NCBI RefSeq assembly: GCF_001194135.2
Contig: NC_068983.1
Coordinates: 159,898,777 to 159,962,776, forward strand
Reading direction: 5' to 3'
From: Octopus bimaculoides
Taxonomy: Eukaryota
DNA: 64,000 nt
The position numbers and the translations under genes were made by a program. The notes beneath the pieces were generated by a model, which did no database searches, had not been told where the DNA came from, and saw only the letters and a program-made list of their open reading frames with translations. Positions 1 through 64,000 of this stretch are shown here, in pieces. The number at the start of each line of letters is the position of its first letter. Positions within the stretch are counted from its first letter, which is position 1.

Positions 1-37
<37 letters not shown>

Positions 38-299
38 TACGTAGATCTATGTATGCGTACGCGCGTGTTTGTGTTTGTGCGTACCTGTGATTGTATACGA
101 GCGTTAGGAGGCGATATTTAGGAAGAGATAAGGGCTTCGTTGATTTTGGTGTGTACACATCCTTTTACGATGCCAAATATGAGTGTAGTCTATGTATAAC
201 GTCTCACGATACATCGATACATAATGTACTGCTTTCTTTCTTTCTTTCTTTCTTTTTTCTGGTTAATATAGTTTATATTGTGGAGAGATTAAGGGAACC

Positions 300-1090
300 A
301 TGAAGAATGAATACTGGTATTGCAGTGTGACGATTTGTCTTAGAAAATCATTGTGACATGATGCGTGTTGTGTCGTTGCTGTTGCTTTTTGGTGATGCTG
401 CCACTAATTATTGTGAAGTAGTGTTTTATTGTTGGTTTTATTGCTTAGGCTGGGTACAAAGGTTTTCTAGTCTTTGTGTTTCCTTCAGTGTATTTCCTTG
501 TTTAGTTTGGTGCCGAGTTATACTTGGTTGTTTGTAATTTTGGTGTGTTGTGTTTGAAGTTGTATTTAATTTCTATGAACTTCTCTATTTCTGGTGTATA
601 ATTGGGGCTTTATTTTTATGGCTCTTTGTGCGTTATGATTTTTTGGATGTGTCTATAATTATTTAGTAAGTATACGTGTTGCAGTGATTATATTAGTGAC
701 TATTGGTGTTGTTGTGCTTTTTGAAGTTCATAGAACTGTTGTAGGCTTCTTCATTGATGTGCTAATATGTTGTCCTAATAATTGATAGGTGATCAAGCAA
801 AGTTGGAGAATCTTTTGTCAAGTTAGGTTAGTGGAGAAGAAGGAGATGTCTGGGGAAAGTGCTAGAGTAGTTGTCTTCTTTAGGAATATCTCTTGTGTTG
901 CTGCTGGATTGTTTAGAATCTAAAAGTAATATATTTGCGGTGATATTGTTAGTTATATTACATGTTTTGATAACCACACTATATAAAAAGCAGGACCTCT
1001 GTGTGCATTGATGTTTCTTGCAAATATAGTATTTGTAAAGTGGTATAGTTGGAGTGTATAATCAGAAGAGACAGCTAGTGATGAAGCTAA
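300..1090 (-). mobile_element. Decayed non-LTR retrotransposon fragment (AP-endonuclease region)
   Basis: Minus-strand translation gives NTIFARNINAH (GDxNAH-like) and ALSPDISF (SPDIS-like) motifs with stops; C/A-rich sense strand. Confidence 0.5.
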
Positions 1091-1109
1091 GTGACATTAT
1101 ATATATATT

Positions 1110-1481
1110 TTTTCTTTTATTCTTTTACTTGATTCAGTCATTTGACTACGGCCATGTTGGAGCACCGCCTTTAGTCGAGCAAATCGACCCCAGGACTTAT
1201 TCTTTGAAAGCTTAGTACTTATTACTTATTCTTTCGGTCTCTTTTGCCGAACCGCTAAGTTGCGGGGACGTAAACATACCAGCATCGGTTGTCAAGCGAT
1301 GTTGGTGGGACAAACACAGACACACAAACATATACACACACATACATACATATGTATATATATATATATATATATACACATATATACGGCGGGCTCCTTG
1401 CCCAAGGTGTCACGCAGTGGGACTGAACACAGAAGCCTGTGGTTGGTAGGCAAGCTACTTACCACAGCCACTCCTGCACCT
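1110..1481 (-). mobile_element. tRNA-derived SINE, family A (internal deletion)
   Basis: Reverse complement has an A/B-box-like head (GGAGTGGCTGTGGTAAG...GTTCAGTCCCAC), a central CA/TA microsatellite and a GCAGTCAAATGACTGAA...TAAAAGA-type tail; five related copies in the window. Confidence 0.85.
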
Positions 1482-1511
1482 ATAATATATATATATATAT
1501 ANNNNNNNNNN

Positions 1512-1848
1512 ATTCTTTGTAAGCCTAGTACTTATTCTATCGGTCCCTTTTGCTGAACCGCTAAGTTACAGGGACGTAAACACACCACCAACGGTTGTCA
1601 AGCGATGTTGGGGGGACAAACACAAACACACAAACATACACACAGACACACAAACACGCACATATATATATATATATACATATATACGACAGGCTTCTTT
1701 CAGTTTCCTTCTACCAAATCCACTCACAAGGCTTTGGTTGGCCCGAGGCTATAGTAGAAGACACTTGCCCAAGATTCCACGCAGTGGGAATGAACCCGGA
1801 ACCATGTGGTTGGTAAGCAAGCTACTTACCACACAGCCACTCCAGCGA
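1512..1848 (-). mobile_element. tRNA-derived SINE, family A (3' end lost in gap)
   Basis: Same head and body as the copies at 13533-13905 and 19664-20114. Confidence 0.9.
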
Positions 1849-1850
1849 CT

Positions 1851-2129
1851 AACTAAAATTTTGATAAAAGTTTTATCAAAATGTATTATTTGTATTTTTC
1901 TAATGTCTTATGATTAATATATTTAATATTTCATTTTCTAAATCTTTCAAAATAGCCTTAATGTGTGTAAATCCCTCTTTTGGAATTCCTTGGGACATTG
2001 AAGTTTGTCCCCTTTAAAGTCAAGGGCGTACTTCTCCACCAGTACGTGCAATTTGATCTTTCTTAAATTTACCTGAATTTTTTCCACGTGACGAGAACCT
2101 TCTGTATATTTTAAATCATTCTCTTGTAT
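1851..2129 (-). pseudogene. rplO: Bacterial 50S ribosomal protein L15 pseudogene (5' part, internal deletion)
   Basis: NDLKYTEGSR / RGKNSGKFKKDQIARTGGEVRP*L*RGQTSMSQGIPKEGFTHI / INHKTLEKYK / FIKIL matches the L15 pattern MKLxELKxxxGSR...GKGxKGQxARxGGGVRPGFEGGQxPLxxRLPKxGF; stops and frameshifts present. Confidence 0.8.
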
Positions 2130-2160
2130 TCTAATTCATTCTCTCATACTTTTACTATTC

Positions 2161-2768
2161 TTATAATTCTTCAGTTGCTTTACGACTTCATCTAGCAACT
2201 TGGTCCAACTGTACTTTATGATTTCAATCCTTCTTTTGTAGCCCTAATCATATTAATTGGTGTAATTGAGCCTAATGATGTTGCACAAACATTGGCTAAT
2301 CCAGCGTGTTCAGTTACAGCACGAGTATGTCCTTCAGTAATAACGCCAGGCCCTTTATAAATGGTATAATCTTTCCTAACCTGCTCCAAAACATCCCATT
2401 ATTTCATAAGCAGCTGGTGTTCCAACAAGTGGTGCTCTAACTAATGAAATTTTTAGCCCTTTTGTTTGGTGTTTTAATAACATCAGGTACATCAGTAGCT
2501 TCTGTACTTACCAATCCAGCACGTCCATTTTTCTATCACAAATTATTAAAATTGTGGCAAATCTGAAATGACATCCGTATTTTGTCACTCTTGTTAGGCG
2601 ATTGTTACAATTGTTTCAGAAATCTCATTACCAGCTTGATTGCAATTAAATGAAATTTGTTCAGTTAATGATGTTTTAGGTCCATCTTGATTATTATTGT
2701 TCTCTTTTTTTTTCTTTTGCTTGCTCTTGAACAGTCGATATTAAATATACAATTTTCTTTTCTGTCAC
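2161..2768 (-). pseudogene. rpsE: Bacterial 30S ribosomal protein S5 pseudogene with N-terminal extension
   Basis: ETIVTI / VTKYGCHFRFATILIICDRK / NGRAGLVSTEATDVPDVIK / [22 protein letters not shown] / [46 protein letters not shown] / DQVAR*SRKATEEL* aligns colinearly with Firmicute S5 (e.g. [14 protein letters not shown]); several frameshifts; TAA at 2161-2163. Confidence 0.93.
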
Positions 2769-2787
2769 ATGTTTCGTTTCTTTCTGA

Positions 2788-3120
2788 TTATAATTTTAGA
2801 CCAGCTTCACGAGCTGATTCAACAAATGGCTACTTTTACATGATATAACTAACCACTGCGATCAAATACAATATTATGAATTTCGATTAGGTAGGTAGAG
2901 CATTTTCAGCAATATCTGCGTCAGTGCTTATTTAACAGCAGTAATAACTGAAGTTGAGTTTAAATAATTCATTTTAAAAATTGACGAAGAAACAATTGTT
3001 ACTTGTTTTATGTGAATAACAATGAACACTTAATTTGAAAACATTTAATCTTGGGAGTAGTAAAGTACCTGTAATTTTATTTTAAAGACGGTAGCATCTT
3101 TTGTTTTACAGTGAATAGAA
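2788..3120 (-). pseudogene. rplR: Bacterial 50S ribosomal protein L18 pseudogene
   Basis: KRCYRL*NKITGTLLLPRLNVFK / VTIVSSS / HNIVFDRSG*LYH / FVESAREAGLKL* matches L18 motifs GTxxRPRLNVF(K/R)S and VVFDRGGYLYHG...AREAGLKF; stop at 2788-2790, about 20 bp upstream of the rpsE start. Confidence 0.9.
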
Positions 3121-3362
3121 AACAAAGACAATAATTCAAGAAATACATATGGCTTAAGATATACAGAATTGGAGAACAAAATATCAGTTATAATGTGTGG
3201 GAATTATAAGTTTCAAAAGAAAATGATTTTTATAAATATTGCAGTTTTATTTTTTAAAGATAAGTAATTAATTTATATTTAATTTGTTAAGCTTTTATAG
3301 AAAACAACACACGTGTTCCTGACTTATTTGCATCTCCCTCTGTCTCTCTTTCTTACATATAT

Positions 3363-3568
3363 TGATTTCTAAATTTGGCGCAGGGCCAGCAATTTTGAGT
3401 GAAGTGTAAATCGATTACATCGACCCCAGTGTTCAACTGGTACTTAGTTTATCGCCTCGCAAGGATGTAAGGAAAAGTCGACCTCGGCGGAATTTGAACT
3501 CAGAACATAAAGTGAGATGAAATACCGCTAAGCATTTGACCCAGCGTGCTAACGATTCTGCCGTCTCA
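3363..3568 (-). mobile_element. tRNA-derived SINE, family B
   Basis: Reverse complement: GGCAGAATCGTTAGCACG...GTTCTGAGTTCAAATTCCGCCGAGGTCGAC...CTGGGGTCGATGTAATCGA; more than ten related copies in the window. Confidence 0.88.
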
Positions 3569-4249
3569 CAGTCTCATATATATATATATATATANNNNNN
3601 NNNNNNNNNNNNNNNNNNNNNNNNNNNNNNNNNNNNNNNNNNNNNNNNNNNNNNNNNNNNNNNNNNNNNNNNNNNNNNNNNNNNNNNNNNNNNNNNNNNN
3701 NNNNNNNNNNNNNNNNNNNNNNNNNNNNNNNNNNNNNNNNNNNNNNNNNNNNNNNNNNNNNNNNNNNNNNNNNNNNNNNNNNNNNNNNNNNNNNNNNNNN
3801 NNNNNNNNNNNNNNNNNNNNNNNNNNNNNNNNNNNNNNNNNNNNNNNNNNNNNNNNNNNNNNNNNNNNNNNNNNNNNNNNNNNNNNNNNNNNNNNNNNNN
3901 NNNNNNNNNNNNNNNNNNNNNNNNNNNNNNNNNNNNNNNNNNNNNNNNNNNNNNNNNNNNNNNNNNNNNNNNNNNNNNNNNNNNNNNNNNNNNNNNNNNN
4001 NNNNNNNNNNNNNNNNNNNNNNNNNNNNNNNNNNNNNNNNNNNNNTATATATATATATATATGAGAATTTAATTTCTATATAGAAGAGTATGACGTTCCC
4101 ACTTATGAATTTGAAGTTAAAATGAAATCTACTTTACTTTGTCTGAGTTAATAAATTCATTGTTACAGTAAAGAACAATTGTCTTTGCGATAGTATCATA
4201 TCGTTAATATCCTTAATTTTGATAAGTAATATCACAAGTTCTGTTAGAT

Positions 4250-4860
4250 GCCAATATTTTACAGTTATTTCAATCATTTGTAGTATTGACTGCTGTGCTA
4301 CGAAAGTTTACATTCTGTCTGGAGTGTAGAATGGCATCGGAACATGTATTTTCAGCACTGTCCTGTATATTTCTTTATATCTCATATAAGCCAGGGGTGA
4401 CAATAGCAATCAGAATCTAACACTGGTTGTTCTTCCCTCTTTATAATTGGTGGAGTGTAGTCTATTCCGGTATTTAGTGGTACTGATGCTACTAATATTG
4501 CAGCTGTAATCTTTCTGTGTTTGCTTCTGTTTTCATATTTATATGACTTAAATGGGAGATGTGATCACAGTCTTTATGGTGATGTTATAGTAGTGTTTCG
4601 AGCTGGTGTAGATGTATTTGGGGGATTTGCTGGGCGGAATATTTTCAAGTAGTGTTAGGAGGGTGATGCTTGACGTGTGTTGCGGCAACAAATAGTACTT
4701 ATCGAATGGTGGGCGAATTTTAGTGAAGAGTTACTATGGTAATATTATTATGAGGAAGTAATCTGGTAAAAACTTGAGTTTGGTCGAAATCTGTTCAGCT
4801 AGTGTCTAATTAAGAAAATTATGTGAAGCATTTTGTATTTACAGAGAGATGTTGGTAGTT
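4250..4860 (-). mobile_element. Heavily decayed LINE-like 3' fragment
   Basis: C/A-rich minus strand resembling the 300-1090 fragment, with a weak Cys/His cluster; no clean motif. Confidence 0.3.
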
Positions 4861-5988
4861 AATAATAGTGGGAACTATGCTAAATAAGTAGATGAGTACT
4901 TAAATTATAATCAAATAAGCAATACTTTTAGAGCAGAAGCTGTAGAAAAATAAAGGAAGAGGGACTAATTTGTAATAATGTTAGCGACTCTCACTTTTGA
5001 ATAATGTTAGCGACTCTCCAGTTTAAAAGCTGGGTTTCTACTGGCACACAAGAAGCTTGTCTGTCTTTGTCTGCTGAGACTTATGAATGTATGCATGCAT
5101 GTATGTGCGTGTATATGTGTCTGGAGGAGATATACTTTCGACTTTTCTCATATGTATGTAGGATTCTAAAACGGAGTGTTTCTTCTTCAAGTGTATGGTA
5201 TGAATTGCATTTGATCAGAGAATTTCGATAAATGATTTACTGATTCGCTCCATCATTATATCATTATATGTAGACGAATGATTCCTTCTTCAACAACAGC
5301 ATAATTCCTTCTTCAAAGGGAATTTTTATTAGCATACTTCTAAGAACTTATCATTAAAACATCCTTAATGTATAACAAAAGGATAATTGACGTCACTATT
5401 ATTCAGTCGATCTAACGAGGGAAGCTCTACATCGTCGCCCCGCCAATAACTAAATTTCTCCCTAAACCACCTCCAACTTCTTAAATAGGGTGGGTTATAT
5501 TCGATACTGTCGTTTCTAGATACTTATAAAAGAATGAGATGGTTACGGCGGGATAACTTTAGATCATAAGTCACATCGCTCAGACTCAGTGAGGCCAAAG
5601 AAACTCAGCAACAACAACTGCGACTTTTATTACGCCTGTTGTACTCGCAACTAGAAAAACTGAATTTGAGCGAAATATAGTCTTCATGTTGCTTTTACTA
5701 ATCTGTAATATCGGGTTTTCAATATTCACATGCATACGTATTCATGCTGCGCTATTATCTACCTATATCCTTGATGCTATATTATAGAATATTGTGAAAT
5801 TTATTGCTGAGCAACTTTTCAGTGTGTGCTGCTGTATCAAGTGGGAATAATGTCTTTATAAGACATCAAGTTTTCTTAGACTACTGGCTATATGCAATGT
5901 GCATCAGTGTATGCATGTTTGCATGCGCGTCTGTAGGAGCGTAACTCGTAGTTAATTGCATGACTAAGGATTCTTAGAAAGTAGTTAC

Positions 5989-6028
5989 CTTTGTTGATCA
6001 TGCTATTCTCTAAGAGGAGGAAGTTTCT
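5989..6028 (-). other. Candidate 40-nt exon (splice signals only)
   Basis: Acceptor CTTATTTTATTTCAG and donor AAG|GTAACT; phase-0 reading RNFLLLENSMINK. Confidence 0.35.
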
Positions 6029-6676
6029 CTGAAATAAAATAAGCACACTATGATTATGCGCCTTGTAAATCATTCATGTTGTACTTAATTATCTTCATTA
6101 ATGGTCAAAAATTCCCATCCTGGAATTTTGCACTTTTAAGAACTAAGGATAAAATAGAATGAATCGTATAGTTCTTATGAGATACATTCCCTTAGAAGAA
6201 GGTTATGCAATTTGTTTTCTTTTTATTAGGTAAATTTGGCATTACGGCATTAGAGATAATAGCACTAGTTTCATTTCATCATATATATTTAAATGGATGG
6301 CATAATTCTGATGAAATCAGAGTAAAAATATATGGTAGAATTTAGTGAGTCAGAGATATGAGGCTGCAGAATATTAACCACGTTGTGTAAAGGACATTTC
6401 TAGCTATTCATAGAAATCCTTGTTCATTACATTACAATTGTAGAGATATAAAACATTAAGAAATGGTAAATGTATGCACAGGGAGTGTATACAAGTGCGT
6501 GTGCTGTGTTTATATGTGTGTACTTGTGGATAAAAATAAAATTAGATATTAGACAATCAAGTTAAACTTTTGCACGTTTAACGTTTTCTTCACGGTATTT
6601 TAAGGTTAAACAGCAATTTTGAAGTACAGTAAATAAGGTAATTACTAAAATACGGTTGGTGGTTGGTAAAACTTAC

Positions 6677-6721
6677 CTGCATTAAGTGCACTAGTGTCAA
6701 CAAATTTGCCAGCCTACAAGC
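6677..6721 (-). other. Candidate 45-nt exon (splice signals only)
   Basis: Acceptor GTTTTCTTCAG and consensus donor CAG|GTAAGT; only phase 0 is open (ACRLANLLTLVHLMQ). Confidence 0.4.
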
Positions 6722-8089
6722 CTGAAGAAAACATTTCAAACTTAACTTCTTTGAAAAAAATCATACAAAGTACAAGGTGACCGTTGGGTATAAATCAACG
6801 AAAATAGAACATTTTCCTGTTGCCTTAGGCCAAAATTTGGTTGAATAGAATCCAATTTCCATTGTAATAAGAACGTTAGATAAAAGTATAATCAATTTGA
6901 AATCTTGCTTTTCTGTTGAGGTAAGGAAAAACAACATAGAACGGAAATAAAAGTGTACCATTAATACTGATAACGGCGTTAGTACGACATAGTGGCGATG
7001 ACAGCGAAAATGCAGTTAGGAGTGTTGCTGCTTATTGAGTCAGTTTGCATGGTGATGTTTATGGCTATCGTCATAGTTTAAAAAGCTGCATAGTTTGAAG
7101 GATGGAGGTTTCTATTAAAAATAGAGAGCTTTCACTACCAAATTTCCTCGCTTTTGATTTGATTACATCGATTTTCCAAATCCCATTCAGATTTTTTCCT
7201 TATTAATTAAAATTATCAAGAACTACTAAGAATATTTTTCGATGAATCTACTTTCCACAAAATTCTTTATGACCTCAATCATCTAATCTATTTTCGATTT
7301 TTTTTTCAGCAGGACAGAAATCAATCAGAACAGGCAAAGAAACTGAAAACTAACAAATGCTGTAAATCTTTCAGAAAATGGATGCATATCGCATTACTGC
7401 CATTGAAGATTCTACAGAAATTTAAAAAGAAAACAAATAGAGGAAATATTTCATTTGTTCTTTTCTCTGGAGTCAGATAAAAGCAATAGAAGACGCATTC
7501 ATCTAAACGAACAATTTTCATCTTTTGCCGAGTAATTTTAGCCCAAGAGATTAGAAGAAAAATTCCCAGTTCTGAAAAATTAAACAAGTTATCCAATATT
7601 GAAACAAGCACAGACGTAATAACAGCCATTCATAACAATAAAGCCAAGTTATTTAGAAGGTAATTTAATTTCTATCTATCCTCATTTCATAAGTCTCCTA
7701 GATGTTATGTTAACTGCAGTAAGTTGCTAGACTGGAATTTTTGTGGTAATTTCATCGATGATGTTCAGTTGATAGATTTAATCTTTTTAATATAGTTGAT
7801 CTGTTGCCTTGGTATTGCTGATAATGTAGCATAATTAATGTTAGTGTATATGTATATAAGATGTTATACATTTTGAATGTTGACACTGATGTTGTTATTA
7901 TAATATTATCAATGTTAGTAGATGTATAACACATGATATACGTTGTCAATGACGTTCTTGATAATAAAACAGCCCCGTTAATGTTAGTTCTCGAATATCT
8001 GATGAAATTTGCTCTTGCTACTTTATAAGTTCATTGCCTGTATTACTTCCATATGTTCATGCTGCGGTTGCTATTGCTAATGTTGTTTT

Positions 8090-8112
8090 TGTTGTTGTTG
8101 TTGTTGTCGTTG

Positions 8113-8180
<68 letters not shown>
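8090..8180. repeat. (GTT)n-(ATT)n compound microsatellite
   Basis: Directly visible; followed by a SINE-B fragment to ~8300. Confidence 0.95.
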
Positions 8181-8181
<1 letters not shown>

Positions 8182-8613
8182 GGCGAGTTGATTGAATTCT
8201 TAGCTCTTCAATAAAAGAAGCATCAGTTAAGCACTGGGGTTGATGTAATCGACTAATTTTCTTTCCCTTTTAAATTACATGTTTTGAGCCTATAGAAAAA
8301 TTACTATTAGGTGGTGTTATATGGCTTTATTTCTTCTATGCAGCTGAAGGTAGTGAAAAGAAGTTGCAGAAAGCATTTGTATTCATATTTGTCCGGATAA
8401 TCTGGATTTTTGCGTGGAGTGTCCCATATCATCTTTGTGGTTCAACCCTAATTTGATGATACCTTCTTGTTGTTATTTTTGTTGTTGCTCTTCTTGGATT
8501 ATAGTTTATTGTTATTGGTTTATTTTCACTCTTTTACACAGCGTAGTTGCCAAATTCTACTGTATCCTCGTTCTGTATATAGTCAACATCTCGGAATCCT
8601 GTAGGTAATAGAA

Positions 8614-8880
8614 TACGTGGGCGGGCTGAAAAGTTCATATGAAGGGATGTCGCTAGAGCTGTGAAATCTTGCATGCATTAATTTTAATTCTTATTATTAT
8701 TAACTGCATTGTTTCGTTCCAGATAAACAAATATCTAACTGCTTAAAGAAGACTTTAAATGTAACTAGCTGCAACATCTGTTCAAAATGGACAATATTTG
8801 GCACAGTGGTGTTATCCAGTACCTGCAGAAAAAGAGATATAGCTCCCAAAGACATTCATGTCGACATAGTTGCTATATTC
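8614..8880 (+). mobile_element. Mariner transposon 5' fragment
   Basis: TA then CGTGGGCGGGCTGAAAAGTTC TIR-like end; MDNIWHSGVIQYLQKK / PKDIHVDIV resembles the mariner transposase N-terminal HTH. Confidence 0.7.
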
Positions 8881-9659
8881 CTAACAAAGGAAATAAATGT
8901 AGACGCGGCTTTTTCGTCGAGAAATGCAACTTTAAATGGTCGATAGTCTGTTACTGGCTTTGCTAATGAGATGTAATAAATTGGGAATACGATGAGCAGC
9001 TTATATGGCCCATGATATGGCGGTTATAGTATGTTCGTTTGTTTCTTTCAGAAGGAATCATTAATAAAAATATGAACGCATTCTTCTAATTCTTTCAGCA
9101 CCATCAAAACACTTAGACATTGACGTGGACTAGTTGGAGGAGTAAATCTCATATCTCAATTAGTCGGCATATAAAGCTAGGTCTTGTTGAATTGTTACTG
9201 AATTAACTTGAGGGTAGTCCTATACGTTAGTTCTATGGGAGTACAAGCAAAGTCATCTCTTGTTCCATGTATAACAAATAAAAGAACAAGGACTAGTTCA
9301 CGTCAGTAGTTAGGGTTAATTTGTGCACAGAGTGCACTCTTCATTTGAAATAGAACCCCTCAACCCATCAACCATTCTATTGACCTGAAGGTTGATAGAT
9401 TGTGGTGTGTATATTTTACCATTCAAGTACTTTTGTCACAGCTGTAACAAAAACATAGATATCTAAAAATATCTAATTTTCTAATAAAGCTCGTGTTGCT
9501 GTCTTCGCCATAGCATATGTGAATTTCAACTACTTGCTAACGTGTGGAATGCCATGAACGATAGCCAAGGGCTATCATGTATAGTGGTCCACACACGTCA
9601 GCAAATAGTTGAAATTTCTAGAAGGAAGAGAAGTTTCAATCAATTCGATTTATATGTGA

Positions 9660-11770
9660 TAAAGTCTAGCTTTTGATGTTCTTGCTTGCTTCCTCTTCTG
9701 AATTGCTCTTTTGTGTGATGCATGCTGAATATTTTCCTTCTCAAATTATGCTACACCGTCAAAAATTGTTTTTCTCCTCTTTGCTTTATATGAAGCTTGT
9801 TATTCCCAGTCCTCAAAAGAAATAGCACATTTCTTCAAATTCATCTTAAGAAGGTTTTCCTCTTTCTTTGTTTCAATTTCCCATAAAACTGCATTGGACT
9901 TCTGGTATTACTCTTTTGCACAAGATGTCAGCTCCACCTTGAAATGCTCTGTATAATGATTGGTTAAACTCTAGTCCTTTGAAGCTTTTCTGGAACTTGA
10001 GCATTCGGGGTATGTGTGGTCTACTTCACATAGAGCATATGCTTCAAGCAGCATTGGTGAAACCGCCCGAGTATCTTAACTTGGTGTTTGTAAATCATGC
10101 AAGTTTCACAGCCATACAATATAGATAAGAGCACACTAGTTTTTGTGTTTAATCTGACATCATATTGTGGCCAAAGCCTGCTCTCTAGATTTCCAAAAGC
10201 TGTTGAAGCTTTTATTCTGCATAAGATCTTTTTTTCCAAACTTGCATCATCTGAGAGCACACTTACCAGATAAGTAAAATGCTTCTTTAAATTTTTGTCT
10301 GCTACTAATTTTTTTTAGCATAACCTTTTCCAGAGGCAGCATGAAAAATCATCTATTCCTCAAATTCATTTCCAAGCTAAAATCTTTCCATGATGCTTTA
10401 AAAACTGTAATCAGATGCTGCAGTTCTTGTGCGTGAGATTTTAAATTTCACGCAATCAACAACATAATTTTTTCCTATCAAAGGATTCAAAATCGTCAGT
10501 TATGTATTCGTCTTTGGACTTCATTTTTCATCTCTCTTAATGCGTCCACTGCTTTCTCCTTATCGACTGAAGATAATTCAGAAGAATAGTAATTTCATTT
10601 AGTCTTTGTTTTTCTTCCAACAAGTTGTGAATCTCCTTATCATTCCCATCGAGACGTTTTCTAATGCCCAGATTTCCATAAATATGTTGTATATCTTTTG
10701 CTGTGAAGGGCTGATATCAAAACAATTTGGATTATTTTTGACGTGGTTCGCCCACATCAAGCTTTTTGCATGTAAATGCTTCGCTGTGAAACTTAGAACT
10801 TACCGTAAGCCAAAGATTAGCTCTGACTAGTTGATGATCAATCCAGCATTCATCTTTCATGACTTTCACTATTGTCGTATCTAGTAGATCAGTCTCTGTA
10901 GTGACTAGAAGGCCAATCATATGCCAGTGCTGTGAACGTAGGTGCTTCCATGTCCCTTTGTACTTGCTGTTTTGACGGAAGAATGTGATGCCAAAAGCCA
11001 AGTTATATTCAAGCATAAGTGCGGGAGATGCAGTCCATTGCTGTTGGTTTTATCTATACCATGTTTTCAAATATCATGTTCAGCCCCTACTCTAGTGTCA
11101 AAATCTTCCATCAGAAATATCTTGTAATCCTTATGAGTATCAGATAACAACCTTCTTAGATCAACATAAAACAGTGATATTTATCCTCTTCAGAATGTGC
11201 TATTGTAGAACCATACAAACTGACCATAGTGGTTTATTCTCCTTTATTAATAGATAATCGAAGCCTTATTATTCTATCTAATGTATCAAACGATAGTTCT
11301 ACAATCTTCTCAACTAACTTGGCCTTTGTAGCAAATCGTACGCCACACTCTCTCTGTCCCACCTCTGTCTGTCTGTCTGTCTGTCTCTGTTTGTCTGTCT
11401 CTTTCTGTCTCTCTCTCTCTCTCTCTGTTCTCTTTCTCCTTTCTCTGCTTTGTCTCATCTAAACATTGTATCGTCTGCATTGATTCGGTGTTATGCTCTT
11501 CGTTAGCAAGACGTGTTTCTTCTGAAAGTGCAATGATATAAATTTCATATCTCCTTAGTCCCTGAGAGAAAACTCTTTCACCCCAGTCCATTTTCCCTTT
11601 GTGAGTCAAGAAAGTTGCAAATACTCCAACAACCAACCCTCAGGCTGGGTATTGTATTTGTAATTTGTAACTATTGCTGCTTTTGTTCCCTTTATCATTT
11701 TTAACGGCTGAAAACGAACAAACATCAGTTGCGGTATACTGATCAGGTATTTGCTTAGAGCGCAATTTCT
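9660..11770 (-). mobile_element. RTE-clade LINE, decayed and internally deleted, split by a (CTGT)n/(CT)n microsatellite
   Basis: Endonuclease motifs IIALSEETRL and KYKGTWKHLRSQHWHMI...CWIDHQLV; late RT region ELQHLITVF; C-terminal RIKASTAFGNLESRLW...LYGCETC. Confidence 0.88.
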
Positions 11771-12354
11771 GGTCCCATTTCATATTGTGTGTAAACGGTA
11801 TAGTCCTTACTATGCTGCTTGACTGTCACGTGTGCTGTCAAACGACTGTCACTACTTCTCTTGACTTTCCAAACAACATCATGATATACAATGGCCCGCT
11901 AGTGTGCAGGTTTGCAGCTACATACTTCCAGTCTGTTAAACCTATATGTGTCACTATTCCTCCATGGCCATTGAACTTTCACGAAGGAGAAATATTTTTT
12001 CTTATGGTAATCATTTATTTCCAAGGTAACATTGCGTAAGATTATTTCGAGTGCGTAGGCTTGCACAACACCAAATCTACATTTTTAATATGGTAAAACT
12101 TAACAATAGTACAATTACAGGAGACGACTGGCATTTTTAACAACCTTAGGTCTCTTTCAGTTTTTCGTCTCGGCATGCTCTTCAGTATTATTGACTGGAT
12201 GCGCACTCCAGTTGACAATAAAGTTCGTCCGGAGACCTCGGTACTCTTAGCAATTATGCTGATCTGTTGAAATACCAGTAGTGTTGTTACTATCGCTAGA
12301 AAAGTATACGTACATACATACATACACAAAAGGGACAGAGACGCAAGAAAAGCA

Positions 12355-13050
12355 ATAAAATGTGATAACCAATGCAGACTTTGGGGAGTTAACACCGAAG
12401 ATATCACTCTCATCCTAAGCAGTTATCTGAAAATGTCATCCCGGGATTATTTACCGATGAGACATAATGTTGTAGCCAGGACACTGTATACTGTGATCAT
12501 GATTTGGGATAGAGAAGAGAAACTGTGTACAGCAGTGGAAATTAGCTGCCCAGCGGATGTTAACATAAAGCTGAAGATCAGCGAAAAATAAAATACCTAA
12601 GCTGTACTATTGAGAAATATACAGTTACTCTATCCAGGTTACAAGTTCAGTTTTATATCTGTAATTATGGGGGGATTGAAACATGTAACACACTGTCTAA
12701 ATGCCAATCTTAAGAAATTAGGCTTCTCAAAACCAGAAAAGAGAAAGCTGATTCGAAGACTACAAATCCAATCCATCACTGGAACTGTGAAAATGTGTAA
12801 AACTTTTCAAGAGTTTATCATTTAAGTATATATCAGCATATCAGGATATGCATGTATATATGCATGAGAATATATACATAAAACAAAACATAGAAATCTG
12901 CGCTTATACATACATGCAAAAATACCATTGATGTTGCTGACATTCCATTGAAGGAGCCTTGGATCTGGGTTAGAAACCGGTCCTTTCTCTATTGGCAAGA
13001 AATCTTGAAATAAAACTTAATAATGACATACATACACACATACATACATA
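12355..13050 (+). mobile_element. R4/Dong-like RLE LINE 3' fragment
   Basis: CCHC-knuckle remnant (QCRLWGVNTEDI), then IMIWDREEKLCTAVEISCPAD and LGFSKPEKRKLIRRLQIQSITGTVKMCKTF*; 3' UTR and (CATA)n tail. Confidence 0.8.
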
Positions 13051-13532
13051 CATCCATGCTTACATGTATGCATGCATAGAGGCAATAGGAAATGGAACTT
13101 AAAAGAACATTTTTAGATTATGAAATATCAGGTAAAACGCCTCTTAATATGCCTACGATAATCGTTATAAGCTTCTTATCTTTTGTGGGACAGAAGACAA
13201 ATTTTCTTTCTCCGATGAAAATCTAAAATGGACAGAAACTAATAAAATCTTTGCCATTTGTTTTTCTTATCGATAGAAGTTTAATTTTTATGACCATTTT
13301 TTTTTCTTCGGTAACGGGGTCAAAATTGAATGTTTATTTAAAAGCGTATATCTTTGATTACATTTTCTATAAATGCACGCGCACACACGCAGATATACAC
13401 AATCTTGCACATACACACGCCTATACTTATATAATGTTACTCTGAGTTTTGCGTTTTCGATTTTTCGAAGAACAAAAACGTAAATCTAGGAATAAAACAC
13501 GACGAAACACTTTCTTTTCTACAATTTATTCT

Positions 13533-13905
13533 CTTATTCTTTTACTTATTTCAGACATTTGACTGCGGCCATGCTGGAGCACCGCGTTCAGTCGAACAAA
13601 TGAACCCCAGGACTTACTCTTATTCCACTTGTCACTTTTGCCGAACCGCTAGGTTACAAGGACGTAAACACACCAACATCAGTTGTCAAGTGATGGAGGG
13701 GGACACACACAGACACACACACAAATATATACATATATACGAAAGGCTTCTTTCAGTTTCTGTCTACTAAATCCACTCACAATGCGTTGGTGAGCCCGAG
13801 GCTATAGTAGAAGACACTTGCCCAAGGGGGCACGCAGTGGGACTGAACCCAGAACCATGTCTTTGGGAAACAAGCTTCTTACCACACAGCCACGCCTGCA
13901 CCTAT
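13533..13905 (-). mobile_element. tRNA-derived SINE, family A
   Basis: Near full-length match to the other family A copies. Confidence 0.9.
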
Positions 13906-14320
13906 GACATTTCTTTTTTGTACTTTAATGCACATAAGCGCGCACACATACACGCACATACATTCACACACAATATCTCACACACAAACACACACACATA
14001 CACATATAGTCGTACTTATACATGTGTGCATGCTCAAGTTGATATGAATGCATATGTATATCAATGAATATAGATATATATCATCTAGCGTGTATATATA
14101 AGAAAGCATTAAAACTTGCTGTTAAAAGTGACATGCAACTATTTTTAATGTGTTTGTCGCATTTTTCAATAAATCAAACAAGAAATTTTTATTACAATTT
14201 TCGTCGAACTAAATTCCCATTTGATAGAAACAATAAATCAGTAGTGATCTCTTGTCTAAAGTTAGATTTTTTATATCTGTCTGCTTGTTTGGCTGCCTTT
14301 CTCTCACCGATTCTCTGTAA

Positions 14321-14366
<46 letters not shown>

Positions 14367-15179
14367 TTTTTATTCTATCTGTACCCTCAAAATAATGCCA
14401 GACATGTAAAAAATAAAAAATAAAAAGGAAACAAAGAAGGAAATTGAGAAGGAAAGGAAAGGCAAAGTAAATACACCTATGTGTATTAAATTATCGATTG
14501 TTCTCATTCACTAAGTTTCAGTTGATGCACAAGAATACCATTTTCTTGTTTTCGCAAAAGATGGATGTAAGATCAAATGATAGCAGACAGCCGGCCAGGC
14601 GATTGGATAAAATAAAATAAAAGGCTGTTCACCATATTGTCTCACTAAAACGCTAAGAAAAAAGACAGTAGAGAATAATGAAATGAAAGTGTTGTATAAA
14701 AGGAAATATGTACGAGACGAAAGATGTGTGGACAGGTTAAGCCGTGAAAGTGAGGTCGATGTTAGAAGTTCAACAACGGAATCTTAGTATTCTAAAATGA
14801 ATATTGATTAATGTGTATGCGAAACATTTTTTTTGCGTTCTAAAGAGACTCTAGAATTGTCTTTTTAAAATATAATCAATCTGATTCATATGAAGCACTT
14901 AAATATTTTTTGGGAAAAATTATTGTTTGCTTTAGAAAAATTTTAACGAAAATATATAAGAGGTATTTCGAGTTGACAATAAAGTAAAAAAAAAAGATAT
15001 GTTTTTCTCAAGTAAGTTGATTTTCATCAAATCAATCTTTATTTGAAGCTACGACAATAGTGTCTACAGACGTTGTTCACACACACATGCACGCACGCAC
15101 ACACAAACATCCAGATATATATATATATATATGTCCAAGATGGGTCTCACACGCACACAAACACGTATACACGCACACA

Positions 15180-15221
<42 letters not shown>

Positions 15222-15222
15222 T

Positions 15223-15299
<77 letters not shown>

Positions 15300-15302
<3 letters not shown>

Positions 15303-15690
15303 AAGATGCGTCTCAAACGTAATTTGTGACGCATCTTAGATATCAAATGGACCGACCACATCACCAGCACCGAAGTCCTCAACCGGGCCAAGATACCCAG
15401 CATACACATCTTGCTCCAGCAGCGTCGTTTGCGCTGGCTCGGCCATGTTCATCGCATGGCATACGGATGGATCTCAAGAGACCTCCTGTATGGAAAATTG
15501 GCCACCAGCACAAGAGCACGAGAACGAACTCTTCTTCGTTTCAAGGACGTCTGTAAGAGGGATATGAAGTCGCTTGATTTGGACATCCTGAGATAGGATG
15601 AGGTTACAAATGATTGTCCACACTAGAGACAAATATTGCGAAAGGGAATGAAGAGAGCTGAAGAAATCAGTAGTGCCGGTAGAGAGTTCC
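15300..15690 (+). mobile_element. RTE-clade LINE 3' fragment
   Basis: RILDIKWTDHITSTEVLNRAKIPSIHILLQQRRLRWLGHVHRM...DLLYGKL...RFKDVCKRDMK. Confidence 0.88.
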
Positions 15691-15840
15691 TTCAAATGTA
15701 GTCGCTGTATACGTGACTGCCACTCCCGTGAGGGCCTCTGCGGTCAGTACAGACGCTGCACCACCTTCAACAGCTGATTTCTTTGGGCGCAGATACATGG
15801 CCTCTCGAGGCCGACGGTTGGCTTCTACATATATACATAT

Positions 15841-16222
15841 AGGCGTGGATGTGTAGTAAGTAGATTGCTTACCAACCACATAGTTCCGGGTTCAGTCCTA
15901 CTACGTGGGACCTTCTAGTATAGCGTTGGGCCGACAAAAGTTTTTTGAGTGGATTTGGTAGACGGAAACTGAAAGAAGCCCGTCGTATATATATATATAT
16001 ATATNNNNNNNNNNTTTGTTGTTTGCATCTGTGTTTGTCTCCCCCATCGCTTGACAACCGATGTTGGTGTGTTTACATCACCGAAACTTAGCAGTTCGAC
16101 AAAAAGAGACCGATAGAATAAGTACTAGGCATACAAAGAATAAGTCACGGAGTCGATTTATTCGACTAAAGATGGTGTTCCAGCATGGCCGCAGTCAAAT
16201 GACTGAAACGAATAAAAGAATA
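15841..16222 (+). mobile_element. tRNA-derived SINE, family A
   Basis: Head GGCGTGGATGTGTAGTAAG...GGGTTCAGTCC; tail CAGTCAAATGACTGAAACGAATAAAAGAATA; spans a 10-N gap. Confidence 0.88.
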
Positions 16223-16225
16223 TAG

Positions 16226-16400
16226 CAGCATTTCGCCCATATATACGTGTTGGGTTCAAATTTCGCCGAGGACGGCTTTGCATATCATACTTTCGGAGTC
16301 AATAAAATAAATACCAGTTGAGTACTGAGATCGACGTAATCAAATTAACCTCCCCACTGAAATTGCTGGCCTTGTGCCAAAATTTGAAACCATTGTTACT
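16226..16400 (+). mobile_element. SINE family B, 5'-truncated
   Basis: GGGTTCAAATTTCGCCGAGG...ACCAGTTGAGTACTG...GATCGACGTAATC. Confidence 0.7.
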
Positions 16401-17436
16401 ATTATTAAGACAGCGAGATTTCAGAATCTTTAGTTCGTCAGACAATATTCTTAATGGCATTTTACAATCACAATTCAACGGGGTCGACTTTACCTTTCAT
16501 ACTTTCGGTTTCAATAAATTAAAGTACCAGTCATATACAAGGGTCAATGTAAACGACTACCTCCAATCGCTTCAAAAATATTTTAACTATGTTTTATAGC
16601 CAACATATGTATACATTAGAATGAAGTGTGTGCATTAATATGTTCAGTATAAATCGATATGCCGGTGAAATTTTAAACTTATTTGTTTTACTTTTAAACC
16701 ATGATGAGACGTTTTAATAATATACACTAGGAAACCTTCAGTAGTAATTAATTTAAATCATGCCAAGCCGTACGTGAAGAATGTCAGCCATGAAACCACT
16801 ATTTCATGTTCTTTAAGAAGTGATATCTTATAAAAATTCTCTCCTTTCTACTTAGGAACGTCTCGTTTAAGCATAATAACGTGTTTATTAAAAATAAACA
16901 TTAGCAAACAATATGCTCTCATTTATTTTTGCAGTTGCTTTGCATTGACGGATTGTTTTGATTTCTGCCACGTATGAAAAATAATGAAGAAATAAAAATC
17001 TAATATTTTCTATTGAAAATCAACAAGAATCAATGTATTGTTTTTGAAGTTTCTAAAAATATCTATAATAGAAATGTTGAATATTTTACATAATTTCCTA
17101 TTGTTTTAAAGATTAATCTAGAAAAACAGACAATTCTCAGTTAATTTGAAATTTGCAGATAGATTAGTGTGAAAATAAGACCGATAACAGTTTTATTTCA
17201 TTTCTGGATTAGCAAAGCTTCTTGCAGGAAATAATTAATTTAAGTACAGTCATTCAGTGAAAAAGGATTAGTGAATATTCAAGTAGTTGATGTAATCAGT
17301 GTGTAGAATAGCAGCTAACTTCAATCATGGATCGAAAACTGTTTAAGTATGATGCAGTCAGCTTCGGTCTTTTATTACAGTAAGGAAAATAAATATTTGA
17401 AAAGAATTTTCTGGTTATACATGCATACCTACGTAC

Positions 17437-17475
<39 letters not shown>

Positions 17476-17477
<2 letters not shown>

Positions 17478-17690
17478 GAGAATATACAAATAATAACAAC
17501 AGACGAGGACAGGTGGTGTAAATAACAAAAGTATATATTAGTATGACGCTCGGGAATACGGAAAGTCTTTGACGTTTCGAGCTACGCTCTTCAACAGAAA
17601 GAATACGGAGACAAGGAGAAAAACACGGAGAAAGAAAATTGAATAGTGTTCAGTCAACGGTCAATCATAATAATGGCCGATCATAACAAT
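17476..17690 (-). mobile_element. Penelope-like terminal fragment
   Basis: Reverse complement contains GAAGAGCGTAGCTCGAAACGTCAAAGACTTTC, similar to the end of the Penelope element at ~58670-58800. Confidence 0.6.
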
Positions 17691-17843
17691 GGCTGACATA
17701 CAGTTACACACACATCTATATCAAAATTTCCAGTTCTTTGCGCTGAGCAGCTAATTTCTTTCATCATTTAGGGTCAATAAACTAACCGGCCCACCTTGGA
17801 TCGATTCTTCTCCTTTCTTTCTTCCTTCCTTCCTTCCTTTTCT

Positions 17844-17876
<33 letters not shown>

Positions 17877-18789
17877 GTGCGATAGCTTGTCTAACTCACT
17901 TTCTGGAAGAAATCTACCATCGTCAGATATGGAGAGGCATGGGCATTTTCTAGAGTAAAAATGTTCATGATTACCCTCTGCCATCAGTCTTTACGTAGCA
18001 CTCCAGCCTGTAATGTCGAAATGCTACCAACAAATCACAGTGAGAGTCATGACTGTGGTTTCTAGAAATCCCCACTATCAAGAAAAACAACCCGCCAATT
18101 ACTTCTCGCCACACAACACAGACGTAACAGCCAATAACATCAAATGATGATTAATACAAAACATATGCTCCTTCATGAGACAAATATAATTCCGATTACT
18201 TGCTTTGTTTCATCTGGAGACTTCGAAATCAAAGTAGCAATTTACTTGACATCACATAGAGCATGCTTAACAAGACCATACCTTATGAAGCTTAGAGTTT
18301 GTGATTTCTGACTCTGCTTTGTGAGAGACTGGCCATACTACAACAATCTGGGATATGAGTGAAAAAAGAAACAATCTGTCGTATTGTTATCACAAGAAAT
18401 AAGTTCTGTTAGAGGACTTCAAGACATCGACCAATTTCAACCCAGAAATACCACTCCAGGCTAACTTGTCCATGCTCAGTTGCTGCGTATCTAATCCGAG
18501 CATTTAGGAAAATGATTATTGCTCACTATCACCACCCACCCAGAATCCACTCTTGCCCTACAATTTGATTTTAGCCTGACACTGCCTCTGTACGCGTTAA
18601 CTGTCGTTACTGAAATGTCACAATGTAGAGAAAGCGGAAATACGCGCGTTAACATCCATTTTACACTCTATTATAGACAGCAAAGCATGTAATGAAAGAA
18701 CTGATGTTATAAGATAGCTAAAACACAAATATGACCTGAAGCGACCTTTTGAGCCCTAAATATTCTCACCTGGAAGGCAGTCAACATTT

Positions 18790-19660
18790 GTTTCAAATTT
18801 TCCCCACTCGAAATCCGTATACTTGATGATCTGGGCATGCGCAGTGGTCACGAAGCTTCAAGCGATGCAGAACTGAGTTTACATGTTCTATACACATATG
18901 CACAATATCTGGAAACCACATATTGGATGTTACATAATCGTAAAGATTGTCTGACAACTATTCTTGGTTGACTAGGGCTTTGTCAGAAGGGGTTGAGTCT
19001 TTCAACGCATAATTCCTCAATCCAGGGCTTGATAACAGTTTCCAGTACCTCAATGTATCCAGCAACATTAATTCTAAGAACCCGTGGAAAAAAGTTGGGT
19101 GGGCGCATCGCATCCCCTTCCTTATTCACCACTCTTAAAACCATCACAGTTGCTGGAAATTGTGTGTGCATCACTCTGGATACTTCAGAAGGATCTGCAC
19201 ATAACTACCTGTCATTTCTTCTGTTAGACATTTGATCAAGGTCAAAGTTTTTTTCGTCAGAGAAAAGCCAAAGCATATCTTGTTCACGATGTACACCCAA
19301 AGTTCTTTAGCAATGGACCTCATTGATCATCTGGGGTTTTCATTGACAAAGTTTTGAACATGGATAAATTCCGGTGGCCTTTTACAGTCTGAACGATGTG
19401 AATGTTTTTTTCCCTTTTGATACAGTGAAGCATTCCTATCGAATAATTTCAATTCCAATCGAACTTTATGTACAAATGATCTTACAACATTTAGAAAGTT
19501 GCTAATTTCTAAATAACTGTGGTTTGCATGTATAACAACTAGGATTGCAGGTCTTTTTATATCTTGAAAGGGTTATCTGAAAAAAAAAGGATACATTAAA
19601 TAATTTAAAGGTGTAATGAACTAAAAACGAAGTGTCCTCAAACACCCCTCGCATCCTGTA
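18790..19660 (-). mobile_element. Tc1/mariner (maT/DD37D-like) transposon, internally deleted
   Basis: End reads TA-CAGGATGCGAGGGG on the minus strand; MLWLFSDEKNFDLDQ...FPATVMVLRVVNKEGDAM...YIEVLETVIKPWI; region after the second Asp missing; other TIR not found. Confidence 0.8.
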
Positions 19661-19663
19661 GAT

Positions 19664-19803
19664 ATAGTGTGGTAAGTAGCTTGCTTACCAACCACATGGT
19701 CCCGGGTTCAGTCCCACTGCGTGGCACCTTGGGCAAATGTCCTCTACTATAGGCTTATGTGTGGATTTGGTAGACGGAAACTGGAAGAAGCCCGTCGTAT
19801 ATG

Positions 19804-19899
<96 letters not shown>

Positions 19900-20114
19900 G
19901 TTGTGTGTCTGTTTGTCCCCCTAGCATCGCTTGACAACTGATGCTGGTGTGTTTACGTCACCGTAACTTAGCGGTTCGGCAAAAGAGTTCGATAGAATAA
20001 GTACTAGGCTTACAAAGAATAAGCTCTGGGGTCGATTTGCTCAACTATAAAGTCGGTGCTCCAGCATGGCCGCAGTCAAATGACTGAAACAAGTAAAAGA
20101 GTAAATGAGTAAAA
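19664..20114 (+). mobile_element. tRNA-derived SINE, family A, with expanded internal (TG)n
   Basis: Clear head, body and TAAAAGAG tail. Confidence 0.92.
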
Positions 20115-21619
20115 AATCATTGGAATATCTGCCGTCCAATCTCAGAGTTACTAACAATATATTTAATTGTCGAAAGTTAAACTACAGATAAATTCATGCA
20201 CAATTGCCTGAGTAAATTATATGATTGAACGTAAAATTAAACATATATTTTAGCTATTCTGAAGATACGATGCACAGAACGCAAATAATATAGGAAGGGT
20301 TTGGTATTCAGAACGCATAGTATTGTAGTCATAGCAGTGAGATTCTGCTTAATAAAATATAATCTACTTGTTAAATAATTCTCTTCCTATTGATATTTTT
20401 ACTACCCAAAAGAGAGAAGTCTTTATGAGATGGATAATGTCAATGGAATTAGTACATTCTAATTATATTATCTCGAAATAATTAAAGATAAACTCGACTG
20501 AATGACATCTGAGCTCTAAAGAGCAAGATACAAGACTAAAGTAGTTGTCTGATATGTAAATATTACGTAATTTGTGTATTTTAAGGCTAATAGTAACTTT
20601 TGAAATGTGAGTTCTCATAATGGAAGTTAAACTATCGACCAATAAATATCTATAACAATTATATAAAAGCGGTTTATAGCTTAGCGTTTTATACGATTAT
20701 CATTATGACTAGCATTCTAAATCAATGTATTACAACGTAGCAGCTAGGGATTATTTTAGCGATTGAACCATCTTAGAAAGTAATGTCAAATGACAGTGTA
20801 CCTGCAATAAAATGGTAAGGGATGTTTGTCATATGATCGGATATTCCTCAAGCTCACGAAAATACGAACGTCTTGAAATAATTCTATTATCCGAAATATT
20901 CAGCCAAAATTATCGGAGCAAGAGAGACACATCATTGTATTACAGTACGGAGGAATAAATTGGTAGATTTAATTTTTAAGTTACACAGAAATTTAAAATC
21001 ACTATATACTAAACAGCGAGATACAGAGACACTGATTGATGTTTATTTACAAATTGAAAGGTAGATTATAAAGGACTGCACAAACTTCCACACACGGCCC
21101 CACCACACATGCACACACGCACACACGCACAAGCGCATGAATATATATAAGATGCAAGAAGCGAAGCAGATGGAGGACATTGTGGCAAATGTTCTTATAA
21201 TCTAACTAAACTATAGTTGTAGACAGATATAAGATTACAAACTTTTCATTCTTATTTCTCATTCATATACACTGATGATTAAATATGTGTGTGTATGTAC
21301 GGTGAGAGACAGAAAGAAATTGACTGATATAGGTTGATATACAGTGGCGCCTGAAGAGGTTTTAGTTACCCCTCCAGCATTCTGCAATGTTTGGGCAACT
21401 GATATTATATGTCACTCTAAATGCCAAACTCTTATTAATGACAATTTGATAGTTTAATACTTGAAGACTAATTCCTTCATTACTTTTATGAATAAATATA
21501 TATTATTTACATGTAAACATAGAAACTCTTACTGTAAAAGACTGTTCTGCGTTAAATCTAAAATTAATGAGAGATTTTAATCAAAAAGTAGATATTCGCG
21601 ATTCTCTTTCTATTTAGAG

Positions 21620-22290
21620 TCTTTTCATACCTGCATAACGGTCTCACGTGTTACAGAGTAATTAGAGTCAATGAAAGGTCTCCTATGTACTTGCTCAAGC
21701 TGCTAGAGTTGTGTAGTAGGCTTAAACTATAATATCAACATTTGTCTCTTAGGTGCTTTTAGCACTGCCCATCTCGGTGAAAGAATTTCTCTCCAGATCT
21801 CCGCTGTGAGGATTACTTTCTCTCTACTTGCTTCTTGCATCGGAAACCATGTTAAATATCATGTCTGCCACTCTTCCTTCCCAAAGCAAATCTTATAAAA
21901 GGAAGCAAACATAATTTCCTCCATATATTACCCCTTACAGTCATGAGTAAGGAATCACAACCTCTACTGGTCAGTTTTGACAAGGTATTTTCACATACAT
22001 GATCAGGTTTCACTATGTATGTCTTCTTCTTGTTACTGAAGACTCATATTTTCTCGAGCATATAAATCACCCCATTTCACGTCATAGATATTTTCAAGTG
22101 CTTCTATTTTATGGCTGACATTGCATAGTTCTACAGTGTCATTGTTAGTATTGCTGTAAAAACGCCCAGGTTGGAACATATACCTCAAGGCATCTTGCGT
22201 CCTGCTTTAACAATGCTGCCAATCCGCAAGCCTTAGTTTGTGATTCTTTTATTAACCCCAAACGGATGAATATAAAGTTATCTATCGCAA
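21620..22290 (-). mobile_element. Decayed LINE C-terminal fragment (possibly RTE)
   Basis: Weak similarity of the minus-strand translation to RTE C-terminal regions. Confidence 0.3.
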
Positions 22291-22692
22291 GATTTGAACA
22301 CTGTGATTAGAGGTAGAACAAGTACAAGAGTCTTTTCAATCCGACATTCTGTATCTTTACATGAGAAAGAATACATTAAATAATGTAGTCGTAGATATCT
22401 CTGAAAAGTCGAGGAGGTAACTGATAAAATGCATCTAATAAATCATAAGTCTGCTTGATCTGGAATGTCTGAGAACATAACAATAACAACAACAATATTT
22501 AATGTATTAGGAGTGCGTTGTGAAATGTATAGTTAAGCTATGTTGTTCCTTAGTAAACTAGCTGAAAATTCTAAATCACATAATTTACTTACGACTGAGT
22601 TGAGCATCATGAATAGAATACTTTCGTGAATGGAATATTTGATTACTCAATTGTACTTAGAAAATTGCACTCTAATACGCTCTAATGTGCGT

Positions 22693-23061
22693 ATGCATGT
22701 ATGTATGTATGTATGTATGTATGTATGTATGTATGTATGTATGAGTTTGTCTGTCTGTATGTATGTATGCATGAGTGCATGCATGTGTGTGTATGTCTGT
22801 GTCTGTCTGTATGTATGTATGTCTGTATGTATGAATGTATGTATGCATGTACATGTATGTACGTATGTATACATGAACATATATTTGAATGAATGATTAA
22901 ATGCTCCTGTGCTTGTGATGNNNNNNNNNNGTACATGTATGTACGTATGTATACATGAACATATATTTGAATGAATGATTAAATGCTCCTGTGCTTGTGA
23001 TGTGCATGTGTGTGTGCGCGTGTATGTGTGTGTACGCGTGTGTTTATATGTACGTCTGTCC

Positions 23062-23093
<32 letters not shown>

Positions 23094-23155
23094 GCTTGTC
23101 CGTATGTATGTATGTATGTATGTATGTATGTATGTATGTATGTATGTATACATAT
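22693..23155. repeat. Compound (TATG)n/(TCTG)n/(TG)n microsatellite with 10-N gap
   Basis: Directly visible. Confidence 0.95.
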
Positions 23156-23619
23156 ATTAGCGAAAATGCAGCTTTCCGGTTGGAAATTTTGTCCGTTTAA
23201 TGTAAGGTCGTCAAATATATATATTAAAAAAAACCCCCAAAAATACCGAAGCAACCTCACATAATTTTTTATTTGCATAAGTAAGATTTAGCATGCGAAA
23301 ATTTATCGAGTCCAAACCTCACTCGATCTTTTGGAACCTAAGTACTACTGATATTTAGTGAATTGTTCTGTCTAAAATTTCACCATATTAAGTAGAATCA
23401 GAATTTTAGTGGATCGTTTCTCCCATTTTCGCTGGTATCCACAGGCTGTGTTCAATTTATCTTTTCTCCTTACTCTGATCAGCTTTCCATCTCAATATTG
23501 ATATGTACAACTACAAAATAGACATAAATATTTTGCCGTTCGCAAATTATAATTTGACGTTTTTTATTTAAGAAAAGCAAGAAGCCATTTAATGTAAGGG
23601 ATTCTGAAGGAGATATTAA

Positions 23620-24010
23620 GACGAAATGAATGAATCTACTTTACGCTTGAAAGAAGTCATGCCATAAGAAAGAGATACTCGATGAAATGGAAGAGAGCTC
23701 CGGAGTCTGGCAGTTCGAAGAAAACTAGCTACGCCAATAGAAAGACTTCCTTATTCGTAGACGAACAGAGTTGGATGAGAACGTAGTGAGTTCCGAGTCA
23801 GATGAGATGGCACAAAATGATTTGGAGCTAAGACAGAAAGTTCATCATTGCGCTTCTTATGACAATGACGATAGAAAAGATAAAGACTGGCGGTGTTGCG
23901 TCGATGTGACAAGGGTCTCAGGGTTGAAAACTGTTTTAAATAAATTAGGCTGGTGCATGATATATAAGAACTTATTTTCTTGAAAAATGGACTTAAGATC
24001 AGGAATCCAA
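23620..24010 (-). mobile_element. CR1/Jockey-group LINE 3' fragment
   Basis: LRPLSHRRNTASLYLFYRHCH...ELSVLAPNHF...SHP, followed by SFLRTARLRSSLP- and SFKRKVDSF-like text typical of these LINE C-termini. Confidence 0.7.
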
Positions 24011-24402
24011 TTCTCACTTCAGGTTCCATACATTGCATCTGGAGGGATATGGTTTTACTAATTACAAAACTGCTACTCACAACATAAAGAGTGGTTTAAT
24101 GTCAAAACATGTAAAAGTTTTAAAAGTGCTGAATTGTCAGTTACTCTCGCTGTTTGTCGTCCAATTTCTGAATACGTTAAATATAATTATCAACAATATC
24201 CAGCTTGTTTCTTCTCTATACGTCTACTTACATCGTATTTTGTTTATCGTAAGAACTAAAGGTCTTACAGGACGGATCAAATTAGCACACTAACCGAGTG
24301 GACCATAGTCACAAAAAATCCTTTCTGGGTTACTCTGATTCAAAATATGCCCTATTAGGAGCATTAGATCTCTGACGAGTTGAGTTTATAACCAGATAAA
24401 AT

Positions 24403-24810
24403 ATGTGTGTATGTCATTATTTAGTTTATTTGAAGATTTCTTGTCAATAGAGAAAGAACCGGTTTCTAACCTAGATCCAAAGCTCATTCATTGGAATTTC
24501 AACTTCAACAACAGGGTTTTTTGTATGTAAGTATGTATGTATGTATGTATGTTTTATATATGTATTCTCATGCATATAGTTGCATCTCAAGACATGCTGA
24601 CATATATTTAGATGATAGACTTCTGGAAAGTTTTACAGATGTTTACAGTTCCACTGATGGATTGGATCTGTAGTCTTTGAATTAGGTTCCTCTTTTCTGG
24701 TTTTGAGAAGCCTAATTTCTCAAGATTGGTATTTAAGCAGTGTGTTACATATTCCACGGCCAAAATAATTACAGGTATAAACCTGAACTTGCAGTTAGGA
24801 GTAACTGTAT
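24403..24810 (-). mobile_element. R4/Dong-like RLE LINE 3' fragment (same family as 12355-13050)
   Basis: KFRFIPVIILAVEYVTHCLNTNLEKLGFSKPEKRNLIQRLQIQSISGTVNICKTF*, plus a matching 3' UTR (GGATCT.GGTTAGAAACCGG). Confidence 0.85.
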
Positions 24811-24894
24811 GTATGTATGTATGTATGTATGTATGTATGTATGTATGTATGCATGTATGTATGTATTTATGCATGTATTTATGTAAAGGCACGT

Positions 24895-25150
24895 GAATTA
24901 ATGTTTAGTATATGTGCCTCACGATAGTAAGGTCGCCAGCTAAATTCCCGGTGACATATTTTATTACACATTACCCCAATCCACTCAGCCGGCAAAATTG
25001 AGTTGTACACGCAATTCAAAAAGAGCCAACTTTGTCAAATTTACTGTGTCACGTTGAATCTCCATGAGGACTATGTTAAGGGGACGCCTGCTTGTGGAGT
25101 GCTCAGTCACTTGCACGTTAATTACACGGGCATACATAATCGATAGAGTG
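24895..25150 (+). mobile_element. tRNA-derived SINE, family C
   Basis: Degenerate tRNA-like head, then core GTGGAGTGCTCAGTCACTTGCACGTTAATT shared with 63720-64000 and 29950-30280. Confidence 0.7.
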
Positions 25151-52009: not shown

Positions 52010-52780
52010 AACACCAATCTGTGTATTACTTACACGAATTCAATTTGTTAATATAACATTCATGGAAAGACAGCATATTTCATAAATGTACAAGAGCGAA
52101 GAATCAGATACATTTCCAAATTTGATTTGTGGCCTCTTGTCCGTGATTTCAACTATCAAAAGAGTACCCATTACCCATTAGTCAATCCTTTACATTTGAT
52201 CAAATAATTACTACTGTTATACTGTGGATTATTCAATTAACTTAACCTTGGTTTTAGTTAAACATAATTAATAGGCTACACTCTGTTTTATTGTTTATGT
52301 CACCTCAGGTGTTTTGATTGTTTTATTAACATATCACGCTGCTTGTTTTCACGCAGACTTTCAATAGTCGTGGGGATAATTGTCCTGCTTATAGGTTCAG
52401 TAGTCAACAGATTATATTTAGTTGGTGTCACCAATAGTTTGTTTTGCTCAATGCACCAGATATTACCATATAAACACACGAATCTGTTCTGCTGCAAAAC
52501 TGATAACAACCTTTGAGAGAATTACACAATAGTAAAGTGGTAAATTAACTCGTGTCTGACATGTTGTTTGGTAATGTACAGTGCACAGACAAAATTATCA
52601 GGCAAGAATAATATAATGGTGTCAAACATTGACAAAAATATATCAGTTGAACCAGTGTTTACAATCTCAAAAATATATTCTGGATTGCTGATAAAAACTG
52701 AAATAGAGACTGATTTCGGAAACATTGAAGCGAACGTTTGCGAGGAAAAACAGCTGCAATATCTTTAACCAATGAAATGA
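52010..52780 (+). pseudogene. Possible heavily decayed class A GPCR pseudogene
   Basis: Successive hydrophobic pieces across frames: TPICVLLTRIQFVN, SDTFPNLICGLLSVI, CGLFN*LNLGFS, LRCF, SRRLSIVVGIIVLLIGSVVNRLYL; many stops; Cys-to-Arg spacing is not canonical. Confidence 0.3.
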
Positions 52781-53371
52781 TATCTTCATCAGGTTGCTTA
52801 GATTCTCTAATTTAACTATTACTGTTCTACATATCAATAACTCTCTCCATATATAACACTGAGTGTTTATTTATCGTTTCATTAAAAGCAATGTATAAAC
52901 CGGACCAATTTAGAAAACTATTGTCAACATCTATAGAAATTCTGTCTATGTTTCTCCCTTTATAAACTACATATATGTAACCTTTTTAAAAGAGTATTGA
53001 TTTTTTTACTGTCTTTGCTACGAGGTAATTTGTTTTTATATTATTTTCTATGTATAGTCTTCTATTTCTAGTTATAATTACTTCCTTTGATGTTGACCGG
53101 CATATTTACCATATACGCGCACGTACATACATATACGGAAAAACACACAAACATACAGACAAATCCAGGCGCATACAAACACACACGCCCGCGTGCACAC
53201 ATGCACAGATGTAAATGTGTGTGAGGATGTGCGCTTGTTAAATATTCTTGTGCAGTTGTAAGATGGACTACATTCTACACTAATGTACTCAGTGTTTTCA
53301 GCACACAAAATATTAATTAATTCATCCATTACAGTTTCCTCATTTCTTTTTAACCCTCTGTCTATCCATCC

Positions 53372-53404
<33 letters not shown>

Positions 53405-53443
53405 TGTATGTATGTATGTATGCATGCATGTATGTATATATAG

Positions 53444-53496
<53 letters not shown>

Positions 53497-53573
53497 CATA
53501 CATACATAGCCTCTCTCTTTCTCTTTCACTGTACATTTACATATATATAAATACACGCACACACATACATATA

Positions 53574-54844
53574 TACAGGTCACAATGTGTAAATTGTCAC
53601 CATTTTATATTTTTTAACTTTGCGCATGCACATTGTTTGCTTTCAATTTTGTCGACTACACAGTGTTGTAGGGTCAGTTGGGCACCGTCTGTGAGGAAAG
53701 CAGCTCCATGACGCAATTCACTCGGCCAGAAATTCGGAAATGACATGCTGTACTGCTTGGCATTGAAGCCTGAAGCTCCAATAGCATCATTTCAGAGTGT
53801 TTGGGTACCAATCTGAGGACAGTGCAGAGGATTCGGAAAGAGTTGGATGAGTCTAGTGGTGATTACGAAAGTACAGCAGCTCGGAAAACTCACTCTGATC
53901 ATCCTGATAAGAAAAGAACACCTGAATCTGTTGGTGAGATCCCTCCAAGTCAATCAGGTCCATCACCAGCGACATGGGAGTGTTTGAGTTTCTTATCAGG
54001 CAGGAAGTGAATGAAGACATTCAGTCTTCGTCATATAAGATGAAAAACGGATAATTTTTATCCCAAGCCATCAAAGACAAGAGGTAAGACTGGACTACAA
54101 AGGTTTTGAAAAAATTCAAGCATCCCCTCCAACCGATCATGCATTGGTTTTTCTCAGACGAGAGACGTTTCTGCTAGGATCAAATGGTGAACACACAGAA
54201 ACCGTGAACTAGCCATGTCCCCAAAACATGTAACTAAAGTGATAAAAATCAAGCATTCAGTCAACATCATTGTATTTGAAGTGATCGCTAGTGATGTCTC
54301 CATTCTTCTTCCCACATGGCCCCAGACTCAACACGGAGGTCTTCATAAAGTGCCTGGTGGAAGCAGTGCTGCCTTGAGTCAAGAGGATTGCTGTTGAAAG
54401 ACCCTATGTCTGGCAACAGGACTCTGCACAATGCAACACAAGCAGGAGAACCAATTGTGACTGTTAGACAATTTTTGTGACCAAATCACCCCTAGCATCT
54501 GGCCACCTAACTCCCCAGACTGCAACCCCCTTGATTATTCTGTGTGGGGCGCAGTTGAGTATGCGTCCAACAAAACTCATTGTAACACCATAGATGAACT
54601 GAGGGCAAGAATTATGGCAGCATTCACCAACTTAAACAAGGCGACAGCTCATAAGTTACAGGAGATTCCGAAGTCGTCTCGAGGCCGTGGTGGAAGCCAA
54701 TGGCGATTTTATTGAATAGATTTACTCTTCAGTATTTCAAGATATTTTAAAGTAATTTTGGTAAATATATCTGTTAAAACGAAATGTCAGTGTTATTTTC
54801 AGTTTTGTGTAATTTAGACGACAATATATTCACCGCGCCCTGTA
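53574..54844 (+). mobile_element. Near full-length DD37D (maT) Tc1/mariner transposon, inactivated
   Basis: TA-CAGG...CCTG-TA ends with degenerate TIRs; FSDE, WQQDSA and WPPNSPDCNPLDYSVWG; 110 nt between the 2nd and 3rd Asp codons equals 37 codons minus one base; ends RSRLEAVVEANGDFIE*. Confidence 0.92.
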
Positions 54845-55149
54845 CTTATACATACATACATAGAGGTAGATAGATAAAAAGTGAGAGAGAGACAGAGAGA
54901 ATGAGAGAGAAGGTGAGAATGAGAGAGAAGCAGAGACGGTGAAGAAGGAAAGAGGGAGTGAGAAGGAGAGAAGGAGAGAGAAGAAAAGAAGGAGACAGAA
55001 AGAAAGAAAAATAAAATAGATACACGAGTGTTGTTCCGAAATTAATGCAAAAGTAGTTATACGTAATTTTGAAAACTAGAGCAGGTTGTTCTAATTGAAC
55101 ATTTTGATAATGTAATTCTTCCACTATATAAAGTTGCTTTTCATAACAG

Positions 55150-55270
55150 TGCACGAAAGGGTGAAGGGCAAAGTCCACCTCGGCTGAATTTGAACTCAGA
55201 ACGTTACGGCAGACAAAAACCGCTAAGCATTTCACCTGGCGTACTAACGATTCTGCCAGCTCGCCGCCGA
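55150..55270 (-). mobile_element. SINE family B (5' part)
   Basis: AATTTGAACTCAGAACGTTACGGCAGAC...GATTCTGCCAGCTCGCCGCC. Confidence 0.85.
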
Positions 55271-55492
55271 TCTTTTTTTGCCATCATATTGCCTCAAGTG
55301 TCATTTATTCTGTCCGCAATACTTTTAGATGTCTCAACAATGTGTCGCCACACACTCCACACACATGGATACACACAAAACACATATGCAGACACACTTC
55401 CGTACTTAACAGACGCACGTACACAGACACATAACCCCATACACATAGACACACTCACACTCAAACAGAAAGAGACAAGGGTACACACACAA

Positions 55493-55545
<53 letters not shown>

Positions 55546-55919
55546 TAAACACACAAGCACGCACACACAAACACAAGAATATGCACAATGCATACAAACA
55601 AATACATACATACATGCATATGTGCATACACATGCATGCTGACGCACATATATGCAAACAGATAGACAAAAGGAACGCAGCTCCAATTACGGACAGGGCC
55701 AACATCCATTGATAAATTTGCAAAAGGAACAAACATTTTGGAAGTAAAAGAAAATATAAATAACAAATGAGGGGAAATCGAACCTATGAGTGTGTTCGAT
55801 AATGAGGCATGAAGACAATATGATTCTTCCCAGCCACAACAAATACAAATATATATATGTGTGCGTGCGTGTATATATATGTATATATATATGTATGTGT
55901 GCGTATATATATATTCATG

Positions 55920-55959
<40 letters not shown>

Positions 55960-56273
55960 CGCGTACGTGTGTATTAATCTCGTGTTGCACAAACGACTCA
56001 TAAGTCAAATATATACACGAAAACTAAGATTCATAAAAATATTGATATGAACTCATTTCTTTTGTAAAGACACAACATCTTTGTTCCTTTGGAAGGATCT
56101 AACATACCAGATCGATAGCGTGTTAGATGACATTCACCAGCAAGCAATCATGTAAGAATGACAAAACTGGAATTGTACCCATGCTTTATGCATCATAATG
56201 GTCTCCGGTTTGGAGAGCATGATTGGTGGAAACCGGAACTATCTCAGTACAGATATGCATCCGCATACGTGTG

Positions 56274-56304
<31 letters not shown>

Positions 56305-56334
56305 ATACATAATAAAACACACACACACATGCAT

Positions 56335-56545
56335 GTATTGCCTTCTATTCTCGGCACAAGGCCTGATATTGGGGAGGATCCTAGTAAATTTTATCAACCC
56401 CAGTGCATGACTGGTACTTATTTTATTGACCTAGAAAGAAAGACAAGCAAGATCAACCTAGGCAGTATTTGACCTCAAAATGTAAAGTCGGAAGAAATGC
56501 CGCTAATAATTTTTTCCGGTATGATAATAATTCTGCCAGCTGGCT
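56335..56545 (-). mobile_element. SINE family B, diverged
   Basis: ACTGGTACTTATTTTATTGACC...AAATGCCGCTAA...TTCTGCCAGC. Confidence 0.7.
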
Positions 56546-56659
56546 GTCTTATACACTCATATTATTTTCTACATGCTACAGATCACTAAGATCTTCTTAA
56601 AATAAAAACTAAAAATCATATAAGATAACGCATTATGTACACCTAACTTCATCTAAATA

Positions 56660-58800
56660 TCTCCTCCTCCTCCTGTCTCGTCCTTCCGTCTCTCCTCACT
56701 GCCTCTAACCTCATTGTCCGCACCCCTCGCATTTCCACAATTTACTTCCTCCCCAAAATCCACAAACCTAACAACGCTGGCTGCCCCATCGCCTCCGCCT
56801 GAAACTGCCCCACCGAACTCATCTCCAGATATCTTGAGCATGTTCTTGCCCCCCCCCCCTAGTGGCTTCCCTCCCTCTCACATCCATGACACCAACCATG
56901 CTCTTCGTTTGTTCAACTCTTTCTCTTTCCTCCTGGCCCCTCTAAACTTCTCTTCACTCTTGACATCAAGAGTCTATACACGGTGATCCCTCACGACGAA
57001 AGGCTGCGTTCACGCCAACATTTCCTTGACCTTCGACCAAACCCGCAACCTGACACATGCACACTCCTTCGTCTAGCCTAACTTATCCTCTCACTTAACA
57101 GCTTCTCGTTCGCAGGTGATTTTTACCAGCATTTCTCGGGAGTGACCATGGGAACGAGAATGGGCCCCAACAATGCGAACCTGTTCGTTGGATACGTTGA
57201 GGCCCAAATATTCTTAAGTTTCACTGGTCCCACTCCTTAACTATACGGTTGTTATATTGACGACCGTATCGGTGCGACATCACTCTCCCGCGAACATCTA
57301 GACTCTTTCTTCTCTTTTGTCAAATCTTTCCATCCTGCCCGCCAATTCCCCTGCACTATTTCCGACACTTTAGTCGCCTTTTTCGACATTTCTGTCAGCA
57401 TTCATCACTCCAATCTCACCACCTCTATTCACTACAAACACGCAGACTCACGCTCATTCCTCAACTTCTCCTCCTGCCACACTAAACACACCAAGCTCTC
57501 CATCCCCTATTTCCAATTCTTCCGTCTACGCAGGCTCTGCAGTGACAATCATGACTGAGACTCAATCTCAACACATGGCTCGCCACTTCATCCTACCACT
57601 ATCCACGCCGTCCTTACCAGAGCACGTTCTGTGGACCGTGCATCTGCTCTCTCTCTCTCCCCGCCCCACCCCGCCGTCACTCGTTTCTCGTCTCCCCTCA
57701 CCTACCACCCACTACCCTACCTCTCCAACCCCACCCTCCTCACAGGTACCCATCATCGACCCTATCATATCACTGACTCCTTCACCTGCACTTCTAGCAA
57801 CGTCATCTACTGCATCTCCTGCTCTCTCTGCCCTTCTCCATACACAAACGGGTTCGCGGAACACCTCCGAGACATCCGACTTGGCAACAACACATAGGTC
57901 TCGCGCTATTTCCGCTCTACCGGTCACTCTTTACAACACCTGTCTGTGTTCGGATTGTCCTTGCACAGAGGCCATCCGGACTCCCGTCTTCGCCGTGAGC
58001 AGGGATTAATCTTCTCATTTCGCTCCTTTGCGACACATGGGCTAAACTCACCTCCCTTCTTCATCTAATCCTTCTCCTCTCTTCCTGTTAGACCTACTTC
58101 CTCCCACCCACCTCTCCTCTCTTACTCTGGAACATACTCCTCTTCATTCCTACCCACCTTCTCACTTCTACCCTTTCCTTCATCGTCATCCCTTCCCTCG
58201 TTACCCCACCCCTACACATTGCAACCCCATCATCCCTATACATCCGTTCCCAGCCCACCCATTCCTTAGACCCCACGCTTGCTTCCCTCACTCTCGCCTC
58301 TCCCGCACCCCAACACCACCACACCACACCACACCACCCCGCACACACTGGTGTTGACCACTTCCCAGTACCCACATCAGCGCTCACATTAGCACTGACC
58401 ACTTCCCAGCACTTACACCATCATCCACACACCTACACGTGCACACGCCAATGTCACCAGCTCCCTCCCACACGCACGCACACGCACATACACGCTCCCA
58501 CATACACACGCACGTTTACCTTCATTTTAGGATCACCACTACTTTATTATCTCCCCTTCTTCCTAGCTCTTCTGTGTGACCTCTCTGTCAGGCATTCGCC
58601 ATGATAGATCGCTATCCACTATACCTTTTTCTATTTTCTCTCCCTGTTTATTTCTATGTTCCTTCCTGTCGAAAGAGCATAGGCTCGAAACATAGAAGAC
58701 TTTCACACTTTTCGAGCGTTAAACTAATACATCTGTTTGTGGTTTAAACACCCGCCTTCGTCTTTGTTTTTTTTGTTTTTGTTTTTTGGTAAATTCTCAC
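56660..58800 (+). mobile_element. Penelope-like retroelement (RT + GIY-YIG endonuclease), decayed, with pyrimidine/CA-rich 3' region
   Basis: IYFLPKIHKPNN, LFTLDIKSLYTVIPH, GVTMGTRMGPNNANLFVGYVE, YIDD, SIPYFQFFRLRRLCS, FTCTSSNVIYCISCSLC, FAEHLRDIR; terminal GAAAGAGCATAGGCTCGAAAC. Confidence 0.92.
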
Positions 58801-59448
58801 CATATGTATATAACTTTTATCAAGATATTGTCTTAGCAATCATCATTCTGTCACATAGACAGTTGATGTTCGTCTCCGTCTTGAATGAAAACCCGATTAT
58901 ATCACGTTAAAACCACGTGCGAGCACACAAGGTTTTGAAGTAAAGAAACTAATACACACAGCAAGAGAAATAACTCTTCAATTATTATCTGGCATTAAAT
59001 TTGAATTTTGAATCTCATACGCTGACTTAAATGACCATACATGCATTATGCAATTTTAGTGTTTGCAAGAAATATTTCGTATTTGCATATATCTGAACCT
59101 GATTGCAGAATTTTTACCTGTTTTCACATATTTTTGTCGTTAAACGTGGCACATAGTGTTGTGAATTCACAGGACTGTATGTTTATAAGTTTATATGTCT
59201 ATTTCCAACACAAACTGCAAACACATATTGAACCTTTTAAAAATCGGCAAACACGCTCATTAAAGGAGGTGAAAAAAAATATTTATGAGGCAAACAACCA
59301 CACACATAATAAACTACCAGTCGGCAATATAACCCGAACATGTGATAACGAATCCCAACATTTCTTCTCTAATTCAATTTTTTTCCGTTATGATATGTGG
59401 TCTATGCCTGATGAATACGTTTGAGATATGGAACTATTAGTAGCACTA

Positions 59449-59489
<41 letters not shown>

Positions 59490-59544
59490 NNNNNNNNNNN
59501 NNNNNNNNNNNNNNNNNNNNNNNNNNNNNNNNNNNNNNNNNNNN

Positions 59545-59578
<34 letters not shown>

Positions 59579-60069
59579 AAATAGGGAAGTATCCTTTGTT
59601 CTAACACAACATCCACATTAAGTTGGAAATAATTGACTTCTGACATTAATACTTCCTCAGTAGTAATTAATTATTTTTTAATGAGCCTGTTAGTTCTTTG
59701 CGACATCAGTTCCCGAAAAGACACTGAAATGCTATAAACCATTGATTGTGTTATTCGGCTGTTATATCGCTCCCGGATATCTGCTAACGATGTGTCTGAG
59801 TAGGGCGAAATCCTACGAACGGTGCATAAGAACTCTCATAAAAGTACACGCTGATCTGGCAGTTCCAGCGCTAGTAGTAGACGATTGTCATCTACCAACG
59901 ATGAAATAGGTGAGGTTCTATGCACCATGCATTCATATGAGAGGTTCTCTCAAGGTAAATAATGCAGTATTTGGTATTCAAAGATTACATCGATGTTAAG
60001 TTAGATATAAAGATTGCCTTTTGATTTAGACACACACTCACAAACACATACACACGCACNNNNNNNNNN

Positions 60070-60101
<32 letters not shown>

Positions 60102-61277
60102 CTGATTGATTGATAGTTGCAAATGGATATAGATGTAGAGATACGATACATATATAGCATGTACAGGTTCATGTTTTGAATGCTTGAATAATTACGAATA
60201 TATTATACATGTATACACAGACAGGCATGTATGTGTGTGTACATAAGTGCGTGTGCGATTATTTAATGCGTTAGTTGTGTATTTGTGTGTGCAAGTATGT
60301 ATGCGTGCAATAGCCATTACACTTTCGGAACGCTGACCACAGAGCTTAATATAGCTTTAATAATCAGTGCTGCCAAACACAAAATTGATTAGATTTCATC
60401 GTTAGCATTCAGTAATAGCACTTCATTCGATCGATAGAAAAGTTATATTAAGACTGAATGTGACACAACAACCGTTTTAGGTGCTGATTACATGTTAACA
60501 TCATTGTAGTAAACAGAATTTATAGAAGAATTGTGAAATTTCAAATGAATTCGTGTATTCATTCGATTGTTAGATATTTGTCTTCCCTTCTTATGTCCCA
60601 GAAATCTATAATGCAGTAAAAGTATTATAAGCTTTGACAAGAACAATCATGCCGTGAAGTGGAAGAAATGCGAAAATTTTCAATTACAGAATGTTTTGCA
60701 AAATGTTACACATAAGTTCTAGAAAAACAAAAATTATGCAGATGACGTTGTTTATAGATGAATTCTATCTTCCTTTTCATCGCTATTCTGTTATTCTTCT
60801 CTATTTTAGAATTTTACTAGATATAACATTCGAAATGAAGATTGGTCAGACATCGATATTTCTGGGTTATATTCATTTATTGGTGAGGAATGTTCTAAAA
60901 GAAGCTATAAAAATGCAAGTATAAGTAAAGAAAAATAAAGCAAATAAAGTGAATATAGAAAAGCCACTGAAAAAAATCAGAAAAAATGTCAAAGACATAA
61001 AGAGAGGAAAAGGGAAAATTAAACCAAGAAAGAAATGTAAATTTCTTTTATCTTTATGCTGAAACCTTCGTATTGCAAATATACAAGAAACAATAATTCA
61101 ACAATTCTCCTGCCAGCTACATTAAAAGCATTTTCATTGCAACTCCTTCCAGAAATATTCTCCGAATTGTGCTAACACTATTTTCAATCCCTCAAATTTA
61201 ACTCTAGATTCACAAGAAACAATCTTGGTTCTTTGAATGATTTCAGAAATTCTGGAATCATATGAAACAAACATGAA

Positions 61278-61329
<52 letters not shown>

Positions 61330-61369
61330 TAATAATAATAACAACAACAACAGCAACAACAACCCTTTC

Positions 61370-61510
61370 TATTATAGGTACAAGACCTGAAATTTTGAGG
61401 GAGACGGATAGTCGATTACATCGACTCCAGTGTTGAACTAGTAATTATTTTATCGACCCTGAAAGGATGAAAGCCAAAGTCGACCTCGATGGCATTTGAA
61501 CTCAGAATAT
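61370..61510 (-). mobile_element. SINE family B (3' part)
   Basis: TCGATTACATCGAC...TATCGACCCTGAAAGGATGAAAG...TTTGAACTCAGAA. Confidence 0.8.
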
Positions 61511-62064
61511 TTCGTGCTTGTTTTATTTCGATATGCTCGTATATAAGGTATGTTGAGTAAATGTACTGAAACGTTGGGACACCACTAAAGAGTTCTTCGT
61601 GTAATGATGAAAGTGAATAATACTGGAGTAGTTATTGCTTTACACTACATGGAAAAGGTTTGGGATAACCGATAAAACAATGTTATATCCACAATCCCAT
61701 CAACTGCCCTAGTTAATCTGTGAAATCAATCTACATTTGTAGATTTAAGTGCAGCTGTTACAATGTAAATTTTTTACCCTAGAGAGGAAAGCTGAAGTTT
61801 TGTAGTTAATCGGGCAACTTCAAATTTTTATAAAATTCGGAAGAAATTCTGAACTGGGTTATTTAATAAGAAGCAAAGACATTGGTTTGCCAGACCAAAT
61901 GCCTCGGGACAACAATTAATTTATTCTCTTCCCATTCCGAATTCAAATCTTCCTTTGGTCGGGTATTTTCAATATCTAAGTAAAGTTTCACAGTAATTGT
62001 AAAATAAGACAAAAGATATTCTTGGGTGAATATTGCGACATAATTTTGTTTCTTATTTCTTTAT

Positions 62065-62270
62065 TGCCCACATAGAGGGGACAAACAAGGACAGACAAAG
62101 GTATTAAGTCGATTACATCGACCCCAGTGTGTAACTGGTACTTAACTTATCGACCCTGAAAGGATGAAAGGCAAAGTCGACCTCAGCGGAATTTGAACTC
62201 AGAACGTAACGGAAGACGAAATACCGCTAAGCATTTCGCCCGGCGTGCTAACGTTTCTGCCAGCTCTCTG
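62065..62270 (-). mobile_element. SINE family B, near consensus
   Basis: Complete head to tail, few substitutions relative to the other copies. Confidence 0.92.
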
Positions 62271-62953
62271 CTTTTAGTTTTGTTTCTGGCTGCTACCGAT
62301 TATCATCTTAGATGCTGTTGGTAAAATAAGGACAATACAATTTCTTTAGTTTCCTTTCCTCAATTATGTATAACAAGAAACCAATAATTAACATTAAAGT
62401 GGCACAGTTCTGTCCATATGGAAATAAGCAGAAACAGGGAATTCCATTCGGCGAAATGTTATAATGAAACATTGAACGTCAAATTACTTTTGTGCTTTGA
62501 GCGAAAATATTAGGTATATTTCTTTCACTGCCTTGATCACACACGGGAATTCGAGTGGTTAAGGTCGAGGTAGACTTCAAAATGTTTCCCTGAAGATTCA
62601 CATTATTATCGTCAGACGAAGAGTGAGACAAGTATGCATGAATAAGCACACACAGACATACATATATAAACAGATAGACTCACATATAGGCACATCACGT
62701 GTAGATATTTTAAAGTTATTCTGTAAGCTTTCTGGGGAGAACAAAGCATTCTTTTTCATTCCCAACAATGAAAATAATCTGATTGTTATAACATTTTGTG
62801 ATTAATCCAAGTAAAACAAACAACAGTGTTACATATCTCTACCAAATTGGATTTTTAAAGACCCATATAATTGCACGTCTATTAAAATACAATTGAAAAA
62901 CCATACCTATAGTTTATAAAGTAGCCTTGTTTGAATTTCGGATGTACTTTTAC

Positions 62954-63036
62954 CTGAAGATTTGTCTTCAGCAGTACGCTCACGGCAACGTGACCCCCAA
63001 AAGTGATAAGACAGAGATTGAAGACAGGAGCCCCAG
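62954..63036 (-). other. Candidate 83-nt exon (splice signals only)
   Basis: Long pyrimidine tract ending ACACCTTCCTAG, donor CAG|GTAAAA; two open frames (GAPVFNLCLITFGGHVAVSVLLKTNLQ or WGSCLQSLSYHFWGSRCRERTAEDKSS). Confidence 0.35.
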
Positions 63037-63113
63037 CTAGGAAGGTGTTGAAATGATGAGAGTAACAAGGTGATTTGAATGAGAGAGAGACAGAGAGACA
63101 AAGTGAGAAAGCA

Positions 63114-63178
<65 letters not shown>

Positions 63179-63534
63179 AAGAGAGACAGAGAAAGAGAGA
63201 CAGAGAAAGAGAGACAGAGAAAGAGAGACAGAGATGACTAGCAATACAGAAACATTGAAGAAAGAGTTCATTGAATATAACAGGCCCAGTGCAATCTCTT
63301 ATAAATAGATGTCGTGACAGGCAAAAATCTAGACTGAAATTGATTATCGTATGCCGATTAAATATAAGTGGATTCTGTACCATCCGTCATTTTACGAACT
63401 GTATGAGTAATAAGGTAAGAAAAAGATGAATGGCAAAGACAAGATTGATAGATAAACGAGAAATAAGGAGACAATACGATGTTGAAAGAAGGGATCTTGA
63501 ATGACTGTCCCACACCTCTTTCTCTCTCTCTTTC

Positions 63535-63584
<50 letters not shown>

Positions 63585-63719
63585 ATCTATGTATCTATCT
63601 ATCTATCTATCTATTGATATGAAAACATCTCACTCTCTTGCATTCTTTCTCTCTCTCCCTCCCACTGTCCTATCATTGTCACTATTGATCTGTCACTGTC
63701 CTATCATTGTCACTGTTCT

Positions 63720-64000
63720 GTTGATCCGATCAACAGAACAGCCTGTTCGTGAAATTAACGTGCAAGTGGCTGAGCACTCCACAGACACGTGTACCCTTAA
63801 TGTGGTTCTCGGGGATATTCAGCGTGATACAATGTGACAAGACTGACCCTTTGAATTACAGGCACAACAGGAACAGGAAGTAAGATTGAGAGAAAGTTGT
63901 GGTGAAAGAGTACAGCAGGGTTCACCACCATCACCCGCCAGAGCCTCGTGAAGCTTTAGGTGTTTTCGCTCAATAAACACTCACAATGCCTGGTCTGAGA
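63720..64000 (-). mobile_element. SINE family C (runs off the window end)
   Basis: Core GTGGAGTGCTCAGCCACTTGCACGTTAATT on the minus strand, shared with 24895-25150. Confidence 0.75.

What the first reader, a model, noticed from the sequence alone, without database searches (positions are those of the whole stretch)
1851..3120. Fossil bacterial spc-operon fragment (rplR-rpsE-rplO) embedded in an animal genome
Seen in sequence: three consecutive, co-oriented, tightly spaced minus-strand pseudo-ORFs translate, across stops and frameshifts, to L18, S5 and L15 motifs. Established knowledge: rplR-rpsE-(rpmD)-rplO is the conserved spc-operon order; animal mtDNA encodes no ribosomal proteins, and nuclear mitoribosomal genes are not arranged this way. 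Inference: this is bacterial chromosomal DNA inserted into the host germline that has since decayed neutrally. The ORF track misses it entirely, so automated annotation probably does too. I cannot tell whether it has already been reported.
Basis: partly seen in the sequence, partly recalled or inferred. Interest (0 to 1): 0.92.

Follow-up and report, generated by a model that had tools for sequence, protein, structure and literature searches.

The report
Dead Spiroplasma ribosomal-operon fragment in animal DNA
A 1.26-kb stretch of this repeat-rich animal genome is a badly decayed copy of three neighbouring ribosomal-protein genes from a Spiroplasma-like bacterium. It is a molecular fossil of an old bacterium-to-animal DNA transfer, and its closest relative is, oddly, a similar fossil in a termite.

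Summary
Window 1851-3110, minus strand, holds colinear remnants of rplR (uL18), rpsE (uS5) and rplO (uL15). tblastn E-values in the 64-kb window are 2e-8, 1e-20 and 1e-8, and best HSPs score 35/55/41 bits against at most 20 in 100 shuffles.

There is no rpmD. All five Spiroplasma-type operons I fetched have the same L18-S5-L15-SecY order. S5 groups with Spiroplasma rather than Bacillaceae in 200/200 bootstraps. The nearest living operon is from the Mirum clade (S. mirum/S. eriocheiris cluster).

The copy is dead. It has about 18 frameshifting indels and at least 9 in-frame TAA/TAG stops. Its own branch is flat across codon positions (0.24/0.245/0.24).

It is single-copy in the window. It lies on a gap-free stretch (1512-3594) between two interspersed repeats that recur across the window, so a live contaminant is excluded.

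This is a new member of a known kind: an endosymbiont-to-animal transfer fossil, like Wolbachia insertions.

One result is unexplained. The closest relative of all is another fossil, on eukaryote-like contigs from Termes hospes (termite) gut metagenomes. The two differ with dN/dS 0.91 and share 25 exclusive nucleotide states spread evenly over codon positions. That pattern suggests both descend from one already-dead copy, or from one donor strain at about the same time.

The window's host was not identified by any tool. From memory its repeats look like Octopus.

The parts
2788..3110 (-). rplR (uL18) pseudogene, codons ~13-121 plus the stop TAA at 2790-2788. The first ~12 codons are missing.
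   Evidence: tblastn hits in three frames, E 2e-8. Smith-Waterman against L009 L18 gives z=26. Four in-frame TAA/TAG stops and five frameshifting indels. Coordinates.
2155..2770 (-). rpsE (uS5) pseudogene, full length. It includes the Lys/Asn-rich N-terminal extension typical of Spiroplasma S5. ATG at 2770-2768.
   Evidence: Pfam Ribosomal_S5_C E=4.7e-10. tblastn E 1e-20. 52-53% identity to Spiroplasma S5 core against about 40% to Bacillaceae. About 8 frameshifting indels and 5 TAA/TAG stops.
1851..2142 (-). rplO (uL15) pseudogene, codons 1 to ~113 of 145, truncated where the host SINE begins.
   Evidence: tblastn E 1e-8. The DNA alignment runs up to 1850. Deletions of 37 and 31 nt and one TAA stop. 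It shares 'IPK' with Mirum-clade L15.
2107..2144 (.). 20-bp tandem duplication (1.9 copies) at the S5/L15 junction. It arose after the insertion and accounts for the 13-nt 'insertion' at the L15 start.
   Evidence: Tandem Repeats Finder; indel list.
1512..1850 (-). Host SINE-like interspersed repeat whose 5' head directly abuts the truncated L15.
   Evidence: Copies at 1199-1477, 13619-13899, 15842-16141 and 19667-20020, 74-86% identical. The tRNA-like head is my reading of the sequence; ARAGORN calls no tRNA.
3111..3345 (.). AT-rich single-copy spacer of unknown origin between the fossil and the next host repeat. It is not recognisably L6.
   Evidence: No copy elsewhere in the window. No Pfam hit in six frames. 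No similarity to Spiroplasma L6 plus spacer beyond shuffles, z=1.2 and -0.7.
3346..3594 (.). Second host interspersed repeat, followed by a 451-N scaffold gap (3595-4045).
   Evidence: 13 BLAST matches elsewhere in the window, at about 10 places between 8 and 62 kb. N runs listed.

Best explanation
The segment 1851-3110 is a non-functional fossil of a bacterial spc-operon piece, rplR-rpsE-rplO. The donor was a Spiroplasma-like Mollicute whose nearest sampled living relatives are in the Mirum clade. The DNA became integrated into the nuclear genome of the animal this window comes from.

What is shown: the homology, the gene order, the donor clade, the decay pattern, and the physical continuity with host repeats inside the assembly.

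What is inferred:
- DNA from a bacterium living in or next to germline cells was captured at a chromosome break, as is established for Wolbachia insertions.
- It was never expressed as protein in the host.
- It has drifted neutrally, for about 0.24 substitutions per site.
- A SINE now abuts and truncates the L15 end; whether it inserted there later is not known.
- It does nothing today.
For: - Homology and order.
- Spiroplasma affinity. The intact relative P0001 is 72% identical to Spiroplasma S5. The window's S5 falls with Spiroplasma rather than the Bacillaceae outgroups in 200/200 NJ bootstraps. DNA p-distances are 0.335 to Mirum-clade L012, 0.349 to S. syrphidicola, 0.363 to the S. melliferum-type operon, 0.393 to S. 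taiwanense and 0.49 to the outgroup.
- No rpmD in the window and none in five Spiroplasma-type operons. The non-Spiroplasma comparator L003 does have it.
- Death and neutrality. About 18 frameshifting indels and at least 9 in-frame stops. Three-taxon branch length 0.240/0.245/0.237 at codon positions 1/2/3, against 0.14/0.08/0.45 on the living-bacterium branch.
- Embedded in host DNA. The stretch 1512-3594 has no N and carries a SINE copy on one side and another repeat family on the other. Both families recur through the window.
- The fossil is single-copy in the window. No other S10/spc/alpha-operon gene is found anywhere in the window. The six-frame Pfam scan covered only the near flanks, 1-1100, 3100-3594 and 4046-7000, and found nothing.
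Against: - No tool identified the host species. Rfam gave nothing, a reverse-transcriptase-like ORF had no hits, exact ORF look-ups failed, and Pfam does not recognise the decayed transposon ORFs.
- The junctions rest on one short-read-style scaffold with gaps close by (10 N at 1502-1511, 451 N at 3595-4045). No reads, PCR or second assembly could be consulted.
- No empty site, orthologous locus or target-site duplication is available.
- No second copy of the window-type fossil was found in metagenome or viral collections.
Confidence: 0.87

Rival explanations
1. The window fossil and the termite-metagenome fossil (L005 type) descend from one copy that was already dead. The bacterial fragment entered one eukaryotic genome once. 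It later reached the other lineage either by descent, if the two hosts are in fact related, or by host-to-host transfer as a passenger on a transposon or virus. This does not compete with the main explanation. It competes with 'one private insertion per host'.
For: - WIN+L005 is a clade in 197/200 protein bootstraps and 300/300 DNA bootstraps.
- dN/dS between them is 0.91 with dS 0.34. Living Spiroplasma pairs give 0.22-0.28.
- Both terminal branches lack a third-position excess: WIN 0.24/0.245/0.24 and L005 0.16/0.09/0.07.
- They share 25 exclusive nucleotide states spread 9/7/9 over codon positions. The next best pair has 14, spread 4/0/10.
- They share replacements at residues invariant in about 50 Spiroplasma S5 sequences, including R46C and H103Y.
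- IMG 3300002508, the source of L006, is the Termes hospes P1 gut metagenome (PMC7024585 Table S1).
- L005 has eukaryote-like features: an apparent SINE-like repeat and exon-like ORFs ending at GT, both read by eye, and flank CpG o/e 0.22.
Against: - There are no shared indels or shared stops. S5 is an intact 173-aa ORF in the termite copy and is shattered in the window.
- The end points differ. The termite copy lacks L18, stops at L15 aa ~80, and has a tyrS fossil next to it.
- The two flanks share no interspersed repeats, only (GT)n.
- No common carrier element is visible, and no viral contig carries the diagnostic sequences.
- My estimate is that about 6 of the 25 shared states are expected from parallel change. 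The test against a selected stem is only about p=0.02 by my rough chi-square.
- Two long, AT-rich branches can attract each other in NJ trees.
Confidence: 0.35
2. The window fossil and the termite fossil are two independent insertions. Both came from the same species-level Spiroplasma lineage at roughly the same time. All later divergence is neutral decay in each host.
For: - Different end points, different neighbours, and no shared disabling mutations.
- The living Mirum-clade operon already has some of the shared states (L15 RRIPK, TNIN). So part of the shared signal is donor-lineage history.
- The Mirum-clade S5 cluster includes sequences from ticks and a crab pathogen.
- The search that found the termite copy was built to return the nearest relative, which is an ascertainment effect.
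Against: - It requires donor divergence of at most about 0.07 at synonymous sites, my bound. That means two germline captures in different phyla within a narrow time window.
- It does not explain the even 9/7/9 spread of shared derived states.
- It does not explain shared replacements at invariant S5 residues, unless these are parallel CpG or transition hits.
- No living bacterium with 'VCxKSLGSNTPINM' exists in the JGI metagenome collection. The only match was the termite locus again.
Confidence: 0.4
3. Assembly artefact: reads from a contaminating bacterium, or from another eukaryote, were wrongly joined to host repeats.
For: The scaffold has gaps 340 bp to the left and 485 bp to the right of the segment. 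The flanks are repeats, where assemblers err. Other animal records carry Spiroplasma S5 as 'animal' proteins, for example Zophobas morio and Ixodes persulcatus. So contamination of animal assemblies by Spiroplasma does happen.
Against: - A living bacterium cannot have about 18 frameshifts and at least 9 stops in three essential genes.
- The junctions at 1851 and 3110-3345 are not at low-complexity sequence.
- The fossil shares no k-mers with the repeats; it has zero hits elsewhere in the window.
- The flanking repeats are the window's own families.
Confidence: 0.04
4. Organelle-derived DNA (a numt or a plastid fragment), or a decayed host mitoribosomal gene cluster.
For: It is AT-rich and non-coding, like many numts.
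Against: - S5 and the three-gene DNA alignment group with Spiroplasma, not with the non-Spiroplasma outgroups.
- Operon spacing of 12-20 nt, without introns, and the Spiroplasma-type lack of rpmD.
- From established knowledge: animal mtDNA encodes no ribosomal proteins, and nuclear mitoribosomal genes are dispersed and contain introns.
Confidence: 0.01

Closest known systems
Wolbachia-to-host nuclear insertions in arthropods and nematodes (Dunning Hotopp 2007, Nikoh 2008, as reviewed in PMC5091035; Glossina example PMC3998919)
   Same: Endosymbiont chromosomal DNA sits in an animal nuclear genome. Sizes range from a few hundred bp upward. Most transferred genes degrade and are not expressed. 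Gene order of the donor is preserved.
   Different: The donor here is a Spiroplasma-like Mollicute, not Wolbachia. The host appears to be a mollusc (cephalopod, from memory) rather than an arthropod or nematode. Only 1.26 kb was detected in the window (operon-gene tblastn over all 64 kb; Pfam only on the near flanks), and it is very old (about 0.24 substitutions per site). I found no published report of a Spiroplasma-to-cephalopod transfer.
The L005-type fossil on contigs from Termes hospes gut metagenomes (L001, L005, L006, L007, L011)
   Same: It is the same operon piece (S5 plus the L15 N-terminus), about 70% identical in DNA. It is the closest relative of the window copy in every tree. It is also embedded in eukaryote-like DNA and also evolves without codon-position bias.
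   Different: S5 is still an open 173-aa frame. There is no L18. L15 ends at aa ~80. A decayed tyrS (Pfam tRNA-synt_1b, E 8.7e-44) and a different SINE lie beside it. Its branch is shorter, about 0.1. Its host flank is strongly CpG-depleted (o/e 0.22 against 0.74 in the window).
Living Spiroplasma spc operons, nearest the Mirum clade (L012, GCA_040940205.1; its S5 cluster contains S. mirum and S. eriocheiris)
   Same: The order is L18-S5-L15-SecY with spacers of 12-30 nt and no rpmD. S5 has the N-terminal Lys/Asn-rich extension. L15 has 'RRIPK' and 'TNIN'.
   Different: The living genes are intact and under purifying selection (dN/dS 0.22-0.28). The window copy is 33.5% divergent in DNA, truncated at both ends, and broken throughout.
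NUMTs (nuclear copies of mitochondrial DNA)
   Same: Same fate and presumably the same entry route: capture of foreign or organelle DNA at chromosome breaks, neutral decay, and later fragmentation by transposable elements (PMC5570036).
   Different: The source is a bacterium, not the host's organelle. There is therefore no continuing supply from a resident genome.

Membership tests
Bacterial spc-operon segment rplR-rpsE-rplO, Spiroplasma type | Significant homology to uL18, uS5 and uL15 | tested here: met
   tblastn E 2e-8, 1e-20 and 1e-8 in the 64-kb window. Pfam S5_C E 4.7e-10. Shuffles reach at most 20 bits against 35-55 bits for the real sequence.
Bacterial spc-operon segment rplR-rpsE-rplO, Spiroplasma type | Same strand, operon order, short intergenic spacers | tested here: met
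   L18 3110-2788, S5 2770-2155, L15 2142-1851, all on the minus strand. Spacers are about 17 and 12 nt.
Bacterial spc-operon segment rplR-rpsE-rplO, Spiroplasma type | No rpmD (L30) between rpsE and rplO, as in Spiroplasma | tested here: met
   No room for it and no L30 hit in the window. It is absent in L009, L010, L012, L013 and L014 and present in the non-Spiroplasma L003.
Bacterial spc-operon segment rplR-rpsE-rplO, Spiroplasma type | Phylogenetic placement inside Spiroplasma | tested here: met
   Separated from the Bacillaceae outgroups in 200/200 NJ bootstraps. Placement within the genus is not resolved: with the Citri-Chrysopicola-Mirum group in 74/200, nearest DNA distance to Mirum L012. 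NJ only; no likelihood methods were available.
Bacterial spc-operon segment rplR-rpsE-rplO, Spiroplasma type | Intact, translatable genes | tested here: not met
   About 18 frameshifting indels, at least 9 TAA/TAG stops, and both ends truncated. These are pseudogenes, not genes.
Bacterium-to-animal lateral transfer fossil (Wolbachia-insertion-like) | Bacterial sequence physically continuous with host sequence | tested here: met
   Within the assembly only. The stretch 1512-3594 is gap-free and carries two host repeat families that recur across the window.
Bacterium-to-animal lateral transfer fossil (Wolbachia-insertion-like) | Not explained by a living contaminant (loss of function, neutral evolution) | tested here: met
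   Disabling mutations. Branch flat across codon positions. dN/dS to its nearest relative is 0.91.
Bacterium-to-animal lateral transfer fossil (Wolbachia-insertion-like) | Junctions confirmed by independent reads or PCR, with normal read depth | not testable with these tools
   No reads or second assembly of the source organism are available.
Bacterium-to-animal lateral transfer fossil (Wolbachia-insertion-like) | Host is an animal and the insertion is in the germline (present at the orthologous locus in relatives or other individuals) | not testable with these tools
   Host identity rests on repeat structure and my memory (Octopus-like SINEs). Rfam, protein and exact-ORF look-ups gave nothing.
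NUMT or other organelle-derived insertion | Closest relatives are organelle genomes | tested here: not met
   The closest relatives are Spiroplasma chromosomes.

The most novel reading that the evidence does not exclude
The window's fossil and the termite (Termes hospes metagenome) fossil are descendants of a single, already non-functional copy. A dead piece of Spiroplasma chromosome would then have moved between the genomes of animals in different phyla, for instance as cargo of a transposon or virus. It would not have been captured twice from bacteria. This would be horizontal transfer of a bacterial pseudogene between animals. It would also give a datable marker linking two very distant hosts.
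Probability: 0.25. Interest if true: 0.85.

Novelty: new member of a known kind. Interest (0 to 1): 0.55.

Why it matters
Fossils of endosymbiont DNA in animal chromosomes record past intimate associations between bacteria and the germline. Almost all well-documented cases involve Wolbachia in arthropods and nematodes.

A Spiroplasma-derived fossil in what appears to be a cephalopod would extend both the donor and the host range. It would imply that a Spiroplasma-like Mollicute once had access to the germline of this lineage. With about 0.24 substitutions per site accumulated, that was probably tens of millions of years ago.

The fossil is invisible to ORF-based annotation. It is therefore a useful test case for frameshift-tolerant screening of animal assemblies.

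The unexpected neutral-looking relationship to a termite fossil needs follow-up with whole genomes. If it holds, it would bear on how foreign DNA moves between animal genomes.

Tried and rejected
Host identification, all failed:
- Rfam at gathering thresholds found nothing.
- ARAGORN found no tRNA.
- A protein search with the reverse-transcriptase-like ORF 46813-47373 gave no hits.
- Exact look-ups of two window ORFs were not on record.
- Pfam on three transposon-like ORFs gave no hits.
- A literature search for a SINE substring found nothing.

A wasted scan:
- The genome-contig scan with P0001 returned only a Devosiaceae locus, because the tool built its patterns from P0001's aberrant residues. 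Spiroplasma operons were obtained through the look-up of encoding contigs instead.

Searches for further copies:
- A metagenome scan with the window's S5 C-terminal peptide found nothing.
- A metagenome scan for the Cys variant of the S5 motif found only the termite locus again.
- Two viral-contig scans with WIN/L005-specific DNA motifs found nothing.

Extension of the fossil:
- No L6 upstream (3116-3345) and no L15 C-terminus or SecY beyond the SINEs (240-1100).
- No Pfam domain in six frames of 1-1100, 3100-3594 and 4046-7000.
A full six-frame Pfam scan of the window was too large and I dropped it.

Other rejected ideas:
- The apparent L30 remnant is the S5 C-terminal tail.
- TGA read as Trp cannot be supported. 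Both TGA codons in the reference frame align to non-Trp codons.
- CpG statistics of the fossil do not discriminate: o/e 0.62 against 0.74 for the window, while Spiroplasma references range from 0.28 to 0.87.

Full report
**What is there**

The window is repeat-rich, about 35% G+C, full of microsatellites and interrupted by scaffold gaps. On the minus strand between 3110 and 1851 the translation shows pieces of three ribosomal proteins across all three frames.

- Pfam recognises Ribosomal_S5_C above its gathering score (E 4.7e-10). It gives weak, colinear L18 matches in two frames.
- I took proteins from two Spiroplasma operons and ran tblastn against the whole window. It finds L18 aa 15-107 (3102..2831, three frames, E 2e-8), S5 aa 57-187 (2600..2207, E 1e-20) and L15 aa 4-88 (2120..1921, E 1e-8). 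Nothing else from the S10/spc/alpha region hits anywhere in the 64 kb.
- One hundred dinucleotide shuffles of the segment never exceed 20 bits. The real scores are 35, 55 and 41 bits.
- The DNA alignment with Spiroplasma operons places L18 codon ~13 at ~3110 and its stop at 2790-2788. The S5 ATG is at 2770-2768 and S5 ends at 2155. L15 runs from ~2142 to codon ~113 at 1851.
- There is no rpmD. What might be taken for L30 is the S5 C-terminal tail, and an L30 query finds nothing.

**Where it came from**

A frameshift-corrected S5 found only two database proteins. The closer one, P0001, is 72% identical to Spiroplasma S5.

- The window's S5 core is 52-53% identical to Spiroplasma S5 and about 40% to Bacillaceae S5.
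- In NJ bootstraps it separates from the Bacillaceae outgroups, on the Spiroplasma side, in 200/200 replicates.
- All five Spiroplasma-type operons fetched have L18-S5-L15-SecY without L30. The non-Spiroplasma locus L003 has L30.
- Over 1182 aligned columns the window is nearest to L012 (p=0.335). L012's S5 cluster contains S. mirum and S. eriocheiris. Next come S. syrphidicola (0.349), the S. melliferum-type operon (0.363), S. taiwanense (0.393) and the outgroup (0.49).
- L012's L15 shares 'RRIPK' and 'TNIN' with the fossil lineage.

**That it is dead and old**

- Against a Spiroplasma reference the segment has about 18 frameshifting indels. These include deletions of 14, 14, 37 and 31 nt. 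It has at least 9 TAA/TAG stops in the reference frame.
- A 20-bp tandem duplication sits at the S5/L15 junction.
- Three-taxon branch lengths by codon position are 0.240/0.245/0.237 for the window's branch. The branch leading to living Spiroplasma gives 0.14/0.08/0.45. The window's branch is what neutral drift gives.
- About 0.24 substitutions per site implies tens of millions of years at typical animal neutral rates. That is my rough inference; no rate for this host was available.

**That it is in host DNA**

- The stretch 1512-3594 has no N.
- Immediately left of the fossil is a SINE-like repeat (1512-1850) whose 5' head abuts the truncated L15. It has copies at 1199-1477, 13619-13899, 15842-16141 and 19667-20020.
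- To the right, after a 230-bp AT-rich single-copy spacer, is another repeat (3346-3594) that matches about ten other places between 8 and 62 kb.
- The fossil itself is single-copy in the window.
- The spacer, and the sequence beyond the SINEs, show no trace of L6, the rest of L15 or SecY.
- A living contaminant cannot carry this load of disabling mutations in essential genes.
- A chimeric join would need shared sequence at the junctions, and there is none.
- I could not check reads, depth or a second assembly.

**Host identity**

No tool named the host. From memory, both flanking repeat families are the abundant interspersed repeats of Octopus genomes. I state this as a recollection, not a result.

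**An unexpected relative**

P0001 and its cluster mates come from short contigs. The sources are ENA ERZ27257296 and ERZ27257302, JGI 3300002508, Ga0099364 and Logan SRR5248856. The contigs are 98.8-99.9% identical to one another.

The longest, L005 (5.9 kb), looks eukaryotic.
- Read by eye, it carries a SINE-like repeat and two exon-like open frames that end at GT.
- Its flank has CpG o/e 0.22.
- It holds an intact 173-aa S5 frame, a frameshifted L15 N-terminus, and a decayed tyrS on the other strand (Pfam tRNA-synt_1b, E 8.7e-44).

IMG 3300002508 is the P1 gut metagenome of the termite Termes hospes (Table S1 of PMC7024585). So this is most likely a Spiroplasma fossil in a termite genome.

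It is the window fossil's closest relative.
- About 70% DNA identity over 730 nt.
- A clade in 197/200 protein bootstraps and 300/300 DNA bootstraps.

More surprising is how the two differ and what they share.
- They differ as neutral DNA does. dN/dS is 0.91 (dS 0.34), against 0.22-0.28 among living Spiroplasma.
- The termite branch is 0.16/0.09/0.07 by codon position, with no third-position excess.
- Their 25 exclusive shared nucleotide states are spread 9/7/9 over codon positions. The next best pair has 14, spread 4/0/10.
- Six shared amino-acid states occur in none of about 50 Spiroplasma S5 sequences. They include R46C and H103Y at otherwise invariant residues.

Against a single dead ancestor:
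- There are no shared indels or stops.
- The end points differ.
- The flanks share no interspersed repeats.
- I estimate that about six of the 25 shared states could be parallel hits.

I cannot decide between two readings. One is two captures from one donor lineage at about the same time. The other is descent or transfer of one dead copy. No viral contig and no living bacterium in the scanned collections carries the diagnostic motifs.

**Comparison with what is known**

The segment works like, and qualifies as, an endosymbiont-to-animal transfer fossil of the kind documented for Wolbachia. Sizes there range from a few hundred bp to whole genomes, and most genes degrade (PMC5091035; PMC3998919).

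The donor (Spiroplasma) and the apparent host group are unusual. My searches found no report of such a transfer into a cephalopod.

**Verdict**

It is a new member of a known kind. It has moderate interest on its own and higher potential interest if the link with the termite fossil proves to be shared dead ancestry.

Noticed in passing
L005 1-5911 (ENA ERZ27257296 k141_500117); same locus in L001, L006, L007, L011: Eukaryote-like contigs from termite (Termes hospes) gut metagenomes carry a Spiroplasma fossil. It has an intact 173-aa S5 ORF (1923-2444), a frameshifted L15 N-terminus (~2470-2690), and a decayed tyrS on the minus strand (~200-1470, Pfam tRNA-synt_1b E 8.7e-44) across an apparent SINE-like repeat (read by eye). 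The host flank has CpG o/e 0.22.
   Followed up: partly
window 2107-2144: A 20-bp tandem duplication (1.9 copies) lies inside the fossil at the S5/L15 junction. It is a post-insertion slippage event.
   Followed up: yes
proteins P0043 and P0147: Spiroplasma-type S5 proteins are deposited as animal proteins: 'hypothetical protein Zmor_008688 [Zophobas morio]' and 'unnamed protein product [Ixodes persulcatus]'. Each is either symbiont contamination of an animal assembly or a further transfer.
   Followed up: no
window 53672-54814 (+) and 18693-19307 (+): Long stop-poor frames with a mariner/Tc1-like motif read by eye ('WPPNSPDCNPLDYSVWG'). They are probably decayed DDE transposase copies. Pfam gives no hit at E<=1e-3.
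   Followed up: partly
window 46723-47370 (+), 43322-43525 (+), 14988-15593 (+): Decayed non-LTR retrotransposon pieces, read by eye. There is a reverse-transcriptase-like ORF and two conserved LINE C-terminal tails ('LEIEITRMWNLKT..IPIIVGALG', 'ILDIKWTDHITSTEVL'). Neither the protein database nor Pfam gave a hit for the RT-like ORF.
   Followed up: partly
window 56000-60000: This is the most G+C-rich part of the window (GC 0.47 at 56-58 kb, 0.39 at 58-60 kb), with strongly negative GC skew (-0.39, -0.28). It has long Pro/Ser/Thr-rich open frames on the plus strand (for example 57374-58006 and 58046-58744). Its nature is unknown.
   Followed up: no
window 32700-33400 and 42440-42680: Long trinucleotide arrays translate as poly-Ser/poly-Glu (about 32.9-33.2 kb) and poly-Ile/Asn (about 42.6 kb, running into a 647-N gap).
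   Followed up: no
window 240-1100: An 860-bp single-copy, G+T-rich stretch lies left of the two SINEs. It has no repeat copies, no Pfam hit and no operon homology. It could serve as a unique anchor for finding the orthologous locus.
   Followed up: partly

Follow-up and report, generated by a model that had tools for sequence, protein, structure and literature searches.

A decayed ribosomal protein operon fragment of probable Spiroplasma origin in the genome of Octopus bimaculoides

The window analysed here (a 64-kb stretch of Octopus bimaculoides DNA, to which all positions refer) contains, at 1854 to ∼3110 on the minus strand, a 1.25-kb internal piece of a bacterial spc ribosomal protein operon comprising rplR, rpsE and a truncated rplO. 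We consider it highly likely that this piece is a non-functional bacterial fossil in the octopod nuclear genome and that its donor was a Spiroplasma near the stem of the Citri-Chrysopicola-Mirum (CCM) clade. The conclusion on the donor follows from the combined signatures of the three genes together with their phylogeny; taken singly, the signatures are weaker evidence than the first-pass annotation of this DNA had claimed.

Three-frame translation of the minus strand between ∼3102 and 1854 yields broken yet recognisable L18, S5 and L15, whose identity and order can be read directly. The genes are collinear and lie on one strand, with rplR (L18, 2788–3102) and rpsE (S5, 2161–2768) upstream of rplO (L15, 1854–2129), of which the initial three quarters remain. 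The L18 pseudogene, detected by tblastn, frameshift-aware alignment and the NCBIfam model TIGR00060, covers residues ∼15–121 and ends in a TAA stop at 2790–2788. It is followed by a spacer of 19 nt (2769–2787), compared with 18 nt in the S. melliferum-type locus. The S5 pseudogene (TIGR01021 and alignments) runs for 608 nt from a GTG start to a TAA stop at 2163–2161, close to the 612 nt of the intact S. melliferum-type gene. A second spacer, of 31 nt (2130–2160), separates it from the L15 pseudogene (TIGR01071 and alignments), which retains residues 1 to ∼111 of 145 and ends exactly at a host repeat. The NCBIfam matches have E-values of 1e-7 to 4e-25 and are far above chance, although all three scores fall below the curated cut-offs (rpsE_bact TIGR01021, 88.6 bits versus 164; L18_bact TIGR00060, 41.1 bits versus 87.9; rplO_bact TIGR01071, 31.4 bits versus 78.0) because the genes are decayed, as is expected of pseudogenes. 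The bacterial stretch is single-copy within the window. An AT-rich unique sequence (3111–3299) lies between L18 and the nearest host repeat on that side, and no homology to L6 or to the N terminus of L18 was detected in it. There is no credible remnant of L6 upstream or of SecY downstream, and no other genes of the operon were found anywhere in the 64-kb window. The interval to which the first-pass annotation was attached, 2129–2768, corresponds exactly to the S5 gene plus the S5–L15 spacer.

The decay of the three genes is directly visible in a custom protein-to-DNA alignment that tolerates frameshifts, for which the S. melliferum proteins served as the reference in the per-gene counts. Over L18, S5 and L15 together there are at least 14 frameshifts and five stops. 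L18 aligns over residues 15–120 with 52 of 100 positions identical, four frameshifts (at ∼3012, 2930, 2886 and 2827) and three in-frame stops (3084, 2889 and 2851). For S5 the alignment spans residues 26–201, with 86 of 170 positions identical, six frameshifts in the core (∼2602, 2528, 2451, 2378, 2361 and 2206) and two stops (2218 and 2190). L15 aligns over residues 25–111 (40 of 77 identical) with four frameshifts (∼2022, 2012, 1920 and 1894), a deletion after GSRH and no stops. Identity to the best relatives is ∼50% for protein and ∼69% for DNA, and differences from S. melliferum at codon positions 1, 2 and 3 amount to 0.31, 0.28 and 0.47, respectively. The near-equal divergence at positions 1 and 2 indicates long neutral decay. 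The in-frame TGA codons of the window copy align to Leu and Gly rather than Trp and are therefore decay products; the L18, S5 and L15 proteins of the relatives contain no Trp at all except for one residue in S. syrphidicola S5. The copy is a dead pseudogene fragment without function.

The donor was sought by similarity searches and by phylogeny. The stitched S5 of the window retrieved a single relative (P0001) from a set of 5.8 billion proteins, the word index of that search being too coarse for a query so decayed. This relative is the sister copy described below. When P0001 itself was used as the query, the top matches were all Spiroplasma S5 proteins (70–74% identity, 231–239 bits, 203–238 amino acids), among whose named cluster members are S. 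poulsonii, S. citri, S. mirum and S. eriocheiris, with Bacillaceae S5 proteins behind them (62–64% identity, ≤209 bits, 166 amino acids). Further comparisons were made with 34 named loci that contain all three genes, assembled by a genome scan and targeted look-ups. At the DNA level the window matches Citri-clade loci best (224–267 summed bits, ∼69% identity over 620–780 bp), with Mesoplasma lactucae at 235 summed bits and all other loci at ≤165. Summing the frameshift-aware scores of the three genes gives 602 for S. melliferum, 574 for S. taiwanense, 513 for Mesoplasma, 499 for Bacillus and 488 for Amedibacillus. Over 329 informative columns, identity to the window copy is 0.53–0.56 for CCM, 0.48–0.49 for Apis-type Spiroplasma, 0.45–0.47 for Mesoplasma and 0.40–0.45 for the others (Bacillus, 0.45).

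Trees were constructed by neighbour-joining on corrected p-distances rather than by a model-based method, from a sampling without the Ixodetis clade, the Mycoides cluster, Entomoplasma and marine Spiroplasma metagenome-assembled genomes (MAGs). In the tree of concatenated L18, S5 and L15, a check that the first-pass annotation had suggested, the window copy falls inside Spiroplasma plus Mesoplasma in all 200 bootstraps. A position as sister to CCM or within it is recovered in 85–96% of bootstraps when the genes are stitched with Spiroplasma as the guide and in 60–70% when Bacillus is the guide. With residues open to CpG decay masked, 62% of replicates make it the sister of CCM and a further 23% the sister of CCM plus the barnacle Spiroplasma; none places it outside Spiroplasma plus Mesoplasma. 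At 14 columns diagnostic for Spiroplasma plus Mesoplasma, the window keeps the clade state at nine and shows the outgroup state at none. The earlier assignment of the donor to Spiroplasma/Mesoplasma/mycoides-like Mollicutes thus stands, on the bootstraps and the best DNA matches, and is narrowed to Spiroplasma. Resolution inside Spiroplasma is limited because the copy is so decayed. No donor closer than the sampled Spiroplasma was found among the 5.8 billion proteins or in a metagenome scan, and, judged from these sequence comparisons, the donor lineage is most likely an unsampled one on or just outside the CCM stem.

The sister copy is present in five eukaryote-like, metagenome-derived contigs from five samples (L001, L085, L086, L087 and L092), which are 98.8–99.9% identical to one another, flanks included; the metagenome scan contributed just one contig of this family. 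Accessions of the samples include IMG 3300002508, Ga0099364, SRR5248856 and the ERZ272572xx series (ERZ27257296 and ERZ27257302). It comprises S5 and residues 1–79 of L15 separated by a 15-nt spacer, without rpmD and without L18, and L085 additionally bears a tyrS fragment. It shares 70% identity with the window copy over 728–737 bp and 72% protein identity with S. melliferum. Its 173-residue S5 reading frame is open yet evolves neutrally, with five nonsynonymous versus two synonymous differences among the contigs and a divergence of 1.3% that equals that of the flanks. The repeats on these contigs may be insect-like. The sister copy is much younger or slower-evolving than the window copy.

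The window and sister copies cluster in 74–88% of bootstraps. In each, Cys occupies the GGR, IGH and DVY positions, an 'F[NK]CNQA[GD]N' stretch is present, and the FRF motif has AGA where CCM has CGY. These likenesses favour descent from one ancestral insertion, the copies being orthologues or paralogues in related hosts, a reading that we nevertheless regard as improbable. The flanks of the two copies show no similarity, and the breakpoints differ, with L15 ending at ∼111 in the window and at ∼79 in the sister, which also has no L18. The host DNA differs as well, with a CpG observed/expected ratio of 0.74 in the window and 0.30 around the sister copy. At 98 columns that are invariant in Spiroplasma and Mesoplasma, joint changes number 9 where 6.6 are expected, which is no excess (P=0.15), and the three identical joint changes are single transitions. 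The shared Cys residues arise from parallel CpG decay of Arg codons, as is demonstrated by CGT/CAT and TGC/CAC polymorphisms within the sister family, while 'MG.FGAG', AGA in FRF and, at the N terminus, 'F.(R to C)NQA.N' are shared traits of non-CpG type, as would fit a donor lineage common to both. In our reading, therefore, the two copies arose by separate insertions, into different hosts, from donors that were related but are unsampled. More tentatively, it is possible that an unsampled Spiroplasma sister to CCM was once close to the octopod germline and that this lineage, on a separate occasion, deposited the same part of the operon in an unrelated host with heavy CpG methylation.

A Mesoplasma, Entomoplasma or Mycoides-cluster Mollicute in place of Spiroplasma is a quite improbable donor. 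Both Mesoplasma loci resemble the window in lacking rpmD and in having a long S5 (224–225 amino acids) with KGGRHFRF, and the DNA score of M. lactucae lies within the Citri range. However, Mesoplasma is less similar to the window copy than CCM is, both in identity over the informative columns and in the summed frameshift-aware score relative to S. melliferum, and no bootstrap replicate joins the window copy to Mesoplasma (the Mycoides cluster being outside the sampling). The termini of the proteins point the same way: the S5 of Mesoplasma extends into a long C-terminal tail, but that of the window ends in ATEEL followed directly by the stop, as in the Citri type, and the N terminus of L15 has GSRH in the window and in CCM but GSRK in Mesoplasma. 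The short '...EEL' terminus of S5 and the GSRH of L15 also fit CCM better than Apis-type Spiroplasma.

The surroundings of the piece are those of a eukaryotic genome. The window has 30–40% GC, dense microsatellites, N gaps and interspersed repeats, and scans of it with Rfam and for tRNAs gave no match. A retroelement reading frame at 41.4–43.5 kb matches an Octopus bimaculoides protein at 89% identity, versus ∼60% for other named animals, which marks the host as an octopod. Host repeats flank the bacterial piece on both sides. On the L15 side, a SINE-like interspersed repeat (1512–1850) with at least four other copies in the window (73–85% identity) comes within 3 nt of the L15 homology, which extends to 1854, and a second copy of this repeat lies at 1130–1500, beyond a gap of 10 N (1502–1511). 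On the other flank there is an interspersed repeat (3300–3594) with at least ten partial copies elsewhere in the window, and then an N gap (3595–4045). The gap-free stretch of 2.1 kb from 1512 to 3594 holds both the bacterial piece and multi-copy host repeats at either end.

This 2.1-kb contig is joined to the remaining scaffold only across the N gaps at 1502–1511 and 3595–4045, and no independent assembly with the same reading frame was found, an exact look-up of the longest intact pseudogene frame (57 amino acids, 2216–2389) in public assemblies having returned no record. Contamination or an assembly chimera, in which reads of a living Mollicute were joined to octopus repeats, is nevertheless very unlikely. 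The decay rules out contamination by a living bacterium, as the frameshifts and stops affect three essential ribosomal genes and would be impossible in such an organism, and codon positions 1 and 2 are about equally diverged. The repeats stand on both sides of the piece with no gap between, and the CpG observed/expected ratio of the fragment, 0.62, is near that of the host window and below the 0.90 of the S. melliferum genes. A chimeric contig is unlikely. In practical terms, the stretch can be marked as neither contamination nor a host gene.

Several features that the first-pass annotation had used as signatures of the donor were evaluated individually. The first was the absence of rpmD (L30). 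The S5–L15 spacer (2160–2130) is, at 31 nt, close to the ∼30 bp originally noted and leaves no room for rpmD, which would need ~180 nt; nor does it contain an rpmD remnant. Relatives without L30 have S5–L15 gaps of 9–21 nt versus 183–239 nt in relatives with L30. The gene is missing from all 16 of the Spiroplasma/Mesoplasma loci (gaps of 12–20 nt), and its absence therefore predates the transfer and was inherited from the donor. It is also missing from 36 of the 69 other Bacillota loci, mostly those of Erysipelotrichaceae, and is kept by Anaeroplasma, Acholeplasmatales, Izemoplasma and Bacilli. The loss of L30 is thus shared by every examined locus of the donor clade but is not diagnostic of it, and the statement that Bacillus-type operons keep rpmD is correct for Bacilli.

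The second signature was the length of S5. The gene starts with GTG-ACA-GAA at 2768, and 57 codons (2598–2768) precede the (R)LTRVTK core, compared with 56 in the S. melliferum type and 19 in Bacillus. This low-complexity region is rich in K, E, N and Q and has itself acquired a frameshift, within a run of nine A (A9), as well as two TAA codons in frame. The start and the unusual length agree with the first reading, although its figure of roughly 50 codons describes the whole pre-core stretch, the excess over Bacillus being ∼38 codons. As a trait of the clade the extension holds up well: a long S5 is nearly specific, occurring outside Spiroplasma/Mesoplasma only in a Breznakia MAG (224 amino acids) and an Erysipelothrix MAG (200 amino acids).

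The third was the HFRF motif, found in place of RFRF and encoded by CAT TTC AGA TTT (2570–2559). It is intact in the window but stands within KYGCHFRF, in which the KGGR part is itself mutated. KGGRHFRF is present in CCM Spiroplasma and in both Mesoplasma, which bears out part of the earlier claim that it marks the clade, but the corresponding sequence is RRFRF in Apis-type Spiroplasma and RNFRF in the barnacle symbiont. Moreover, several lineages with RR encode it as CGT-CGT, and a single CpG transition from CGT to CAT would give His. HFRF alone is therefore weak evidence and was rejected as a donor marker in its own right; more generally, CpG decay can create spurious single-residue 'signatures' in old inserts. 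Finally, the start codon of L15, at 2129, is ATA, mutated from ATG, and the protein reads IQENDLKYTEGSRH, in agreement with the xNDLKYTEGSR start noted previously. An in-frame ATG at 2147 does not fit the homologous start. All the sequence observations of the first-pass annotation are thereby confirmed.

A very unlikely origin is a non-Mollicute member of the Bacillota without rpmD (for example, of the Erysipelotrichaceae), or a Bacillus-type operon from which rpmD was deleted after insertion: the many rpmD-less loci outside Spiroplasma, with their gaps of 9–21 nt, and the best solved-structure match of the window S5 (Bacillus subtilis, 106.6 bits, in a PDB that holds no Spiroplasma ribosome) speak for it, but the rpmD-less non-Mollicute lineages have S5 proteins of 168–190 amino acids (bar the two MAGs above), all with RRFRF, and identities to the window of only 0.40–0.45, the window copy falls outside Spiroplasma plus Mesoplasma in 0 of 200 bootstraps, and the deletion after insertion finds no trace in the window spacer or the 15-nt sister spacer, the donor clade being without rpmD throughout the loci examined.

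A Spiroplasma donor is also consistent with the layout of the spc operon in living CCM species. In the S. melliferum-type locus (L002), S. phoeniceum (L006), a Mirum-clade locus (L088) and S. syrphidicola (L089), the order L18–S5–L15 is the same, rpmD is absent and the spacers are short (18 and 12 nt in the S. melliferum-type locus, versus 19 and 31 nt in the window). CCM S5 proteins resemble that of the window in having ∼56 pre-core residues in a total of ∼203 and a short C terminus of the EELQG type, and read KGGRHFRF where the window has KYGCHFRF; CCM L15 proteins start with MKLN(E/D)L(K/Q)YTEGSRH. Unlike these loci, the window copy is a dead fragment with ∼50% protein and ∼69% DNA identity that branches outside the sampled CCM species. 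It also has AGA rather than CGY for the Arg of FRF, 'MG.FGAG' where CCM has 'IGHFGAG', and an S5–L15 spacer of 31 nt compared with 12–15 nt. The sister family represents the same operon segment (S5 and the 5′ part of L15), again without rpmD and with the same donor-lineage traits, but it has unrelated flanks, a strongly CpG-depleted host and the tyrS fragment.

Insertions of Wolbachia DNA into the nuclear genomes of arthropods and nematodes are well documented; they are non-functional, decay neutrally and are bounded or interrupted by host repeats. The octopus fragment is of the same kind, with the differences that the donor is Spiroplasma, the host is a cephalopod and only 1.25 kb is present in the window. 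Arthropods and plants are the main known hosts of Spiroplasma, and crustaceans and other marine invertebrates have also yielded some; among the records analysed here, crustacean Spiroplasma are represented by S. eriocheiris and the barnacle endosymbiont. A literature search found no described Spiroplasma insertion in a cephalopod, nor a comparable bacterial insertion in Octopus.

The donor operon already lacked rpmD and already encoded a long S5 before transfer, and we propose that the piece entered the germline from an intracellular or tissue-associated Spiroplasma. The insertion is probably old. After integration it evolved neutrally, acquiring stops, frameshifts and changes of the CpG type, and it is now bounded within rplO by a host repeat. 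Bacterial DNA that lies dead in a host genome is a record of close contact between host and microbe in the past. A fragment of Spiroplasma DNA fixed in an octopod would mean that bacteria of this kind had at some time entered the cephalopod germline; on the more tentative reading given above, it would be the first molecular fossil of a Spiroplasma–cephalopod association. Surveying octopod species for the insertion could supply a date for it. For specialists in symbiosis and gene transfer it is a curiosity, with potential as a dating marker.

The first-pass annotation had also suggested crustacean prey or the cephalopod gut as a route for the donor, for which nothing emerged beyond plausibility. 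The Mollicutes isolated from cephalopods are Mycoplasma marinum and M. todarodis, wall-less and cephalopod-associated but members of the Hominis group and not Spiroplasma (cited in PMC11567158). In the comparison with solved structures, in which M. pneumoniae is the only, and a distant, Mycoplasma, the window S5 scores 61 bits against M. pneumoniae S5 (PDB 7ooc), well below its match to Bacillus subtilis; by this measure it is Bacilli-like and far from M. pneumoniae.

The sister copy, a second and younger Spiroplasma-derived S5-L15 insert, was found with eukaryotic flanks in five metagenome or SRA assemblies at 98.8–99.9% identity (contigs L001, L085, L086, L087 and L092, from ENA ERZ27257302 and ERZ27257296, IMG 3300002508, SRR5248856 and Ga0099364). 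These flanks have a CpG observed/expected ratio of 0.30 and contain SINE-like ORFs. The insert thus belongs to the genome of an animal that occurred in these samples. One of them, L085, also carries a 70-residue fragment of a bacterial tyrosine-tRNA ligase on the minus strand (positions 703–915; TIGR00234, 67.5 bits), approximately 1 kb upstream of the S5-L15 fragment. The occurrence of both fragments on the same eukaryote-like contig suggests that the host of the sister copy carries several bacterial fragments, rearranged as a mosaic.

Two Spiroplasma-type S5 proteins are filed under animal names, Zophobas morio (P0042) and Ixodes persulcatus (P0132), and represent either symbiont contamination of those animal assemblies or further insertions. 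Two loci are labelled Bacteroidaceae (L052) and Parabacteroides distasonis (L071), yet contain Bacillota-type spc operons with close relatives in Erysipelotrichaceae, and are probably mis-binned contigs.

Within the window, the decayed L18-S5-L15 bacterial fragment is directly adjoined by two copies of one kind of SINE-like repeat, arranged head to tail (1130–1500 and 1512–1850) and separated only by a 10-N gap; this gap may conceal a repeat that was collapsed or wrongly joined. On the plus strand, the C-terminal ORF of a retroelement ('...RPDIVV...IPIIVGALG...LLGTAHILRKTL') occurs twice, at 40880–41240 and 41380–43525, with N gaps interrupting it. One copy is older; the other is young and shares 89% identity with an Octopus bimaculoides protein. 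At 46700–47400, on the same strand, a LINE-like element is represented by a decayed reverse-transcriptase domain ('...HGFRTERSCFTQLL...YADDTK...'). The stretch from 56000 to 59000 has an unusually high GC content (0.42–0.52) and a strong C-over-G skew (−0.33 to −0.51), and Tandem Repeats Finder detected only short CA and TA runs there.
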